Source of the DNA: Pseudomonadota bacterium
GTDB lineage: Bacteria > Bdellovibrionota_B > Oligoflexia > Silvanigrellales > Silvanigrellaceae
NCBI GenBank assembly: GCA_039799905.1
Contig: JBDLRP010000045.1
Coordinates: 32,564-96,563 of the forward strand
Reading direction: 5' to 3'
Length of the DNA: 64,000 nucleotides
Program-made: the position numbers and the translations under genes
Notes under the pieces: generated by a model
What the model was told of the DNA's origin: nothing
Seen by the model: only the letters and a program-made list of their open reading frames with translations
The model's database searches: none
Part shown: piece after piece, positions 1-64,000 of the stretch
Position numbering within the stretch: the stretch's first letter is position 1
Layout: every line of letters starts with the position of its first letter

Positions 1-145
1 TGCGCGGGACGTCCTGTTGCGCAGGGTTGAACATTGAAGCGTTATGCTGCGGCAAGAGCCGATCTAGTCCGGCTGTGATGGCCTGCGCATCGGACGCTTT
101 GTCACGGGCCAATATTCTGGCCGGCTTCCTGGGCCCCTGACTCAT
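1..145 (-). CDS. 5' part of a hypothetical protein running off the window edge (MSQGPRKPARILARDKASDAQAITAGLDRLLP...)
   Basis: Own translation: ATG at 145 with GAGGAG SD upstream; frame open to base 1; divergent from the Crp-like gene. Confidence 0.5.
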   Translation of the reverse strand, partial: MSQGPRKPARILARDKASDAQAITAGLDRLLPQHNASMFNPAQQDVPR

Positions 146-246
146 CAACTTGTCTCCTCTAAGTGTCAAAGTCTTTTCAGGTTCTTCCGCCTGCTTCAGC
201 GTGTATCGGATGGTTCCGTGTAAAACTGAGAGCGGGGAGGGTTTTT

Positions 247-1248
247 GTGGCCGGGCAAGTCCGAATTCTAAAAGAGGGTGAAATTCTTTTTCGCAGCGGA
301 GAGCGGGCGGATTCCATGTATATCGTCCGCCGCGGGTCCCTGAAAGTTTATTTTCTGAAGGGAAACGAGGAGGTTCAGCTCGCGCTTTTGAACGATGGCT
401 CCATCGTCGGCGAAATGGCCTTCTTTGATCAGAAGCCGCGAAGTGCGCATGTCAAAGCGCTGACTCAAACTGAAATTACGGAAATCACCCGGGCAGATTT
501 CGACAAGCTGCTGACGCAAATCCCAAAGTGGCTGGTCACGATGCTGCAAAGCCTGAGCGGCCGCTTGCGTACGACGAACGAAAAGCTGGCGGCACTGGAA
601 AAATCACAAGAGGGTGCATCACAAGGCTCCGTGAGTGACTACCCCTTCGTGCCTCTCGTCCGCACGCTGCGTATTTTGCAACTTGTGATTCCGCAGCTGG
701 GACAGAAAGACGGCACAAATATCGTTGTTGATTACCAGTCGGCACTTGAATGGTGGATGAGTCTGACCGGCTGGTCGCGCGATTATTTTTCGCAGTTCAT
801 AAACGTTTTGGAAAAGCAGGGGCTGCTTGGCAAAAAAGCCGAAGAGGGCAAAGCGCCGCGGCTCGTCATTTCTGCACGCGCTCGTCTTCAGCTGTTCAGC
901 GACTTTGTCATTGCAGTTCAGTCGCGCGCGACTTTCGAGTCGGCAGAGGCTTTCGGATTGCACTGGGTTTCCCTGCTCGAGGCAGCACTCGCCGAGGCTG
1001 CTTCATCGGGATATGAAACCTACAACGTTGCCATCTCAACAATTCCGGCAAGCGCCTCGGGAGTTCCTGCGGACATCAAAGTGCGCCTTCAGACGGCTGA
1101 ATGGCTTGCACAGTGGCTGCAGCTTAAAATGACAAAATCAAATGTGGAGATTCTTCTCCGCCTGTCGCCCAAGGAACATAAGAACTTGCCCGTGCTGCTG
1201 CGCATGCTGCATGTTTTTTTGAGCGAGAGACTGGATAGAATTGGCTGA
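247..1248 (+). CDS. Cyclic nucleotide-binding domain protein (Crp/Fnr-like)
   Basis: cNMP-binding signature (GE-x-LF...MYIV..G...GEMAFFD..PRSA). GTG at 247 with GGGGAGG SD is preferred over the track start at 163. Confidence 0.85.
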   Translation: MAGQVRILKEGEILFRSGERADSMYIVRRGSLKVYFLKGNEEVQLALLNDGSIVGEMAFFDQKPRSAHVKALTQTEITEITRADFDKLLTQIPKWLVTMLQSLSGRLRTTNEKLAALEKSQEGASQGSVSDYPFVPLVRTLRILQLVIPQLGQKDGTNIVVDYQSALEWWMSLTGWSRDYFSQFINVLEKQGLLGKKAEEGKAPRLVISARARLQLFSDFVIAVQSRATFESAEAFGLHWVSLLEAALAEAASSGYETYNVAISTIPASASGVPADIKVRLQTAEWLAQWLQLKMTKSNVEILLRLSPKEHKNLPVLLRMLHVFLSERLDRIG

Positions 1249-1284
1249 ATATTCGGGCTGCGTCTATTGGGCGTGCCAGTCCGC

Positions 1285-4200
1285 TCACCAGAACTGATCA
1301 AATTTAATTTGCGTGAACAATTGCCAGAGCGGTACATCCAGCCCCTGTCCATAAAGGATTGCCGGATTGAGCTGGTATCCTTTGACGTCGATTTTAAGGC
1401 GCAGTGAGGCGGTCAGGGTGGTGATGCTCGCAGTCTTGCGGAGCATGAAATCATTGGATGCCCCGCCGCGGCTCAGAACAATCTCGCCATCAAGCTTTTC
1501 CAGGTATGCAAGTGCGATACGCGTGTCCAGCTGGTTCACAAGAGGAAAAGTATAGCTGAGGCTATTTCTGTATTGAGAGCGTCCAAGCAGATTGTAGTTG
1601 AGCAAACCGTTGCCTGCGATGGCAGTGCTGATGTCCTGCAGGCCGTCGTTTGCGCCGATGATGTAAGTTTTGAACGGACGGAAAAACTCACGCGCATTGA
1701 GTGGAGAGCCACCTCCGGTGGCCGAAAATGTGTTTCGCATCGTCAGTGAATGCTGCCGAAATGAAGCTGAGTTCGAAAGTTCAACCGAGTAGTTCTGGAA
1801 CGACACGGGGCCGAGCAGAGAGTCGTCACCGGCCTTCGCTGTGCCGATGCTGTGCGTTGAATCAACCCCCATTCTGATGTCGCCGGCAAAAACAAGTTTT
1901 CGCTTGGAGAGGTCGGAGACGGGCTTGTCAAAAATAACTTTCTTCCATGTGTCAAAAGACAGCGAGCCGCCCACAGTCCCGAGCAAAGCTTTCTGTGCAC
2001 CCAGATTGGGTGAACCCAAGGCGTTGCCGCGTGAAGAGGGTTCGATGGTAAAAAGTCTGGCGTGAATATCCGAGAGGCCGTCGAGGGCGAGGATCTTGCG
2101 GTTCCATTGCAAGTCGCTGCCAGCTTCGCGCAGATACAGCTGACAGACGTACGTCTTTGGGTCACCCTTGAACTTGCATCCGGTGAGGCCATTGAAGCGC
2201 GGCCTCATGAAGAAGTTGCTCTTCCAACCGTCAAACAACCGGTTGCCGATGAGGTTCGCCTCGAGTGCGATTCGGTCGATCTGGTCAATTCCAGCTTCGG
2301 AATAATAATTACCAAAAAGTTGAATGTAGAAGCGTTCAAGTTCATCGACGATGGGCCGTGAGAAAAAACCAAAGGTCCACTCACCTGCAAGGATGGGTGG
2401 AAGAAAGTTGGGGTAGGTCATCCAATGCCGGTAGCGGTAGGGCGCCGGAATGACGATAGTCGAATTGGCATCCGCGTCTGCATCGTTGAGATCTTCGGCC
2501 GCGCCGTTTTCAGAGGGTGTATTCTGCTTTTTTTCTTCTTCTATTCCGCGGGAAACATCGGGAAGTTTGGGAAGGTATTGCGGTGCAGGAACCTCAACCG
2601 TAGGAACGGTGTCATTCATGCCTCCTTCGTCTGATTCCGATTCGTTTTCGATTTGTGCAACTCTGAGCGGGCCGTTGCTGGTCGGCGAAATCTGAGTGCG
2701 TAACGTCAGTTCCTTGGGTTTATAGGTTCCCGCAGATTTTCTAATCGCATCGGCATAGCGGGCAAACGGAGGAAGGTAGGGGATGTATTTTGGCGGCACC
2801 CACCATTTTGAAGTCTCGGGGCGCGTGATGATCCAGCTCAGGTGGGTTTTCTTGAGTTCCTTAAGTCCAGCCTGCCAGAGCTCAGTATTTCCGTTGTTGT
2901 AAACGCGCAGCATGATGGTTTCAGGCAGATGTGCCGGTTCGATGCTTGTCACATAGTCCGGCAGACCAGTGACGAGCTCAATTCTGTTTTTATTCCAATG
3001 AACGAGAGCCTGAACGTCATTCCAGCCGGTCAGGAGGATGAAGTCATCGGGTGCGAGCATGATGGCGTCGCGAATGTAGAGCTGACCTTCCGGTATGACG
3101 ATTTGTGGCGATTGTCCGTGACACATCCTCTGCACAGACGTGAGCTCTTCGCCGGCATCGACAACCACGTGCGCGCACAGAGAAGATTCACTTTCGGCAT
3201 GCGCATGATGCGGACGCACCAACTCAACCCGGTGCGGTGCACGCCATTGTCCGAGCAGTGTGTGCTGGCGCAGCTTGTTGTTCAACAGATAAACTTTCGA
3301 TTCTGTGTTCAGGTTTGTGATTGCGGCAGCATGTTCCGGCGCGAGCGGAACGATGCGCGACACCTGCGGCGGTTTGTTCACGTCGCCAATTGGAAAGTCG
3401 GTTCGGCCAAGTGCATCGCTGTCCTTGAGGGTATCAAGGCGACCGTTGAAGGCCTGGTAGGAGATGAGCTGTCCTGTGGTGCGATTGCTTGCCTTGACCT
3501 CTGATGTTGTCCAGAAACCACCGTCCGTCCACTCCTTGGGATGAAGGTAGATTCTGTCATCGTACTTGAATTCAAGTGGCAGCATCGCACTCTGAACGGA
3601 CTCTTCTTTGCTTTCGTCTTTGTATTTATACACGACAAGACCGCCTTGTTGGCTGTCGGTCGAAAAGTCGGCATGGATGATGGTTTTAGCGTCAGAAACA
3701 AAATTGAATCGGCTGAAGTTTGAAAAAATTTTTGAAATTCCTGGTGCCTCTTTGAGTCTTGGCATGCCCTCCAGATCTGCCTGAACTTCTTTGACGAGAT
3801 CTTTTTTGAATGATTCATACAGGTCCCCCGGCCACTCACCCGTCAGTCCGCGGACGACAAAATAGGCACCTGTAAAAAATGGTGGAATGAGTTGCTTCCA
3901 CGTCAGTTCAGAATGGAGCTCGCGCAGATTTTTGTGCTCGGTTCGCTCAAAGAAGTATTTGAAAAAACGGCCTGACAACGCATAACCGCGTGCGGCTGTA
4001 TCTCCGGATGCCTTGTAGAGTGCATGCAGCCTGTCCCAGCTCAGGAAATTTCCGTTCAGGGCCATCGATCTGAGCAGTGCATTGGTTTGTATCCTGCCGA
4101 GTGATTCTGTCAGATACTCAGGCAAACCTTCTGTCCACCATGAAGGCAACATGGCGAGCATGAATGTGCGTCCTGCCGGTCCGACGTTGAGGTCCATGTG

Positions 4201-4668
4201 CTCATACATGACACGGTGCGCGAGCTCGTGCTGAAAAAGCGCTGCCGATGGTAATTCGCTGGATTGGATTTCGAGCGATTGGGAAATGAAATTGGCAAAC
4301 GATGGCCCGTCGGAGCGAGCACTAATGACCACAGGGATTTTTTCGAAATTCGAACTCAGCACTTGTTTGGGCTGCAGCTCGGGCGGTTTGGGCTGACCCT
4401 TCAGAGTTGCGCCCAGTAGCAGAGTAAAGTCTGGATACGCTCTTTCGACCGCTTTCAGCGCGTATTGTGCAAGTGCCTTTTGGGAGGAGTCGTAATAGAT
4501 GATGAAGCGGTCGTTTTCCAATCTTCCCCACTGCACATCGGCCTGAGTACCGCTGGGTTGAAGCAGAATGTTGGTTGGTACGGCATGCGCCTGCCGCGAG
4601 CGCTGCAGGACTGCCAGCAAAACGCTGCAAAAAGCCACTCGAAGTTTTTTTGTGTGCCTGAATTTCAT
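1285..4668 (-). CDS. Large exported protein: gluzincin-type peptidase motif, probable beta-propeller, probable C-terminal outer-membrane beta-barrel
   Basis: Signal peptide ending AHA; HELAH plus downstream WWTEGLPEY; C-terminal region rich in amphipathic strands and ending in FW; ATGA overlap with the kdsB stop. Confidence 0.65.
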   Translation of the reverse strand: MKFRHTKKLRVAFCSVLLAVLQRSRQAHAVPTNILLQPSGTQADVQWGRLENDRFIIYYDSSQKALAQYALKAVERAYPDFTLLLGATLKGQPKPPELQPKQVLSSNFEKIPVVISARSDGPSFANFISQSLEIQSSELPSAALFQHELAHRVMYEHMDLNVGPAGRTFMLAMLPSWWTEGLPEYLTESLGRIQTNALLRSMALNGNFLSWDRLHALYKASGDTAARGYALSGRFFKYFFERTEHKNLRELHSELTWKQLIPPFFTGAYFVVRGLTGEWPGDLYESFKKDLVKEVQADLEGMPRLKEAPGISKIFSNFSRFNFVSDAKTIIHADFSTDSQQGGLVVYKYKDESKEESVQSAMLPLEFKYDDRIYLHPKEWTDGGFWTTSEVKASNRTTGQLISYQAFNGRLDTLKDSDALGRTDFPIGDVNKPPQVSRIVPLAPEHAAAITNLNTESKVYLLNNKLRQHTLLGQWRAPHRVELVRPHHAHAESESSLCAHVVVDAGEELTSVQRMCHGQSPQIVIPEGQLYIRDAIMLAPDDFILLTGWNDVQALVHWNKNRIELVTGLPDYVTSIEPAHLPETIMLRVYNNGNTELWQAGLKELKKTHLSWIITRPETSKWWVPPKYIPYLPPFARYADAIRKSAGTYKPKELTLRTQISPTSNGPLRVAQIENESESDEGGMNDTVPTVEVPAPQYLPKLPDVSRGIEEEKKQNTPSENGAAEDLNDADADANSTIVIPAPYRYRHWMTYPNFLPPILAGEWTFGFFSRPIVDELERFYIQLFGNYYSEAGIDQIDRIALEANLIGNRLFDGWKSNFFMRPRFNGLTGCKFKGDPKTYVCQLYLREAGSDLQWNRKILALDGLSDIHARLFTIEPSSRGNALGSPNLGAQKALLGTVGGSLSFDTWKKVIFDKPVSDLSKRKLVFAGDIRMGVDSTHSIGTAKAGDDSLLGPVSFQNYSVELSNSASFRQHSLTMRNTFSATGGGSPLNAREFFRPFKTYIIGANDGLQDISTAIAGNGLLNYNLLGRSQYRNSLSYTFPLVNQLDTRIALAYLEKLDGEIVLSRGGASNDFMLRKTASITTLTASLRLKIDVKGYQLNPAILYGQGLDVPLWQLFTQIKFDQFW

Positions 4669-5561
4669 CGTTGCTGTCCTTGCAAGTTGAAGCGCTTTTC
4701 TGCCCTGAGAAGGTCATCCGGAGTGTCGATTCCAAATGGCGCCTCGTGAGCTTGTACAACTCGGATCGACCATCCGTTTTCAATTGCCCTGAGTTGCTCA
4801 AGTCCCTCTGTCAGCTCCAGCTTGGAAGGGGCCATACTGGTAAATTGCTCGAGTGCCGCAAAGCGGAAGGCATAGACTCCGACGTGCTGCAGAAATGGAA
4901 TTGAGTTTATTGTCTGTACCTTTTTTTGAAGTTCGGTGATCTGCTCCGCGGCTCCCAGCAACTCACGCGGCCATGGCAGCGGACTGCGCGAAAAATAGAT
5001 GGCGTTGCCGAATTGATTGCAGACCACTTTGACCACTGAGGTGCGCATAAAAAGGAACGGATCGGATTGCGGAAAAGCGAGTGTCCCCATCGGCAGGTTG
5101 GCATCCGCAAACATCGCACTCGCCAAAGTGAGAATATCTTGGTCATGAAAAAATGGCTCATCGCCCTGCAGATTGATGACCAATGTCGAAGGTTGCAGGC
5201 GTTTTTGATCGTCCGCGGGAAGGTTGGCAAGCGCCGCACGGATGCGATCTGTGCCGGAGGGAAGCTCGGCGGCAGTCATAACTGTGCGCACGCCGGTACC
5301 CTCGACAGCCGACGCAACTTCTTTGCTGTCGGTGGCAACCAAGGTGAGAATCTCATCGGTTTGCATGGACAGCTGACGGCCCAACTCCAGAGAGCATTCC
5401 GTGACCCTTTCGGCAACCCGCGTGACAAGCGGTTTTCCGCTCAGGAGAGCCAATGGTTTGCGCGGCAGACGCGTCGAACCTAGACGCGCAGGCACTGCAA
5501 TCACCAGTTTCAGAGGAGATCGGCGACTGTCTCCAGCAGATGCAATTGAAATCGAGTTCAT
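4665..5561 (-). CDS. kdsB: 3-deoxy-manno-octulosonate cytidylyltransferase
   Basis: PARLGSTRLPRKPL, SGTDR, NLQGDEP, YFSRSP, HVGVYAF, EGLEQLRA, GIDTPDD motifs. Confidence 0.95.
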   Translation of the reverse strand: MNSISIASAGDSRRSPLKLVIAVPARLGSTRLPRKPLALLSGKPLVTRVAERVTECSLELGRQLSMQTDEILTLVATDSKEVASAVEGTGVRTVMTAAELPSGTDRIRAALANLPADDQKRLQPSTLVINLQGDEPFFHDQDILTLASAMFADANLPMGTLAFPQSDPFLFMRTSVVKVVCNQFGNAIYFSRSPLPWPRELLGAAEQITELQKKVQTINSIPFLQHVGVYAFRFAALEQFTSMAPSKLELTEGLEQLRAIENGWSIRVVQAHEAPFGIDTPDDLLRAEKRFNLQGQQR

Positions 5562-5663
5562 TGTTTACGTCCTTGAGCGTTGTCGGAATAGTCTACCAGC
5601 TGTATTCTGTGGACCCAACAGACCTGTGCTGTTTTGTATTTGCTCAAGAGGAGGATTTCTTCG

Positions 5664-6905
5664 GTGCCAAGACCAGTCTCGGATGCTGTTGCTGATGGTC
5701 TGCCGCTTTGGGACACCTACGAGGCCCTCTTTTTTCTTCTCACCGGAATTTTCTTGGGGATTGTTCTAGGTTTTTTATTTCCTTCCGTCTGGAGATCATT
5801 CCGACGCAGATTTCGGCGGATCGACAAATACAAGCCTGATAAGCTCATGCTTGCAAGTCAGCTGAAATTTTCTGCAAAAAATCGTTTATTGGCATTGGGA
5901 AATGACGACGAAACGGATCAGCAGCCAGCAGACGTCGACCTGATCGCAATCTTTGTTGCGGCGCGCTATGCCGTTCAGGAAAACGCGCTCCGTGATGCAG
6001 CGAACCTGTATTTGCAGATCTTGGGTTCAGAGAAGGTATCGCGTGTTCAGACAAACAAAGCCATGTTCGAATTGACCCAAGTCTACAGCATGAGCGGACT
6101 TGCCGAAAAGGCCATCGAAACCGGACTCGAGCTGTTGCACCGCAAGCCTGCACAGTCAGAAGTGTTCCGTTTGTTGTTGACCCTCTGTTTCGAGCGTCCC
6201 GATTTTGCCGCGCTGATGAAAGTGCTCGAAACTTACACTGGTCCGAAGTCTGGCGAATTGGCCCGCGAGGTTTCTCACACACTGAGTGCGTTTGCCATGC
6301 AGCTGCTCAAGGCGGGAGCGCAGCAGGATGCTGTTGCACTCGCCAAAATAGCTGTGCGCTGGAGTCCCTCTTCACTCGAACCCAAGCTTGCGCTTGTCGA
6401 CGTGACAAGTGTTGTTCATCAGCTCTCCGGTGAGTATCCGGCCGATCAGCTTGTCTTGGGTTTTTGTGTCGATCTTGCCGAGCTCGTGCGTCTGTTTCGC
6501 GCCTACCCCAACTCCTCTCCGTTTTTGAATGTTGCGTTGATTCGTCTGTGGGCAGATTATTTCGATCGCCACGACGCATCTGTGGAGCAGAACCTTGACC
6601 GCCTGCGCAATGAATTTCTGACCCAGTTGAATTGGGATGCGCAAAGTCACGATGACGGCTATCGGGACGCGCTCAAATTTTTGTTGGGAGTGCTGATCCG
6701 TCAGTCGTCCGCGGGTTTGCCAGCCAGAGCTTGGCACGGGGCTGTCGGGAGATTGATTCCATTGCAGCACGAGCCTGCTGACCTTCAGACCATTTTTGTC
6801 TGTCCAGCTTGTACTGAACTGCATGGGCGATTCCGTTGGAAATGCTCGTCCTGCCAGCGCTGGGACACCCTCACTCCTTGGAAACCCATGCCGCAGACTC
6901 TCTGA
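5664..6905 (+). CDS. LapB/YciM-like protein (N-terminal TM, TPR-like helices, C-terminal rubredoxin-type zinc ribbon)
   Basis: TM segment, helical repeats, CPAC-x9-CSSC-x2-W at the C-terminus; GTG 5664 follows GAGGAGGA; divergent from kdsB. Confidence 0.65.
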   Translation: MPRPVSDAVADGLPLWDTYEALFFLLTGIFLGIVLGFLFPSVWRSFRRRFRRIDKYKPDKLMLASQLKFSAKNRLLALGNDDETDQQPADVDLIAIFVAARYAVQENALRDAANLYLQILGSEKVSRVQTNKAMFELTQVYSMSGLAEKAIETGLELLHRKPAQSEVFRLLLTLCFERPDFAALMKVLETYTGPKSGELAREVSHTLSAFAMQLLKAGAQQDAVALAKIAVRWSPSSLEPKLALVDVTSVVHQLSGEYPADQLVLGFCVDLAELVRLFRAYPNSSPFLNVALIRLWADYFDRHDASVEQNLDRLRNEFLTQLNWDAQSHDDGYRDALKFLLGVLIRQSSAGLPARAWHGAVGRLIPLQHEPADLQTIFVCPACTELHGRFRWKCSSCQRWDTLTPWKPMPQTL

Positions 6906-7015
6906 CGGGGCCCTTCGTGGACGTCCGGCCAGTCAGTAGCCAAAGCACTTTTTTATTTGAATGTCCTGAAGCTTTGACGTACGACCCGCCGGTCAGCGCT
7001 GGGAGGCGCAATAAA

Positions 7016-8392
7016 ATGTCGACCCGAATCGGGACTTTATCCAGAGCCATAGCTATCGATGCACTCAACCACGTCCTGACCCGCAGGCAGCATGCGGACG
7101 TTGTGCTGGAACGTTTGTTTGCCCATCACGCATCCGAGCTGCGAGCGCTCGACCGCGCGTTCATTTTTGAAATCGTCTACGGTTCGCTGCGCTGGCTTGC
7201 CAAGATGGATTGGATCATGTCGCATATGGTCGACCGTCCGTTTGCCAGTTTGGATCCGCGTGTCGCCTGCGCGCTGAGAGTCGGGGCATATCAAATTTTT
7301 TACATGGATCGCGTGCCCGATCGTGCGGCTGTTTCTGAAACGGTCGAAGCGATTAAAAAAGTGGGTGCTGGCAATGCGGCATCTTTCGTCAATGCCATTT
7401 TGCGTAGAGTGGCCCGCAAGGCAGAGTACTATCCCAAGCCCGATCGCGAGTCGGATACGGCACGTTATTTGTCTGTGCAGTTTTCTCATCCGCAGTGGAT
7501 GGTCGAGCGCTGGCTGAGGCACATTCCAATCGAAAGACTCGAGCATTTGTTGGCTGGAAACAACAAAGCGCCACCCATCGTTCTGCGCCGGTTGTTAAAA
7601 AAGCCGCTGCCGAATGATGAGGACTTGGCGTCGTACCTTCTTCGCACCCAAGGGATTCAAAGCGAGTGGTTGCCGCTCAAAACAGCTCTCAAAGTTGAAC
7701 GGCTGCCTGATTTTTCTGCCTGTGAGGCATTCCGTGCGGGATGCTACATTGTTCAGGATGCCGCTGCTCAACTTGCCGTGCGGTTGGTAAGCACGGGAGG
7801 CGTGCAGGGTTCTGTGCTTGATGCATGTTCCGCTCCGGGCGGAAAATCCATCGCCCTCTGGGATCAGGGAGTTGATGCCGACAACTTGGTACTCGCTGAA
7901 AGCAGTCAAAAACGAATCGGCCTATTGCGCGAAAATCTCGGACGAATCTGCATCACTCCCGCGGAGGTACTGCAGGGCGACGTACTGTCTGCCGTCAGTG
8001 GTCGTACTTTTGCGACCGTCTTGTTGGACGCTCCATGCTCGGCAATGGGCGTTGTGCGTCGGCACCCCGAAATTAAATGGCACCGTGCTCCGCAAGACGT
8101 CGAACATTGTGCAGCTGAACAACGTCGCCTGCTTGACGGTCTGGCTGGTGCAGTGCGCGAGGGTGGTGAGCTCGTATATATTGTCTGTAGCGTCGAGATC
8201 GAAGAGACCTCAAAGCAAATTGGCGAATTCCTCGACCGTCATCCAGAGTTTGAGTTGTCTTCGTTGGAGCAGCGTGTTCATGAGTACTACAGAAAGTACG
8301 TCATTCGTGAAAAAGAGTTGCTCATTCTTCCGGGCAACGCTGATGATCTCGATGGCTTTTACGCCGTCGTTCTCCGCCGGCGCAACGCCTGA
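7016..8392 (+). CDS. rsmB: 16S rRNA m5C967 methyltransferase (NusB-like domain plus Fmu/Sun domain)
   Basis: FVNAILR, SHPQW, YIVQD, LDACSAPGGKS, LLDAPCS, RRHPEIKW, YIVCS, DGFY; ATG 7016 after GGGAGG. Confidence 0.92.
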   Translation: MSTRIGTLSRAIAIDALNHVLTRRQHADVVLERLFAHHASELRALDRAFIFEIVYGSLRWLAKMDWIMSHMVDRPFASLDPRVACALRVGAYQIFYMDRVPDRAAVSETVEAIKKVGAGNAASFVNAILRRVARKAEYYPKPDRESDTARYLSVQFSHPQWMVERWLRHIPIERLEHLLAGNNKAPPIVLRRLLKKPLPNDEDLASYLLRTQGIQSEWLPLKTALKVERLPDFSACEAFRAGCYIVQDAAAQLAVRLVSTGGVQGSVLDACSAPGGKSIALWDQGVDADNLVLAESSQKRIGLLRENLGRICITPAEVLQGDVLSAVSGRTFATVLLDAPCSAMGVVRRHPEIKWHRAPQDVEHCAAEQRRLLDGLAGAVREGGELVYIVCSVEIEETSKQIGEFLDRHPEFELSSLEQRVHEYYRKYVIREKELLILPGNADDLDGFYAVVLRRRNA

Positions 8393-8873
8393 GCGGACGA
8401 CGCAACCCGAGCGCGCCGCACTTTCAGCTTCGCAAGACACGCTTTTCCCATCTTATCTTGTTTTTCGAGATGCCCTGAATGCCCAAATACTTTCTGGGCA
8501 GAGCAGGGTTTGCATTTTGAGCGATGTTTTTGAAGATCGTGAAATCGGATTGATGGTTTACGGTGCGTCCCGGCGTGCCCTGACAACCGCCGTTCGCATG
8601 AATCCACGTTCGGGACTGCTCACTGGACGGCTGGCGCGTTTGGCCGATGAGCTGCGAAACTTGGGTGTCTCTATCTCAGAATTGCCTTTGAAACCGCTTA
8701 AGATTGCCACTCCGACATTGGTCGCTGTCGACCGTAGGGCATGGTCGATTGACGCCCCTCTCAGCGAGACGCACCGGGGGGCAGTTGCCGTAGAACCTGC
8801 AGCTTGGACTGCTGGTGAGGTATGTCAGTGGGCACAAGATCCTCAGTCCGCCAAAGCCGCGACAGTCCGTTAA
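8280..8873 (+). CDS. Putative exported protein with a degenerate phospholipase-D-like fold (no HKD motif)
   Basis: 3' part of track ORF 7818..8873 fills the gap after rsmB; signal-like N-terminus from ATG 8280 (alternatives 8343, 8352); resemblance to the PLD N-terminal half by eye. Confidence 0.45.
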   Translation: MSTTESTSFVKKSCSFFRATLMISMAFTPSFSAGATPERTTQPERAALSASQDTLFPSYLVFRDALNAQILSGQSRVCILSDVFEDREIGLMVYGASRRALTTAVRMNPRSGLLTGRLARLADELRNLGVSISELPLKPLKIATPTLVAVDRRAWSIDAPLSETHRGAVAVEPAAWTAGEVCQWAQDPQSAKAATVR

Positions 8874-8935
8874 CCCCTGTTCACCTCCGCTTTTGATAAC
8901 CTTTCTCCGTGAGGGCGAATTTTCCGGAGAAACGA

Positions 8936-9571
8936 ATGTCGATCAAACTCAAAGCTGATTTTTCGTGGTCACGCCTGCTTATTTTATTGGGTGCCGTGTT
9001 TTTTGTGGGATGCATGCCGGTCAGGTGCGGCAAGCGTGAAGATGTTGCTGCAGAGGAGCAGCTGCGCAACTACATCGACCTCGCGGTCAACATCACGCGC
9101 ATGGATCAGCGTGAGGAGTTGGAAAGCTACACGACCGGCGAGTTCCGTGATCAGCTGACCTCCTCATCGGTTGAGTCCTTCAAGAGGTCATACCTCGAGC
9201 GGCGCTATGAATTTGAGGTGTTCGAAGTCACCAACAAAACCGAGGTCGAGGCTGGTCGTGAAGTGCAGCTCGAGTACAGGGTCAAATTCAAGAGCTGGCT
9301 GACGGGTGAAGACAAGGCGCGCGCGCCTGTTCAGGAAGTCAGCAGTGTTGCAATTATGAAGTACACCAATGGGCATTGGGCAATTGCCTCGATTAAGCCG
9401 CTCAATAGCGAGTACAATTGGGATGTCGGACTTCCGCTTGAAGGTATTTCAACTCAGGGCGTGAACGAAAACTCCCCCGTCGTTGACCCGTATGCGGAGT
9501 CAGAAAACTCCGAGACTCCTGCAAACCAGCCAGTTGACGCAACCGCACCGGTCCCGGCGCAACAGCAATGA
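8936..9571 (+). CDS. Hypothetical lipoprotein or membrane-anchored protein
   Basis: Hydrophobic stretch LLILLGAVFFVG-C (lipobox-like); ATG 8936 after GGAG. Confidence 0.7.
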   Translation: MSIKLKADFSWSRLLILLGAVFFVGCMPVRCGKREDVAAEEQLRNYIDLAVNITRMDQREELESYTTGEFRDQLTSSSVESFKRSYLERRYEFEVFEVTNKTEVEAGREVQLEYRVKFKSWLTGEDKARAPVQEVSSVAIMKYTNGHWAIASIKPLNSEYNWDVGLPLEGISTQGVNENSPVVDPYAESENSETPANQPVDATAPVPAQQQ

Positions 9572-9631
9572 GTTTGAAGCAAAAGAGTTTTTCTTGGGCA
9601 CGAAGACAGCAGGTTCTGAAGGGAGTCCGAC

Positions 9632-10999
9632 ATGAAGCGCATTCTGATAGCTGATGCAAGCAAAGCAAGTCTGGTCATGACGAGTGAAGTCTTCAAGGAT
9701 CATTTCCCGGGGGTTCAGGTTGTAGTTGCCCGCAACTCTGCAGATGCCATAGAGCTGGCGAAATCGGCAGGCGAATTGGATGCCTTCATTATCGACTATG
9801 ACCTACCCGACCGTGATGGAGCCTATACTGCGGCAAGGCTTAAAAAAATGTTCAGTCAGCCGATTTTGATTACCGCCTTTGACAGGCCCGACGTGCAGCA
9901 ATCGATTGACCGCGACTTGTCCGCATTCGATGATTGCCTAAGCTGGCTTAAGAAACCGGTTAAGCCCGAGCTGGTCGTCTCACTTGCGCAGCGTTTCATT
10001 GAAGGAAAGCATCGCTGTCAGCGTCGGTTGTCTTGCAGCATTCCAGCATTTCTTGAGGTTGAATTCAGTGCCGCGGAAGTTGCCGCGATGCTGTCCCGCA
10101 GCGCGTCTGTGAAGACTGTTCAGGTAGCCAAGGCGAAAGTTAAAGTTGCTGCCAAGCCGGCTGCCAAAGGTAAGGGTGCGGTGGCATTCAAAGCAGCCGG
10201 TAAACCTGCCAAAGCGGCTCCGCAGGCAAAAAACAAGACGACTGAAAAACCTGCAGCTAAGAACGCTGTCAAGACCGCCGCAAAAGTTACGGCCAAAACA
10301 ACGACGAAGCCTTTGGCTAAAACGACTGCGAAGCCCGCAGTCAGTAAAAGCTCAACTTCAGTTGCTGCGAAAGCAAATCCGGCCGCGCAAAAAACAAAGA
10401 CTCCGGCCAAAAAAGAGGCTGCCGTTCAGGTTCAGGCTGTGCGTAAAATCATCCCAGTGTTGATTGATGATGTGAGTCTGGGTGGGGCTAAGCTCAGAAT
10501 CAACAATCAGGACCTGATTGTTATGTCGTCGGCAAAGGGCAAGGATAGCGGGGCTATTCTCGATTTTCGGGAAGGACAGATTCTGCAGATTCATGTTCCG
10601 CCCTCCCATTTGGTTGAGGCCGGCTCTGAGGCGCTCGAAAAGTGGCAAAAGTCACAGGCAAAGGAACTTGCTGCGCAACTTGCAGCCCGCACTGCCGGCG
10701 AGGGAGCGAAAGCCAAGAAATCTTCGACGCTCAATCCGCTCGTTGGACGCGCCCGCAGCGGTCTGACAAGCACGCCTGACAACGGCGCGGTGGTGGAAAA
10801 TCCAATCAAGGTGCTCAAGGGCGAAATTCGCTGGGTTGCCTCGAGCGAGGTATTTACCTTCTGCGGCTTGCGTTCCGAGACGGTCAATGTTTCCAAGGGA
10901 CTGTTCGAGTCGATGATCGAAATCGAGTCGCGTAGCCGGAATCATTTAAGCCCAATCGTATCTCCCAGCTCGGCGCGCGGTAGCAAACTCAACGCGTGA
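9632..10999 (+). CDS. Response-regulator receiver plus PilZ-like domain interrupted by a Lys/Ala-rich insertion
   Basis: REC motifs (ILIAD, FIIDYDLP..DG, LITA, KKP); RCQRR at 10013-10027 and DVSLGG at 10469-10486; GEIRWV...CGLR strands. Confidence 0.8.
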   Translation: MKRILIADASKASLVMTSEVFKDHFPGVQVVVARNSADAIELAKSAGELDAFIIDYDLPDRDGAYTAARLKKMFSQPILITAFDRPDVQQSIDRDLSAFDDCLSWLKKPVKPELVVSLAQRFIEGKHRCQRRLSCSIPAFLEVEFSAAEVAAMLSRSASVKTVQVAKAKVKVAAKPAAKGKGAVAFKAAGKPAKAAPQAKNKTTEKPAAKNAVKTAAKVTAKTTTKPLAKTTAKPAVSKSSTSVAAKANPAAQKTKTPAKKEAAVQVQAVRKIIPVLIDDVSLGGAKLRINNQDLIVMSSAKGKDSGAILDFREGQILQIHVPPSHLVEAGSEALEKWQKSQAKELAAQLAARTAGEGAKAKKSSTLNPLVGRARSGLTSTPDNGAVVENPIKVLKGEIRWVASSEVFTFCGLRSETVNVSKGLFESMIEIESRSRNHLSPIVSPSSARGSKLNA

Positions 11000-11000
11000 T

Positions 11001-11029
11001 TTGACAGATTTCGGGATGGTCGCTAATCT
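11001..11029 (+). promoter_or_regulatory. sigma70-type promoter of the HU gene
   Basis: TTGACA-17 nt-TAATCT. Confidence 0.6.
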
Positions 11030-11079
11030 CCTGTGTAAATCGCATCTGCAAGCAAACGGTTCATCACAAGGAGCGTGTT

Positions 11080-11400
11080 ATGAAAAAGTCGACCGTCTCG
11101 ACATCTCAGCTTATCTCAACTGTTGCAGCCAACCATACTGAACTCCCCAAGAAGGTTACCAAGGAAGTTCTGCAAGAGTTCCTCTCTTTGATTGAGCAGG
11201 AAGTTGTTGGCAACCACGCAAAAGTTCGTATCGACAAAGTCGGTATCCTTCAGGTCAAGGAGCGCGCAGCTCGCATGGGCCGCAATCCTCAGACGGGCGA
11301 AGAAATTCGCATTCCAGCATCCAAGAAAGTTACATTCCGCGCTGCTAAGTCCCTCAAGGATGCAGTCGGCGTGAAGCGTGCGGCTAAAAAGAAGAAGTAA
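11080..11400 (+). CDS. hup: HU-family DNA-binding protein
   Basis: RAARMGRNPQTGEEIRIPASKKVTFRAAKSLKD signature; AAGGAG SD. Confidence 0.95.
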   Translation: MKKSTVSTSQLISTVAANHTELPKKVTKEVLQEFLSLIEQEVVGNHAKVRIDKVGILQVKERAARMGRNPQTGEEIRIPASKKVTFRAAKSLKDAVGVKRAAKKKK

Positions 11401-11439
11401 TCAGACCTAGGACTTTCCGAACTCTTTAAAGCAGATGCG

Positions 11440-11465
11440 AACTCCCCATTCGGGGAGTTTTTTTT
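11440..11465 (+). terminator. Intrinsic terminator after HU
   Basis: AACTCCCC-ATTC-GGGGAGTT hairpin followed by a T run. Confidence 0.85.
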
Positions 11466-12999
11466 ATTGGTGGCGAATGATTTCCTCGACAAGGTAGATT
11501 TCCTGCTCTCCCTTGCCCTTAAGGCTTATTTTTCCAAGGTTCTGGCCTTTGATTTTGTCTTTGACGGTATCAAAAACAGTCCTCGAAATGGCGACCCGCT
11601 GAGGTTTGGACGCGCCCTCAACCCGCGCTGCGGTGTTGACGGTGTCCCCCCAGATATCAAAGAGGAATTGTTTGTTGCCGACCAGTCCACTGACAACCGG
11701 ACCTGTGTGCAATCCAACCCGCAGCTGCCAACCCGACTCGTGCCGTCTTGCACAGTCAATCATGTTGAGTCCGGCTTGGATGGCGCGCAGCTCGAGCTCT
11801 TCTTCATTGACGTCTTGATTAAGGCCGATTGCGGCCATAAAGCTGTCGCCGATGGTTTTAATCTTCTGCAAACCCTGCAATTCGGTGATTGCTTCAAATT
11901 CAGAAAAAAGGCTCTGAAGCAGCGCGAGAATCTTTACAGGGTCCTCGCGGTCGCAGCTCTCGGTAAAGTTGACGATGTCACAAAACAAAACGCAGACCCG
12001 TTCATGCCTCTTTGGCTGAACCTCTCCGGTTGACTGCAGTTCATCTATAATGTCGCGCGGAAGAATGACCGACAGCAGCTCCTCAATTCTTCCTTTTTGA
12101 TAAACCAGTTCACGGGCAATTGCTCGTTCGCGTCTCTTGGCAGCCTGCAAATCGAGAGAGGTCAGAACACGGGCTTTCAGAAATGACGATTGAAACGGCT
12201 TCGGCAGCGAGTCGACCGCACCCGCCTCGATGCACTCGGCAAGTTCGTCGGCATCGTCGGATGCTGTCACGACCAAAACCGGGATTTCTTGATATTCTTT
12301 TTTGCTCTTGATTTGTCGCAGAAACTCAAGCCCGCTCATTTGCGGCATATGCAAATCCAAGAGAATCAGGTCGACGCCACCGTTGGCCAGCTCGGCAAGT
12401 GCATCCTCACCGCGTGTGAAAGTGGAAACGGAAAGGTTGAGGCGTCCGAGAAATGTCCCGATGAGGTGAAGGTTGTGCGGCTCGTCGTCGATCACCATCA
12501 CGTGGCCGCGGGTTGGTGCATCAGATGATTCGTTGACGGTGTTGACCTGAAAGTTGATTTCCTGAGTGCGCAGTTCCAGGCGTTGGTCAAACGGAGAGTG
12601 GCAACGCAGCGTCAGTTGCCGGACCGCTTCGAGCATGTTGTCGACGAGCTCCTGTTCGTCCTGATTGAGGACGAGCTTGGCAAGCATTTCGTTGACCTCC
12701 CGCAAATTCGACAGTGTGCCCTTGCGCAAGCCGGCACGAACCTCGGTCTTGAATGCGGAAATAGAGCTCAGTGAGCAGCGGTTGATCATCGCGATCGTGT
12801 CGTCGAGCGCCATGCGACCTGCGTCGAGTGCGGCATCGAGGGTTGCAAGCGACTCGCTGTTCGTTCTGGACAGGTCTTCGCGCAGAACTTCTCCAAATCC
12901 GATTAAAACGGAAAAATTGGATCGCAGGTCGTGACGGAAATTCGACCTGAACTTTTCAATCGATACTTCTTCTTTATTCGATTGAGGCTTGCTGCTCAT
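11464..12999 (-). CDS. Class III adenylate/guanylate cyclase with receiver domain and N-terminal HisKA-like helix
   Basis: VLFCDIVNFT, KIKTIGDSFMA, LRVGLHTGPV, FDIWGDTVNTAARVE; REC (VIDDE, LLDLHMP, PKP); RHDLRS H-box-like motif. Confidence 0.9.
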   Translation of the reverse strand: MSSKPQSNKEEVSIEKFRSNFRHDLRSNFSVLIGFGEVLREDLSRTNSESLATLDAALDAGRMALDDTIAMINRCSLSSISAFKTEVRAGLRKGTLSNLREVNEMLAKLVLNQDEQELVDNMLEAVRQLTLRCHSPFDQRLELRTQEINFQVNTVNESSDAPTRGHVMVIDDEPHNLHLIGTFLGRLNLSVSTFTRGEDALAELANGGVDLILLDLHMPQMSGLEFLRQIKSKKEYQEIPVLVVTASDDADELAECIEAGAVDSLPKPFQSSFLKARVLTSLDLQAAKRRERAIARELVYQKGRIEELLSVILPRDIIDELQSTGEVQPKRHERVCVLFCDIVNFTESCDREDPVKILALLQSLFSEFEAITELQGLQKIKTIGDSFMAAIGLNQDVNEEELELRAIQAGLNMIDCARRHESGWQLRVGLHTGPVVSGLVGNKQFLFDIWGDTVNTAARVEGASKPQRVAISRTVFDTVKDKIKGQNLGKISLKGKGEQEIYLVEEIIRHQ

Positions 13000-13168
13000 A
13001 AGTTTTCCAAACAGAAGTTCTGCATTGAGTTACGAAAACATGATAACGAATGAACGTTTCTGCACGCGAGTCGACGCGTTGACGGAATTAAAAATTGAAA
13101 AGATGTGTTCGGTGTCTTTACTTATGAAACGGACGAAGTTACATTTTCAGAAAATGGAGGTCACAAAT

Positions 13169-14035
13169 ATGGTTACGAAGAAGGGTGCGAAAAAGTCTGC
13201 TGCTAAGAAACCTGCTGCCAAGAAGGCTGCTCCTAAGAAAGCTGCCAAGAAGGCAGTTGCCAAGAAGAAGCCAGCTGCAAAGAAGAAGCCTGCCGCTAAG
13301 AAAACGGTAGCCAAGAAAACTGCAGTGAAGAAAACTGCAGCCAAGAAGACTGCCGCTAAGAAGGCAGCTCCGAAAAAGGCTGCAGCAAAGAAAACTGCGG
13401 TGAAGAAAACTGCAACCAAGAAGACTGCCGCTAAGAAGGCAGCTCCGAAGAAGGCTGCAGCAAAGAAGACTGTTCGCAAGGCTGGCGCTCGTCGCGCTAA
13501 GGCAGCTCCTGCTGCAACGCCTGCAGCGAGCGAAGGCGGAGAGCCTTCCGAGCCCGACGGCGAATCCGGTTTACTGTCCTCTCCCTATCCAGCACCAAGG
13601 ATTTCGGGGCTGGTTGGAGGAGAGGAGTTCGATGCGGTCTCAGTCAGAAGCAAGTGGGTTGTTCTTTATTTCTATCCGAAAGACATGACTCCCGGTTGTA
13701 CGATTGAGGCTCGCGACTTTCAGGCTCTCAAAGATGACTTCAAGCGGCAGGACGCCGTTGTCATCGGAGTGAGCAAGGACTCCTGCCAGAGTCACGGCAA
13801 GTTTGCGCAAAAGGAAGGACTTTCCTTCATGCTTCTCTCTGACGAGAAGAGTGATTTGTGTGAGCGCTACGGTGTCTGGAAGCAAAAGAGCATGTACGGT
13901 AAGACGTTCATGGGAATTGAGCGCAGTACATTTCTCTTGAGTCCAGCGGGTCAAGTGGTTGCACACTGGCCCAAAGTCAAGGTCGACGGGCACGCTGCTG
14001 CAGTTCTTGCAGCACTCCGGAAACTCAATCAATAG
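13169..14035 (+). CDS. bcp: Histone H1-like Lys/Ala-rich domain fused to BCP/PrxQ-family peroxiredoxin
   Basis: ATG 13169 after GGAGG; about 110 aa of KKxAA repeats, then VVLYFYPKDMTPGCTIEA...GVSKDS...KSMYGK.FMGIERSTF in one frame. Confidence 0.88.
   Translation: MVTKKGAKKSAAKKPAAKKAAPKKAAKKAVAKKKPAAKKKPAAKKTVAKKTAVKKTAAKKTAAKKAAPKKAAAKKTAVKKTATKKTAAKKAAPKKAAAKKTVRKAGARRAKAAPAATPAASEGGEPSEPDGESGLLSSPYPAPRISGLVGGEEFDAVSVRSKWVVLYFYPKDMTPGCTIEARDFQALKDDFKRQDAVVIGVSKDSCQSHGKFAQKEGLSFMLLSDEKSDLCERYGVWKQKSMYGKTFMGIERSTFLLSPAGQVVAHWPKVKVDGHAAAVLAALRKLNQ
13316..13465 (+). repeat. 75-bp tandem duplication (2 copies) in the histone-like domain
   Basis: 13316-13390 versus 13391-13465: three mismatches by manual comparison. 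Confidence 0.85.
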
Positions 14036-14061
14036 ATGAGTGACCGTGCCTGATTGAACTT

Positions 14062-14093
14062 AAAACCCCGCGGAGACGGTCCGCGGGGTTTTT
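14062..14093. terminator. Bidirectional intrinsic terminator
   Basis: AAAACCCCGCGGA-GACGG-TCCGCGGGGTTTT between convergent genes. Confidence 0.9.
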
Positions 14094-14168
14094 GTTTTTT
14101 GCTGAAGACAGAGCGTTTTAGCGAGTGTCTGATTTCCCTTTTGAACACTTCCCGCGCGAACGATGGTT

Positions 14169-16082
14169 TCAATTGCAGCTTGCATTCCAGCGGCTGCTGA
14201 GGAGTGTTTCCATCGTCGCGCCGAGCCTGATGACCTTCAAGCCTGACTTGGACACACTCATCATTTCACCGTCAATTTTGAAGAATCTTTGCACGTTCAT
14301 GAAGTTCGAGTCGTTGCGCCACATTCCCCAGCGATGGGATTGCTCACGGCAGCCGCTCGGCAAGAGGTCTGAGTGTGTCAGGAATTGTGGCTCAGAGAAG
14401 CCATCGTCCTGAATACGTGTGACAACAGCTCCTGTGAATCCGACTGAGAGTCCAGTCTGCGGTGGAAATGAAACAGGAGTTTTCTGGCAACCGGTGTTTC
14501 CAGAGCCGCACTCACCGTAAAGCGAGATGGGAAACGCCACTACACCTTCGCTTTGATCGAGATAAAACGCACGATGGTCGGCAGTTGCTGCGGACGAAGA
14601 GCCGCTGCTTCCGAAAATTTTAACATCCTTGCGCGACATCTCGAGCGGGTTGGCTGTGTCGAACAAAGACAACTGCAGACCTTCGATGCGACCAAAGTCA
14701 CCCTGTTCAACAGCGTCGAAGCCAAGTCCAACAAGCCGGTCGCTGCTTAGGGGATGCATATAGGTCGAAAAGCCGGGAATCTTGAGTTCGCCGATAATCT
14801 TTGGTTGCTGTGGTTGGCTAAAGTTAATTGCAAAGAGCGGATCGGTGTTTCTGAATGTAACGACATATGCAACGTCGCCGACAAAGCGAACCGATCGAAT
14901 GTTTTCGTTGGGTGCGAATTCCGGTGTCGCTCCAGTGATTGTGAGTCGTCCTTGTTGTTCACTAAGCACAGAGAAGTGATTTCTTGCCGAACCGTCCCGC
15001 AGGTTCCCACTCGAGGAAGCTGCTGCAAGTTCTCCTGAGGGAAGTTCTGCCAATGCCCAGACATCTTTGATCCTGCCTTTGACTTCTCCAACTGCCGACA
15101 AGGTCAAATCATCGGCATCCGCAAGAGAGACTTTGCGCAATAGTGTCTTTTCTTTTCCCCTGAAACTGTTCTCGAACAGATAGAGATTTTTATCTGTCAT
15201 GTAGAGCTTGTTGTAGCCCATGAAGCCGAGGGTTGTGGACTTATGAATGTCGTCGACAGAAGTCATCTCGACTTTTGTGAACCAGTCGCTATACCCGCCA
15301 TCGACGCTGGGGTACATGGTTTTGCACGAGAGCTGCGAAAGGTCCAACACAGAGCGGCCGCTCATGCTTTGTGTGTTTTGTTGGTAGGGGATGGCTTCAG
15401 CTGAAACCATGACAATCCGGTTCTTAAGGACACGCAACTCGTACGGTTGGTTTTTCAATGTCTTTTGCTGTCTCAAGGATGGCAGGGCTTGGTTTTGCAG
15501 TTCGAAGATGCTGAGTTGCTCTTGCCACAAGGCAATCAGCCTGTTCCCGGAAAGAAGCAGTGATGCGTTTTTGCTCGACTGTTGAATCGGCTTGTCGTTC
15601 AGATGAATCGTACCGATATGCTTTTTGCTTTTACGGTCGATGACGTTGATTTTATCGCCGTCGCTGACAAAGATTTGCCCCGCCGAAATTTTTACAAAGT
15701 CGCCTTCGTCAACACCTTCATGCCGGACGTTGGTCAGAACATCCGCCCCACTTCCGCTATTTTTCGCACTCTCTGGGGTACCGGCGGCACCGTCGCTCGT
15801 GGGCATTGCTCTTGGATGAAAGCGATCATTGTGGGAGGCCCATTTGAGGTGGGCTTCATTGATACATTGATTATATGAAACTGAGAGCTGTTGGGTGTTT
15901 TCGATCGCTTGGCATGAGTCGAATGGAAGGCCGGGTGAGCTCGTCCTTGAGGCGCTGAATTGTTGCTCACAATGCTCCAGAGCCTCGGAAAGTTCGCTTT
16001 GTCTGTCATTTGCCTTCCTGCCACATGCCCCGAGCGCGGGTGTCAGCAACAGAACCAGAGTTGTCATTTGATAGAGTTTCAC
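14169..16082 (-). CDS. Secreted beta-propeller domain lipoprotein (Beta_propel family)
   Basis: Lipobox LGAC; TNV...GVDEGDFVK, E.IRSVRFVGD.AYVVTFRNTDPLFAI, GELKIPGFSTYMHP; GTG start after GAGGAGG. Confidence 0.88.
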   Translation of the reverse strand: MKLYQMTTLVLLLTPALGACGRKANDRQSELSEALEHCEQQFSASRTSSPGLPFDSCQAIENTQQLSVSYNQCINEAHLKWASHNDRFHPRAMPTSDGAAGTPESAKNSGSGADVLTNVRHEGVDEGDFVKISAGQIFVSDGDKINVIDRKSKKHIGTIHLNDKPIQQSSKNASLLLSGNRLIALWQEQLSIFELQNQALPSLRQQKTLKNQPYELRVLKNRIVMVSAEAIPYQQNTQSMSGRSVLDLSQLSCKTMYPSVDGGYSDWFTKVEMTSVDDIHKSTTLGFMGYNKLYMTDKNLYLFENSFRGKEKTLLRKVSLADADDLTLSAVGEVKGRIKDVWALAELPSGELAAASSSGNLRDGSARNHFSVLSEQQGRLTITGATPEFAPNENIRSVRFVGDVAYVVTFRNTDPLFAINFSQPQQPKIIGELKIPGFSTYMHPLSSDRLVGLGFDAVEQGDFGRIEGLQLSLFDTANPLEMSRKDVKIFGSSGSSSAATADHRAFYLDQSEGVVAFPISLYGECGSGNTGCQKTPVSFPPQTGLSVGFTGAVVTRIQDDGFSEPQFLTHSDLLPSGCREQSHRWGMWRNDSNFMNVQRFFKIDGEMMSVSKSGLKVIRLGATMETLLSSRWNASCN

Positions 16083-16119
16083 GGCACCTCCTCATTGAAT
16101 CATTCAATCGATGTCTAAT

Positions 16120-16146
16120 GAATCGGCGTTTTTTATATTTTCTTTA
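16120..16146 (-). promoter_or_regulatory. Candidate sigma28 (FliA) promoter
   Basis: TAAA-N15-GCCGATTC on the minus strand about 40 nt upstream of the beta-propeller gene. Confidence 0.6.
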
Positions 16147-16217
16147 GTTTTTTATATTAATTATTTCAGATAGTTGAAAAAATACTTCGGTAGACTCAAT
16201 CTGTATATTTGTATACG

Positions 16218-16260
16218 AAAAACCCGCCGCACTGAAAGCCTCAGTTATTGCGGCGGGTTC
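16218..16260 (-). terminator. Intrinsic terminator of the sdh operon
   Basis: AACCCGCCGCA / TGCGGCGGGTT stem with a T run on the minus strand. Confidence 0.8.
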
Positions 16261-16281
16261 AAATCGGAACGATGAATTTAA

Positions 16282-17079
16282 TCAGTCTTCGCTGACTTGT
16301 TCGCGCACGCGGCCAAACAGCATCGCTTTGCCGTACTCACGGTTCATGCGAGCGATATTTTCAACCTTGATTTCCTTCGGACAAGCTGCGGCGCATGAAC
16401 CCATGTTGGTGCAGCTGCCAAAGTCTTCCTCGTCCATCTGCCAGACCATCCGCGACACACGCCGCTCACGTTCAGCCTGACCTTGTGGCAGCAGGGCCAA
16501 CTGCGAAACCTTGGCCGAGACAAACAACATGGCAGAGCCATTGCGGCAGGCTGCCACACACGCGCCACATTGAATGCAGGCTGCTGCATCCATGGCAAGG
16601 TCAGCAATCTGCTTGGAGATTGGAATCGCATTGCCGTCGGGTGCGTTGCCTGTGCTGACGGTCACATATCCACCGGCCGCCTGAATGCGATCGAGAGCGG
16701 TTCTATTTGTGACCAAATCTTTTACAATCGGGAACGCTTTGGCGCGGAAGGGTTCAACGACAATGGTGTCGCCGTCGCTGAAGCTGCGCATGTGCAGTTG
16801 GCAGGTTGTTGTGCCGGTCTGCGGACCATGGGGTTCGCCGTCGATGACCATCGCACAAGAACCGCAGATTCCCTCGCGGCAATCGTGCGCAAAAGCAACC
16901 GGCTCTTCGCCCTTCTTTACAAGCTGTTCATTGAGAACGTCAAACATTTCCAAAAACGACATATCCGGACTGACTGTGTCGAGCGAATAATCAACCAGCT
17001 GTCCTTCTGCGTTCTGATTTTTCTGCCGCCATACCTTCAGATTGATGCGCATGGTGCGTGCGTTGTTGTTTCCAGCCAT
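16282..17079 (-). CDS. sdhB: Succinate dehydrogenase/fumarate reductase iron-sulfur subunit
   Basis: [35 protein letters not shown] 17079 after GGAGAG. Confidence 0.95.
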
Positions 17080-17095
17080 GAGATCTCTCCTTGGT

Positions 17096-19009
17096 TTATT
17101 TGTAGCTGCGTGTTGCAAGCTTCACATATTCAAAATTGAGCGCCTCTGTGTGCCGCTTGGCGGGTTTGCCCTGACCTTGGTATTCCCAGGCAGCCACATG
17201 ACAGAATTTTTCGTCGTCGCGCTGAGCTTCGTTGTCGGGTGTTTGGAATTCGGTGCGGAAATGTCCGCCGCACGATTCGCGCCGCTCCAAGGCATCGCGC
17301 GCCATCAGTTCACCCAGCTCAATGAAATCCGCCACACGTCCTGCCCGCTCGAGTTCCTGATTCAGCGAGGCGGCATCGCCCGGAATTCGCAGGTCACTCC
17401 AAAACTCATCACGCAGTTTGGGAATTTCTTCGAGCAGCTTTTTCAGTGATTCCTCGCTGCGTGCCATGCCGCAATTATCCCACATCAGTTTGCCCAGCTT
17501 GCGATGCAGTTCGTCTGCGGTCTTCGTGCCCTTGATGCCCATCAGACGTGTGATGTCGCCTTCGACTTCCGCCCGTGCGTCTTTGAATGCCGGATGATTG
17601 GTGTCAACTTTGTCAAGCTTGGTCGAGCCCAGATAGTTTGCGAGTGTCGTCGGAATCACAAAATAGCCGTCCGACAATCCTTGCATCAATGCAGATGCAC
17701 CGAGCCTGTTGGCGCCGTGGTCTGAGAAGTTTGCTTCACCCAGCACGTGCAAGCCAGGGATTGTCGACTGCAGGTTGTAGTCGACCCAGAGTCCTCCCAT
17801 CGTGTAGTGGACTGCCGGATAGATGCGCATCGGCACTTTGTAGGGATTTTCTCCGGTGATCTTTTCGTACATCTGGAAGAGGTTTCCGTATCTGCCTTCA
17901 ATCACGGACCGGCCATCACGTTTGATGGCTGCGCCGAAGTCCAGATACACCGCGAGTTTGGTATTTCCGACACCGCGTCCTTCGTCGCAGACGAACTTTG
18001 CCGCACGTGAGGCAATGTCGCGTGGAGCAAGGTTGCCGAAACTCGGGTAAATGCGCTCAAGGTAATAATCGCGCTCGCTTTCAGGAATTTGGTCGGGTGA
18101 GCGTTTGTCATCTGCATTCTTGGGAACCCAGACGCGACCGTCGTTGCGCAGTGATTCGGACATCAGTGTCAGCTTGCTTTGATAATCACCGGACATCGGG
18201 ATGCAGGTCGGGTGAATTTGCGTAAAGCATGGGTTTCCGAAGGCGGCCCCACGTTTGTGCGCGCGCCAGATGGCAGTCGCATTCGACCACTTGGCGTTCG
18301 TAGAGAGATAAAACACGTTGCCGTATCCGCCGGTCGCGAGAATGACCGCATCGGCTGCGTGCGATTCGATTTCGCCGGTCAGAACGTTGCGGCAAATGAC
18401 CCCGCGTGCCTTGCCGTCTATCAACACCAGGTCGAGCATTTCGCGGAAGGTCAGCAGCTCGACCTTCTTGGCGTCGACCTGACGCATCATCGCTGAATAT
18501 GCGCCGAGCAAAAGTTGCTGGCCTGTCTGGCCGCGCGCATAGAATGTGCGCGAAACCTGCGCGCCGCCAAAGCTGCGGTTGGCAAGAAGTCCACCGTATT
18601 CACGTGCGAACGGCACACCCAGAGCGACACAGTGGTCGATGATCTTGACGGAGTTTTCCGCCAGACGATGAACGTTGGCCTCGCGCGCGCGGAAATCGCC
18701 GCCCTTGATGGTGTCGTAAAACAAGCGGTACACCGAGTCGCCGTCGTTTTGATAGTTCTTTGCAGCGTTGATTCCGCCCTGCGCTGCAATCGAATGTGCA
18801 CGGCGAGGCGAATCATGAATGCAGAGGGTTTTGACGTTGTAACCGAGTTCTGCCAGCGAGGCAGATGCCGAAGCGCCGGCAAGTCCCGTGCCGACCACGA
18901 TGACATTGTACTTGCGGCGGTTGGCCGGATTCACCAGCTTCGATTCAAACTGGTGGTTGGTCCACTTTTCCGAAATCGGTCCGTTCGGGATTTTTGAGTC
19001 GAGATTCAT
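17096..19009 (-). CDS. sdhA: Succinate dehydrogenase/fumarate reductase flavoprotein subunit
   Basis: [46 protein letters not shown]. Confidence 0.97.
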
Positions 19010-19020
19010 TCTTCACCCCT

Positions 19021-19707
19021 TCAGAAAATAAAAACGTAAAGTGGGACAGCAAGGAAACCAAGGGCGACAACAATCGCGTAGATCCAGCCAAAGGCCTTCA
19101 CTGCGTTGTTGAATTTGGGATGGTTCAGTCCCAGAGTTTGAAAGCTGGAGGCGACGCCGTGATAAAGATGGAGACCCACCAGCACAAGACAGAATGAGTA
19201 CCAGATGACGTATCCAGGTTTTTCAAAACTTTCGACGACCAGCTGGTGAATGTCGCGCACCTTGATTCCGTCGACGAAAACCTCCACTCCGTCTTTCATG
19301 TAGGTGTAGTTGGCGCCATATTTGAATGAAATGAGATGGAGTATCAGAAAGACCAAAGTGATGCTGCCGGACCAAATCATCGTTTTGGAAGCCAGCGACG
19401 CTCCCTTGGCGCTCGTCGGCGTAACGGCATACAGCGTGGGCTTGGCTCGGTTGTTGCGCAGGCGCAGGCTTATTCCTGTGTACGCGTGTGCGCCGATGAA
19501 GATCACCAGCGCTGCTTCGGCAAGATAAATCAGCGGATTGTTGATGAGCTTGTGACTGTAAACGTTGTAGGCTTCCTTGCCGGCGAAAATAAGCAGGTTG
19601 CCTATCATGTGGGCCAAAACAAAACCCACCCAGACCAGTCCGCTCAGTGCCATCACATATTTCCGGCCTATCGAGCTGTTCAGGTATTTCAGAATCCCGT
19701 GACTCAT
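19021..19707 (-). CDS. sdhC: Succinate dehydrogenase cytochrome b558 subunit
   Basis: SSIGRKYVMALSG, His-bearing TM helices, HLYHGVASSFQTLG; first gene of the operon. Confidence 0.93.
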   Translation of the reverse strand: MSHGILKYLNSSIGRKYVMALSGLVWVGFVLAHMIGNLLIFAGKEAYNVYSHKLINNPLIYLAEAALVIFIGAHAYTGISLRLRNNRAKPTLYAVTPTSAKGASLASKTMIWSGSITLVFLILHLISFKYGANYTYMKDGVEVFVDGIKVRDIHQLVVESFEKPGYVIWYSFCLVLVGLHLYHGVASSFQTLGLNHPKFNNAVKAFGWIYAIVVALGFLAVPLYVFIF

Positions 19708-19983
19708 GTGGGACATCTCCTTGTCGAGCAATCAAAAGCAATAGTTGGGATGAACCGATAGTGTACGCTGAAACGCGCTTGTGCAAACCATCCCCATGAA
19801 CTTTCACGGATTTGTCTTAGTTCGCCTGCATCAAACGGCATCCGTATCGAGCGTGAACAAATTTGTGTTTGATGAAAATCAACCAATATGGTTCTTTTGG
19901 TCAATATATTCGTGTTTGGCTGGTTTTGCCGTCGAAAAAGTACAAGCCAGCCGCGCACTCCGACTGGAAGGGTCAAATTTTCC

Positions 19984-20010
19984 TAAACGTGGCCCAAGAA
20001 ATGACGATCC
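19984..20010 (+). promoter_or_regulatory. Weak candidate sigma28 promoter
   Basis: TAAA-N15-GACGATCC upstream of the TTG at 20042. Confidence 0.3.
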
Positions 20011-20041
20011 ATCCACAGGTTGTTGCCGCGGGGAGAATCGG

Positions 20042-21361
20042 TTGAATTCGCAGTTTTTCGATATGCTCTTGACCCACATGGGCGGACTTTTGGTCGTGGT
20101 GATGCATTTTGCGATTCTCCGCGGTCTCTTGGGGCGCAAGGTCAAACAGGTATCTGCGACACTCTTGAACATGTCGCAGCTCGATCCGTCGTGGCGGCAG
20201 GAGTCTCTTGAGTTTGGCATCCGCGACGCAGCGCTGCGCATCCTCAGGGGCTTTTGGAGCGGTGACCTTGCGCAGATCCATCATTTTCTCCACCCCGAAC
20301 TCGCATCCCAATGGCAAATCGACGTGGATGAAAGGACCTCACGGCAGGCGCTGATGAGTTCTGTTGAGATCAAGTTCAACGATCTCCGGATTGTGGACGT
20401 CTATAAGTCAGCCGCTACTGATGGAGATCATTTGACCGTTTGTCTTTCCGCCGTTTGTCGCGGAATCGACAGCTCAGGTGTGTCTGTGGGTGCATATAGA
20501 GAGCGTTTTTGGACATTCCGAAGAATTCAAGGTCGCTGGTTGCTCTGGCGCGAGAGTGAATATTCCCCTTGGCAGCGTTTTATCAATGCTTCTGTCGTCA
20601 ATGCTGTCTCGCCAAACACGGCCGGCAATCCGCAGCACGCAGGGACGCATGAGGCCTCTTCCGTGAAAAGAGGAAGCAAGCTTTTTCTCTTTTTTGCCGC
20701 GCTGATACTTGCCATTTCTATTTCATCATCCGTATCGGCGTTTATGAGTGGGTTTGTGCGGCACGAGCGAACCCTTGATACAGCAGGACTTGTTTTGCCG
20801 CTGGGACTATTTTTTTATCTGCTTGTGAGGCGTTCCGTTTTGCGGATTCTTGAGCAGAATGATGCCCAGAAACCCCTTTATATGCTGAGTGTGTATCTCG
20901 TCGGTATATTGTGTTTTCAGATCGCCTTGACGTCGGTGTCCTACTTGAGCCTGAAGGATGAAATCTCTGCGAAGATTGCAATGCATGCGAGAGTTGTTGA
21001 CAAGGATACCCAAGGCGCAGCCGTCGCATGGAACCCGCCACCCCCTCAACGAATCGGAAATGAACGTAAAATCACAAAGTGGCCCGACGGCTCGATAAAA
21101 TCAGTCGAGCCTGTACACAGCGGAAAAGTTCATGGAGTTGCGGTGCTGACGTTTCCGAGCGGGCAGCTTTACGGAAAAATTCCTTTCATAAACGGCAAAA
21201 AACACGGTCGGTTTGAGTTGTTCAGAGAGGACGGCAGCCGCGATCAAATTTTGTCTTACAAAGACGGCAGGCTACATGGCATGTGCGAATGGTTTAACGC
21301 CGATGGAAGCCTGAAGACGAAAGCGCTGTATGTTGAAGGTGAGCTTGTCGAATCGAAATAA
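20042..21361 (+). CDS. Membrane protein: Tim44-like domain, 3 TM helices, MORN-variant/YwqK-like repeats
   Basis: DPSW...GDL...LHPEL...RFWTFRR..GRWLL (Tim44-like); G.xHG....F..G repeats at the C-terminus; TTG 20042 after GGGGAG. Confidence 0.65.
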   Translation: MNSQFFDMLLTHMGGLLVVVMHFAILRGLLGRKVKQVSATLLNMSQLDPSWRQESLEFGIRDAALRILRGFWSGDLAQIHHFLHPELASQWQIDVDERTSRQALMSSVEIKFNDLRIVDVYKSAATDGDHLTVCLSAVCRGIDSSGVSVGAYRERFWTFRRIQGRWLLWRESEYSPWQRFINASVVNAVSPNTAGNPQHAGTHEASSVKRGSKLFLFFAALILAISISSSVSAFMSGFVRHERTLDTAGLVLPLGLFFYLLVRRSVLRILEQNDAQKPLYMLSVYLVGILCFQIALTSVSYLSLKDEISAKIAMHARVVDKDTQGAAVAWNPPPPQRIGNERKITKWPDGSIKSVEPVHSGKVHGVAVLTFPSGQLYGKIPFINGKKHGRFELFREDGSRDQILSYKDGRLHGMCEWFNADGSLKTKALYVEGELVESK

Positions 21362-21413
21362 ACCGATTGAACACTTCAGACCGAGCAGATGAGACCCGCC
21401 GAGCCAAGGGCAA

Positions 21414-21716
21414 TCACAGTGTGCACTTGGCACCTTCACGTTCCATCACGCGGGCCAATCGTGCGGTAATGTCAGCTTTGAGGGGGCGGTGAGTCAGAGC
21501 GACTTTCTCGCTCACAAGCTCAGCGCGGAAGCCCTCGCTGCGATTTTCAATTTTGTATTTGAGCTCTGTGGTTCCCAACTTGGAAAAGATTACCTTCAGT
21601 TCCAAACCGCTGAGAGAGAACTTGGTAATTTCGCCAAGGTCTCGTCCTTGCAGTGAGGTCTCAACGCGTTTCACAAATTCTGCAACAGTGCCCGTGGAGC
21701 TTTCAAACGCCTTCAC
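21414..21716 (-). CDS. Hypothetical protein (100 aa)
   Basis: GTGA overlap with the upstream M16 gene; natural composition. Confidence 0.75.
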   Translation of the reverse strand: MKAFESSTGTVAEFVKRVETSLQGRDLGEITKFSLSGLELKVIFSKLGTTELKYKIENRSEGFRAELVSEKVALTHRPLKADITARLARVMEREGAKCTL

Positions 21717-23365
21717 TTGGGTCCTCCTCCGACCAGTTCTTTAACGAGATCTTCAAAAGAGACAATTTTTTCGACCTCAACAGAGTTGAGTTTGCGCAAT
21801 TTTGCAACGACGGCGTCAGTCGGATTGCCAAACATGACCAACACCGGTGCCATGCCGGATTTGACCTGCGAAAAGAGAAGGTCGTTGATGACGCCGACGT
21901 CTTTTTCTTGTTCCAGTCTGACAAGTGCGCCTTCGACGGAAAGGGGATTCGGCAGAGTGCGTGACTGCAGATCGTCGAGGAATTCCTCCACTTTGTCGAA
22001 TACAGTCAGCTCGGCCGCAAGTGTCGTATTGATTCTGGAGATGCGCGCGTTTTCAAGTTCCTCTTGAGTAATGCCCTGCGAGGTAAACTCGTTCCATGTT
22101 TTGGTTGCCAGCTTGACCGCCTCCACAAGGCGGTCGTTGGGACTTTGAAAGTTGAGTCGCCAGTAGGCGGTGTTTGTGTTGGGTTCAACCGCTTCCGGAT
22201 CAAAGGTTGCGTTTGGGCTGTACGACAGCCCCGAGTCTGCACGCATGGCCTTTGAAAAACGGTCGTTGCCGATCACTCCTCCGGAGGCGCTGAACACTTC
22301 ACGGAGCAGCGTCATGCGTGTCCGTTCAATGCGGTTGAGTTTGCCGATGTTTGGCAAATAATAGCGCAATGTGAGCGTCGCCTGTGTGAGGTCGGGCTTG
22401 CGGATAATTGTCATCCGCAGCTTTTCGTTGGCAGGGCGCTTCAGTCGCTCTGGCAGCCAAGTATAGGTGACCGGTGTGAGACGAGGAATTTTACGCATCA
22501 GTTCGAGGACACTTTTTTCCTGCTTTGCGGTTATGTTGCCTGAAAGAACCACGTTCAGTCCGGCACGGTTGATAAGCTGACTTGCAATGTTGCGAAGTTT
22601 GTCCTGCGAAACCTTATCAAGTTCGGGTTTGGACATACGCGCGAGCGACTGCGCAAAATAGTGCTCCGAGCCAAATGCAAGGCGGATCGCCTCCTGCTCA
22701 ATGAAGCGTCCTTGCTTGCGCGAGTTGCCGCCGTCAAGCATCGACTGAAACACGTCGCCCTGTTCCATTTTCCAAATTTCCAGCGCGTCCCTGTCGAAGC
22801 GGGGTCTGAGCAGCATGTCTTCAAGAGCAGTGATGGCAAGTGGAAAATCACCCGAGAGCATTTCAACAGTAATAAAGAACTGACCCAGCTGGCTTGTTCC
22901 GGTGTTGACCTGAATTCCATTGTCAGCGAGGAATTTTTGCAGTTCCTCGTAATTTCTTGAACCCGCGCCGCCTTGCAGAAACATATCAACTGTCGCGCTG
23001 AGATTAGTCCGCATATTGCGCGGCAGCGAATAGACCCCCGTCTCAAACAAAAAATCGAGCCTGATCTTTTTTCCTGTTTCGCCATAAATTGAATACAGCG
23101 ATGCACCGCCGTCGACGGGAGTGCGTTCGTAGTTCAGCGAAGGCCAGACTATGCTTCGCCAGTTGAGTGGAACTGGTTTGCTGATGACCGCCGGCCGTTG
23201 GTTGTTGAGAGCTCCACCCGCACCCGATTGCGCGGTGGCCGCCAGCGGATCGGCAGAGGTTGCCAGCAATGAAACAAAAGTCATTCCGCTCTGGCGTAGG
23301 AAATTTTTCATCCGCCCCTTCAGAGGGGATGGTTCACGGTGAGGGTTGTTCATAGAGTCTCTCAT
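21713..23365 (-). CDS. M16 (insulinase) family protein, non-catalytic subunit
   Basis: M16 features (LLRPRFD, RF..AMR..SGLSYS, GIT.EELE.AR) but no HxxEH; ATGA-coupled to the active paralog. Confidence 0.8.
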   Translation of the reverse strand: MRDSMNNPHREPSPLKGRMKNFLRQSGMTFVSLLATSADPLAATAQSGAGGALNNQRPAVISKPVPLNWRSIVWPSLNYERTPVDGGASLYSIYGETGKKIRLDFLFETGVYSLPRNMRTNLSATVDMFLQGGAGSRNYEELQKFLADNGIQVNTGTSQLGQFFITVEMLSGDFPLAITALEDMLLRPRFDRDALEIWKMEQGDVFQSMLDGGNSRKQGRFIEQEAIRLAFGSEHYFAQSLARMSKPELDKVSQDKLRNIASQLINRAGLNVVLSGNITAKQEKSVLELMRKIPRLTPVTYTWLPERLKRPANEKLRMTIIRKPDLTQATLTLRYYLPNIGKLNRIERTRMTLLREVFSASGGVIGNDRFSKAMRADSGLSYSPNATFDPEAVEPNTNTAYWRLNFQSPNDRLVEAVKLATKTWNEFTSQGITQEELENARISRINTTLAAELTVFDKVEEFLDDLQSRTLPNPLSVEGALVRLEQEKDVGVINDLLFSQVKSGMAPVLVMFGNPTDAVVAKLRKLNSVEVEKIVSFEDLVKELVGGGPK

Positions 23366-24837
23366 TTCAGTGCCGCAGTTTTTTCGAATTCAGCACACGC
23401 GACCGATTTGCCGGGAGCAGTCACGCCTGTATGAAAGGCCTTTTTGGCGGAAAATGCCTCTTTGCCCCATGCCTGAAATTCTTTGGTTGTCAGTGCTTCC
23501 ACGATTTTTTTCATCTGTGTGGAGACTTTAAAATCACTATAAAAATATTCATTCCATTCATAGAACTCTACAAGACTTGTCATCTTCTGGGCGACTTCAG
23601 CCTCTTCGACTTCTTGTTGCTTGAGAATGACTTTTTTCAGCTCCGGGGTCAGCGGACGAGCAAGTGCCGCGTTGAGCTCTTTGTAAAAGAAATCGCGTGC
23701 CGCTTCAAACGACTGTTGTTTGTTTGTCTTGAACCAGGCCACATAAGGCTGCGACGATTTCTGCCAGGTTGTTTTGAACACAGCGAACGATGTGGCGAGT
23801 TTCAGTTTTGTCATCCGGCGCTGGATCGTGCCTTCGGGGTTGTCATTCAGCAACTGCATGAGAATCTGCGCAAGGATCGCCGAGCGGTAGGAGTTGTCGA
23901 CTGACGGAAAGGTGATTGTGTGCTGTTCTTCGAAGACACTTTCACCGCAGGTGAAGGATTTGCCGGCGATTTCGCTCTCCGGCCTTTCGGCCCGACGGGG
24001 CGCCTGATTTTTAACCTTACCGTTCCAGTCTCCGAATGCATCATTCACTTTCTTGAGTGCGGTTTCTACCTTGAATGGTCCGCCAATGATCAGCTGCGCG
24101 TTGTCGGGTGTGTAGAAGTCCCGATAAAAGGTGCGCGCATCCTCGATTGTCATGTTCTCGACATCGCGTTTAGCACCAATGGTAAACCACTCATAGGGCG
24201 TACCCTTGTAGGCCGTGCGGCGGAGAATTTCCTGCCCTCGCTGGAGCGGATCATTTTCATAACGGAGCCGCCGTTCTGAAATGACCGCACCTTTTTCAGT
24301 GGTGAAGTAGGGATCCTGCAGGTCGAGAAGTTTAAATCTTTGCGCTTCGAGCTCGAGCATTCTATCCAAAGCCGGCCCGGGAAATGTCGACTCATAAACA
24401 ACATAGTCAGTGCTGGTACCGGCATTTCCGCGTCCGCCGACGCCCGCAAGAATTCTGTCGTAGTGGCCTTCGGGCGAAACCTGCGTTTTGCGGAACATCA
24501 TGTGTTCAAAGAAGTGCGCCAGTCCCGTTGTTCCAAGTTTTTCACGGTTGCTTCCGGCATCGAGTTTGATGCGCAGTGTGGCCAGAGGATTACGGTTGTC
24601 CGGCAAAATGAGCACTTTCATGCCGTTTGCCAGCTTGAATTTGTAAAGTTCGGGAGTTCCCTCGATAGCCTTGCCAGCAGTAACGAAAGTCACTCCGTCG
24701 GGCATCGATGAAATGGTTCTGGCGCTTTGGCTGTTCTTGGCCGCCGCCGTGTTGCCCTGAGCGGCCGGGTGCGTACAGATGGCTAAAATAACGATGCTCA
24801 GCTTGCAGCTGCTGGTCTTCATTTTTTGAGTCTCCAA
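23362..24837 (-). CDS. M16 family zinc metallopeptidase, catalytic subunit
   Basis: LANGMKV, AGS.RE..G.TGLAHFFEHMMF, NAGTS, EK.AVISER; signal peptide. Confidence 0.93.
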   Translation of the reverse strand: METQKMKTSSCKLSIVILAICTHPAAQGNTAAAKNSQSARTISSMPDGVTFVTAGKAIEGTPELYKFKLANGMKVLILPDNRNPLATLRIKLDAGSNREKLGTTGLAHFFEHMMFRKTQVSPEGHYDRILAGVGGRGNAGTSTDYVVYESTFPGPALDRMLELEAQRFKLLDLQDPYFTTEKGAVISERRLRYENDPLQRGQEILRRTAYKGTPYEWFTIGAKRDVENMTIEDARTFYRDFYTPDNAQLIIGGPFKVETALKKVNDAFGDWNGKVKNQAPRRAERPESEIAGKSFTCGESVFEEQHTITFPSVDNSYRSAILAQILMQLLNDNPEGTIQRRMTKLKLATSFAVFKTTWQKSSQPYVAWFKTNKQQSFEAARDFFYKELNAALARPLTPELKKVILKQQEVEEAEVAQKMTSLVEFYEWNEYFYSDFKVSTQMKKIVEALTTKEFQAWGKEAFSAKKAFHTGVTAPGKSVACAEFEKTAALK

Positions 24838-24854
24838 ACGACGGGGGCGTTTGA

Positions 24855-26294
24855 TTATTTTTGCTGAGTCAGGCCGATGCTGCGCAGTCGCTGACCACGT
24901 TCGAGACGCGCTCGGATTTGCACCGTCTGCTCTGCCATGTCAGGTTTGCCGAGCAAGGCAAACATGTTGGTTTTGTAGTTTTCAACTCCGGGCTGATCAA
25001 AAGGATTGATTCCGCGCGCCAGTCCGCCGACGCCACAGGCGAACATATTGGTGTACATCCAGTAGCCCATCCAAAATGCCGACAGCTCGGGAATGTCCCA
25101 GATGAGCGTCGGTACACCGCCGTCAGCGTGTGCGAGACTGGTGCCCGAGATTGCTTCGGATTGCACTTGTTCGAAGTTTTGTCCGTTCAGGTAGTCGAAA
25201 CCATCAGCCAGTCCGGCCTGCGGAATACGCACTTTCCGTTTTTGTGCTCCGCGGCTCAGTGAAGATTCATCGAGCACGCGCATGTGGGTGGCGAACAGGT
25301 GGCGCTCGCCCTCTTGAAAATACTGCCCCATCGAATGCAGGTCGGTTGTAAACTGGGCGCTCGCCGGAAAGAGTCCGGTGTTGCCCTTGCCATCGCTTTC
25401 GCCGAACAACTGTTTCCACCATTCCGAAATCGATCGGAGTTTTGGTGTCCAGTGACACAGGGCCTCGATTTTGAATCCCTCTTTATACAGGCTGTTGCGG
25501 ATTGCAGCGTAGCAGAGTGCAGGGTTTGTCTCGATCGCTTCATTTTTTTCGCTTGTGCAGTCGGCACGAGCCTGCCGGGCTCCTTCAACGAACTGTTGCA
25601 CGTCGATACCGGCGACTGCGAGCGGCAACAGTCCGACAGCTGTGAAAATTGAATAGCGGCCACCGATGTTGCGCGGGATAGTGAGCGTTGGATAATTGTG
25701 TGTCTTTGCCAGCCTGAGCAGCGTACCGCTTTCGGGATCGGTGATGGCAAAGATGCGCGCTGAGGCCTCGCGGGCTCCGAAACGGTCATCGAGATATTGC
25801 TTCAATACGCGGAAAGCCAGAGCGGGCTCGGTTGTTGTTCCTGATTTTGAAACAACCAAAATGCTCGGTGAAAATTGATCGAGCAAATCGAGCAATTCAC
25901 TCAGCTCGTCTGTGGCGACGTGGTGTCCTGCCCAAAGCAAGAGTGGGCGGCGCTGAAATTGCGCTGGGTTTGCGAGCGCAAATGAGTGCGACAGTGCCTC
26001 GTAAACCGCCTTCGTTCCCAGAAGACTGCCACCGATTCCAATGACCACGAGTGCATCCGAGTGCGATGCAATGCGCTCGGAGAGCGTTTTGACTTCGGTC
26101 AGCAATTTTGGTGCGTGATCTTCAACCCAGTGAACCCAACCCATGAAGTCGGAACCCTTGCCGCTGCCTCCGGCAAGCGATTTTTTTGCGCTTACAATCT
26201 GCGGCATAGATTCGTTCAGTTGTCTTTCAAGCGGAACGACATCGTGGGCTTTTGTCCAATCAAGAGCAATTCGTTTGCTATCTGCCGCAGGCAT
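24855..26294 (-). CDS. pgi: Glucose-6-phosphate isomerase
   Basis: IGIGGSLLG, SKSGTTTEP, IGGRYS, QLFGESDGK, DLHSMGQ, NPFDQPGVENYK. Confidence 0.97.
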   Translation of the reverse strand: MPAADSKRIALDWTKAHDVVPLERQLNESMPQIVSAKKSLAGGSGKGSDFMGWVHWVEDHAPKLLTEVKTLSERIASHSDALVVIGIGGSLLGTKAVYEALSHSFALANPAQFQRRPLLLWAGHHVATDELSELLDLLDQFSPSILVVSKSGTTTEPALAFRVLKQYLDDRFGAREASARIFAITDPESGTLLRLAKTHNYPTLTIPRNIGGRYSIFTAVGLLPLAVAGIDVQQFVEGARQARADCTSEKNEAIETNPALCYAAIRNSLYKEGFKIEALCHWTPKLRSISEWWKQLFGESDGKGNTGLFPASAQFTTDLHSMGQYFQEGERHLFATHMRVLDESSLSRGAQKRKVRIPQAGLADGFDYLNGQNFEQVQSEAISGTSLAHADGGVPTLIWDIPELSAFWMGYWMYTNMFACGVGGLARGINPFDQPGVENYKTNMFALLGKPDMAEQTVQIRARLERGQRLRSIGLTQQK

Positions 26295-26384
26295 CGTCTA
26301 TGACCTCATGCTGGAAAAGAGGGTTGGAAACAGATAGAAAGTTCTAACAGCCCCTTTTACGGTAGGCAATCGAAAGGACCTGAG

Positions 26385-27698
26385 ATGAATGCGTTCGGGC
26401 AGAGGCGATTTAGGAACATTCTGATGACCGGACTGCCCGGTGTGGGAAAATCCACTTTCGGCAAAGCCTATGCACAAATGTCGCGCACAGAGTTCGTTGA
26501 ATTGGACACGTATGTGGAAAAGCTTGCGGGAAAGTCGGTGAGCGAGATTTTTCAACAGGATGGCGAACAGGCCTTCAGGGAGCTGGAGGCTCAATGTCTT
26601 GAACGTCTTTTACGCAGGCAACGCTGCACAATCGCTCTCGGCGGCGGCACTTTGACCAGCCCCCGCTCGATGGCGCTTGCACGCGAGCTTGGTTGTATTG
26701 TGTTTCTGAGTGCACCCGTAGAGATCATCGCAGAGCGTCTCTGGCCTCAAAAAGACAGTCGGCCGTTGCTCGCGGACTGTGAAACAAAAGAACAAATTGT
26801 TGAGCGGCTTAAAAAACTCTTTGAAGATCGCCATACCAGCTACGAAGCTGCAGACCTGATCTTGGAAACAACCCACAGTTCAGTGGACACACTCAAAGTG
26901 GAGTTGGGCTGGCTTGAACGAAATGTTCTAAATACGGAAACGAAGTTGGGCTTGGAGAATGAAAATGCGGTCGCGAGTGTGCAAGCGCAAAGCCGGCAAA
27001 TTCCGCTTGCAGATCCAAATTATAGGTCACCGCGCGAACAAAAACCTGGCCGTGACTCAGGTGAAAAAATTGAGCGGTTGTTGAAGGCACAGCGTCACAA
27101 AGAGCGCAGCGAAAAGCGCGAGCGATCCGACAAAAAAGACAGGCGTCCTGCGGGCACACCGCCACCACAGAGCGGGGGCGATCAGCGTCCGCGCAACGAA
27201 GCCCAGGGTGGCGGCGGTCCACGCCCGCGCAATGAAGTTCAAGGTGGTGAACAACGTTCGCGCAACGAAGCGCAAAGTGGCAGCGGACCTCGCCCTCGCA
27301 ATGAGGTTCAAGGCGCTGGTGAACAGCGTCCGCGCAACGAAGCTCAAGGTGGCGGCGGGCCTCGTCCGCGCAACGAAGCTCAAGGTGGCGGCGGGCCTCG
27401 TCCGCGCAACGAAGCTCAAGGTGGCGGCGGACCTCGTCCGCGCAACGAAGCTCAAGGTGGCGGCGGACCTCGTCCGCGTAACGAAGCTCAAGGTGGCAGC
27501 GGACCTCGTCCGCGCGACGAAGCTCAAGGTGGCGGCGGACCTCGACCGCGTAACGAAGCTCAAGGTGGCGGCGGACCTCGACCGCGTAACGAAGCGCAGG
27601 GCAGCGGACCCCGTCCGCGCAACGAATCAAAGTCCGTCGTCAGCGAGGGAGGAGCCAACTCCTCATCTGATGAATCCGGTACGGCGACACGCGATTAA
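26385..27698 (+). CDS. aroK: Shikimate kinase with long C-terminal R/G/P-rich repeat tail
   Basis: G.PGVGKST, D..VE...G.SV.EIF...GE..FRELE, LGGG, RPLL in the first ~175 aa. Confidence 0.9.
   Translation: MNAFGQRRFRNILMTGLPGVGKSTFGKAYAQMSRTEFVELDTYVEKLAGKSVSEIFQQDGEQAFRELEAQCLERLLRRQRCTIALGGGTLTSPRSMALARELGCIVFLSAPVEIIAERLWPQKDSRPLLADCETKEQIVERLKKLFEDRHTSYEAADLILETTHSSVDTLKVELGWLERNVLNTETKLGLENENAVASVQAQSRQIPLADPNYRSPREQKPGRDSGEKIERLLKAQRHKERSEKRERSDKKDRRPAGTPPPQSGGDQRPRNEAQGGGGPRPRNEVQGGEQRSRNEAQSGSGPRPRNEVQGAGEQRPRNEAQGGGGPRPRNEAQGGGGPRPRNEAQGGGGPRPRNEAQGGGGPRPRNEAQGGSGPRPRDEAQGGGGPRPRNEAQGGGGPRPRNEAQGSGPRPRNESKSVVSEGGANSSSDESGTATRD
27186..27626 (+). repeat. Coding tandem repeat, 36-bp unit (RPRNEAQGGGGP), 12 copies plus a partial one
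   Basis: Unit CGTCCGCGCAACGAAGCTCAAGGTGGCGGCGGACCT directly repeated without spacers; two units are 33 bp. Confidence 0.95.
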
Positions 27699-29173
27699 TT
27701 TTGCGCGAACCGCGCCCAGCTGCGCAGATAAGTGTAGCCCATCTTCAATTGATAATCGTTCTTAAGATTAGCAGGCCACTTGTCGATGTCGGTCGAAAAT
27801 CCAAAATTCTGCTGAGTCGTCGATAAGTCGGTTCCCTCGATATGACCCTCAAGATCAACCTCCTTACGTCCCCCTTTCGATGAAACCTGCGGGGCATCTT
27901 CGTCCTTGAGGACATCACTTGTCGATGATGGGTTGGCCTTGGCGGCAGTGCGAGCACTCGGATTTGCGGGAAGAGTGACGTCGGGAGTGATTCCTTTTGC
28001 CTGAATACTTCTACCACTGGGAGTGTAATAACGCGCGACTGTCATTTTGAGTCCCGCACCATTGGGCAAGGGAATAATCGACTGCACGCTACCTTTGCCG
28101 AAGGTTGGCATGCCAACAATCAATGCTCGGTTGTGATCCTGAAGCGCACCGGCAACAATCTCAGATGCACTCGCGGAAGCCTCGTTCACCAAAACAACCA
28201 TCGGCATATAGGGGTGAGTTTGTCGCTTGCTGGCATACTCAACTTCCTGCCGAGCGCGGTCACGACCAACCGTGGAAACAATGATTCCGGAGTCCAAAAA
28301 CAAATCGGTCAGACGCACTGCCTGATCAAGCAGCCCGCCGGGATTGCTGCGCAGGTCAAGAATTAGCCCCTGCAGTTTTCCTTTGTTTTCGGCTTCGTAC
28401 TGGCGGAGAATTTTATCAACCTGATCGCTTGTGTCTTCCTGAAATACACCAACCCTGATGTACGCGTATCCACCGAACAGGTTGTGGTGTGCAACGCTCG
28501 TGCTCTTGATGATTTCGCGCACGATTTGCAGCGACCGTGGTTTTGGGCGCACAGTTTTGCCGGCGGTGATTTCCGCCGCAGGCTGAACCTCGAGTCGAAC
28601 ACTCGAACCAGGCAGACCACGCAGTTTGTTGAGAACTTCTTCGATGTTGTTTTTGGTGATGGTCACGCCGTCGACCGAAAGAATCGTGTCGCCGGCCTGA
28701 AGTTTTGCCTTCGCTGCAGGTGTATCCGGAACGACCTCAATGATTTCGAGCCGGCCGTTCTGCTGGGTGAGCACCACGCCGATGCCACCGAACTTTCCGG
28801 ATGTGTCGTTCGTCAGTTCGCGCAGCTGCTGTGCGGGCAAGTAGGATGTATGAGGGTCAAGCGATGCAACCATGCCCTTGAGAGCCCGCTCAACCAGAGC
28901 TTCGCTGGAAACCGCTTTTTCGTCGACGTACATGGTCTCAAGGTGGTTGAGAACACGGCTGAACGACTCCAGCGCCTGAAATTTCTTGTTGCGCAATTCG
29001 AGAGTCTCGGCCGGAGATTCCGTTTTTGATGGTGCGGGAGACTTGTTGGGCTCGCCTTTCGAAGGCGTCTGGTTTTGTGTGTTTGCCAGTGCTAAATTTC
29101 CGGTAATATTCGGAAAAAGAGTGCTTCCGAGGAGAAGTGGCAGGACGATCTTCTGCAACAGGCACTGGCTCAT
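27695..29173 (-). CDS. ctpA: S41 carboxy-terminal processing protease (PDZ plus peptidase)
   Basis: LDPHTSY, FGGIG, LDLRSNPGGLL, SASASEIVAGALQD, TFGKGSVQ, TVARYYTPSG. Confidence 0.95.
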   Translation of the reverse strand: MSQCLLQKIVLPLLLGSTLFPNITGNLALANTQNQTPSKGEPNKSPAPSKTESPAETLELRNKKFQALESFSRVLNHLETMYVDEKAVSSEALVERALKGMVASLDPHTSYLPAQQLRELTNDTSGKFGGIGVVLTQQNGRLEIIEVVPDTPAAKAKLQAGDTILSVDGVTITKNNIEEVLNKLRGLPGSSVRLEVQPAAEITAGKTVRPKPRSLQIVREIIKSTSVAHHNLFGGYAYIRVGVFQEDTSDQVDKILRQYEAENKGKLQGLILDLRSNPGGLLDQAVRLTDLFLDSGIIVSTVGRDRARQEVEYASKRQTHPYMPMVVLVNEASASASEIVAGALQDHNRALIVGMPTFGKGSVQSIIPLPNGAGLKMTVARYYTPSGRSIQAKGITPDVTLPANPSARTAAKANPSSTSDVLKDEDAPQVSSKGGRKEVDLEGHIEGTDLSTTQQNFGFSTDIDKWPANLKNDYQLKMGYTYLRSWARFAQN

Positions 29174-29197
29174 AGTGTATTCTCCGAATTTTTCCCA

Positions 29198-29226
29198 ATT
29201 GTGACTGTATGTTGAGCTGAGGTCAA
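29198..29226 (-). promoter_or_regulatory. sigma70-type promoter candidate for ctpA
   Basis: TTGACC-17 nt-CACAAT on the minus strand. Confidence 0.45.
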
Positions 29227-29258
29227 GCGGAAGTCTGGGGTTGGTAATTCAATTATTC

Positions 29259-29286
29259 TAAACTATTTTTTTCATTATTCCGATGC
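29259..29286 (+). promoter_or_regulatory. Candidate sigma28 promoter
   Basis: TAAA-N16-TCCGATGC upstream of the lipoprotein gene. Confidence 0.35.
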
Positions 29287-29314
29287 GATGCATACATTAG
29301 GGAGGACCAGCCGG

Positions 29315-29821
29315 ATGCATGTTGTTCGGAGTCTGATACTTGTTGCACGCACGGCGGGCTTTGTGGGGCTGTCGACCTTCGCGCTGATTGCGTGTGGTCA
29401 ACAACAGCAGGGTCCTGTGCTTGCCGGCGAGCGGCAGTCACAATCGGTGCGCGCGGAGTCCGAATCACTCACGGCTCGTCCACTCGCTGCTGCACGTTCC
29501 TCCGACGAAGGCGGGAACGCTCAGGCGGCTATCAAGATCGAAGTCTTTTCGAAACAAATTGAACCACTCACACTGCAGCGCGGTGGAAATGTCAAAGTTT
29601 CCGTTCCGCTCTCTGATTCTATTTCGGCGACCGGCCGTGTCCGAAGCATTGAGTTCCAGTCGCCCAGTGAAGCTTTGCGCACGTCTGTGGTCGCTGGTCG
29701 AACGCTGAATCTCGTGGTTGCTGAAGATGCTCCAGAGGGGCACCACAGTGGTCGCGTCGTCATTCGCTTGGATAATGGCAGTGTAGCATCACAACCGGTC
29801 AGCGTTACAGTAATCCCTTAA
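29315..29821 (+). CDS. Hypothetical lipoprotein with Ig-like beta-rich domain
   Basis: Lipobox LIAC; ATG 29315 after GGAGG. Confidence 0.75.
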   Translation: MHVVRSLILVARTAGFVGLSTFALIACGQQQQGPVLAGERQSQSVRAESESLTARPLAAARSSDEGGNAQAAIKIEVFSKQIEPLTLQRGGNVKVSVPLSDSISATGRVRSIEFQSPSEALRTSVVAGRTLNLVVAEDAPEGHHSGRVVIRLDNGSVASQPVSVTVIP

Positions 29822-30698
29822 TCATTCTGAAAACTGACAACAATTTATGCGGCGAAAGTTCTTCCGGGCGTTGTGTGAAATGAACACCCAACTCCTCGGA
29901 AGCTTTGCGTTCCAGCAGTGCCGCCGCGTCGTCGTTGAATTTGGCGCCGTGCATTTCATTGGCGATATGCGAAAGGGTCTTGCGAAGCATTTTTCGTCTG
30001 GCACTAAAAAGGGTTGCAGTGAATCGGCCGAATGTTTCGTTTTCTGTTTCGAGCAGCGACGGCTTTTCCAGAGGTACCAGCTCGACCACCGCAGAATCTA
30101 CCTTTGGTGGCGGAACGAACGCCTTTGCCGGGGCGATGAGAACTTGCTCGACGTCACAACTGAGTTGAGCCCTGACTGTCAAACGCCCATAACTGCTGTC
30201 GCCGGGTGCTGAAGACAGCCGCTCGCACACCTCTTTCTGCACCATCAACAATGCAGCCGAAAAGTTCTTTTGCCTTGCCAAAAACCAAAACAAAATGTCG
30301 CTGGTGATGTAGTAGGGGATGTTTCCAATGCACAGTGGAGTGTTCGCTTTGAGGTGAGCGAACTGATGCGTATCTGTCCGGAGGATGTCGGCCTCGAGAA
30401 CAGAAAAGCGGTCTTTGAATTCTTCACCCAGACTGAGCTTCAGCCCCTGCACTGCGCGCGGATCTTTCTCAATTGCGCAAACGGTCCAGCCCGCCTCGAG
30501 CAGTTTTCGCGTGAGTGCGCCCGAGCCGGGACCTATCTCAATGCAGGCACGGGCTGACCTGTCCGCATGTCTTTCTGCACGGGCGACAATGGCGGCAAGA
30601 ATTGATTGATCGGCGAGAAAATTTTGGCCGAGATTTTTTTTTGTCTCGAGTTCAAAGGAAAATCCATCGCCGCGTGCAATGCGCTTATTCTGTTTCAT
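29805..30698 (-). CDS. rsmA: 16S rRNA m6,2A1518/1519 dimethyltransferase
   Basis: KKNLGQNFL, IEIGPGSGALT, GNIPYYITS, MVQKEV, YGRL, FVPPPKVDSAV. Confidence 0.96.
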   Translation of the reverse strand: MKQNKRIARGDGFSFELETKKNLGQNFLADQSILAAIVARAERHADRSARACIEIGPGSGALTRKLLEAGWTVCAIEKDPRAVQGLKLSLGEEFKDRFSVLEADILRTDTHQFAHLKANTPLCIGNIPYYITSDILFWFLARQKNFSAALLMVQKEVCERLSSAPGDSSYGRLTVRAQLSCDVEQVLIAPAKAFVPPPKVDSAVVELVPLEKPSLLETENETFGRFTATLFSARRKMLRKTLSHIANEMHGAKFNDDAAALLERKASEELGVHFTQRPEELSPHKLLSVFRMIKGLL

Positions 30699-30708
30699 TA
30701 TCGAACTT

Positions 30709-31818
30709 TCATACCGGTTCGCCGTAGCGTGAAAAAGGATGCGGTGAACGCAACGCGCTTTCTGGCAGCAACGCCTGTAAGCCAATCATGGTCGCATTGT
30801 CCGAACACAGACTGAGCGGAGCAAAGCGGACTTCAAGAGAGGTGGCTTGTGCCATTTTTTCTCTGAATTGCTGATTGGCAGCAACACCTCCCGCAACAAG
30901 AATCGAGCGGACTTCGGGATATTCCCGCAGAGCATTTTTCAATCTATCGATCAGCTGTCCAAGCGCGGCCTCTTGAAAGGCTGCGGCAATATTGGCTTTG
31001 ACTTCGTCAGGCAGACCAGCTCCTTGGATGCGGCCTTGCGGATGTCCCAGCAGGCGGCGGACGGAATCGAGAACCTGAGTTTTCAATCCGCTGTAGCTGA
31101 ATCCAAAGCGGTTGCTCTTGTCGGACAAAGTTGATGCAAATTTGAACGCAGGCGCCGCCGCATTTGCCTGCTTTGCAAGTGTCTCGATGTGCGGTCCACC
31201 TGGGTAGGGCAGGCCCAGCAGCTTGCCGACCTTGTCAAACGCTTCTCCGCATGCGTCATCGGCCGTCTGGCCCAACAACGTTCTTTGATGTGGCAGAGTC
31301 AGATAACTCAAATGGCAGTGTCCGCCGCTGACAGTCAGAGCCAATGCGGGAAATTCAGGTAACTCTGCGTCGAGCCATGCGCCAACGTCGTGTGCGGGAG
31401 TGAAGTGCCGCAGGAGTATTGCGGGTGCAAGATGCGCGTCGACATGGTTGATTCCAATGAGCGGTATACCGAGCGAAAGCGACAAGCCCTGCGCAAATAA
31501 AGTGCCGACCATCAGAGCGCCAATAAGGCCGGGGCCGAGCGTTACGGCAATTCCCTGCAGCAGCGAGCTGTCGATACCTGATGTCTCGAGAGCTTGCTCA
31601 GCAAGCGGAGTGATGCGCAGCAGGTGATCGCGCGCGGCAACCTCCGGAACAACTCCACCGAATGCGAGGTGGGAGGTCTGACTTTCGACGATGTGAGCGA
31701 GGATTCGAACCTTCTGCGGTAACCGCCCGGCATCTGAGTCGGTATATTGAGCCTGAACAACTGAAACTGACGTTTCGTCACAAGAGGTTTCAACTGCCAG
31801 AAGGGTTTTGATGATCAC
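30709..31818 (-). CDS. tsaD: tRNA N6-threonylcarbamoyladenosine synthesis protein
   Basis: ETSCDET, GGVVPEVAARDH, GPGL, VSGGH, DDACGEAFDK, FSYSGLK, GGVAAN, DNATMI. Confidence 0.96.
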   Translation of the reverse strand: MIIKTLLAVETSCDETSVSVVQAQYTDSDAGRLPQKVRILAHIVESQTSHLAFGGVVPEVAARDHLLRITPLAEQALETSGIDSSLLQGIAVTLGPGLIGALMVGTLFAQGLSLSLGIPLIGINHVDAHLAPAILLRHFTPAHDVGAWLDAELPEFPALALTVSGGHCHLSYLTLPHQRTLLGQTADDACGEAFDKVGKLLGLPYPGGPHIETLAKQANAAAPAFKFASTLSDKSNRFGFSYSGLKTQVLDSVRRLLGHPQGRIQGAGLPDEVKANIAAAFQEAALGQLIDRLKNALREYPEVRSILVAGGVAANQQFREKMAQATSLEVRFAPLSLCSDNATMIGLQALLPESALRSPHPFSRYGEPV

Positions 31819-32709
31819 CTAGACTCCCAAGCGCGTAAGCCGTTCTTTCGAAGCCTTGCATTCCGCTTTGTCGGGATACAGACGGACGCATTCTGAGTAC
31901 AAAGCCTTCGCAGCACGCAGTTGCTTGAGATACACACAGCTGTCTCCCGCAAGCAACAAGGCGCGCGGTTTTCTTTCAAAACTGGGGTATTTTTCAATTA
32001 TTTCCATGAGATCAATTGCTGCTTTGTCGTAGTTTTGCAATTGAAACTGCGCCTCGGCTCGAAATTCCATTGCAAGAGTTTTCATTGCCTCAGAAGATGA
32101 ACTGCCAATCACTCCGGTCGCAATCTTGACGACCTTCGCGTATTCCTTTTGCGCATATGCGGAGCTCAGTTGCTTGGCGAGTTCTTCACGGTTTTTAACG
32201 CTCAGTGGGCTTTTAGCCTTGCCGTTGGAGTCGGTTGCGGTCTTTGCCAGCAGCTCGGTCTTGGTCAGTCGCTTTTCAACTTTGTTTTGCCAGTCGTCGA
32301 GCTCGGACATTTTCGCCACGGCGGAATCATCGCTGAGCGACTTTGCATTCAGGCTGCCAGAGTTTGCTCCATCCTGTATGCGCATCATTTTTACGCGCAA
32401 TTCGTCGATGGCTCCCTGAGTCATACCCAGCTGGCGCCGCACTTCGTCGAGCTCGTTCTTGGCGGTCAGATACTTGCGTGAAGACTCTTCGGATGTGTTT
32501 TTAACCGCATCCACAGTTCGGTCCCGCAGATGGACTTGTTTTTCCATTTCAATCAGCCGGATCTCCAAAGATTTCAGCTGGGCGTTGAGCTCCTCTTCAC
32601 GCTGGGACGTCATGCATGCCGTGTTCAGCAGACTGAAGAGGCCTGCTCCGAGCAGAGAAAAAGTTCGGATTATATGTGTTTTACGGGTACTATTGTCGTT
32701 TTTACTCAT
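31819..32709 (-). CDS. CpoB/YbgF-like coiled-coil plus TPR lipoprotein
   Basis: Lipobox-like NTAC; coiled coil; C-terminal TPRs (IEKYP....P.ALL..G, YP...E...SKERL). Confidence 0.7.
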   Translation of the reverse strand: MSKNDNSTRKTHIIRTFSLLGAGLFSLLNTACMTSQREEELNAQLKSLEIRLIEMEKQVHLRDRTVDAVKNTSEESSRKYLTAKNELDEVRRQLGMTQGAIDELRVKMMRIQDGANSGSLNAKSLSDDSAVAKMSELDDWQNKVEKRLTKTELLAKTATDSNGKAKSPLSVKNREELAKQLSSAYAQKEYAKVVKIATGVIGSSSSEAMKTLAMEFRAEAQFQLQNYDKAAIDLMEIIEKYPSFERKPRALLLAGDSCVYLKQLRAAKALYSECVRLYPDKAECKASKERLTRLGV

Positions 32710-32928
32710 GTTCAGCCATCCGTTTTTGTCAAAACTAAGGCGCAGGTTTCATCAATGTTGCAAAGGGGCCTTGAGAACCCATCCGAGGACAACATACCCT
32801 TAAAGAGCGATGAATTCACCCTCCGCGTGCTCGCTTTTTTGCGGGCGCGTGAATCGGGGCGGAGCATCGTCTGGCGAATGTCGATTGACTTCTGCCTGTC
32901 GGCTCTACAACCGTTGAAAGGTTTGAGT

Positions 32929-33570
32929 ATGCAGCTCCTGCAAAAATCGCGATTTTTGGTCGACGGACTGAATGCCATCATGAATGACATCCGCGAGCTT
33001 CCCGAGGCTGTCCGCGGCAAAGATCCTGCAGCCCGCTCCACGGCCGAAGTTCTGCTGCTTTATCCGGGTGTCAAAGCCGTCTTGTTGCACCGCGTTTCGC
33101 ACGCGCTCTGGCAAATGGAGGCGCAGCTTCCGGCGAGATTTTTGTCCGAAATCGGTCGCACCGTCACCGGCGTCGAAATTCACCCCGGTGCATCGCTGGG
33201 CAGAAGAGTTGTTATCGATCATGGAATGGGCACGGTCATTGGCGAGACGGCCGTTGTTGGCGACGATTGCCTCATTTTTCAGAACGTCACGCTCGGTAGT
33301 TCCAGATACCGCCAAGGCCAGCGGCATCCAACGCTTGAGCGCGGCGTCGTGGTTGGAGTGGGAGCAACTGTCATTGGTCCGGTTCATGTGGGTGAAGAGG
33401 CCAAGATTGGTGCAGGTGCTGTCGTGGTTGGTAATGTGGAGGCCAACACAACCGTCACGGGTATTCCCGCGGTCACAAAAAAGCGCCGTGAGCCGGAGTC
33501 GCGTAATTCATCGCCTATTCCGTTGCACGGAGCGCATGGACAACGCCGCGAACGATCCGCAAAAGAATAA
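32929..33570 (+). CDS. cysE: Serine O-acetyltransferase
   Basis: DPAARS..EVLLLYPG, TGVEIHPGA, IDHGMG.VIGETA, RHPT; hexapeptide repeats. Confidence 0.95.
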   Translation: MQLLQKSRFLVDGLNAIMNDIRELPEAVRGKDPAARSTAEVLLLYPGVKAVLLHRVSHALWQMEAQLPARFLSEIGRTVTGVEIHPGASLGRRVVIDHGMGTVIGETAVVGDDCLIFQNVTLGSSRYRQGQRHPTLERGVVVGVGATVIGPVHVGEEAKIGAGAVVVGNVEANTTVTGIPAVTKKRREPESRNSSPIPLHGAHGQRRERSAKE

Positions 33571-33648
33571 TGCCTGCCCACCCGCCATGTTTTAAAACTT
33601 GAAACAGGGCAGACTTTAAATACTTGAACTGAAAATTTCACACATGAA

Positions 33649-34551
33649 TCATGGCTGTACGGTGGGCGTGTTGCTTCCCGCATCCGGAGCCTGCGGCTGA
33701 TTGGCGGGTTCTTCCGCATTTTGTTCCTTTGCTTCTTCGTTTGGAACAAAATCTGTCGGCGTATCATAGAGAATTTTAATATCCACGCGGCGGTTCATAC
33801 TTCGGTCCTGCGGGGTATCGTTGGAGGCAACTGGCTGGGTATCTGCAAAACCTGCGGCGTAAATCGATTTGGGATTGTACTTGTGCTGGGCGATAAAGTA
33901 ACGGACCACCGAAGATGCGCGTGCTGAGCTCAATTCCCAGTTGGTCATGCCATTCAGGTTGAAGGGCAGGTTATCCGTGTGGCCCTCGACCCTGACCTGA
34001 CGCCCGATATTTTTAACGGCAACCGCAACGCCATCAAGAACCGCCTGCGCCTCTTTTGTGAGTGTCGCCTGATTCGGATTGAAAAACTTGCGCGCAAGCA
34101 GCGTCACGCGAATTCCGTCGTTGTCTTTGTTGACAAACACGAGCCTATCTTCGGGCTTCATGTTTTGTGCTTGCGGAAAGTCTTTTGATCCATAAAGACG
34201 TTCAGAGAGCTCGCGCTCCAGTTTGGCGCTGTCGGCCGCAATGATGGCAGCCATTTCACGGCGGGTTCTGGTTGCGACCTGTTCGCGGTTCGTGTTGCCT
34301 TTGATGTGGCGGAATATTCCTCTTTTCATGTCGACACCGCGCGGAATACCTTCCGGCATTGTCTCATCATCAAATTCGTTTGAAAAAGCCCGCTGGATTG
34401 AAATTTCGACTTTCTTGGCCTTTGATTTGTCGAGGTTGGCCATCGCATAAAGCACCACAAAGAGCGCAAACAGCAGGGTCATCATGTCGGCGAAAGCGAC
34501 AAGCCAGCGCTCATGGTTCTCAAATTCAGGGCATTTTTGTTTCTTAGCCAT
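33649..34551 (-). CDS. motB: Flagellar motor stator protein B
   Basis: HERWLVAFADMMTLL; OmpA-like VEGHTDN, NWELSSARA, NRRVDI. Confidence 0.95.
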   Translation of the reverse strand: MAKKQKCPEFENHERWLVAFADMMTLLFALFVVLYAMANLDKSKAKKVEISIQRAFSNEFDDETMPEGIPRGVDMKRGIFRHIKGNTNREQVATRTRREMAAIIAADSAKLERELSERLYGSKDFPQAQNMKPEDRLVFVNKDNDGIRVTLLARKFFNPNQATLTKEAQAVLDGVAVAVKNIGRQVRVEGHTDNLPFNLNGMTNWELSSARASSVVRYFIAQHKYNPKSIYAAGFADTQPVASNDTPQDRSMNRRVDIKILYDTPTDFVPNEEAKEQNAEEPANQPQAPDAGSNTPTVQP

Positions 34552-34614
34552 CCGACAACCTTTCGGCAAAGTCCGGCCTCTGCAGCCTTGCGGTCATGCA
34601 GATGTGCTTCACAA

Positions 34615-35361
34615 TCAATGACCGCCGTGCATGCCGCGCAGACGCTCGGCAAGTACTTTGGGGCTGTGGCTTTGAGCGATTCCGAGTACGCCAATCATTG
34701 CCATTTCGCGCGCCACTTTTTTGTGGTGGCACATGCGCTTTATTTTTTTACCGGCTGGCAGTGCGAACAAGTTTGCGATGGCCACACCGTAAATTGTTGC
34801 AATAAAGGCCGTCGCAATACCCGGACCAATCGCGTCCGGGTTACTGAGGTTCGCCATCACGACCATGAGTCCAAGCACGGCGCCGATGATACCCACCGTC
34901 GGTGAGAACGCACCTGCGTCTTCCCAGAACTTTGCGGCGATTTCCTCTTCTTCATATAGAAGCGCGATTTCGCCTTCGAGTACTTCTTGAATCACGTGCG
35001 GTTCGGTGTTGTCGACGAGCATTTGAATGCCCTTGGCAAGAAACGGATCGGTCAGATTGGCGACTTCTTTTTCGAGCGCAAGAAATCCGTCCTTACGGGC
35101 CAGCTGCGCGAGTTTTTCAACGTCTGCAATGAGCTGTTCAGTATTGATCTGCGGACCTTTGAGGAACAAACCGAGTGATTTGAACGAGTGGATCATGTCC
35201 GCCATCGGGTAGGCAACCGTGACGGCCGCGAAGGTTCCGAGCCCCACGATCATCAGCGCGGAACCACCCCACAAAGCGATGATTGGCAGGCCTTTTAAGG
35301 CAGCAGTACCAAAAATCGCGACAATTCCGAAAACCGGACCAAGTATACTGGAGAGTTCCAT
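34615..35361 (-). CDS. motA: Flagellar motor stator protein A
   Basis: ARKDGFLALE, PTVGIIGAVLGL, AFIATIYGV..ANL..LP...K. Confidence 0.95.
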   Translation of the reverse strand: MELSSILGPVFGIVAIFGTAALKGLPIIALWGGSALMIVGLGTFAAVTVAYPMADMIHSFKSLGLFLKGPQINTEQLIADVEKLAQLARKDGFLALEKEVANLTDPFLAKGIQMLVDNTEPHVIQEVLEGEIALLYEEEEIAAKFWEDAGAFSPTVGIIGAVLGLMVVMANLSNPDAIGPGIATAFIATIYGVAIANLFALPAGKKIKRMCHHKKVAREMAMIGVLGIAQSHSPKVLAERLRGMHGGH

Positions 35362-35448
35362 CCGCTACCCCCGCACAAGCCAATGGAATCGTACCAGATT
35401 TGCGCTTTGGCAGAGGTGGAGGTTTTGACACGGAAAAAAGGGAGCGGA

Positions 35449-36297
35449 TCAGTCGCGGAAAAGGTTTTTCAGAACGAAGAAGATGTTCTCTTTGCGCTCT
35501 GCGAGCCGACGCGAATAATAGGCCTGCCAATGCTCTCCGTAGGGAAGGTACACAGTCATGTTGTGCCCCTGATCTGCGATTTTTTGCCATGTTTTGGCAC
35601 GCATGCCGTAGAGCATTTGAAATTCATAACGCTCCTTTGGAATGCTTTCTGTGCGAATCACATCCTGACAAAAACCAATCAACGCATCGTCGTGCGTTGC
35701 CAGACAGACGCGGTTGGCCTCTTTCAGCAGACGGCGCGCGTGCTTCTTATAGTTTTCGACGATGTCGTCCATCTTTTGCAGCGCGTGTTCGGGCTTTTCT
35801 TTGTATGCACCCTTGCAAAGACGCAGCCGGCCGTTCGCGCGCAAAACACGCTCAATATCCTGCTCCGTTCGGTGCAGGTAGGCCTGCAGGACGATTTCGG
35901 GAGATTTGAACTGCTGTGCTGCAGCTTCGTAGATGCGCAGCGTGCGTTCGGTGTAGGGCGTACCCTCCATGTCGAGTGCGACCCGATTTCCCAGTTTGTC
36001 TGCCTTACTGAGAATCATTTTCAGATTTTCAAAACAGACGTCCTCATTGATGTCGAGGCCTAACATGGTGAGCTTGACCGAGACGTGCGAACTCAATTTG
36101 CCTTCCTGAATGCGGTCGAGCATGTCGACGTATTCATCCGTGCAACTTTTCGCTTGCTCGAGGCTCGTGATGTTTTCGCCAAGAAGGTCGAGCGTGACGG
36201 AAATGTTTTTTGCATTCAAAGTCACGACCTGTTGGAGAGCTTCCGCCATTGTCGCGCCCGAAACCCAGCGCCGAGCATAAAATGGAATTCCTGACAT
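35449..36297 (-). CDS. Monofunctional proline dehydrogenase
   Basis: TLDLLGE, SVKLTMLG, LDME, VLQAYL.RT, RLCKGAY, ATHD, EFQMLYG, YLPYG, RRLAER. Confidence 0.95.
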   Translation of the reverse strand: MSGIPFYARRWVSGATMAEALQQVVTLNAKNISVTLDLLGENITSLEQAKSCTDEYVDMLDRIQEGKLSSHVSVKLTMLGLDINEDVCFENLKMILSKADKLGNRVALDMEGTPYTERTLRIYEAAAQQFKSPEIVLQAYLHRTEQDIERVLRANGRLRLCKGAYKEKPEHALQKMDDIVENYKKHARRLLKEANRVCLATHDDALIGFCQDVIRTESIPKERYEFQMLYGMRAKTWQKIADQGHNMTVYLPYGEHWQAYYSRRLAERKENIFFVLKNLFRD

Positions 36298-36306
36298 GGT
36301 GTCCTC

Positions 36307-36341
36307 AAAAAAGAAAAGACGCAGCCCCTGCGGACTGCGTC
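36307..36341 (-). terminator. Terminator-like hairpin directly upstream of the proline dehydrogenase SD
   Basis: GACGCAG-N10-CTGCGTC stem followed on the minus strand by TTTTCTTTTTT. Confidence 0.55.
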
Positions 36342-36409
36342 CTCTCATCTTCATCAAACGGACAGGCAGGTCAAGCCACTAAATGAGACCGTGCCTAAAT
36401 TAAACCGAA

Positions 36410-36715
36410 TCAGCGAGTCTGGTTGGGCTGGTTTGCATCGCGCAGGTCAGACATCAGTTGATTGATGCGCTGAATGCTGGATTTGATGCGCTCAAGCCGC
36501 GAAGCCAGCTCTTCTTCTTTGCGCCCTGATGGAAGGGAATTGTCCCGTGGCAGGGTTTCATCGCCAAGTACGAAGGTATCCTGCACGCCGCGCCGCTTGT
36601 CACCTGTCATCGATTTCTTCAGCCGGAATGCCTGGAGATCGACGACGACAGCGCCCTCTTGGGCGACGTTCGCAGCAGCTTCAATCGGAAAACGGTCGAA
36701 AGTATTGTTCTGCAT
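36410..36715 (-). CDS. Hypothetical protein (101 aa, C-terminal coiled coil)
   Basis: ATG after GGGG; LASRLERIKSSIQRINQLM heptads. Confidence 0.7.
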   Translation of the reverse strand: MQNNTFDRFPIEAAANVAQEGAVVVDLQAFRLKKSMTGDKRRGVQDTFVLGDETLPRDNSLPSGRKEEELASRLERIKSSIQRINQLMSDLRDANQPNQTR

Positions 36716-36791
36716 GGTTTACCCCACTAAACCCCAGAGACGTTTACGAGTGCCGCTTGTTCCGGAGCCGGACCTCCGGTCAGCACCCTGT

Positions 36792-37010
36792 TTACTTAAT
36801 CCGGTAACTCTTCAACACATTCTTGTTCGCCTGCTCGCGCTCTTTGCGCAGCCTCTGCTGGTTCTGGCGGTTGCGTTCGGCAACGTCCGAAAAGCTGCCG
36901 ACGTTCAGCTCAGCTGCAGAAGAAGATTGTTGTCCAGAATCACCTCCTCGCGATGTTTGCCCTGCTTTTGCAGGAGCGCGACGCGAGAACAGGTTGATGA
37001 CGTTATCCAT
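36792..37010 (-). CDS. Small hypothetical protein (72 aa; MDNVINLF...NKNVLKSYRIK)
   Basis: ATG 37010 after AAGGAG; charged helical C-terminus. Confidence 0.75.
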   Translation of the reverse strand: MDNVINLFSRRAPAKAGQTSRGGDSGQQSSSAAELNVGSFSDVAERNRQNQQRLRKEREQANKNVLKSYRIK

Positions 37011-37098
37011 ATGAATGACTCCTTCAACCAAGTGTTTCCGAAAAACGGAGTTGGCTACATGCAAAGCCTCTTTTCAGAGGCTGGCCTGCGTGGGGTTT

Positions 37099-37115
37099 AG
37101 CAGGATATATGCCAA
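37099..37115 (-). promoter_or_regulatory. Candidate sigma54 -24/-12 promoter
   Basis: TTGGCATATATCCTGCT on the minus strand: GG-N10-GC spacing; AT-rich upstream region. Confidence 0.55.
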
Positions 37116-37320
37116 TTCACCGCGTCCGATTCCGGAACCAGTAAATACAAGTAATTAACCCAAAAATAGCACTGGGAGACTTGAAAAAGCCTCTGTAAAA
37201 AGAGTTGTCAGTGCTCAACAGCGTTATGGGCACGTAGCTAAAAAAACAGACCTGTTCAAGAGTTTGTCAGGGTTTTTTATTGATGAATAAATATGCGTAA
37301 AATAAGGGTTATTGTAGGGT

Positions 37321-38343
37321 TTACCACCAACTAACCGTAATCCTGAGGGTTGTCAGCAGAAGATCGGTCTGCATTGCAACCGACACGAGATGTCGAGGTT
37401 TTGCAAGCCATTGAGCTGTTTGGGTGATTTTTTTGAGGATAGAGTATTTTTTGTCGACAGGCGCAGAACCCACCTCAATAGCTGAGACCGGCCTCATTTC
37501 AAGAAGGCGTGCAAATTCTCCAGTAATTACAGCAAGAATGGTCGAAAGAACGAGAAATCTTGTGGAGTCGGCCAGAACGGCTGAAAACTTCGGGGGAGGA
37601 GCTCCATGTAACTGGAATATCAGGGCGGCCAGAACCAAAATCCCGCAGCAAAGGACCACAATCTTCAATTTGAAGTTTTTATACTTGAAGTCGGTGCCTG
37701 TCAGCATCTCTCTAATAAAGACGACACAAGAGGCAAAGGCGACAAGAAGCAACCCCTTGAACGAGAGCTCTGATTGACCTTGGGGAATGGCCAATACCGC
37801 GACATAGAGTAATAATATACCAAGCGCTTTTAGCAGGTTAGAAGGATTGTTGGAGGAACGACCGATCTCCTGTGAGGCTAAATGGCTCCCGAGCTGGCGC
37901 GCTCTTAAGGTAAAGCTCTCGCGGTTTGAGTGATGGGTCCTCCTGATGCGGGGCCAAAGCCCGCCGCGGGGACGTCGTACCACCTCCTGCTCCCATTTCT
38001 TGACCGTCGACCAGTCGAGGGCAATCGCCGGCCATAAAACGATGCGCAGTATCAGAGTCAGTCCAAGCAAAAGCGGCTCTGCATGACTCAGACGCAGCGG
38101 AACGTTTTGCGACGGCTGGGGGATCAATGCCGAGAGGATCGGTAGGGCCGCGGTCAGTCCAACGACGATCGACAAAAAATAGAGCGGAAGCGCAGCGCCT
38201 CCGCCGAACAAAATGACATTGGCCCAAATGCGGGCACGGATGAAACGCGCGGATGCGAATGCCTGCTGTTGATTCAGAATGATCAGCGCCAGTCCGAAAA
38301 CAGCCGTCAGAATCGCGGCCGCACTTACTTCAGAAACTGACAT
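37321..38343 (-). CDS. Hypothetical multi-pass membrane protein
   Basis: About 7 hydrophobic segments; no family recognised. Confidence 0.6.
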   Translation of the reverse strand: MSVSEVSAAAILTAVFGLALIILNQQQAFASARFIRARIWANVILFGGGAALPLYFLSIVVGLTAALPILSALIPQPSQNVPLRLSHAEPLLLGLTLILRIVLWPAIALDWSTVKKWEQEVVRRPRGGLWPRIRRTHHSNRESFTLRARQLGSHLASQEIGRSSNNPSNLLKALGILLLYVAVLAIPQGQSELSFKGLLLVAFASCVVFIREMLTGTDFKYKNFKLKIVVLCCGILVLAALIFQLHGAPPPKFSAVLADSTRFLVLSTILAVITGEFARLLEMRPVSAIEVGSAPVDKKYSILKKITQTAQWLAKPRHLVSVAMQTDLLLTTLRITVSWW

Positions 38344-38582
38344 TCGCTCAAAGTGGTGTTGGTTCCGTCCGGACTTTTCACCAAATTTTCATCGCGCGAC
38401 AGGATTGCGGGCGGATGATTGCGCGCCTCGAACAAAGTGACGCCGCAATGCGGACACAGAACTTTGGTTTCTGGCACCGGCGACTGACCCTCTTCATAGG
38501 CAATGTGAAAACGACGGCGGCAAACGGAATTGTCGATCTCTATTTTTTTGTAGGCCAAAGCCTGTGATTGGGGCGAGTTCAT
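38325..38582 (-). CDS. Small zinc-ribbon-like protein (85 aa)
   Basis: 3' end of track ORF 38325..39353; ATG 38582 after TTGGAGG; NSVC...CPHCG. Confidence 0.7.
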   Translation of the reverse strand: MNSPQSQALAYKKIEIDNSVCRRRFHIAYEEGQSPVPETKVLCPHCGVTLFEARNHPPAILSRDENLVKSPDGTNTTLSECQFLK

Positions 38583-38717
38583 GTCGGAGGTCCTCCAAGC
38601 GGTGACAACTGAGTCGTACCGCACTTCCCGATGCCTTTCAATGTAGCTTGGTTGTCGGAATGCGAATGAAAGGGTTATATGAAAGCCGTTCAAATCGAAA
38701 ATCGAGGAGGTAGAACG

Positions 38718-39518
38718 ATGGCAACCGGACTTTTGAGCGGAAAGCGTGGCATTATTTTTGGTGTTGCGAACAACAAATCTCTTGCTTGGGCTTGCGCGCA
38801 GGCCTGTGCCGCCGAAGGCGCTTCTCTGGTGTTCAATTTCTTGGGTGCCGCTCAGGAGAAGCGCCTGAATGATCTCATCGCCGAACTTCCGAATGCCAAA
38901 GCAAAAGGCTGCGATCTTTCCAAGGACGACGAGCTCGAAGAATTTTTCAGCTGGGTGCGCAGCCAGTGGGACAACGTTGATTTCGTCATTCACTCGGTCG
39001 CCTACACCGACAAGGAATGTCTCAAAGAGCCATTCGTCAATACATCCCGTCAGCAATTCATGTCGACAATGGACGTGTCCGCATTCACCCTCGTTGCCGC
39101 AGCGCGTCATGCGGCACCGCTGATGCGCAACGGTGGCAGCATCATCTCGATGTCTTATTATGGGGCAGAGAAAGTTATTCCCAACTATAACGTGATGGGA
39201 GTTGCCAAGGCTGCACTCGAAGCCTGCAATAGATATCTGGCAGAAGACTTGGGACCGCAGGGAATCCGTGTGAATACCATCAGTGCGGGACCTATCCGGA
39301 CACTCTCCTCGAGCGCCATTCCAGGCATGCGCAACATGCTCGACTATAGCCAAAAGTTTTCTCCGTTGCGGCGGAACATCACCGGCGAAGATGTTGCACG
39401 CTCGGCGCTCTTTCTTTTGTCGGACTTGGGTTCGGGAGTCACCGGCGAGACATTACACGTCGATTGCGGCTACCATGTGATGGGAATGTTCCGCGAGGAG
39501 TCGTCCCCGCAGGCTTGA
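38718..39518 (+). CDS. fabI: Enoyl-ACP reductase
   Basis: GVANNKSLAW, HSVAY, YYGAEKV.PNYNVMGVAKAALE, ISAGPIRTL; GAGGAGG SD. Confidence 0.97.
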   Translation: MATGLLSGKRGIIFGVANNKSLAWACAQACAAEGASLVFNFLGAAQEKRLNDLIAELPNAKAKGCDLSKDDELEEFFSWVRSQWDNVDFVIHSVAYTDKECLKEPFVNTSRQQFMSTMDVSAFTLVAAARHAAPLMRNGGSIISMSYYGAEKVIPNYNVMGVAKAALEACNRYLAEDLGPQGIRVNTISAGPIRTLSSSAIPGMRNMLDYSQKFSPLRRNITGEDVARSALFLLSDLGSGVTGETLHVDCGYHVMGMFREESSPQA

Positions 39519-39540
39519 GCAGATATCATCTGACACGGGG

Positions 39541-40782
39541 TTGAGTGTGTTTGCAAAACTGGATCGTCTGATACTTTCAGAAATTGCATCGCTGACTCTG
39601 GTTATTTTGGCCATTCTCAGCTCAGTGATGTTTCTGTTCAGAATCCTCACGATGACCGATTATTTCGTATTGACACAAGAGGGGCTCCTCTCTCTCCTGA
39701 TGTTCGTCATCTTCGTGATTCCCAACATACTGAAGCTGACTCTGCCGCTCTCTTTGTTGTTTGCTGCTGCAATCGTGACGGTCCGAATGTCGGGTGACCG
39801 TGAATCCGAAGCGTGGATGAGTTCGGGCGTCGGCATTGCGCGTTTTTGCCGGGCACCTCTGGCGCTCGGTGCTATTTTTGCGGTGTTTGCATTGCTCAGC
39901 GCCCTTTGGATGGAACCCTACGCCCGCCAGCAATGGCGACGCTTCAAGTGGATTCATGCGCGCAAAGGCGTGGAGGCCCTGCTGGAAAACCGTTTGAAGG
40001 AAAAAACCTTCATCTCGGATATTTTTCATGGCGGCGGCACCAAAATTGCCCTTTACGTCGATTCAATTGCTCAAGAGAAGTCAAAATTCGGTGGTGTTTT
40101 TCTCGGAATCAATTCGTCTCAGGGTGGCCCCTCACAGATTCTGACCGCCGAACGGGGTCAGCTGCGCAAAGATACCGAAAGCGGCAACTATGATTATATT
40201 TTTGAGCTCCAGAATGGCCGCCTGCACCAGCCACTGGGCGAGGGTACTTGGAATGTGATGGCCTTCGACAATCTGAAAATTTCGCTGGTCAATATGTTTC
40301 AGAAGCAGTTTGAGATTGGGCAATTCGACAGTAATGACATCCGCTCAAATTATCCGAAAAAGTATCTTGAGGAACTCGAGCAGCTGCGGACGCGTGCCGA
40401 TTGGGGTTCCAATCAGCGCTCAGTCCGTGATCACACTTATTTTTATGAGCAGATTGTGGTCCCGCTCTCGTGTCTTTTCTTTCCAGTAATAGGGGTTTGT
40501 CTGGGGCTGCAGGATCCGCGCCGGCGAGCCGGATTTGCCTATTTTGGCTTGCTTCTGATTGTTTTTATTTTCTACGCTCTCATCATGTCCAGTCAGCAGA
40601 TGGCCGTGAAATTTATTTTTCCTCCTGAAGTTTCTTTGTTCTTTCCGCTTTCCTCACTTCTGCTGATGGCGGCGGTTTCCTTGTTCTGGAGGCAGCGCCA
40701 CCCACCGTCCACACCGTTCGGAGAATTCGTTGCGCGCGAGGCCGGGCGGATTCTGTTCCGGCTGAGAGGGCAAAAAAGATGA
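39541..40782 (+). CDS. lptF: LPS export ABC transporter permease LptF
   Basis: LDR.IL.E, PLSLLFA, RMSGDRE..AW.SSG; 3+3 TM layout; paired with lptG. Confidence 0.85.
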   Translation: MSVFAKLDRLILSEIASLTLVILAILSSVMFLFRILTMTDYFVLTQEGLLSLLMFVIFVIPNILKLTLPLSLLFAAAIVTVRMSGDRESEAWMSSGVGIARFCRAPLALGAIFAVFALLSALWMEPYARQQWRRFKWIHARKGVEALLENRLKEKTFISDIFHGGGTKIALYVDSIAQEKSKFGGVFLGINSSQGGPSQILTAERGQLRKDTESGNYDYIFELQNGRLHQPLGEGTWNVMAFDNLKISLVNMFQKQFEIGQFDSNDIRSNYPKKYLEELEQLRTRADWGSNQRSVRDHTYFYEQIVVPLSCLFFPVIGVCLGLQDPRRRAGFAYFGLLLIVFIFYALIMSSQQMAVKFIFPPEVSLFFPLSSLLLMAAVSLFWRQRHPPSTPFGEFVAREAGRILFRLRGQKR

Positions 40783-41870
40783 TTTTTGCCAGATATCTTT
40801 TGCGCGAGTTCATCAAATTTTATCTGTCGATTTCGACTGGATTCGTACTCGTATACTGTGTCATCGATTTCCTCGAAAAAAACACCCGTTACTTTCCCAA
40901 CTACAATGCTAAAGCTGAAGTTATACTCGAGTACTATCTTGTTCAAATGCCAAAGATGTTTGTCGACATCAGCCCGTTTGCGGTGATGTTCGGCGCCATT
41001 CTGACGTTCTGGATTTTTGCCCGCAGCGGAGAAATTGCGGCCTTGCGTGCGGCCGGACAGTCGATCCGTCGGATCTGTATGCCTGTGGTGTTCACCAGTG
41101 CGGCCATCGGATTTATATGTTTGCTGACAATGGAGTTTGTTGTTCCGCCGGCGTTGTTGCAGCTGCAGAAAATTGAAAAAGTTAAAATTGAGAAATCGGC
41201 ATTGTCGCAGATGTTTCTCGAGAGCCAGTGGGTGACCGGGCAAAATGCAATCCTGCACTTCAAGAAATTGAACCAGCTCGAGCACAGCCTGATGGATGCC
41301 GAGTACGTGGTTTTCCGCGGACGCGGAGAAGTCGCTCAGATTGTTCACGCGCAGCGGGCGGTGTTCGACCCGTCAGGCGGAACGTGGAAACTTCTGGCGG
41401 CAAAGGTAAGTCATTTTGGCGATGCTGGCGAGCTACTTTCGGTCTCGCAAACGGGGGAATTCAAAACTTCGGTGGCGTCTCAGCCGCCCAAGCTGCTGCG
41501 TGAGGGCATATCTTCTGATTTGGTCAGCTTTCGCGAGTTGCGGCAGGTTCTCACAGACAGCAAATCGACGGGAGCCGCAATGGCGAGCCGCGAAACTGAT
41601 TTGTATCAGAAGCTCAGCACCCCGTTTGCCAACTTGATTTTCGCTTTTTTCTCTTTTCCCTTCGCCTTGCGCAGGGAACGGCAGGCAGATACATATATCG
41701 GGATTGTCGCATGCCTGCTTGCGGCGTCTGTGTTCTGGGGTAGTGCAGCTGCGATGCGGGCTGTTGCCGCGAATGGTCTGCTGCCAAGCTTTGTGGCTGC
41801 ATGGTTGCCGACTGTTCTTTTTTTGGCCCTCGGAATTGCCCTCATGCTCAAGGTTGATCGGAGAAGTTAA
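40779..41870 (+). CDS. lptG: LPS export ABC transporter permease LptG
   Basis: ARYLLREF, RSGEIAALRAAG.S..RI..P, LLPSFVAAWLP; ATGA overlap with lptF. Confidence 0.87.
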   Translation: MIFARYLLREFIKFYLSISTGFVLVYCVIDFLEKNTRYFPNYNAKAEVILEYYLVQMPKMFVDISPFAVMFGAILTFWIFARSGEIAALRAAGQSIRRICMPVVFTSAAIGFICLLTMEFVVPPALLQLQKIEKVKIEKSALSQMFLESQWVTGQNAILHFKKLNQLEHSLMDAEYVVFRGRGEVAQIVHAQRAVFDPSGGTWKLLAAKVSHFGDAGELLSVSQTGEFKTSVASQPPKLLREGISSDLVSFRELRQVLTDSKSTGAAMASRETDLYQKLSTPFANLIFAFFSFPFALRRERQADTYIGIVACLLAASVFWGSAAAMRAVAANGLLPSFVAAWLPTVLFLALGIALMLKVDRRS

Positions 41871-42844
41871 TGAAGGATCTGCATTCTATTCTGAAGGCGG
41901 TCTCGCGCGGAACTATGGAAATTGGCAAGGCCGAGACACTCATTCAGGAGCTTTTTGAAGCCTCTGTGCTCCGGCAGGGAAGTGAAGTTGAAGGCAATGC
42001 TCGACGTTCACGCGAGCGTGCTCGGGGCAAAGCGGAAACCGAAAATGTCAAATCCAAAAAGGTAATGGATTCGGCACTCTCTGGTCTTGGTGGAAAAATC
42101 GGCTTCGAAGCATTCTTGAAGAAGTCGCGCGAATTGGGACGAAAAGTCGATTTCAGACCCAGTCACGATGGATTTGATGCCAAGCTATCGATTTTCAACT
42201 CTGTCGACGTCAGTCCAGATACGACAGTTGAAGGCAATGCGATCTCCGGGTCGCAATGGAAATCCGTGTCTTTCGGCGATACAGCCGAAGTGCGCAGCAA
42301 TCATTTTACAATCTCGCAAGTCAGCAGGTTCAATTGCCAGCGTTCCAATTTTTCCTCCAATGAATTTGGTCTGACCCGTATGGCGGACATGACGGTTCAA
42401 GAATCCCGTTTTGAGGACAACCGCATCTCGCGTTCGATGTTGACGGATTTCTCGATGTCGGAAGCAGATTTCACTCATAACCGCATTCTACGCTCTGAAA
42501 TGGCTGGTATTGTTCTCAATGCGAGTCGAATCACGAACTCGGTGTTCTCCTCAAGCCGCTGGATTGAGTGTGAGTTTGACCAGAGTGACCTGCAGGGGCT
42601 GCGTTTTGAAGATTGCTCATTCACTGAGTGTCGTTTCGCCAATTGTGAAATTGTCGCCACCGACTCCGCGGCTCTCAATGGGCTGCATGTCAGGGGTATG
42701 ACCTTTGAAGGGCTCAGAACGGTAGAAGATCTGATTTCTGCTCTTGAAACCAAGCCCGCGCGGGAACAGAATCCTGCCCGTTCCGAAACTCAGCAGGGCG
42801 GGGAAGGCCACCGACGCAGGAAGATTCGTTCCCGTCGTCATTGA
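41870..42844 (+). CDS. Pentapeptide-repeat protein with short helical N-terminal module
   Basis: 5-residue periodicity (S.F..N.F..., CEF...DL...RF..CSF..CRF); TAATG overlap with lptG. Confidence 0.75.
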   Translation: MKDLHSILKAVSRGTMEIGKAETLIQELFEASVLRQGSEVEGNARRSRERARGKAETENVKSKKVMDSALSGLGGKIGFEAFLKKSRELGRKVDFRPSHDGFDAKLSIFNSVDVSPDTTVEGNAISGSQWKSVSFGDTAEVRSNHFTISQVSRFNCQRSNFSSNEFGLTRMADMTVQESRFEDNRISRSMLTDFSMSEADFTHNRILRSEMAGIVLNASRITNSVFSSSRWIECEFDQSDLQGLRFEDCSFTECRFANCEIVATDSAALNGLHVRGMTFEGLRTVEDLISALETKPAREQNPARSETQQGGEGHRRRKIRSRRH

Positions 42845-42898
42845 TTCTTTTATTTTGTAGGTTAACTAGAGCGTCATTTGCAGAAAGGAATACGAGCC

Positions 42899-43906
42899 AT
42901 GGCAATTCGAGTTGGTATTAATGGTTTTGGACGTATCGGCCGTTGTGTTGCGCGTGCATTGCAATCTCACAAGGATATTGAGCTTGTCTTAATCAACGAC
43001 CTCACAAACGCTGTGACACTGGCTCATCTGCTTAAGTATGACTCAGTGCATGGTCAGGCGGCGACTTCCGTTGAGGCACGCGAAAATGCACTTGTTGTCG
43101 GTGGAAAATCGATTCAGGTGACAGCAATCAGTAATCCGGCCGAAATTCCATGGGGTCAAAACAAGGTTGATGTTGTTCTCGAGTGCACAGGTCGCTTCAC
43201 TAAAGGTGAAGAGGTCGCTGCCCATATCCGTGCCGGCGCGCGCAAGGTGATTCTCAGTGCTCCAGGCAAAGCCGTCGACAAGACCATTGTGATCGGCGTG
43301 AATGACAACGAGTACAACATGAATGAGCACAACGTTCTGAGTAACGGCTCTTGCACTACTAACTGCCTTGCTCCAGTCGCGCTGACACTCAATGATGCGT
43401 TCGGAATCAAGAAGGGATTGATGACGACAATCCACTCGTACACAAATGATCAGCGCATTTTGGACCTGCCGCACTCCGACCTGCGCCGTGCCCGCGCCGC
43501 CGCTTTGAGCATGATCCCCACCAGTACGGGTGCTGCTAAAGCGATTTCCGAAGTTATTCCGTCGCTCAAAGGCAAGTTGAACGGCATCGCTGTGCGCGTA
43601 CCTACTCCCAACGTTTCGCTGGTGGATGTGACCTTTGAACTCGAGAAAAGCGCGACGGCCGAGCAGGTGAATGCTGCGCTCAAGGCCGCCTCCGAGGGAC
43701 GCCTGAAAGGCATTCTTGGCTACAGCACCGAGCCGCTGGTTAGCTGCGATTTCAACGGCAGTGCATTCTCAAGCGTTGTCGACGCGGAGTACACGACTGT
43801 CATTGGCGACAACATGGTCAAAATTCTCTCTTGGTACGACAACGAAATGGGCTTCAGCAATCGCATGATCGACCTGACCCGTTTGGTGGCCACAGGCAAG
43901 CGCTAA
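42899..43906 (+). CDS. gap: Type I glyceraldehyde-3-phosphate dehydrogenase
   Basis: GINGFGRIGR, SNGSCTTNCLAP, RARAAA, RVPT, WYDNE. Confidence 0.98.
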   Translation: MAIRVGINGFGRIGRCVARALQSHKDIELVLINDLTNAVTLAHLLKYDSVHGQAATSVEARENALVVGGKSIQVTAISNPAEIPWGQNKVDVVLECTGRFTKGEEVAAHIRAGARKVILSAPGKAVDKTIVIGVNDNEYNMNEHNVLSNGSCTTNCLAPVALTLNDAFGIKKGLMTTIHSYTNDQRILDLPHSDLRRARAAALSMIPTSTGAAKAISEVIPSLKGKLNGIAVRVPTPNVSLVDVTFELEKSATAEQVNAALKAASEGRLKGILGYSTEPLVSCDFNGSAFSSVVDAEYTTVIGDNMVKILSWYDNEMGFSNRMIDLTRLVATGKR

Positions 43907-43935
43907 TCCGCGATGCTGAGCCGCTCGTCCGCATG

Positions 43936-43963
43936 ACGCTCACGTTTGTGAGCGTTTTTTTTT
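43936..43963 (+). terminator. Intrinsic terminator after gap
   Basis: ACGCTCAC-GTTT-GTGAGCGT followed by a T run. Confidence 0.85.
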
Positions 43964-45056
43964 ATTCGCTGTCTGCCTGAAGCCGGCTGCGTCCGTACCA
44001 AAATCTGCGATGATGTGCTTTGCGCAGGGCAGACTGCGCGAGGCGATTCAACAATTGGTCATAGTCGTATCCAGCAGCCTCGGCCATTTTTGGCAGCACA
44101 CTATAATAGTAGGAGAGTCCGGCCAGCGGATTGACCTCGAGCAAGAATGGCCGACCGTGCCCATCCAATTTCCAATCGAATCGGGCAAAATCTTCAAGAC
44201 CAACTCTCTGCTGCAAAATATGCATCGACTTTTCGATGATAGACCGAGTTTCGGTGGATAATTTGGGAAAGCTTATTTTTTCGCCCATTTCGTCTTTGCT
44301 TTTGTTTGCGAGCCCATAGACTCCTGTTGGGACTTCTATCTGCGCAATCGGCAGACTCTCGAACGGGGCGTGACCCAAAAAAGCGGATGTGAGTTCAGCT
44401 CCGGTCAGCAACTCTTCAATCAGCAGGCCGTCAGGGAATGCGCTCAGCATTCGTATGCAGGTTTCGCGGGATGCCAAGACGGTTCTAGGAATTGAAGTTT
44501 CAGCATCGATTCCCATACCCGAACCCTCGCAATCCGGTTTTATAAAGTGCGGACGCGCGAGGAAAGCATCCGGCAGATTTTCCACATCCTCAAGAGATTG
44601 AACCACTCGAAACTCGGGAGTTGGAATTCCGTTATAATGGCAGATGATTTTAAAGGTGCTTTTTCGCATGGCCATGCATTGTGCAAATGGAGGGCTGCCG
44701 ATGAACGGTATTCCCGATAGTTCACACAGCGCTGGAATCCACGCTTCGCGAGATGGTGTGCCCCAACCCTCGGTGAGTGTGTGCACGAGATCGGTTTGCG
44801 AAACACAGCTCGACCATTGAATCAGGAAATTTTTATCCAGTGGAAGTTCGATAACTTCATATCCGTTCTTTCTCCAGCCCGCGGAGATTCGCTCAATGGT
44901 TTGCCGAGTCTCCCATTCTGCCTCGGCATCCGACGGAAACGGATGCTTATCGTTTCGTACGAGTTTTTCAGGCAGATCAAAGATAAGTGCGATCGTTTGT
45001 TGTCTGTCTGATTTGCCAGAATCGATCTGCGGATTCATTTTTGTCTCCGTGTGCAT
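43962..45056 (-). CDS. D-alanine--D-alanine ligase-family ATP-grasp protein
   Basis: REA.IPALCE..GIPFIGS, FIKP..EGSGMGI, LIEE.L.G.E, ARFD, LEVNPL.G. Confidence 0.85.
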   Translation of the reverse strand: MHTETKMNPQIDSGKSDRQQTIALIFDLPEKLVRNDKHPFPSDAEAEWETRQTIERISAGWRKNGYEVIELPLDKNFLIQWSSCVSQTDLVHTLTEGWGTPSREAWIPALCELSGIPFIGSPPFAQCMAMRKSTFKIICHYNGIPTPEFRVVQSLEDVENLPDAFLARPHFIKPDCEGSGMGIDAETSIPRTVLASRETCIRMLSAFPDGLLIEELLTGAELTSAFLGHAPFESLPIAQIEVPTGVYGLANKSKDEMGEKISFPKLSTETRSIIEKSMHILQQRVGLEDFARFDWKLDGHGRPFLLEVNPLAGLSYYYSVLPKMAEAAGYDYDQLLNRLAQSALRKAHHRRFWYGRSRLQADSE

Positions 45057-45098
45057 GAGAGCGCATCGAGCTCAATTGATCTTATTCGCGTTGCAATC

Positions 45099-45127
45099 TT
45101 GACATCAAAATACGTGATGCCTATACC
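45099..45127 (+). promoter_or_regulatory. sigma70-type promoter candidate for the histone-like gene
   Basis: TTGACA-17 nt-TATACC. Confidence 0.55.
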
Positions 45128-45272
45128 AGCGCGACACGAATGTGATGAATTGCCGAGTTAAAAAAATTTCTCAGTTGCAGTCCATCGAACGCTACCATTT
45201 TTTTTTATCGTGGTTTATCATTCGTTGTAGATTCGATTTTGCATTGCCAGATTTCAGGGAAAGGAGAATCTC

Positions 45273-45707
45273 ATGGCAGAAGTAAAGAAGGCCGCTCCAA
45301 AAAAGGTGGCCAAGGTAAAGAAGGCAGCCAAGAAACCAGCGGTGAAAAAAACCGTTAAGAAAAAGACTGCGGCGAAAAAACCTGCAGCTAAGAAAACGGC
45401 AGCCAAGAAAACTGCGGTAAAGAAAACTGCAGCAAAGAAGACAGTAAAGAAGGCTGCTAAGAAGACTGTTAAGAAGGCCGCCAAAAAGACAGTCAAGAAG
45501 ACCGCAGCTAAAAAGCCTGCAAAAAAGAAAACAGCTGCGAAGGCCAAGAAGGCTGTAAAAGCAAAAAAAGCAGCCGCTCCTAAAAAACGCGGCCGTCCTA
45601 GCAAGCTCGAGAAGCTTCGTCAGACCCACCGCCGCGGTCGTCCGCGCAAGGGCGCTGCGAAGGCTCATGCTTCCGAAGGCGGAATGGGCGAGTCCGGACA
45701 GCTCTAA
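45273..45707 (+). CDS. Histone H1-like Lys/Ala-rich protein with two AT-hook motifs
   Basis: AAGGAG SD; KKTAA/KKTV repeats; KKRGRPSK and RRGRPRK. Confidence 0.85.
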   Translation: MAEVKKAAPKKVAKVKKAAKKPAVKKTVKKKTAAKKPAAKKTAAKKTAVKKTAAKKTVKKAAKKTVKKAAKKTVKKTAAKKPAKKKTAAKAKKAVKAKKAAAPKKRGRPSKLEKLRQTHRRGRPRKGAAKAHASEGGMGESGQL

Positions 45708-45734
45708 GCTTGCCGATTCACCTGGCACCTTATA

Positions 45735-45777
45735 AAAGGCTCGGCGGATGTTCTGGATGAACTGAGGCCGGGCTTTT
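45735..45777 (+). terminator. Possible terminator hairpin between the histone-like gene and mutY
   Basis: AAAGGCTCGGC / GCCGGGCTTTT stem with G-U pairs and a long loop. Confidence 0.4.
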
Positions 45778-46902
45778 ATGTTTATTGAAGATAGTCATCT
45801 CGCAGACCACCCGAATTGGGTGAATGTTCTTCTCGCTTGGTATGACCAACACAAGCGGGACTTTCCTTGGCGTCGCAAAATCGATGTTTATCATACGTGG
45901 ATCTGTGAGGTGATGAGCCAACAGACCACTATGGCCGTTGTTGTTCCGCGTTTTGAACGATTCGTCGCGACCCTGCCCGATGTAACATCGCTGGCTGACT
46001 GTTCGGAAGATCTTCTGCGCGAGCTGTGGTCTGGATTGGGCTACTATGCGCGCGCAAGAAATCTGCGCAATGGTGCACGCTATATCGTGACTGAGCGCGG
46101 TGGTCACTTTCCGGCCAATTATGAGCAATGGCTGACGGTGCCGGGAGTAGGGCCATACACTGCAAGCGTTATAGCAAGCATCTGCGCGCGCGAAGCGAAA
46201 GCCTGTGTCGATGGAAATGTCATTCGCGTGGTCGCACGCTTGGCCGGTTTTTCGTCCACTGAAGTCTGGTCGGAGCTTGGCAAGAAAAGCATTCAGGGCA
46301 TTGCTGACCGTTTTATCGATCACGACCGTCCGGGAGATTTCAATCAGGCGATGATGGAACTGGGTGCAACGCTGTGTCAGAAGCAGTCGCCGGGCTGTGG
46401 ACGCTGTCCGATCAAAACCGTCTGTCGCGCTTCTCAACTTGGAATAGTCGCCCAGTGCCCGCCCAACAAACCTCGAAAGCAAACGGAATTTGTCGAGCTC
46501 GATGCGCTGCGTGTGAGTTCTCCCGCCGCGGGTGGAAATGAACAGTATCTTCTCGTTGCAAGAAAACGTGGTTTTTTGAGCGAGACGGTCGGCTTCCCGC
46601 TTTTTCCCGAGACAGATCGCTCTTCGCTGCACACTTGGTTGAAAGAAAATGTGCACGTGAGATCTGTGCAAATCAGCAGCGAAGAACCATCTCATACCAT
46701 AACCAACCATCGTATTTCAGTGCGGGTTGTTGATGTCGAGTTGTTCGAAGGGGCAGACTTGTCGAGCGAATTTGTGCGACACTTTTCTCAGCGGTTTGCG
46801 GAGTCAGTCACCGACTGCCGCTGGGTGTCAAAATCCCTCACAAAAAAGACTGTGGCGTCTTCGCTGGATCGCAAGATTTGGGAAAATATTGCCCTCTTTT
46901 GA
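45778..46902 (+). CDS. mutY: A/G-specific adenine glycosylase
   Basis: RDFPWR, EVMSQQT, W.GLGYY.RARNL, PGVGPYTA, VDGNV.RV, NQAMMELGATLC..QSP.C..CP....C. Confidence 0.96.
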   Translation: MFIEDSHLADHPNWVNVLLAWYDQHKRDFPWRRKIDVYHTWICEVMSQQTTMAVVVPRFERFVATLPDVTSLADCSEDLLRELWSGLGYYARARNLRNGARYIVTERGGHFPANYEQWLTVPGVGPYTASVIASICAREAKACVDGNVIRVVARLAGFSSTEVWSELGKKSIQGIADRFIDHDRPGDFNQAMMELGATLCQKQSPGCGRCPIKTVCRASQLGIVAQCPPNKPRKQTEFVELDALRVSSPAAGGNEQYLLVARKRGFLSETVGFPLFPETDRSSLHTWLKENVHVRSVQISSEEPSHTITNHRISVRVVDVELFEGADLSSEFVRHFSQRFAESVTDCRWVSKSLTKKTVASSLDRKIWENIALF

Positions 46903-46989
46903 CGGAACGCACCAATTTCATTTCAGAAGTAAACCGATTAGCATGGAGAGCGCGGGTCGCGTAAAGGCTAATTTTTGAGGACGTGCTGT

Positions 46990-49476
46990 ATGGGAACCTC
47001 ATCCACGATTCTTTCTCCGTATATCAATGGCCGGTTTCTCAAACTTGAAAAACCTGAACGCATTTTTCATGCGAACAATCCTGTCAAGCCGCTAGATGTG
47101 CTGGCGGTTACTGGCTGGAACAAGGATCTCGTCGGTGAAATTGTCGACTCTGCGAAGCGAGCACAGGTTCAGTTTGCCGCACAATCGCTTTCGTCGCGCA
47201 TGCAATTTGTCAATTCAATCATAAGCAACCTCAGGCAGAGTGCCGATGAGTTGCGCAGTCAGATGATGCTTGAACTTGGCCGCTCGCGTTGGGCGGTCGA
47301 ACGCGAGTGGGAGCTGTGTGAGGAGATCTTCCGCCACCTACCGCGTTTCTGCTCAGACGAATTGTCTCCGCAAAAGTCAGAGCTTGGTTGGAATTGGACC
47401 TATGCTCCCGTCGGTTTGGTGCTTATCAGCACCAACGTCGCGCTACCGGTCTACACTGCGCTTTTCAGTATTCTGACGTCACTCGCTGCTGGCAATTCAG
47501 TTTGTTTCCGGCCTTCGGCCCATTGCCCGTTGTCGGCATCGTTGATTGCAAGCTGCATCCATCAGGCGAATCCCCCGGCTGGACTCGTTCAGGTTGTCTA
47601 TGGTGACCTGGAAGTTTACCGGAGGCTCGTTCTGTCTCATCAGTTCGATACAATTTTTTATACCGGTGGCGAGGAATCTCTTGAACAGCTGCGGCGTGAC
47701 ATGTCGACCGACCAGAACGTGCGTCTGGTTTTGTGCGGCGGTGGTAAAAATGCTGCGATTATTTCTGCGGATGCGAATCTTGATGAATGCGTCCAAAAGG
47801 TTCTACTTGGTGCCTGCTTGGATGCGGGGCAGCGTCTCGAATCTACAGGTTTGGCTTTTGTCGACCATCGGGTGGTGGACGCGTTCGTCGACAAATTTGT
47901 GAAAGCGGTCAAGCAGATGCCAATTGGAGTTAAAAATGAGCTCGCCGACCCGACGCAGCATGTGATGGGGCCGCTGTGCAGTCAAACTTCTTGGGATCGG
48001 TTTCTCCGTTTTCAGGGCATCGCAGCGCGTGAGTCCGGTGAAACGCTGCGCTGGGGCAAAGCCATCGATAATCCGGGCGGCGGTTTTTTTGTCTCGCCGG
48101 GAGTGCATTTGCTCAGCAATGACAAAATAAAGAGCAGCGTCTACGCCTCGAATGCCTTCTTTGCTCCTGATGTTGCCATTGTGCCCGTAGACAGCATTGA
48201 TGCGGCCGTGCAGACCATCAACGATCTCTCCAGCTCCCGGTCGGTTTCGGTCTTTTCACACAACGAGTCAACAGTGCTGAACGTTCGCCGACACTGTGTT
48301 GCTCCGCTTGTTCTCAATGCACAGGCGACGACCGAAATGCATCCGCTGATGCCCACCATGGGACGCGGCAAGGCAGGCAATTCGTGTGTGATGGGACTCC
48401 GCTTCTTGCATCACACTGTCTATCCGCAGACGCTCAATATGAATTCGACTCCGACAGCATCTTCGCCGGGCAGCACACCCGCAAAAAGCTCTTCCGGAAA
48501 TTTGAAGTCAAGTGTTTCCAAGGGCAGCAAGGCGCTCGGAGCGTTGATTGCAATGGTGAGTCTCGCCGGTGGATTCCTGTCCGCAGAGGCGCGTGCGGAC
48601 TATCGCAAATCAGTAGAAGGCAATGAAGTCGTCAAAGGCAAGTTCTACACAAAGAAGGGCCGCATCCAGCTGAATGGTGGCGGGGGGCTGATTCTCAACC
48701 AATCGTTCATCAATACCTTTCTTTTCGGTGGTTCGGGAACCTACCATATCGATGAATGGCATGGCATCAACTTTGAATTTCTTGTCGGCAAGTCATTCGA
48801 CAAGAGCGACCGTGTCTGCGTCGAGAATTTTTATCTCGACACTGACTACGCAGCCCGTAATGCGGACCAGAATCCCGGGGCTGCTGCATCTTGCCCGCAA
48901 GGGTTGCCTGCCACCAGCGCTCCCAAGGATGCGGCCGTTTTGGAGCCCGGTTACGGTTCGCCTGAAGAAGGGACACAGGATCAGAAAAAAATCGACATCA
49001 ACCCGAAATATTATGAGACCCGCGCACCGTTTCAGAAAAATGCCGCATACATGCCAATCCGCGAAATCAATTTTTTGGGCGCGGTCAATTATCAATGGAC
49101 TCCAGTTTACGGTAAATCCCTGTTCTTTCTGTCTCAGGTTGTCTACCTTGATTTTTACCTAAATGTGGGAGCAGGGCTCGCTTTCAGCAATTTCTATCCG
49201 CTCAAGGATACACTTGAGGTTGACGGCAAAACCGTGAACATGAAAGACGTCGGGACTACCGACAGCAACCAGTATGGAGTTGAAGGACGACCCCAGCCAC
49301 TCGCACAAACCAGCCCGATGGCAAGCTTTGCCTTCGGCAGCCGCTTTTACATGGCACGGCGCTATCTCATCGACATCCAGTTGAAGAATTTTACCATCAT
49401 CGGCAGCGACGGACGCGGTGGCACAGACTTCAGCGCGCCATTGTCGCTGACCGGTGGTATCGGACTCCTGCTCTGA
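46990..49476 (+). CDS. Degenerate aldehyde dehydrogenase domain fused to internal signal peptide and outer-membrane beta-barrel
   Basis: ALDH fold motifs (APVG, LAAGNSV, PAGLVQVV.G, GGKNA, GQR, MGPL, GGFFVSP); barrel motifs (FY.K.GR.QL, N..F, YH.DEW, WTP.YGK, DFY..VGAG); ATG 46990 after GAGGA. Confidence 0.8.
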   Translation: MGTSSTILSPYINGRFLKLEKPERIFHANNPVKPLDVLAVTGWNKDLVGEIVDSAKRAQVQFAAQSLSSRMQFVNSIISNLRQSADELRSQMMLELGRSRWAVEREWELCEEIFRHLPRFCSDELSPQKSELGWNWTYAPVGLVLISTNVALPVYTALFSILTSLAAGNSVCFRPSAHCPLSASLIASCIHQANPPAGLVQVVYGDLEVYRRLVLSHQFDTIFYTGGEESLEQLRRDMSTDQNVRLVLCGGGKNAAIISADANLDECVQKVLLGACLDAGQRLESTGLAFVDHRVVDAFVDKFVKAVKQMPIGVKNELADPTQHVMGPLCSQTSWDRFLRFQGIAARESGETLRWGKAIDNPGGGFFVSPGVHLLSNDKIKSSVYASNAFFAPDVAIVPVDSIDAAVQTINDLSSSRSVSVFSHNESTVLNVRRHCVAPLVLNAQATTEMHPLMPTMGRGKAGNSCVMGLRFLHHTVYPQTLNMNSTPTASSPGSTPAKSSSGNLKSSVSKGSKALGALIAMVSLAGGFLSAEARADYRKSVEGNEVVKGKFYTKKGRIQLNGGGGLILNQSFINTFLFGGSGTYHIDEWHGINFEFLVGKSFDKSDRVCVENFYLDTDYAARNADQNPGAAASCPQGLPATSAPKDAAVLEPGYGSPEEGTQDQKKIDINPKYYETRAPFQKNAAYMPIREINFLGAVNYQWTPVYGKSLFFLSQVVYLDFYLNVGAGLAFSNFYPLKDTLEVDGKTVNMKDVGTTDSNQYGVEGRPQPLAQTSPMASFAFGSRFYMARRYLIDIQLKNFTIIGSDGRGGTDFSAPLSLTGGIGLLL

Positions 49477-50606
49477 TGGCGATTTTGGTGGTGCCTCCCA
49501 CTCAGGTCATTCCGTTTGATTCTGAGCGCCTCGTCAGGCATCAACAAACCATGGATGAATTTCGTTCATCGCTTGCCAAGCAATGGAATGCAACCGCAGG
49601 TGATGAAGTTAAATTCGGAGCCCACCGCCGCACCCGTGACTACAAATGGAATGAATCGTTTGATGGGATACTTCGCACCTATTTTGTTTTTGCGGGCAGC
49701 GGAAAAACAGCCGACACAGAAGTCGCGCGCATCGCTGTGCTCTTTCGCAAGGACAACTGCCAGATGCTGGGCAGCAGCGTTGTCTGGGGAGCCGAATGGA
49801 AAAACTCTCTGCCCGTGGATTTAAAGGCTACGGAGTCGACGAATTTTGCAGCAGCCTCGAGCCGCAAATTCGACGTGAGAAAGTCACCGTTGCGTCTGAG
49901 CCTCGAAACTTTTGGTTATTGGGGACCATCGCTCGCGTGGTTGAGTGAGGCGTTTGTCGGTGAAAAGCTCTCTGCCGAAGGCTACATTGTGCACTCAGAT
50001 TTATCCGGACTGACCTGTTTTCGTCAGTCTGCCGGTGCTCAATCGGATGCGGGTGCGAGTGGAACTGTTGGCGAGAAGGTTGTCGGGGCAGACTCGACTG
50101 CGCAAAAGTCGACGGTGCAGGGCGCGCCATTATTGAAGCGCGGACATCGTCAATTGCGGATGCGGCTTACGGGCAAGAAGCCGGACCAGACTCAAAAGTG
50201 GCCGCTCATGAGTGGCCAGTTGAAGATTTTTTCACTTCCCTTCAATGCTCCTCGAAAGTCGGCTGAACTGACATCCGGCAAGCCGGAGCCATTCAATCCT
50301 GAGAAAATCGCTGCGCTGGCTGTCGAGGAAATTCGCAATCACACTCAGAATCTTGATGACAAGGCAATAAAAGTCACTCGCCGGGAAGGGCGCTTTGTGA
50401 CTGTGGATCGCGGCGCGGCATTTGGTTTGAAGATCGGCATGCATCTGACCGGTCCGAATGGTTCTGCGCTCCATGTGATCCGCTTTGATCCTGCCGCCGG
50501 AAGCGATGACGCCGCTATTTTGCTGATTCGAAAGGATTCTTCGGGGCAGCCTCTCGGCGAAGGTGCAGTCTTGCAAGTCGACGGCACTCAATATCCCGCC
50601 CGCTGA
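49476..50606 (+). CDS. Hypothetical protein, C-terminus resembling FlgT C-terminal-like domains
   Basis: TGATG overlap with the upstream gene; V.VDRG...GLKIG.HL motif. Confidence 0.6.
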   Translation: MAILVVPPTQVIPFDSERLVRHQQTMDEFRSSLAKQWNATAGDEVKFGAHRRTRDYKWNESFDGILRTYFVFAGSGKTADTEVARIAVLFRKDNCQMLGSSVVWGAEWKNSLPVDLKATESTNFAAASSRKFDVRKSPLRLSLETFGYWGPSLAWLSEAFVGEKLSAEGYIVHSDLSGLTCFRQSAGAQSDAGASGTVGEKVVGADSTAQKSTVQGAPLLKRGHRQLRMRLTGKKPDQTQKWPLMSGQLKIFSLPFNAPRKSAELTSGKPEPFNPEKIAALAVEEIRNHTQNLDDKAIKVTRREGRFVTVDRGAAFGLKIGMHLTGPNGSALHVIRFDPAAGSDDAAILLIRKDSSGQPLGEGAVLQVDGTQYPAR

Positions 50607-50636
50607 GTTTCAATTACAATGCGGGCTCTTGGGTTG

Positions 50637-52301
50637 TCATTCAGGTTTTCCGACACGGACCTTTTGCAGAGTGGTGCTGCCTGAAATCGCGGGCTGCGAG
50701 TTGTTGTCCTGAGCAGCCTTTTTGACTGAACTGAGTTGCGTCGCGATTCCAAGCTGCGCAAGCCGCGATTCGAATTCCTTGTCGCGTCGAAGGTTTTCCA
50801 AATCACTGTCGGTTCCCGCTTGATCGCGCAGGATGTCACTCATGAAAACCGCCGTTTTCAAACTTTCAAAGGCTTCAGATTTTCGCCCCAGGAGGCTCAG
50901 CAGACAAGCTTTGTTGTAGTGGTACGGAGCATGTTCGGGCTTCTGTTTGATGGCTGTTTCAAAGTCGCGCAACGCAATCTCATATTTGGTCGCCAGATAT
51001 GAAGCCTGACCGCGGGCCGAATAGAGATCGTCGCGTTCCGGTGCCAGAGCGATGGCCGAACTCAGGTGTTCAACTGTGCTCTGATAATCCTTCATCTGCG
51101 ATGCAATCATTGCCAGCGCAAGATGTGCGTCTTCAAGAAGTGGGTTGTTGAGGGCGGTTCTCTGCAGGGCAGAGGAGATCAACGCCAGCTGGTTGCTGTC
51201 CCGAAAAGTCTCAACAATCTGCGCAACCCGCGCTTCGTTGCTGATACTCAATTCCAACGCACGCTCCGCATGCAGTTTTGCAAAGGGCAAATCATTTGCA
51301 GCAAGGTGCGCGAATGCCGCGTGACTTTCAACTAGTGCGCGCGAATCGTCGCTCAAAAGGCGTTGCGCGCCTATGACTTTTATCAATGCCTCGAGTCTTT
51401 GTGCTGCGGCGCGAGGCGTCTTCATTTCCTTATATTCGAGAATGGCGAGCTGTAACGGACTCTCGAGCGTATTTCCGAGTGCGATGGCTCGCTCGAACGC
51501 GTGTTTTGCAGAGTTCCAGTTTTTTTGTCCGGCATATGCCATCGCTGCCCGGTGCCAAAGCCAGCGGTCCGGATAGACCTCCGCAAACCGCTGCAGTGCC
51601 TCGCCACTCTTTTCCTCTCCGTGAGCCCTGACAATCGCGTTGCCGATCCACGGAGAGAGTTCTTGTACTGAGTAGCCTTTGGAAATCGCATTCTGGGCCG
51701 CTACAAGGGCACGCTGAGGATCGACTTCTGCCCAAAGACGCGCATCAAAGGCGAGTGTTTCGATGTGCTCGGGATAAACCTGCCGTGCGCTTGTGTACAG
51801 TCTGAATGCTTCCGTCTGTCGGCCAATCGTCAGCAGGACCTCAACACCCAAGTACTCGCCCACCGGACTGTTGGGTTCGAGTTCCTTACTTGACTCTGCC
51901 ATCGCGGCAGCACGCTGCAAAGCTGATAGACCAGCGCGCCCCAAAGAATAATCGGTGAGCCATAGGCGGCCGAGCTCTGCGTACGCTTCTGGGCAGGTGC
52001 GGCAGATTCGCGTTGCTTCTACAAGGTGCTGTTCGGCCAACGATCTCTCTTCGGGGACAGCATTTGCTAGCAAAAGCTTCGCAAGATCGACGAGTTTTTT
52101 TGCCTTCTGAGATGGGCTGTTGTTGAAGCCGGACTGCTGTGCTGCCTCTGCTGCGAAAGCATTTGGACTTTTTTGCGCAACAAGCGCTAAAAAGCCGATG
52201 GAGCACAATTGGATATTCCTCCGCAATGCCCGCACACCCACCTCGTGTCTGTGTGAACATCCTCTCTGTCGCAAGAAATTCAACAGAGTCGGGACGATCA
52301 C
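50637..52301 (-). CDS. TPR-repeat protein, probably exported
   Basis: Multiple TPRs; terminal YNKAC...LG....A...L..A........A..DSDL..LR...F motif. Confidence 0.85.
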   Translation of the reverse strand: MIVPTLLNFLRQRGCSHRHEVGVRALRRNIQLCSIGFLALVAQKSPNAFAAEAAQQSGFNNSPSQKAKKLVDLAKLLLANAVPEERSLAEQHLVEATRICRTCPEAYAELGRLWLTDYSLGRAGLSALQRAAAMAESSKELEPNSPVGEYLGVEVLLTIGRQTEAFRLYTSARQVYPEHIETLAFDARLWAEVDPQRALVAAQNAISKGYSVQELSPWIGNAIVRAHGEEKSGEALQRFAEVYPDRWLWHRAAMAYAGQKNWNSAKHAFERAIALGNTLESPLQLAILEYKEMKTPRAAAQRLEALIKVIGAQRLLSDDSRALVESHAAFAHLAANDLPFAKLHAERALELSISNEARVAQIVETFRDSNQLALISSALQRTALNNPLLEDAHLALAMIASQMKDYQSTVEHLSSAIALAPERDDLYSARGQASYLATKYEIALRDFETAIKQKPEHAPYHYNKACLLSLLGRKSEAFESLKTAVFMSDILRDQAGTDSDLENLRRDKEFESRLAQLGIATQLSSVKKAAQDNNSQPAISGSTTLQKVRVGKPE

Positions 52302-52385
52302 TCTCTAGGGGGATCTATCGTCAGCACCTCAAGTTTGCTAAAGGGAAAAAGTCTGTTCCTTATCTGCAGCGCCAAAGGTGAGGCG

Positions 52386-53066
52386 ATGAATTTCTTAGTT
52401 CCGCTCTTGCTGGAATTTTTCTGGAAACTCTGGACTTCGACCATTCGTTTGGAAGTTCAGGGGCTTGAAGCAATTGACAGCGACCGCAAAGCAGGGTTCG
52501 TTCCAGTCTTTGCGGTTCCCCATCACGCCATTCTTTTGAGTGCCCTCGCTTATCAGGGCAGGCCCGCCACATTGCTGGCGAGTCTCAGTAAGGATGGCGA
52601 ATTGGCCTCGCGTTTTTTGGCTAAAAGAGGCTTCAAACTGGTCCGTGGTTCATCAAGCCGCGGCGGTAAAAAAGCTCTCACAGATCTGCACGATGCCATC
52701 CGCGAAGGGCAACCCGTCGCGATTACCTTTGACGGTCCACGCGGACCGCGGCTGATTCCCAAGGCGGGTGTCGCTGTGTGTGGCTGGCACGCGACCGGGG
52801 GGGTCTACCTTGTGAAAGCCGTCGTTCACCCTTCGCGCATCATTGGTGTGAAGCTTTGTCTGCGGCTTAATTCTTGGGACCGTTTTGTTATTCCACTTCC
52901 GTTCTGTCGGCTGCATGTTGTATTTGCGAAGCTCGATTTGCCCGACAAAAAGCAACACCCACTCGAGGAGTGGGTGAGCCATACACTTCTGCAGATCCGT
53001 TCGGATGCTGAGGCATTTTACGCGGAGCCGTCCGGTGAATCAGTGTCCGAAGCCGGCAGCACCTAA
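52386..53066 (+). CDS. DUF374 / lysophospholipid acyltransferase-family protein
   Basis: S.SKDGE, G...VRGSSSRGG, TFDGPRGP, SWDRF.IPLPF. Confidence 0.88.
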   Translation: MNFLVPLLLEFFWKLWTSTIRLEVQGLEAIDSDRKAGFVPVFAVPHHAILLSALAYQGRPATLLASLSKDGELASRFLAKRGFKLVRGSSSRGGKKALTDLHDAIREGQPVAITFDGPRGPRLIPKAGVAVCGWHATGGVYLVKAVVHPSRIIGVKLCLRLNSWDRFVIPLPFCRLHVVFAKLDLPDKKQHPLEEWVSHTLLQIRSDAEAFYAEPSGESVSEAGST

Positions 53067-54086
53067 GTCGGGACGTCCGCCGAGTCCTTCTGGCGTAACG
53101 CGGTCCGGATCCGGTTTTTCGCCAAAGTCGCAGTAAACAACATTTCTTCCATTTGCCTTCGCGGCATATAAGCACTTATCTGCGCGGGCGACGACGTTGT
53201 CGCGGGTGTCGTTGAGGTCGGCGAACATGCTCACACCTACGGAAGTGCTCACCGGCACGCGTTTACCTTCAAAAATGAACTCATGCTCTTCAATTGCAGT
53301 GCGGAATTTCTCTGCGACGTGGCAGCATCCCTCGCGGGTCGAGCCGAACACCACTACAAGTATTTCCTCGCCGCCGTAGCGTCCGACAATGTCAGTCTTG
53401 CGTGAAACAGCTTTGAGAATTTTCGCTGTCTCCACAAGCACAAAGTCACCAGCCTGATGTCCGAATGTGTCGTTGATGCTCTTGAATTTGTCGAGGTCGA
53501 ACATAAGGATGCCTATCGACGGGGGCTGATTGATCTCCTTGAGTTTGATCATGGCCGTATCAATCTGCTCCTCGAAATATCGCCGCAGATACAGGCCCGT
53601 CAGCGGATCGGTCACACTTTGAATTGATTTTTGTTCATACTTGCCCTGCAAGTTGGTTTCAGCCGTCACGTCGCGAAGCAGGATGCACGCGCCAATGAAT
53701 TCACCCTTGCTGTCGAAGAATGGGTAACTCCCGACGATCAGCCGGTACATCTTTTCCCCATTTTCACGCGACGCTTGGATCTCATCGATACGCAATGGCC
53801 CGGCAGCGTTCAGGATCTCATCAACCGCTGTGCCCACTCCGCTTGGATTCGGCATAGTGATGAGGTCATCAATCGTGCCGAGCTTCTTCACATCAATGGC
53901 TTTGACCCCAAATGCTGCGCAGAGACCCTGATTGAATTTGAGGATCTTGCGCTGCGAGTTGATGAGCACGAAGCCGTCGAGGAAAATTCGGGTGAAATCC
54001 CTGAATACCTCAAACTTCGCTAGAAGCTCAGCATCTTTGCGCTCTTGGTCTGATATGTCCCTGATGGGAATTGCGACTGCAGACAT
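53040..54086 (-). CDS. PAS-GGDEF diguanylate cyclase
   Basis: TDPLTGLY.RR, DLDKFKSINDTFGH..GD, RKTD I-site, RYGGEEI, AD..LY.AK..GRN. Confidence 0.93.
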   Translation of the reverse strand: MSAVAIPIRDISDQERKDAELLAKFEVFRDFTRIFLDGFVLINSQRKILKFNQGLCAAFGVKAIDVKKLGTIDDLITMPNPSGVGTAVDEILNAAGPLRIDEIQASRENGEKMYRLIVGSYPFFDSKGEFIGACILLRDVTAETNLQGKYEQKSIQSVTDPLTGLYLRRYFEEQIDTAMIKLKEINQPPSIGILMFDLDKFKSINDTFGHQAGDFVLVETAKILKAVSRKTDIVGRYGGEEILVVVFGSTREGCCHVAEKFRTAIEEHEFIFEGKRVPVSTSVGVSMFADLNDTRDNVVARADKCLYAAKANGRNVVYCDFGEKPDPDRVTPEGLGGRPDLGAAGFGH

Positions 54087-54117
54087 TCAACATGCCTCCC
54101 TGTGCTTGCGAGGGAGG

Positions 54118-54144
54118 CTTCGGAGCAGATTGGGCGGAACTTTA
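54118..54144 (-). promoter_or_regulatory. Candidate sigma28 promoter of the diguanylate cyclase
   Basis: TAAA-N16-TCCGAAG on the minus strand, upstream of the GGGAGG SD. Confidence 0.4.
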
Positions 54145-54195
54145 GGACTGTTTCATGACCGGTAGAAATCTTTCGGCGGCACTCTGACGTCTGCC

Positions 54196-54669
54196 TCAAC
54201 GCATCAAAAATGCGAAATATTCTTCTTCAAGTTCTTCGGTTTCCATGGGCGTACCGGTATCGGGACAATTTGGCGCCGGAGGGATGGTTTGCGGCGCGAG
54301 GTCTTTGGTCTCAATCAGCACGCGGTGGGTTTTGTTTGTCGCGGTTGAGACGTAGTTGACGTAAAAGCTGATAATTGACGCTTTGCCCAAAAAGCTCGGA
54401 ATCATGTTTATTTGCATAATGATGTCGGGAATGCATTCGGCAAAGTAAACCACACGGCCGGCGGCACCGTCGACACTGCGCAAAAACGTCACCCAAGCGC
54501 GTACTCCCAATGAGTTCACGGACTTGACTTCGCGGAAGTTGAAAATAACCATTTTTGCGCTTTCGAGTTCCTGCGCAACCTTCTTGAGAGGGAGCTCGGC
54601 GTCTTCGTTGATCACTCCTGAAAGTGTGACCCAGTGTGCCCCATTGTGTTCTTGTACGACGTATTCCAA
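54196..54669 (-). CDS. STAS-like protein (myxobacterial/Bdellovibrio type)
   Basis: LSGVINED, V..VNSLGVRAW..F, C...II.QINMI..F, EEYFAFL; TTG 54669 after GGAGGG. Confidence 0.75.
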   Translation of the reverse strand: MEYVVQEHNGAHWVTLSGVINEDAELPLKKVAQELESAKMVIFNFREVKSVNSLGVRAWVTFLRSVDGAAGRVVYFAECIPDIIMQINMIPSFLGKASIISFYVNYVSTATNKTHRVLIETKDLAPQTIPPAPNCPDTGTPMETEELEEEYFAFLMR

Positions 54670-54842
54670 GTGATATCCCTCCCTGTTGAGCCCACGGATG
54701 AATGCGCGACCCTGTCTGTCCGACTTGACAATCTGATGCCCACAATCGTACACCGATGGCGTCCAGCGTGCGACCCGACTTAAGTCTACTCGGAATCAAG
54801 ACTCCGACAACAGTCCGGTGTAGCAAGGCTGACATCCTAAAA

Positions 54843-54929
54843 GCCCAGATGGCGGAATCGGTAGACGCAGTGGATTCAAAATCCACCGATCGCAAGGTCG
54901 TGAGAGTTCGAGTCTCTCTCTGGGCACCA
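54843..54929 (+). tRNA. tRNA-Leu (anticodon CAA)
   Basis: GCCCAGA/TCTGGGC acceptor stem, GTGGA-TTCAAAA-TCCAC anticodon arm, long variable arm, GTTCGAGT T-loop, encoded 3' CCA. Confidence 0.97.
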
Positions 54930-54975
54930 CATTTCATGTTCATATTCACAAAAACGAGCTCGGTAGTGCGCCTGT

Positions 54976-55734
54976 TCAGACGGCAGGCTGTTGGTGCTGT
55001 GTTTTGGCAATAATGACTGTCACATTGTCGCGTCCACCATTTTGAAGTGCTTTCTCAATGAGTGCGTGGACAATTTCTTTGGTGGGTTTTTCACGCATGC
55101 GTGTCAGAACATCATGGATAACGTCGTTTTCCACTTCGCGGGTGAGTCCGTCGGAACACAACAACCAGACGTCCCCCTCGCGCGAATCAATGGTGATCAC
55201 ATCCGGCTCGCAAAGGCGCGACGCCAAAATGCAACGGGACAAATAGGCAGCACCGGGACTGCGTGAGGCTTGTTCGCGATTTGCTCCTCGTCTGCGCAAT
55301 TCGGTTTCGATCACTTGGTCCATTGTGACCTGAAATAATCGGTTCTCGCGCAGCAGATAAATTCTGCTGTCGCCAAGGCTGGCCAAAATGATCTGATTTT
55401 CGTTGCGGATCCATAGCAGGAGTGTCGTGCCGAGGTCGGATTGTTCGGGATGCGACTTGACCCAATGCTTCAGGCTCTCATTGGCCGCAACGGCACAGCT
55501 CTGGGCCAGCTCTTCTGGCCTTGGCAGATTCGACCAATCGCTTTCGTTGAGTGTGCCTATCACGGCATCCACGGTCAGTTGGCTGGCAATTTCACCACCG
55601 GAATGCCCACCCATACCGTCGGCTAGTATCAAAAAACGGCCGCGCGGGTCGCCATAGTAGCTGTCCTGATTCTGTGAGCGCACTTTGCCTTGGTCGGTGG
55701 CACCCGCCCACGAAAGGCTCCAGTTCACTGCCAT
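54976..55734 (-). CDS. PP2C-family Ser/Thr protein phosphatase
   Basis: TD.G.VR..NQD, ADGMGGH.GGE.AS, GTT, GDSR.Y, LCSDGL, GGRDNVT. Confidence 0.95.
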   Translation of the reverse strand: MAVNWSLSWAGATDQGKVRSQNQDSYYGDPRGRFLILADGMGGHSGGEIASQLTVDAVIGTLNESDWSNLPRPEELAQSCAVAANESLKHWVKSHPEQSDLGTTLLLWIRNENQIILASLGDSRIYLLRENRLFQVTMDQVIETELRRRGANREQASRSPGAAYLSRCILASRLCEPDVITIDSREGDVWLLCSDGLTREVENDVIHDVLTRMREKPTKEIVHALIEKALQNGGRDNVTVIIAKTQHQQPAV

Positions 55735-55826
55735 AAGGGCTCTGATCCTTTGAGTGTGGTTGTGAATTAGCTTCCCTGAATGGTACACACTGTCGGTGCA
55801 AAACCAAAATTTACGTGGGGGACGCC

Positions 55827-58508
55827 GTGGCCCGTCGGGACGTTTTTGAGAAGCCTTTTGAACCAAACCAAATTGAAGGTCATTTGCGGGACTATTGGGA
55901 GTCTCACAAGTTTTTCAAAGCGCAGCGGGATGCGAATAAAAAGGCCTATACGATCGTCATGCCGCCTCCCAACGTGACGGGTGACCTCACCATGGGTCAT
56001 GTTCTCAACAACACCCTGCAGGATATTCTCATCCGCTGGAACCGGGCCGACGGAAAAGCCGCCTGCTGGATTCCGGGTACAGACCACGCGAGTATCGCAA
56101 CTGAAGCCAAGGTAACAAAGATGCTCGCCGAGCAGGGTATCAGCAAGCGCGATATCGGGCGTGAAGAGTTTCTGAAGCACGCTTGGGCATGGAAGGAAAA
56201 ATACGGCGGCCGGATTGTTTCGCTTCTTAAAACGCTCGGAGTCAGCTGCGACTGGGACAGAGAAGTCTTTACGATGGGGCCCGAGTATTCCAAAGCCGTC
56301 ATCAAGGCGATTGTAAAACTGTACAAAGATGGACTCGTTTACCGGGGATTCCGTCTGGTGAACTGGTGTCCTGTCAGCCAGTCGGTGATTTCCGATGAGG
56401 AAGTCAATCCAGAAGAGCGCAATGGTCACTTGTGGCATATCCGCTACCCTGTCGAAGGCAAGGCCGGACAGTTTTTGATTGTCGCCACCACGCGTCCGGA
56501 AACATTATTCGGCGACTTGGCTGTCGCGGTGCATCCGGATGATGAGCGCTACTCCTCGCTTATCGGGCAAAAGGTGATCGTGCCTGTGTGCAACCGCGCC
56601 ATTCCCGTGATCGCAGACACCTATGTCGAAAAAGATTTCGGAACCGGCGTCGTCAAAATCACCCCCGCACATGACATGAACGACTTCGCAGTGGGCGAGC
56701 GGCACAAACTCGGGCTTCTCAACGTAATGAATCCCGATGCGACGATGAACGACAAAGCGCCGCAAGCGTATCAGGGGTTGGATCGCTTTGTTGCGCGTAA
56801 AAAACTCGTCGCTGAGCTCGAGTCGGCCGGGCTCCTCGAGAAAATCACTCCGCATAAAATGGTTGTTGGCATTTCAGAGCGCGGCGGAGTTCCGATTGAG
56901 TATTATCTGAGCGAGCAATGGTACATCAAGATGGACAAGCTTGCGGAAATCGCGCTCAACGCGACCCGTGGCGGACAGCTCAAACTCCATCCGCCACACA
57001 TGGAGAAAATTTGGGAGTATTGGCTGACGAACATCAAGGACTGGTGCATCTCGCGGCAGTTGTGGTGGGGGCATCAGATGCCCATGTACACATGCCAATC
57101 GTGCGGACACGTCGCCTGCGCCGAAGAGCATCCTGCTGCCTGTGAAAAGTGCGGTCATGCAAAACTCACGCAAGATTCTGACTGTCTTGATACGTGGGCA
57201 AGCAGTTGGTTGTGGCCCTTCGGAGTGCACAACTGGGCCGACCCGACCGAAGAGCAAAAGAAGGATTTGCAGTACTTTTATCCGACCGACATCATCGTCA
57301 CAGGTCCGGACATCATCTTCTTCTGGATTGCCCGCATGATTATGGCCGGCGGCTACTTTACCGACACAACCGCCTTCAAGGACGTTTATTTTACGCCGAT
57401 CATCCGCGACTCCAAAGGCCGTAAGATGAGCAAGTCGCTCGGAAACAGTCCTGACGTCAATGCGCTGATTGCAAAATACGGAACAGATGCATTGCGCTTC
57501 AGCGTCATCAATCAGGTCGTGCTCGGACAGGATATTTTCTGGTCCGACGACGCTTGCGAGCTGGGCCGAACGTTTGCGAACAAGATCTGGAACGCCACCC
57601 GTTTTCTTCTTATGAATGCCGAGAAGCACGGCGTGGATTCTTCTGCTGTGAGTTTCGATCAGCTCAACCGCAGGCCGGACGATACACTCCTCGGCTGGAT
57701 GACCTCCGAATTTTTTGCGGTTGTGCAAAAGGCGCACGACAGCATCGGTAAGCTTGAGTTCGCTCAATACACGTCGTCCCTCTATGAGTACGTCTGGATG
57801 GTCTATTGCGACTGGTTCGTCGAGTTGTGCAAACCCCGCTTTGCGGATCCGGCAACACTTTCCGATGCGCAAAAGCAGCTTGCGGGCGAGACGATCCGCA
57901 CGGCTCTGCAATTGCTTGATGGAGTGCTTCGCCTTCTGCATCCGGTGATGCCATTTGTGACTGAACAAATCTGGCAGAATTTGGGTAACCACGCGGGCAA
58001 GACGGTCGGACAGGCGGCTCTGCCGCGGCCTCGCGAGGATATGCTGGACACGCAGGCGATTGCAGCCATGCGCGAAGTGCAGTCTGTGGTGGGTGCGGTG
58101 CGCGCTGTGCGCGGGCAGTTTTCCATTCACCCGGCGGCCGACCTTAAGGTCACCGTCAACACATCCAAAGACAGATTTGGTTTGATGGTCCCGCAAATGG
58201 AATTCCTTGCGCGCGCTGCATTCAGCTTTTCCTCGCAGCGCCCCGCGCTCTGCGGCACCGCGCTGGCTGGCGGAATCGAGGTTTTCGTCGATCTGGCCGG
58301 CTTTGTAGACCCTGCCGCAGAACGCGACCGGCTCGGCAAAAAAATCCAGAAAGTCGAGCAGACGTTGGAGGGAATTCGCAAGCGTCTTTCAAACGAGGAG
58401 TTCGTCAAATCCGCGCCTGCAAACATTGTTGCGGGTGCGCGCGAACAGCTTGCTGCAAACGAAAATGAACTCGCAGTTCTGCAGGCGAGTTTGAAGTCAC
58501 TCGGCTGA
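55827..58508 (+). CDS. valS: Valine--tRNA ligase
   Basis: PPPNVTG.LTMGH, GTDHASIAT, ATTRPET, GTGVVKITPAHD, DWCISRQLWWGH, KMSKSLGN; C-terminal coiled coil. Start 55815 or 55827. Confidence 0.98.
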   Translation: MARRDVFEKPFEPNQIEGHLRDYWESHKFFKAQRDANKKAYTIVMPPPNVTGDLTMGHVLNNTLQDILIRWNRADGKAACWIPGTDHASIATEAKVTKMLAEQGISKRDIGREEFLKHAWAWKEKYGGRIVSLLKTLGVSCDWDREVFTMGPEYSKAVIKAIVKLYKDGLVYRGFRLVNWCPVSQSVISDEEVNPEERNGHLWHIRYPVEGKAGQFLIVATTRPETLFGDLAVAVHPDDERYSSLIGQKVIVPVCNRAIPVIADTYVEKDFGTGVVKITPAHDMNDFAVGERHKLGLLNVMNPDATMNDKAPQAYQGLDRFVARKKLVAELESAGLLEKITPHKMVVGISERGGVPIEYYLSEQWYIKMDKLAEIALNATRGGQLKLHPPHMEKIWEYWLTNIKDWCISRQLWWGHQMPMYTCQSCGHVACAEEHPAACEKCGHAKLTQDSDCLDTWASSWLWPFGVHNWADPTEEQKKDLQYFYPTDIIVTGPDIIFFWIARMIMAGGYFTDTTAFKDVYFTPIIRDSKGRKMSKSLGNSPDVNALIAKYGTDALRFSVINQVVLGQDIFWSDDACELGRTFANKIWNATRFLLMNAEKHGVDSSAVSFDQLNRRPDDTLLGWMTSEFFAVVQKAHDSIGKLEFAQYTSSLYEYVWMVYCDWFVELCKPRFADPATLSDAQKQLAGETIRTALQLLDGVLRLLHPVMPFVTEQIWQNLGNHAGKTVGQAALPRPREDMLDTQAIAAMREVQSVVGAVRAVRGQFSIHPAADLKVTVNTSKDRFGLMVPQMEFLARAAFSFSSQRPALCGTALAGGIEVFVDLAGFVDPAAERDRLGKKIQKVEQTLEGIRKRLSNEEFVKSAPANIVAGAREQLAANENELAVLQASLKSLG

Positions 58509-58523
58509 GCAACGGAGTTTGTC

Positions 58524-59063
58524 ATGAAGAATTTATTCTGGCTTGATATGGAAATGACCGGCTTGGAACCGCAGCAACATCGGATCCTCGAGGTTGCCGT
58601 GATCATTACGGACTGGTCGTTCCGCCCGCTGAAGACTTTTTCAACAGCCGTGTTTCAGCCCGCCGACGAACTCGCAAAAATGGACGACTGGTGCGTGAAA
58701 ACCCACACTGGGAGTGGTTTGTTGGGGCGAGTTCCCGAAGGCATGCGCGAGCCGGACGTCGACGCTGCTCTGACCGCCCTTGCGGGTGAGTTCTTCGCAG
58801 GTGATGAGCGGGTCGTGCTGTGCGGCAATTCGATCGGTCAGGATAGAAAATTTATCGACCTGTATCTGCCAAAATTTTCTGCCAAGCTGCACTATCGCAT
58901 GTTGGATGTGTCTTCTTTCAAAATCGTCTTCGAGAATGCCTTCAATCAGAAGTTCAAAAAGAAAAACCGTCACGAGGCGCTTGGCGACATCGAGGAATCT
59001 ATCGCTGAACTGCAGTACTATTTTTCTTTTCTTGACCGCGCCAAACTCGGAGTTACACCATGA
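58524..59063 (+). CDS. orn: Oligoribonuclease
   Basis: WLDMEMTGL, ILEVA..ITD, LCGNSI.QDR.F, HYR.LDVSS, H.AL.DI.ESI.EL.YY. Confidence 0.96.
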   Translation: MKNLFWLDMEMTGLEPQQHRILEVAVIITDWSFRPLKTFSTAVFQPADELAKMDDWCVKTHTGSGLLGRVPEGMREPDVDAALTALAGEFFAGDERVVLCGNSIGQDRKFIDLYLPKFSAKLHYRMLDVSSFKIVFENAFNQKFKKKNRHEALGDIEESIAELQYYFSFLDRAKLGVTP

Positions 59064-59815
59064 GTGCCGAGCTGCTCTCTTTGTGGGACTCCGAGGCCAC
59101 ACAAGACCCTCGTACTCAAACGGCGAAATTGATCCGCAAGCTTGTCCGCGCAGCCTCGCACGACGAGGCCCTGCAAAAGATTTCGCAATTGGATGTTCTC
59201 GACCTTGCAGTTGACCCGTGGATGAAGCGGAGTTGGCCGCTTGATTTGAGTCTTGTGCAGCTTCTGCCTGTTGTCAGGGGCATCAAACTCAACGGCAGCG
59301 CAGTTTTGAGTCTCGAACCGCTTCAGACTCTCACCGGCCTGCGAACACTTCATCTTGATGAACTCGATTTGGAAAATGCCGCTTGGTTGTCGGCGTTGAT
59401 TTCCCTTGAAGTGGTTTCGTTGCGCAGGAACAAACTGCGCGATGTGGGTTTCTTCGCGGGTTTGCCGAATATCCGCGAGGTGAACGTCGCTGAAAACAGT
59501 CTGACGACACTCAGCCCTTTTTCGCAGCTGGAAAAACTCCGTTTGCTCGACGCCTCACAGAATATGATTGCTGATTTGGCGCCGCTGTCAAAGCGCAGAA
59601 GCTTGCGGGTGTTGCGCCTGCGCCGCAATGCTCTGACAAGCCTCGAAGGGCTCGAGGATCTGCGTGACCTCGATGAGCTTGATGTGCGTGAAAACAGAAT
59701 ATTGTCGCTCAAGCCAATCAAAGAGCTGTCAATGCTCAATACCCTCGGGATTGCCGGAAATCCTCTGACGGATGATGATGTCGATACCGTCCGCAGGTCG
59801 ATCCGACTGTTGTGA
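59060..59815 (+). CDS. Leucine-rich-repeat protein (internalin-like repeats)
   Basis: 22-aa LxxLxxLxLxxNxLxxL repeats; ATGA overlap with orn. Confidence 0.88.
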   Translation: MSAELLSLWDSEATQDPRTQTAKLIRKLVRAASHDEALQKISQLDVLDLAVDPWMKRSWPLDLSLVQLLPVVRGIKLNGSAVLSLEPLQTLTGLRTLHLDELDLENAAWLSALISLEVVSLRRNKLRDVGFFAGLPNIREVNVAENSLTTLSPFSQLEKLRLLDASQNMIADLAPLSKRRSLRVLRLRRNALTSLEGLEDLRDLDELDVRENRILSLKPIKELSMLNTLGIAGNPLTDDDVDTVRRSIRLL

Positions 59816-59874
59816 GATGAGTCACAAAGATCACTCATGCGGTGGAAAAATCTATTGCCTTGAGGTCGGATAAT

Positions 59875-60858
59875 ATGCAGCTCATCGAAGTTGAGATTTC
59901 CAAGCTTTTGTCGAGGGAGCGTCTTTCGGGCAAAACTTCTGCACTGCATGAATTCGTACTGCGTAAAAAATCTCCGGACGTGGACCGCCAGATTGCGGAA
60001 ATTTGCCAGTTGGTGCCTCTCCATCAGCTGACAATCGAGGACTGCGTCAAGGGCAACCAGCGCGCGAAGCTTGAGAAGTTTCCCACTTACTTGTTCTTTG
60101 TTATTCATCATTTTGAAGAAAATGCTACGGGCATCAGTGAAATTCACGTCGTGATCACCGAGTCGGCGTTGTTGTTGATCGCCGACAGCCTGCCGCCCGA
60201 CGGATATAAAGACTGGACTGAATATTTGAATCTCAGCTCCGATTCCACCCTGTCTGAGGTTGTGCATAACATTTTCGACCGCTGCGTGGACAGCGCCGAA
60301 CGGCGTGTCGCCGTGCTAGAAGATATGGTCGGACGCGCTGAGCTGCTGATTGTCGAAGAGAAGTTCGATCCCAAATTGATTCTCAGACTCAAGCAGCAAT
60401 CACTGCGTTTTCAGCGTGCAGTCTCGGGCACTCTGGCAGTCGTTCGCGAATTTACCGCTGTAGCGGATCTTTCGAATGAGCAGATGCTCTGGTTCCGAAA
60501 TATTTTGGATCATCAGGAACGTCTGAGCCGTGAGATGGGGTTTCTGCACAGTGAAATGATCGCATTGTTCGACGTTTTTTGGGGTGCTTCGGGATTCTCG
60601 ACAAACGAGCAGATCAAGCGTCTGACACTCATGGCAACCATCGGCGTGCCGCTTGCGTTTTGGACTAGTTTCTTTGGCATGAATTTTGAAGTTTTGCCGT
60701 TCAAGGAGCCTTGGCTGTTTGGCTTGGCCGTAGCGCTTATGTTTTTGAGTGTGAGTGGTATCTTTTTCTACTTGAAACGGGCAGGCCTTTTCCGTGTTCA
60801 AAGGGCCCGACCGGCGAAAATCTATTCCGAATTACGGGAAAAAGGCCTTTTGACCTGA
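59875..60858 (+). CDS. corA: CorA-family divalent cation transporter
   Basis: LH.LTIEDC....QRAKLE, NE.IKRLT, FFGMNF..LP, two C-terminal TMs. Confidence 0.92.
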   Translation: MQLIEVEISKLLSRERLSGKTSALHEFVLRKKSPDVDRQIAEICQLVPLHQLTIEDCVKGNQRAKLEKFPTYLFFVIHHFEENATGISEIHVVITESALLLIADSLPPDGYKDWTEYLNLSSDSTLSEVVHNIFDRCVDSAERRVAVLEDMVGRAELLIVEEKFDPKLILRLKQQSLRFQRAVSGTLAVVREFTAVADLSNEQMLWFRNILDHQERLSREMGFLHSEMIALFDVFWGASGFSTNEQIKRLTLMATIGVPLAFWTSFFGMNFEVLPFKEPWLFGLAVALMFLSVSGIFFYLKRAGLFRVQRARPAKIYSELREKGLLT

Positions 60859-60877
60859 TCATTCCCGCGCGCGAAAC

Positions 60878-61129
60878 TCAAGTTTCATCTACGGTGCATG
60901 CTGAGCCGTCAGATGCATCGGTGAAATGAACCCGTGCGGCCTTTGATTCTGAAAAGTAGAGTTCCCAGCTGCCGTTTGGAAGTTTGACCGAGTCGACCAC
61001 AACTTTTTTATAGTAACCCCTGGGATTATCACACTGGTGGTCAGGATAAGGCTGCCAATCAGGACCACTGCTCCCGATTGAAATTTCTGCCTTTCCGATC
61101 GGTGCATCTTCGTTCCGGCTCAGTGTCAT
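60878..61129 (-). pseudogene. Probable 3' remnant of a gene for an exported protein
   Basis: Protein-like 83-aa ORF with two Cys; no SD or signal peptide; in-frame TAG four codons above the ATG. Confidence 0.35.
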
Positions 61130-61144
61130 TGTTGTGATCTATAA

Positions 61145-61636
61145 AGTCGGTGGATTCTTGCAACCGACAATCCCGATGCTTTGGCATTCTTTGACGATTT
61201 GCTGAGTGGTTTTACTCCGCGAAAAATTGGAAAACAGTTTGGCTTGCCGGCGCATCGCATTCAAAAGTATCTGAGTTTGCTTGAAAAGGCTGGACTCATT
61301 GACTGGCTTCCGCGCGACCGCTGCTCATTGAGGGTCGCAGGTGAGCCGCGTTGGTCAAAGGATGGTCCTCTGGTGCGTCATTTTCGCAACGAGATTAAAG
61401 AGACTTTTTTGAAGCAGGAAAAGTCATGAATAGATTTGTTCGCAATCCATCATTTGTTGCCTTCTGATGCCGAATGCGTCGAACGCAAGACGCTCGAATT
61501 CATCGATGTGATCCGCCAGAGTGAGTCGAAGGCGAAAGTGCAGAATGAACAAACGGTGTCTGTCGGCGTTTCGTTGCAGATAAAAGACTATCGTTGGCCA
61601 CTTGAAAATTATCTGCACAAAAGAAGCGCAAGGTGA
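61145..61636 (+). pseudogene. 5'-truncated HTH transcriptional regulator remnant with in-frame TGA
   Basis: Track ORFs 61181..61429 and 61436..61636 share a frame (KQEKS*IDLFAIH); L..LEK.GLI.WLP......V.....W...GPL...F motif; TAA at 61142, no N-terminal DNA-binding domain. Confidence 0.65.
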
Positions 61637-61650
61637 GCGATTGTTCCTGT

Positions 61651-62307
61651 TCAATAGTCATTGTCATTGCAGTCTGGTCCTTTTTCGGTTTCAACCGTCA
61701 TAGAAACTTTTCTGACCTTGTATTTAGAAGGAATCGAGGCAGCGTCTGCACGGCCAATCATTTCGTCTCCAGTCGCACAGTTTTCTCCCGGCACTGATTC
61801 AATCAATTTGATTTGGATATCCGTTCCCTCTTTGGTTGCAGAAGTTGATTCAATGCTGTCGATTCGGATGTCGCAACAAGAACTACGCCATGAACGGTGG
61901 ATAAGAATCAGGGATGATTTTTTGAAATCAAACTGATGCAATGATCCTTTTGAGTCGTAAAAATTAAACACCTTTTTCAGTTCTTCGCTGTTTGTCACAA
62001 GATGCCACTTTGGCCCTCGCTCGGTTTTTTCGTTCCAACCTTCGCTAAAGCTAAGTTTAACAGTCTCGAATGGTATTTCTCTCGGATTTTTAATTCGAGT
62101 TGTAACCTTTTTGAGAGTTGATTCTTTTTTCTTTTGTGCTGGCTGTTTGACCAGTGGACGGGGTGTGGGCTGTAATGATTCGACCTTTGCAGGAGGGGCG
62201 GCAGACTCAGATTGCTCCGTCTCAAGCGTTCGGGAACCGTCACTACGACCGCCTGAAAGACAGCCAGTCAAAAGAAAAATCGAACTGATTGCTAAAATGG
62301 AGTGCAT
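61651..62307 (-). CDS. Lipoprotein with PrcB C-terminal-like domain
   Basis: Lipobox LTGC; FDFKK..LI......S....I.I.SI.....P..NC motif. Confidence 0.7.
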   Translation of the reverse strand: MHSILAISSIFLLTGCLSGGRSDGSRTLETEQSESAAPPAKVESLQPTPRPLVKQPAQKKKESTLKKVTTRIKNPREIPFETVKLSFSEGWNEKTERGPKWHLVTNSEELKKVFNFYDSKGSLHQFDFKKSSLILIHRSWRSSCCDIRIDSIESTSATKEGTDIQIKLIESVPGENCATGDEMIGRADAASIPSKYKVRKVSMTVETEKGPDCNDNDY

Positions 62308-62358
62308 TTTGGTCTTTCCCCAAAGTTGTGCTCACAAAAGTTCACAATAGCGCGTCTT

Positions 62359-63549
62359 TCACTTCTCGGGAATATAGTTCGTGGCTGTCTCACGTATCGC
62401 TTTCAAGAGTGGAATGAGGGTCAGGAACAACAGAGCGGTGAAGACGCCGGCGAGTGCCTTCAAAGCGAACGGCGTTCCAAAGCGGTCAATCAGATAGCCG
62501 ACGGCGGGACCAAAGATTGCGAAACCAAGCCTGAAAAAGAAGCTCTGCAGCGAGTTGGCTGTTGCCCGAAATGCCGCAGGAGTGCGCCAGTTGAGTGCAT
62601 CGCGGAGCAAGACTTGGCAGATGCCGCGACTGAGTTGAAACAGCAGACCGAGTCCCACGACAGCAATGCCGCCGAAAAAGGCGAGGCTCAGGTAACCGAC
62701 AATCGGCGCAACAGCCATGAAAATCAGCAGCGGACTCGGGCCCCAGCGCTGCTCAACCCAATGAACCTGCTTTCCGACCAGTCCCACGCTCAAGTTGTAG
62801 GCTGCCCAAATCAACCCGAAAGATGCCAATGCGATTCCGCTCTCTTGCCAAGTTTTTTGAAAGATCCAGACAGCAAAAAAGGTCGACAGTCCCCAGACGG
62901 TGAGATTTGTGAAAGTCAGGATGAGAAGTTTATCCCGATTGAAAAAAACGTGCCTGAATACATCCCGAAAATTGTGCCAGTGGTTCTTATGAACCATTTT
63001 TTCATACGGCGTTTCATGGAGTGTGAGTGCTATGAAGAATGGAAGCCAACCGGCAAGGGCATGCGCAATGAGCACATGCTTGAATGAAAATGTGACGAGC
63101 AGTCCGCCAAGCACGGCAGCAACCGATTCTCCGCTGACCGAAGCCAGCTGCATGTTTGCGATAGCCTTCGTTCCCTCGCGCTGCTTTGATTTTTCGAGAG
63201 AGTCATAGAGGAGCGAAATATCGGCACCGGATACAAAACTCAGAGCCAGTGCAATGATGATCTCGTAGGCAACCAGCTGCCAGAAAGTCTTTGCATAAAA
63301 AAGGTAGGTGTAGCCGAGTCCCGAAATGAACGACCCTATGATGAGCGTTTTTTTGCGGCCCCATAAATCACAAAGATAGCCTGTGGGAATTTCGAGCGCG
63401 ACAACGGCGACGCCGAAAATAGCGGTCAGCTGGAAAACCTCGTGCATGTTCAGGCCAAGATTCAGAAAAAACGGGACTATGACGGGCATAATCACCAGAA
63501 ACATCCAGAAGAAACTGAACAGGTAGATTTTTTTCTGATTATTGAGCAT
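62359..63549 (-). CDS. MFS transporter
   Basis: EIPTGYLCDLWGRKKTL, SGAD.SLLYDSL, RATANS; about 12 TMs. Start 63549 or 63561. Confidence 0.93.
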   Translation of the reverse strand: MLNNQKKIYLFSFFWMFLVIMPVIVPFFLNLGLNMHEVFQLTAIFGVAVVALEIPTGYLCDLWGRKKTLIIGSFISGLGYTYLFYAKTFWQLVAYEIIIALALSFVSGADISLLYDSLEKSKQREGTKAIANMQLASVSGESVAAVLGGLLVTFSFKHVLIAHALAGWLPFFIALTLHETPYEKMVHKNHWHNFRDVFRHVFFNRDKLLILTFTNLTVWGLSTFFAVWIFQKTWQESGIALASFGLIWAAYNLSVGLVGKQVHWVEQRWGPSPLLIFMAVAPIVGYLSLAFFGGIAVVGLGLLFQLSRGICQVLLRDALNWRTPAAFRATANSLQSFFFRLGFAIFGPAVGYLIDRFGTPFALKALAGVFTALLFLTLIPLLKAIRETATNYIPEK

Positions 63550-64000
63550 TAACCTGCCCATGGCATCTTAGAATCACGTCCAGCCGCTTTCGGCGCGGCA
63601 CTTTCTCCGAAAACTCAAGTAGACGGCGTTCCAGTGGTGAGACTGATGAATAAAGCACCTGACACATCTGTTCTGCCTGCTTGACGATCTTCAGGTCAAT
63701 TCTTGAGAGCACGAAGTCACCGGAAAAATGGACTCCATCGTTGTCTATAAGCTGTCGCAAAAAATCTTCGCTTGAGATTTTGCGCGGGGTGAAATGTCTT
63801 TCTTTGAAGTAAAACTTACTGATGTCCAGAGCAGCGTCGGCAACGAAAATGAAATTGGGCGACAGTTCGCCCGATTTCCAGAGGGTGAATGCCCTCTCAT
63901 AAGCGCGCTGTACTTGTGATTGCGGGCGCAGGCTCAATAATAATCCAATCGTGACAAGAAAAATGAGTAGCCCATAGAATGCTTTTTTCGGAATGCGGGC
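63539..64000 (-). CDS. 3' part of a membrane protein entering from the window edge
   Basis: Frame open from 64000 (ARIPKKAFYGLLIFLVTIGLLLSLRP...) through track ORF 63539..63937. Confidence 0.65.
   Translation of the reverse strand, partial: ARIPKKAFYGLLIFLVTIGLLLSLRPQSQVQRAYERAFTLWKSGELSPNFIFVADAALDISKFYFKERHFTPRKISSEDFLRQLIDNDGVHFSGDFVLSRIDLKIVKQAEQMCQVLYSSVSPLERRLLEFSEKVPRRKRLDVILRCHGQVNAQ

Follow-up and report, generated by a model that had tools for sequence, protein, structure and literature searches.

The open frame at 13169-14035 (+) of the window, i.e., the stretch of 64,000 nucleotides of an uncultured freshwater bacterium of the Pseudomonadota that was analysed here, is read, with a probability slightly better than even, as the gene of one protein, a predicted BCP/PrxQ peroxidase whose predicted disordered polycationic tail would tether it, without sequence specificity, to the nucleoid DNA. 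In the mechanism proposed from the sequence, the structural model and analogous proteins, Cys177 would reduce H2O2 and organic peroxides, the 47 positive charges of the tail would bind the phosphate backbone electrostatically, and the acidic Pro/Gly linker would leave the enzyme mobile. Peroxide may then be destroyed beside the chromosome before Fenton chemistry harms the DNA, with compaction being a side effect at most. The question addressed by this protein is whether antioxidant enzymes benefit from sitting on DNA; the binding of DNA by BCPs is known only in vitro, according to the part of the review available (PMC8945050), and the benefit of a location on DNA is testable here by tail-swap, as sister genera of freshwater bacteria differ naturally in whether their orthologue has a tail.

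The gene forms a single frame of 288 amino acids plus a stop, with zero internal stops on translation, and its product has 30.5 kDa and a calculated pI of 10.3. The Shine-Dalgarno sequence GGAGGT (13156-13161, +) lies 7 nt 5' of the ATG, and both this sequence and an identical start context are kept in all 11 genus genomes with an intact 5' end, the other two of the 13 being clipped by a contig edge. Three parts follow one another in the frame, that is, a Lys/Ala-rich Hc2/H1-like tail (aa 1-118; 13169-13522, +), with 44 Lys, 42 Ala, zero Asp/Glu, 20 KK pairs and a net charge of +47, an acidic linker rich in Pro, Gly and Glu (aa 119-136; 13523-13576, +), with a net charge of -5, and the BCP/PrxQ domain (aa 137-288; 13577-14032, +). 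A hairpin of 13 pairs followed by a T-run, resembling an intrinsic terminator, is found at 14062-14092 (+). The two internal GTGs sit within the tail and have no Shine-Dalgarno sequence, no ATG, GTG or TTG is present between Cp-99 and Cp-25 (counted from the peroxidatic Cys, Cp) in the source genome, and no conserved internal start with a Shine-Dalgarno sequence was found in the genus genomes. The coordinates and motifs that the earlier note had given for this gene are all correct, including the strong Shine-Dalgarno sequence and ATG, the lack of a convincing internal start, and the terminator.

A search for a sigma-70 promoter of the fused gene returned no match. The gene stands alone, with a divergent receiver/adenylate-cyclase gene on one side and either a convergent beta-propeller gene or sdhB on the other, and this context is uninformative as a guide to function. 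The beta-propeller gene (14169-16082, -), located between bcp and sdhB, is present in only three of the 13 genus loci (L001-L003), and sdhB directly follows bcp in the remaining 10.

The junction of the tail and the enzyme was checked in the contigs of four (X2, X5, X6, and X7) of the 22 matching sequencing runs, of which those matching best are freshwater and lagoon metagenomes. The 13500-13600 region is crossed by the DNA contigs X2 (13420-13793) and X5 (13420-13913), with zero differences and one substitution, respectively, and by the contigs X6 (13420-14070) and X7 (13420-14065), from the RNA libraries of one study, with zero differences each. Neither an indel nor a stop was found at the junction in these four contigs, which settles the concern of the earlier note that one or the other may have been miscalled there. 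The whole gene is not spanned by any single contig, because the assemblies break in repeats, and overlapping pieces of X2 tile 13000-14150 with zero differences. The RNA-library contigs end at 14065-14070, inside the terminator, where the DNA contig X2 continues, and these ends hint weakly at transcription, which contigs cannot prove. Among the RNA-library pieces listed, none covers the 5' part of the tail (13169-13344), a gap that speaks neither for nor against its transcription, given the breaks of contigs in repeats.

The same architecture, for which a search in related genomes had been suggested, was found in all 13 genomes of the genus, with the tail, linker, and enzyme in one frame (two of these genes being clipped at the 5' end by the contig edge) and a tail of 110-120 residues wherever the gene is whole. 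The close homologues include those of a 'Silvanigrellaceae bacterium' (P0008, 83%) and of an 'uncultured Oligoflexia bacterium' (L085, 86%). The fusion of BCP and tail is real and conserved in the genus.

The enzyme domain is assigned to the BCP/PrxQ peroxiredoxins, which agrees with the identity first proposed. It scores 104.8 bits against Pfam AhpC-TSA (PF00578; cut-off 26), and its top nine PDB sequence matches include eight named BCP (E 1e-44 to 3e-36), the best being the Xanthomonas BCP (E 1e-44), with AhpC/Prx1 at 1e-10 or worse. The AlphaFold2 model, built on an alignment of 80 sequences, predicts a confident Prx fold over aa 141-288 (pLDDT 94-98), and Foldseek superposes it on Xanthomonas PrxQ with an rmsd of 1.5-1.6 A, in a thioredoxin fold. 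The PxxxTxxC active-site motif (13676-13699, +), which comprises P170, T174, and the peroxidatic C177 (codon 13697-13699), and the catalytic Arg252 (13922-13924, +) are invariant in 80/80 aligned homologues, and the PKxxTPGCTxEA motif, as quoted in the available part of the review (PMC8945050), is present minus its final Cys. The equivalog cut-offs of PRK09437 (120 vs 140 bits) and NF053650 (140.4 vs 260), the two best among the 12 NCBIfam families matched, are missed, which bars an automatic equivalog name, not the assignment to the BCP/PrxQ subfamily.

The position Cp+5 is occupied by Arg, so the resolving Cys of the helix alpha2 type (CxxxxC) is missing, as had been noticed, and Ala213 aligns with the resolving Cys of helix alpha3 in Xanthomonas (Cp+36), a type that Xylella has as well. 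Given the lack of a resolving Cys at both positions, the enzyme probably works as a 1-Cys BCP that thioredoxin or glutaredoxin recycles, and a 1-Cys BCP is reducible by Trx or GSH/Grx, according to the same review in the part available (PMC8945050). The two other cysteines are Cys206 (Cp+29; 13784-13786, +), at a non-canonical position as the first residue of helix alpha3 (206-216 in the model), and Cys231 (Cp+54; 13859-13861, +), which lies in helix alpha4 of the model and aligns with a non-resolving Cys of Xanthomonas PrxQ. Both are invariant in 23/23 close homologues and, given that most of the untailed family members have the pair, they are older than the tail. In a set of 255 domains, 42 have a Cys at Cp+29, of which 41 also have one at Cp+54 and none has one at Cp+5 or Cp+36. 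The rows are related to one another, and this pattern may reflect an unusual resolving Cys, a structural disulfide, or chance. Cys206 as an unusual resolving residue would be the candidate alternative to the 1-Cys type.

The tail scores 45.1 bits against Pfam HC2 (PF07382; cut-off 40), a low-complexity match that is no proof of descent, and the fused protein misses the NCBIfam cut-offs of Hc2 (34.1 vs 135 bits) and of the Burkholderiales H1-like family (54.7 vs 80 bits). On these scores, the H1-like part is a fused domain, and the protein is neither Hc2 nor H1 proper. AlphaFold2 predicts no secondary structure over aa 1-134, with a pLDDT of 48-56 in the tail block, and the winged-helix globular domain of the eukaryotic linker histone H1 is absent from this part of the model and from the Pfam matches. 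A search of the ESM Atlas returned 30 matches, all of them Prx clusters and none on the tail. In comparison with the 12 other genus genomes, the enzyme has a pN/pS of 0.09-0.27, the linker one of 0-0.37, and the tail one of 0.03-0.31, the last with a pN that is lowered because repeats were aligned by protein similarity. The closest pair of the genus aligns across all 112 tail codons, with a pS of 0.12 and a pN of 0.004. By these estimates, the tail and the linker are under purifying selection.

The tail is absent from the same-clade BCP in the other genera of the family (0/11 loci examined) and in the sister family (0/1). A midpoint-rooted tree of 49 rows places the tailed genus on a single branch (SH-aLRT 92), nested among untailed relatives in a clade with an SH-aLRT of 99, and, given this nesting, the simplest reading is that the tail was gained within the genus. 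Two possible sources of the tail were considered and found no support. No Lys/Ala-rich frame that could represent a split H1-like gene, as a precursor beside bcp, is found within ~1.5 kb in the sister-genus loci (L014-L023). A copy of the stand-alone H1-like gene at 45273-45707, an idea raised by its similar acidic end, is not supported, because this end varies among 30 orthologue loci and the BCP linker does not.

Tails of this type are not restricted to the genus. In the class survey, 111 of the 131 genomes have a BCP match, and the 70 BCP loci examined from this set, mostly chosen for long frames, plus outgroups, divide into 35 with at least 40 tail residues, two with 20-39, and 33 with none. 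Tails of at least 40 residues are found in 13/13 loci of the genus, 15/20 of family f6, and 7/9 of family f9, the latter two having BCPs of the CxxxxC type. Forcing the tailed BCPs of the genus, f6, and f9 into a single clade lowers the log-likelihood by 90 and is rejected by the AU test (p-AU 2.2e-5, for groups fixed after the first tree had been seen). In these trees, the two other Oligoflexia families gained the tailed BCP separately.

Among the best 120 of 497 homologues, the 98 outside the clade comprise 53 with N-terminal tails, 29 with C-terminal tails, six with short tails, and 10 with none, and the best 150 clusters at 50% identity comprise 52, eight, nine, and 74, respectively, plus seven that were unparsed, both sets being enriched for tails by the choice of the query. 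Counted over both termini, tails are present in at least 60 of the clusters at 50% identity. A FastTree phylogeny of the 255 domains (267 less 12 identical) contains 19 changes between the tailed and untailed states, on many weak branches and in a query-biased set. In a named panel of at least 80 genome loci picked by conserved patterns, of which 78 were parsed, there was one long tail, from a close relative, two short tails, and 75 BCPs with none. The tails on other BCPs have from about 25 to >170 residues, at either terminus, and accompany differing types of resolving Cys. A search of five genomes with Pfam HC2 was too insensitive to serve as an inventory, having missed known tails in G031, G037, and G040. 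By these surveys, tails on BCP are scattered and have turned up repeatedly without being the norm, and the architecture is less unique than first assumed, being found in many lineages of bacteria and having precedents in eukaryotes.

Other unusual BCPs were found during these surveys. At locus L150 (G043 C256), the BCP ends an open frame of 353 aa that contains an X and whose upstream part presumably corresponds to an EVE domain, judging by its motif. The BCPs of loci L134 and L135 (G067 and G068) have a long Asp/Glu-rich C-terminal extension, which L134 combines with a basic N-terminal tail. In one representative of the N-tailed clusters at 50% identity, Ser replaces the peroxidatic Cys, which suggests a dead enzyme.

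The question of what these tails bind is informed by their other carriers. A search with the tail only, in which 120 of 200 matches were considered (proteins of 158-504 aa), recovered 19 BCPs of the clade and 101 non-BCP carriers. Among the matches listed, 48 of these 101 have nucleic-acid or RNA-polymerase/ribosome partners (CarD 21, TrcR 7, SWIB 5, NYN/S1 4, DksA 3, MetJ 3, RsfS 3, HU 1, and a topoisomerase repeat 1), 42 are enzymes or other proteins with no evident DNA role (hydrolases 14, alpha/beta hydrolases among them, IGPS 8, cysteine synthase 6, adenylate kinase 5, glycogen synthase 4, and other 5), and the remaining 11 lack a partner domain. The source genome has 10 ORFs with Lys/Ala tracts, among which BCP is the sole recognisable enzyme. 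In a control restricted to two oligomeric enzymes in the 131 genomes, the frames left no room for such a tail, the longest having 272 aa for the AhpC type (among 150 of 195 matches) and 237 aa for NDK (the longest listed; 122 matches), and a Lys/Ala tract was present in 0/20 of the longer AhpC-type or NDK frames examined. BCP has gained a tail more than once and no such gain was seen for AhpC or NDK, a hint that its place in the cell is important for BCP, and the tail would appear to be partly specific to this enzyme. On sequence grounds, it is nevertheless a promiscuous appendage that alone does not identify DNA as the ligand, given that like tails sit on unrelated metabolic enzymes and thus say little on this point, and an H1-like tail may possibly be a general localisation tag.

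The most probable alternative, unlikely and yet with an appreciable share of the probability, is that the tail anchors the protein to polyanions in general and mainly binds something other than DNA. The candidate ligands would be RNA or ribosomes, polyphosphate, storage granules, and anionic membrane, and the peroxidase may be placed near lipid peroxides or other targets. The metabolic enzymes and ribosome- or RNA-linked factors among the carriers favour this interpretation, together with the lack of any sequence-specific DNA motif in the tail, unlike the stand-alone H1-like protein encoded at 45273-45707, which has RGRP motifs. On the other hand, the tail exceeds the cut-off of HC2, a family defined by DNA-binding proteins, which supports the reading of DNA as the ligand, and the characterised analogues are bound to DNA or chromatin. 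The tethering of the peroxidase to the nucleoid is also supported by the separate acquisitions of tails on BCP, and it has against it that the sister genera manage without a tail and that a Dps-like protein and two AhpC-type matches already exist in the genome.

The source genome, which is 94% complete, provides the cellular setting of the fused protein. Its Dps-like gene (G000 C44; best NCBIfam match Dps, 98.8 bits on the matched part) also occurs in G001, for which reason the idea that the tailed BCP replaces Dps was rejected. Three HU-like ORFs and two stand-alone H1-like proteins, of 137 and 144 aa, are also encoded. KatG was not found in the source genome, and a monofunctional catalase over the cut-off was found in 0/13 genus genomes (G000-G012) vs 13/20 of the other family genomes, nine of these being full-length. 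Given the presence of the Dps, HU, and H1-like proteins and the catalase not found, the circumstantial reading is that thiol peroxidases are important and that a dedicated role in compaction would be unnecessary. The genus genomes also have only a weak bacterioferritin-like match, and most other genera have a strong one.

Several observations concern the other basic proteins of this genome. The stand-alone H1-like protein of 144 aa (45273-45707, +) ends in two RGRP motifs, presumably AT-hook-like, and has orthologues in 33/33 family genomes, whether the BCP is tailed or not, with up to five RGRP motifs. It is a candidate major nucleoid protein of the family, and its gene lies just upstream of that of an HhH-GPD DNA glycosylase (45778-46902). 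The second protein, of 137 aa, is encoded at 107922-108335 (-) of contig C29 of the source genome (G000). The gene at 9632-10999 (+), directly upstream of the HU gene at 11080-11400, encodes a protein of 455 aa whose N-terminal part is a weak receiver domain and whose interior has a Lys/Ala/Pro tract at about aa 158-223.

In this setting, it is considered unlikely that the fused protein is a bifunctional nucleoid-associated protein in which the compaction of DNA by the tail is itself a selected function and the enzyme shields the DNA, as the earlier note had claimed in full. The tail, with its 118 aa and +47 charge, approaches the stand-alone H1-like proteins in size, and the H1-like domain of DdbA condenses DNA in the available text (PMC3643593). 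The genome has stand-alone H1-like proteins, HU, and Dps, and a range of BCP tails from about 25 to >170 residues fits a tether better than a condenser. The nucleoid-tethered peroxidase stands as the best reading of the sequence, and the compaction half of the claim is weakly supported.

The linker that joins the two parts has features of its own. Its amino-acid conservation (0.96 for the region) exceeds that of the BCP domain (0.86) in 12 genomes, and the linker DNA at 13529-13579 (+) has unusually low silent-site variation, which was spotted by eye before testing and may be a possible overlapping nucleotide-level signal. Synonymous diversity falls to 0.44 of the expectation from the BCP domain in the lowest window of 16 codons, with at least 0.76 in the BCP windows, and 6/2000 column shuffles were equally low (12 genomes, with the near-identical L002 left out). 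A linker string of 29 nt is exact in 11/13 genus loci and unique in the source genome, and a degenerate pattern scan of metagenome contigs recovered only three loci, all with the same codons at most of the conserved positions. A conserved RNA structure was rejected, as RNAalifold predicts 18 pairs with changes on both sides in two only (covariation term +0.41), and Rfam returned no family at the gathering score, with five weak matches that all overlap the terminator and none in the linker. Neither a covarying structure nor an Rfam family nor a start codon accounts for the silent-site conservation of the linker.

This conservation is the basis for a second kind of alternative, considered quite improbable, in which the tail and the enzyme would come apart as two products or as a regulated mixture, with the linker serving as a cleavage site or as a DNA/RNA pause, recoding, or internal-initiation signal. 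The excess of amino-acid and silent-site conservation over the enzyme is consistent with it, and so is the location of the linker at the position where the untailed orthologues begin. No conserved ATG, GTG, or TTG with a Shine-Dalgarno sequence is found there, and the little covariation and the lack of an Rfam match in the linker also argue against it.

Even less probable is the tail as a tolerated or weakly selected low-complexity appendage with no localising role, which may contribute to solubility or support a holdase. Such tails arise easily on many proteins, and they may simply be tolerated by BCP, which is small and probably monomeric. A holdase activity of a Deinococcus BCP is mentioned in the available part of the review (PMC8945050). 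The maintenance of the tail in 13/13 genus genomes, at 110-120 residues where whole and with a pN/pS of 0.03-0.31, as well as its gain more than once on BCP, argues against this reading. An assembly or sequencing artefact that fused two genes has a practically negligible probability, being refuted, despite the breaks of short-read contigs within the tail repeats, by the junction contigs of four other runs with no stop or indel and by the fusion throughout the genus, which is common to 12 other genomes and 22 database proteins.

A broader proposal goes beyond the single gene and is held only tentatively, being doubtful. A peroxidase tethered to the nucleoid may have arisen in bacteria many times, and specifically on BCP/PrxQ, through H1-like tails at either end, which would form a widespread and undescribed class of chromosome-bound antioxidants, convergent with PfnPrx and Dot5. 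In the genus, in which no heme catalase was found, the nucleotide-level signal of the linker may also set the balance of the tethered and free enzyme. No bacterial BCP with an H1-like tail was found described in the literature searched, which was largely that outside subscription journals, and the tailed BCP is apparently undescribed in bacteria.

The comparison with known systems begins with the enzyme itself. The PrxQ of Xanthomonas campestris (PDB 5iph, 5iiz, and 3gkm) and of Xylella (3ixr), the nearest BCP/PrxQ proteins of solved structure, share ~52% identity with the domain described here, and have in common the PxxxTxxC motif and the Arg. The fused protein differs from Xanthomonas PrxQ in that Ala213 replaces the resolving Cys of helix alpha3, with a Cys at Cp+29 instead, and from both in its 136 additional N-terminal residues of tail and linker. 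The binding and protection of DNA in vitro are known for some BCPs, the Coxiella burnetii BCP being cited as DNA-binding, and the physiological relevance is unestablished according to the available part of the review (PMC8945050).

The tail also has counterparts in bacteria. In DdbA of Streptomyces, H1-like repeats are fused to DksA and the H1-like N-domain binds and condenses DNA, and the PAKKA tail of the Ku of M. smegmatis modulates the binding of DNA, its removal having raised DNA affinity, in the available parts of the respective papers (PMC3643593, PMC3553676). DdbA, this Ku, and Hlp have pentapeptide xxxKK repeats on an unrelated domain, as here, according to the same portions of these papers (PMC3643593, PMC3553676). 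Their partners are transcription or repair proteins, whereas here the partner is a redox enzyme.

The pairing of the two modules has eukaryotic precedents, one of which is PfnPrx/MCP1 of Plasmodium falciparum, a protein that we take to belong to the PrxQ group. In the available part of the paper (PMC3064226), where neither 'PrxQ' nor 'BCP' is used, it is described as an active peroxidase in which the Prx domain is followed by an acidic middle and a Lys-rich C-terminus, the same three parts as in the fused BCP, and as associated with chromatin genome-wide, with the same tethering logic being proposed by its authors. According to the same part of the text (PMC3064226), neither the full-length protein nor the tail could be expressed, and a role of the tail itself in anchoring PfnPrx to chromatin was not demonstrated. 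PfnPrx differs in being eukaryotic, in its reverse order, with a C-terminal tail, and in its nucleosomal chromatin (PMC3064226), and its likeness to the fused BCP is one of architecture.

The other precedent, the nuclear thiol peroxidase Dot5 of Saccharomyces cerevisiae (PDB 2a4v), has a Prx domain homologous to that of the fused BCP (E 4e-9; TM 0.80 over the target). To our knowledge, bacteria of this group have no nucleosome acidic patch. In the available part of the paper on Dot5 (PMC13347269), a basic N-terminal motif mediates nucleosome binding, and the likeness is that a disordered basic N-terminal region provides the anchor to chromatin. The difference is that Dot5 engages the acidic patch through an HMGN-like motif that is short and Arg-rich (PMC13347269, same part), vs a long Lys/Ala polymer here. 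Both modules of the fused protein are known and their pairing has a eukaryotic precedent, with no new chemistry or system involved. The fused BCP shares with PfnPrx and Dot5 a Prx domain and a basic low-complexity extension and, by analogy, we infer that it may work like a chromatin-tethered Prx.

Follow-up and report, generated by a model that had tools for sequence, protein, structure and literature searches.

Results

The fused reading frame and its neighbours

At 46990-49476 of the window (the whole stretch of DNA analysed, 64,000 nucleotides) a single open reading frame joins a pseudo-aldehyde dehydrogenase to a predicted outer-membrane barrel, with a linker and a predicted signal peptide between them. 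The features of the locus are the following.

45778-46902, + strand: mutY-like glycosylase gene (HhH-GPD and HHH matches), an upstream neighbour conserved across the family
46912-46945, + strand: near-invariant intergenic motif 5' of the ORF, aligned in 12/12 same-genus loci
46977-46981, + strand: Shine-Dalgarno sequence GAGGA of the ORF start, dG -8.6 kcal/mol
46990-49476, + strand: fused ORF of 828 aa (P0001), stop-free in the window and in relatives
46990-48441, + strand: pseudo-aldehyde dehydrogenase (ALDH) domain, residues 1-484
47440-47442, + strand: Ala151 at the oxyanion Asn position (alignment to 10fm_A, codon read)
47734-47736, + strand: Cys249 at the general-base Glu position (alignment to 10fm_A)
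47836-47841, + strand: Leu283 in place of the catalytic Cys, with the invariant Glu284 next to it (alignment to 10fm_A)
48439-48441, + strand: Met484, candidate internal start
48442-48519, + strand: linker rich in S/T/P, of variable length and sequence
48520-48597, + strand: predicted internal Sec/SPase I-type signal peptide, Lys511 to Ala536
48598-49473, + strand: residues 537-828, a predicted mature barrel of the outer membrane, 8-stranded and TIGR04565-like (profile, model, homologs)
48817 and 48892, + strand: Cys pair of a barrel loop
49476-50606, + strand: downstream gene whose start overlaps the ORF stop, a neighbour conserved across the family

The uninterrupted frame of 828 amino acids described in the initial annotation was indeed found, and in all 19 loci that hold the ORF start a matching ATG is accompanied by a Shine-Dalgarno sequence with a dG of -5.5 or lower. 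The intergenic motif is likely to be a promoter or regulator site of the fused ORF; a sigma-70 consensus was not matched within it, and the promoter scan gave nothing above chance. Across the junction at 48400-48600, where a check of the reads had been advised, contigs of run X4, which comes from another study than the window, extend over 48337-48745, and no indels are listed for them. The stretch 46915-50700 is spanned without gaps by single contigs of X1 and X2, runs that may be the source of the window itself. The two halves and the junction are also touched by RNA contigs from X15 and X20, which belong to a single study, have a depth of 2-5 and are uninformative on transcription or starts; the small-share runs X18-X22 were left out. 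For the downstream gene no Pfam or NCBIfam match was obtained, its look-alikes in the Atlas are unnamed and the CsgG/LpoB-like leads are weak.

The pseudo-aldehyde dehydrogenase half

The Pfam Aldedh profile (PF00171) matches residues 24-477 with an E value of 2e-58 (198 bits against a cut-off of 23), the best profile matches are of the GucD and AstD types, and the predicted model has the three-domain ALDH fold at full length (Foldseek TM about 0.85 of the target against ALDHs). The Asn/Glu/Cys triad of active enzymes is not present, its places being taken by Ala151, Cys249 and Leu283. The losses of the catalytic Cys (codon 47836, CTC) and of the general-base Glu (codon 47734, TGC), as well as the changed acidic motif ahead of FxP, which reads NAFFAP, had all been recognized in the initial annotation and were borne out; replacement of the oxyanion Asn was absent from its list. 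Among 69 family proteins the catalytic Cys occurs in none, the adjoining Glu is found in 69/69, and position 249 is Cys in 62 and Glu in 0. The Rossmann motifs are partly left: the basic residue and the glycine motif are partly kept and both cofactor-site Glu are replaced, residues which we take to bind the cofactor in active ALDHs.

The dN/dS ratio is 0.012 for the ALDH half, 0.038 for the barrel and 0.23 for the linker. The ALDH half is thus under purifying selection and its neutral decay, which the initial annotation had named as the outcome opposed to its proposal, was ruled out. In the ALDHs of other Oligoflexia the catalytic loss stops at a Glu to Gln exchange and the Cys is kept; this atypical ALDH is single-copy and class-wide, occurring in 91 of 131 Oligoflexia genomes. 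An unfused dead ALDH form is carried by cultured bacteria.

The linker and the internal signal peptide

Hydropathy values and motif counts were used in judging the signal. The placement proposed initially, at about 48520-48597, agrees with a basic n-region beginning at Lys511, an h-region at residues 515-530 and an AxA site ahead of Asp537; the predicted model has a helix at 512-530 and low pLDDT at 490-510 of the linker. In the 46 homologs the signal features are retained although the signal sequence and the linker drift: Ala is found at -1 in 43 and at -3 in 30, as against at most 14 with Ala at any other of 25 positions, the best 11-residue hydropathy is at least 2.08 in every one, and the mature site lies 25-64 residues beyond the end of the ALDH.

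Extra hydrophobicity of the internal signal, considered as an adaptation, was not seen in comparison with the stand-alone orthologs: the median hydropathy of the internal h-region is 2.59 vs 2.69 in their N-terminal signals (p 0.11), and the uncharged run is 18 vs 16. For Sec recognition of a signal lying deep inside the chain these hydropathy data would count against the reading preferred below. The genome encodes LepB, RseP, Ffh and BamA.

The barrel half

The C-terminal part matches TIGR04565 (OMP_myx_plus) with an E value of 4e-14 and 53 bits, below the cut-off of 60, so that of the two profiles suggested for the ORF both match, the second under its threshold. Since fused orthologs in G010, G002, G006, G012, G013 and G019 pass this cut-off (60.5-64.9), the barrel of the window can be regarded as a divergent relative. 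The predicted model has 8 long strands (pLDDT 85-97 across the strands), about 20 residues between the signal helix and the first strand, and OmpA and OmpW barrels as its best structural matches. The C-terminal strand is hydrophobic, with Phe as last residue in 32 of the 46 homologs and Leu in 14, and at least two Cys are found in 44/46. After Ala536 the fused barrel corresponds to the N-terminus of the stand-alone orthologs past their own signal peptides, and it is the sole copy of its ortholog in the genome. An SSL4 match (E 0.01, cut-off 485) was dismissed as chance.

There are three paralogous barrels per genome; two sit in Agl-Glt-like clusters with AglRQS-, GltD-, GltE- and GltG-like genes and adjoin GltC-like genes. 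The initial assignment of the barrel to a gliding-associated family is supported as to its TIGR04565 kind and the setting of its two paralogs, but the fused locus has no glt neighbours (gltC/gltK or gltD-G), its flanks being mutY and the gene without an assigned family. The barrel co-occurs with the Agl-Glt system: it is present in 19/19 family genomes outside genus g5 and in 0/13 g5 genomes, and GltG-profile matches number at most one, short, in g5 and 4-11 in the other family genomes, both counts being taken over kin that are not independent; g5 is thus without barrels and without a long GltG-like match together.

Distribution and origin of the fusion

The frame is stop-free in 11 of 12 same-genus genomes (one was not assessable) and in 7/7 genomes of six other Silvanigrellaceae genera, and the fusion is found in 45 protein clusters with 40-95% identity. 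The fused gene is consequently present in 18 further genomes and in most of one freshwater bacterial family (Silvanigrellaceae, seven genera), and the stop after ...VYPQTL that the initial annotation had allowed for in relatives was not found; a lost stop codon as a recent event is excluded, since the relatives share the frame. On these comparisons the fusion is old and under selection. No mention of a pseudo-ALDH fused to an outer-membrane barrel was found in the literature searched.

In each of the 88 matching genomes from outside the family, the barrel is encoded on its own. Other Oligoflexia show the gene order ALDH, phosphoglucomutase (PGM), barrel at 22 of 49 loci, and the PGM ortholog of the window's genome lies on another contig. 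The ALDH and the barrel were neighbours before the fusion, adjoining a GYF_2-domain gene, and most likely the fusion arose through the departure of the intervening phosphoglucomutase gene from this older gene row.

In genus g5 the dead ALDH is stand-alone in 12 of 13 genomes and has no transmembrane segment; 57 frames of 19 loci 3' of it contained no barrel or signal remnants (best E 3). Conversely, the barrel is present without an ALDH match in several other Oligoflexia (for instance family f7: barrel 4/4, ALDH match 0/4; family f6: 20/22 and 8/22). The stand-alone g5 proteins form one clade of the tree. The fused proteins form one clade in 0/200 bootstrap trees, where the bootstrap is not settled, and a fused clade was not rejected by the AU test (p 0.46); from the trees, secondary loss in g5 is favoured.

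A few proteins depart from the common form. P0083-P0085 lie on short contigs and resemble cut fusions. P0082, with 196 aa and 63% identity, comprises the C-terminal part alone and might represent a split version of the fusion; P0086, which stands alone and carries a signal, nearly duplicates the P0040 barrel. A 444-aa open frame over a barrel in G083 was rejected as a fusion, since this gene stands alone and has a Met and a signal of its own.

Discussion

Outer-membrane barrels normally carry an N-terminal signal and are exported unfolded. The fused protein is probably a polyprotein. Sec would insert it and signal peptidase I would cut it, the barrel then joining an Agl-Glt-type envelope machinery and the pseudo-enzyme staying inside. 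This route, put forward in the initial annotation, is favoured over an internal start by the retention of the -1 Ala and by the lack of a shared internal start.

In the strongest alternative, which we still consider unlikely, translation would begin near the ALDH end and make an ordinary pre-barrel, the full-length chain mainly supplying the ALDH while its barrel tail is exported or degraded. The ATG of Met484, proposed earlier as such a start, is indeed conserved in 13/13 same-genus loci, mostly in weakly folded RNA, but in none of them does it have a Shine-Dalgarno sequence (dG at least 0), and starts lacking one are 4% of 158 clear starts in the genome. Position 484 is not Met in most other genera, and a Met or hydrophobic residue there fits the last ALDH strand, since the unfused proteins have Leu. 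Among the invariant Val and Leu columns of the same-genus loci, none are richer in start codons than Val467 (GTG in 10/13, with a Shine-Dalgarno dG of -4 or lower in 6) and Leu473 (TTG in 9/13), and every one of the loci has some in-frame start codon 5' of the h-region; however, both residues are part of the ALDH fold, neither is encoded by a start codon in most other genera, and GTG makes up 45% of Val-before-Met codons genome-wide. Junction starts with a Shine-Dalgarno dG of -4 or lower are found in 13 of 20 loci, where their positions differ, and 7 have none; control windows inside the ALDH gave 58/114. Among the 46 proteins 16 have no Met from the ALDH end to the h-region, locus L014 has no ATG, GTG or TTG among the 84 codons before the mature site, and near the junction synonymous conservation ranks between the 51st and 76th percentiles of the gene, without excess. 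No internal start is shared across the homologs.

It was also suggested initially that a tethered pseudo-ALDH, as a possible aldehyde or NAD sensor, ties barrel production to metabolism. Under this reading the domain would bind NAD(H) or an aldehyde and thereby control how the chain is targeted, cleaved or stabilized, much as signal-peptidase cleavage is regulated in RsiV, and the output of barrel would follow metabolism. The stronger conservation of the ALDH half than of the barrel despite the missing triad, the remaining parts of the Rossmann motifs, the adjacency of the two genes beside a GYF_2-domain gene before the fusion and its retention in seven genera speak for such coupling. Nevertheless we regard it as improbable, because g5 keeps the same dead ALDH with neither barrel nor membrane anchor and other lineages such as f7 and f6 keep the barrel without an ALDH match; additionally, the linker varies freely in both length and sequence, the replaced Glu are presumably those needed for cofactor binding, and the removal of PGM from the older gene row would account for the fusion. 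Little more than a slim chance is given to a related reading, in which the pseudo-ALDH, or a rebuilt active site with Cys249 and Glu284 exchanged, might sense a cytoplasmic ligand and gate the release of the barrel by signal peptidase. That the chain stays uncut, its helix being a permanent inner-membrane anchor and the barrel remaining attached or degraded, is very unlikely: internal signals can be poor substrates of signal peptidase, but here the -1 and -3 Ala are far more retained than neighbouring positions, the barrel is the sole ortholog copy and under strong purifying selection, and some 20 residues from helix to strand are too few for spanning the periplasm. Finally, the window is from a metagenome assembly, but an assembly slip is ruled out because the independent X4 contigs are free of indels and the relatives have the same frame; together with a recent neutral stop-codon loss and a decaying ALDH, at variance with the 45 clusters and the low dN/dS, it has a negligible probability.

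The polyprotein route starts from one ORF with one strong ribosome site and purifying selection on both halves. After 510 residues the internal helix may work like the signal anchor of a type II membrane protein, in N-in/C-out orientation, and signal peptidase I would cut after Ala536. The released barrel could form its loop disulfide, be assembled by BAM and take the place of the third barrel, the one with the long loop, in the Agl-Glt-type envelope machinery. As the weakest step, the ALDH-signal stub might remain in the inner membrane or be freed by RseP, possibly yielding a soluble pseudo-ALDH with a basic tail that resembles the stand-alone g5 form. The fusion would then be a gene packaging with fixed 1:1 synthesis and not a sensor circuit; pure packaging does not by itself account for the retention in seven genera.

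A comparable arrangement is FbcH, the cytochrome b/cytochrome c1 precursor of Bradyrhizobium japonicum, a single chain for proteins that relatives encode apart, in which the signal peptide of the second protein forms the joint and is cut by signal peptidase. The first half of FbcH is a polytopic protein of the inner membrane, and its two products share one complex. Similarly, the halves of the fused ORF are separate genes in relatives, and its predicted signal has a -3/-1 site that is conserved, while no internal start is; its first half is, however, a soluble pseudo-enzyme of 480 residues, the second is predicted to go to the outer membrane, and a shared complex is not evident. GltA, GltB and GltH of Myxococcus xanthus are small outer-membrane barrels encoded by separate genes with N-terminal signals (PMC11761067, PMC3169522). 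The three barrel paralogs per genome match this trio, but the barrel described here has a long Cys-containing loop, sits away from the clusters and is fused. The vertebrate pseudo-enzyme ALDH16A1, for which a regulatory or scaffolding role is proposed (PMC12041015), likewise keeps an ALDH fold under selection without the Asn/Glu/Cys triad. ALDH16 has an extra Rossmann-like C-terminal domain and the fused ALDH has none; the catalytic loss of the latter is independent. RsiV, an anti-sigma factor of Bacillus subtilis, is cut by signal peptidase and its stub then by a site-2 protease (PMC6066255), and is a precedent for signal-peptidase cutting of a membrane protein with a functional cytoplasmic N-terminal part. 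That part is short in RsiV, its cleavage is ligand-gated and its outer part is a receptor, whereas here an outer-membrane barrel is predicted.

In the sources the fused proteins are named after one half or the other, as aldehyde dehydrogenase or as outer membrane beta-barrel, and if the proposal is confirmed, such genes are misfiled in databases. The analysis also brings out a class-wide, single-copy atypical ALDH in Oligoflexia. A whole bacterial family appears to export an outer-membrane barrel that follows a folded cytoplasmic domain of 52 kDa in the chain; if this is confirmed, Sec, signal peptidase I and BAM would tolerate a signal 510 residues deep, and a gene fusion could permanently join a cytoplasmic and an outer-membrane protein.

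Structure and catalytic residues of the fused protein

The reading frame under study and three other features of the region are listed here.

Features of the region
46990-49476, + strand: fused ORF of 828 aa, a single reading frame with no stops
49476-50606: 376-aa gene whose start overlaps the stop of the fused gene; conserved, kept also in genus g5 (a Silvanigrellaceae genus with a stand-alone dead ALDH); weak CsgG/LpoB-like Atlas leads
45273-45707: 144-aa Lys/Ala-rich histone-like protein, family-conserved, on the upstream side of mutY
43962-45056, - strand: D-Ala-D-Ala-ligase-like ORF, judged by eye; adjoins the gene gap, kept in 6 of the loci compared

One stop-free frame joins an ALDH, an internal signal and a barrel, as the initial annotation had proposed. 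Profile search gave a Pfam Aldedh match at residues 24-477 and, over the C-terminal part, a match to the barrel profile TIGR04565 of 53 bits, slightly below the cut-off of 60. The AlphaFold model, built from an alignment of 37 fused homologs (mean pLDDT 81), shows an ALDH fold followed by a disordered region (490-510), a helix (512-530) and the barrel; Foldseek matched it to ALDHs with a TM of about 0.85 of the target, and the barrel modelled separately has eight long strands, its nearest structures being the OmpA and OmpW barrels. The read check proposed earlier for 48400-48600 is answered by contigs of a separate study (X4), which span 48337-48745 and for which no indels are listed.

Alignment to the active ALDH 10fm_A bears out the reported loss of the general-base Glu and the catalytic Cys, since Cys249 and Leu283 stand in their places; the oxyanion Asn is replaced by Ala151. 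Cys249 is present in 62 of 69 family proteins and Glu284 in all 69, in roughly swapped positions, and a rebuilt active site from these two residues is possible judging by sequence, which is a caveat on the word "dead", although Cys249 is not invariant. The catalytic Cys is absent from 69/69 family proteins, both fused and unfused, and in other Oligoflexia the Cys is kept in most loci read, with Gln in place of Glu; loss of catalysis therefore started before the fusion.

The sole unsaturated pair of loci (L001 and L002) gave dN/dS values of 0.012 (ALDH), 0.038 (barrel), 0.23 (linker) and 0.26 (signal), so the ALDH half is not evolving neutrally. Over 12 same-genus loci its pN was 0.094, with a saturated pS of 0.79. 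Both halves of the ORF are under purifying selection. A 33-base intergenic motif 5' of the gene (46912-46945) is near-invariant in 12/12 same-genus loci, where synonymous sites are saturated; it occurs once in the genome, ends in a TAGCAT hexamer and is likely a promoter or regulator site.

The junction and its internal signal

The signal peptide suggested between the halves is well founded in our own hydropathy and motif counts (not SignalP output) over 46 fused proteins. All 46 have a hydrophobic segment just ahead of the residue where signal-cleaved stand-alone orthologs begin. In 38 of them no other 17-mer of the chain is as hydrophobic, and in 41 a net positive charge precedes the segment. 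The -1 residue is Ala in 43 proteins and the -3 residue in 30, whereas none of 23 other positions counted has Ala in more than 14. Compared with the normal signals of 28 stand-alone orthologs with a locatable site, the internal segment showed no greater hydrophobicity. At least two Cys occur in 44/46 barrels, as expected of a loop disulfide outside the cytoplasm.

Distribution and origin of the fusion

A lost stop codon, or a separate barrel start in relatives, had been considered, and the relatives speak against it. Ten of the 12 further same-genus genomes hold the complete stop-free frame; of the remaining two, G005 has a broken contig, with residues 312-828 in a single frame, and G009 has only the final 66 residues, at a contig end. 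Six further Silvanigrellaceae genera have the fusion in 7/7 genomes (G013-G015, G017, G019, G020, and G018 across a contig break). The 80 matches of a protein search comprised 45 clusters of fused proteins (736-832 aa, identity 40-95%), 23 stand-alone forms (477-516 aa) and 12 distantly related ALDH or PutA proteins. In g5 the stand-alone ALDH is found in 12/13 genomes and the barrel in 0/13; this form also occurs in named Fluviispira and Silvanigrella records (P0048, P0052, L078, L079). Its C-terminus is a short, mostly Lys-rich tail, and no hydrophobic segment or barrel remnant was found behind it.

Outside Silvanigrellaceae a stand-alone barrel ortholog was present in 88 of 98 class genomes and fused in none. 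About 5 kb upstream was read in 49 such loci (40 hand-picked to cover different families, plus 9 others): ALDH, phosphoglucomutase (PGM) and barrel followed one another in 22, PGM alone stood upstream in 16, and neither gene was there in 11. The PGM ortholog of the window's genome sits on another contig (C36). The simplest history is that the ancestral row lost PGM by its moving out, and that the ALDH was then joined in frame to the barrel signal peptide. Fused proteins formed a single clade in 0/200 bootstrap trees, which favours a fused ancestor whose barrel was later lost in g5, but the AU test did not reject the fused-clade alternative (p 0.46).

Some other arrangements were observed. Loci of other Oligoflexia (L031-L036, L050) share a conserved row of a GYF_2-domain gene, an atypical ALDH, PGM and the barrel, ending at ssb; this ALDH (Glu to Gln, Cys kept) is single-copy in 91/131 class genomes. 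P0086 is a stand-alone barrel with its own signal and close kin of the fused barrel P0040, and a tandem barrel pair lies at L034:4426-6155 (genome G043).

Polyprotein or internal start

An internal start near the ALDH end, producing a separate barrel precursor, had been offered as the alternative, with ATG 48439 (Met484) as candidate. The weakness of its Shine-Dalgarno site was confirmed: Met484 is invariant within the genus and has no such site in any of 13 loci, while the ORF start carries a strong one in 19/19. Shine-Dalgarno sites are in use in this organism: of 158 unambiguous starts, 69% have a site of at least -4 kcal/mol in strength and 4% lie at 0 or above. Since unfused proteins have Leu there, Met484 reads as part of the last ALDH strand. 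As a family-wide mechanism internal initiation cannot hold: 16/46 fused proteins lack any Met from the end of the ALDH to the h-region, and in 7 of 20 distinct junction DNAs no start codon has a site reaching -4; in L014 the 84 codons ahead of the mature site contain no ATG, GTG or TTG. The other 13 have such a codon at varying places, against 58 of 114 control windows. Within the window's own genus an internal start is unlikely. In its favour, most loci have weakly folded RNA around Met484, and among invariant columns in the genus Val467 and Leu473 are the richest in GTG and TTG, respectively; however, codon context accounts for part of this richness, and windowed synonymous conservation is ordinary.

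Discussion

One selected ORF holds a dead triad, a conserved internal signal and a conserved barrel. LepB, RseP, Ffh and BamA are all encoded in the genome. The chain would insert N-in/C-out and be cleaved after Ala536, with the barrel assembled by BAM; the ALDH stub may stay membrane-bound, or RseP may free it. In E. coli, RseP clears away the remnants of signal peptides (PMC8144685), and RsiV is an example of signal peptidase cutting after a cytoplasmic part that has a function (PMC6066255).

The proposal that the pseudo-ALDH acts as a metabolic sensor gating barrel output now appears quite improbable, because each half is kept alone: g5 has the dead ALDH without barrel, and in two other Oligoflexia families the barrel occurs in 4/4 (f7) and 20/22 (f6) genomes, with an ALDH match in 0/4 and 8/22. 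Neither half depends on the other, and the fusion is therefore read, with reasonable probability on these sequence comparisons, as packaging of two proteins in one chain. FbcH is a polyprotein joined through an internal signal; in the present chain a soluble pseudo-enzyme comes first. No published account of an ALDH-barrel fusion was found in a search that covered mainly open-access literature.

Two further TIGR04565 barrels of the genome each lie immediately ahead of a GltC-like gene, in Agl-Glt-like clusters (L087:998-12183, contig C41, and L086:9566-16361, contig C25), one of which adds TolQ/TolR-like (AglRQS-type), GltD-, GltE- and GltG-like genes. Tandem ArsA/GET3-family ATPases (BagA-, BagB-like) at L086:3997-6194 lie directly 5' of an mlaEFD-like set and the second Glt-like cluster. 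In Myxococcus the gliding machinery has three barrels, GltA, B and H, as its outer-membrane part (PMC11761067), and gltA/gltB are common to Myxococcus and Bdellovibrio (PMC3169522). Cluster-type barrels occur in 1/13 g5 genomes, below cut-off, and GltG-profile matches number at most one, short, in g5 against 4-11 in other genera. Given the two paralogs, the g5 losses and the Myxococcus set, the fused barrel is by analogy likely the third barrel of an Agl-Glt-type machine, whichever of the three it may be. The Agl-Glt system appears to be lost from g5, so that gliding would be expected of the uncultured genera and not of g5.
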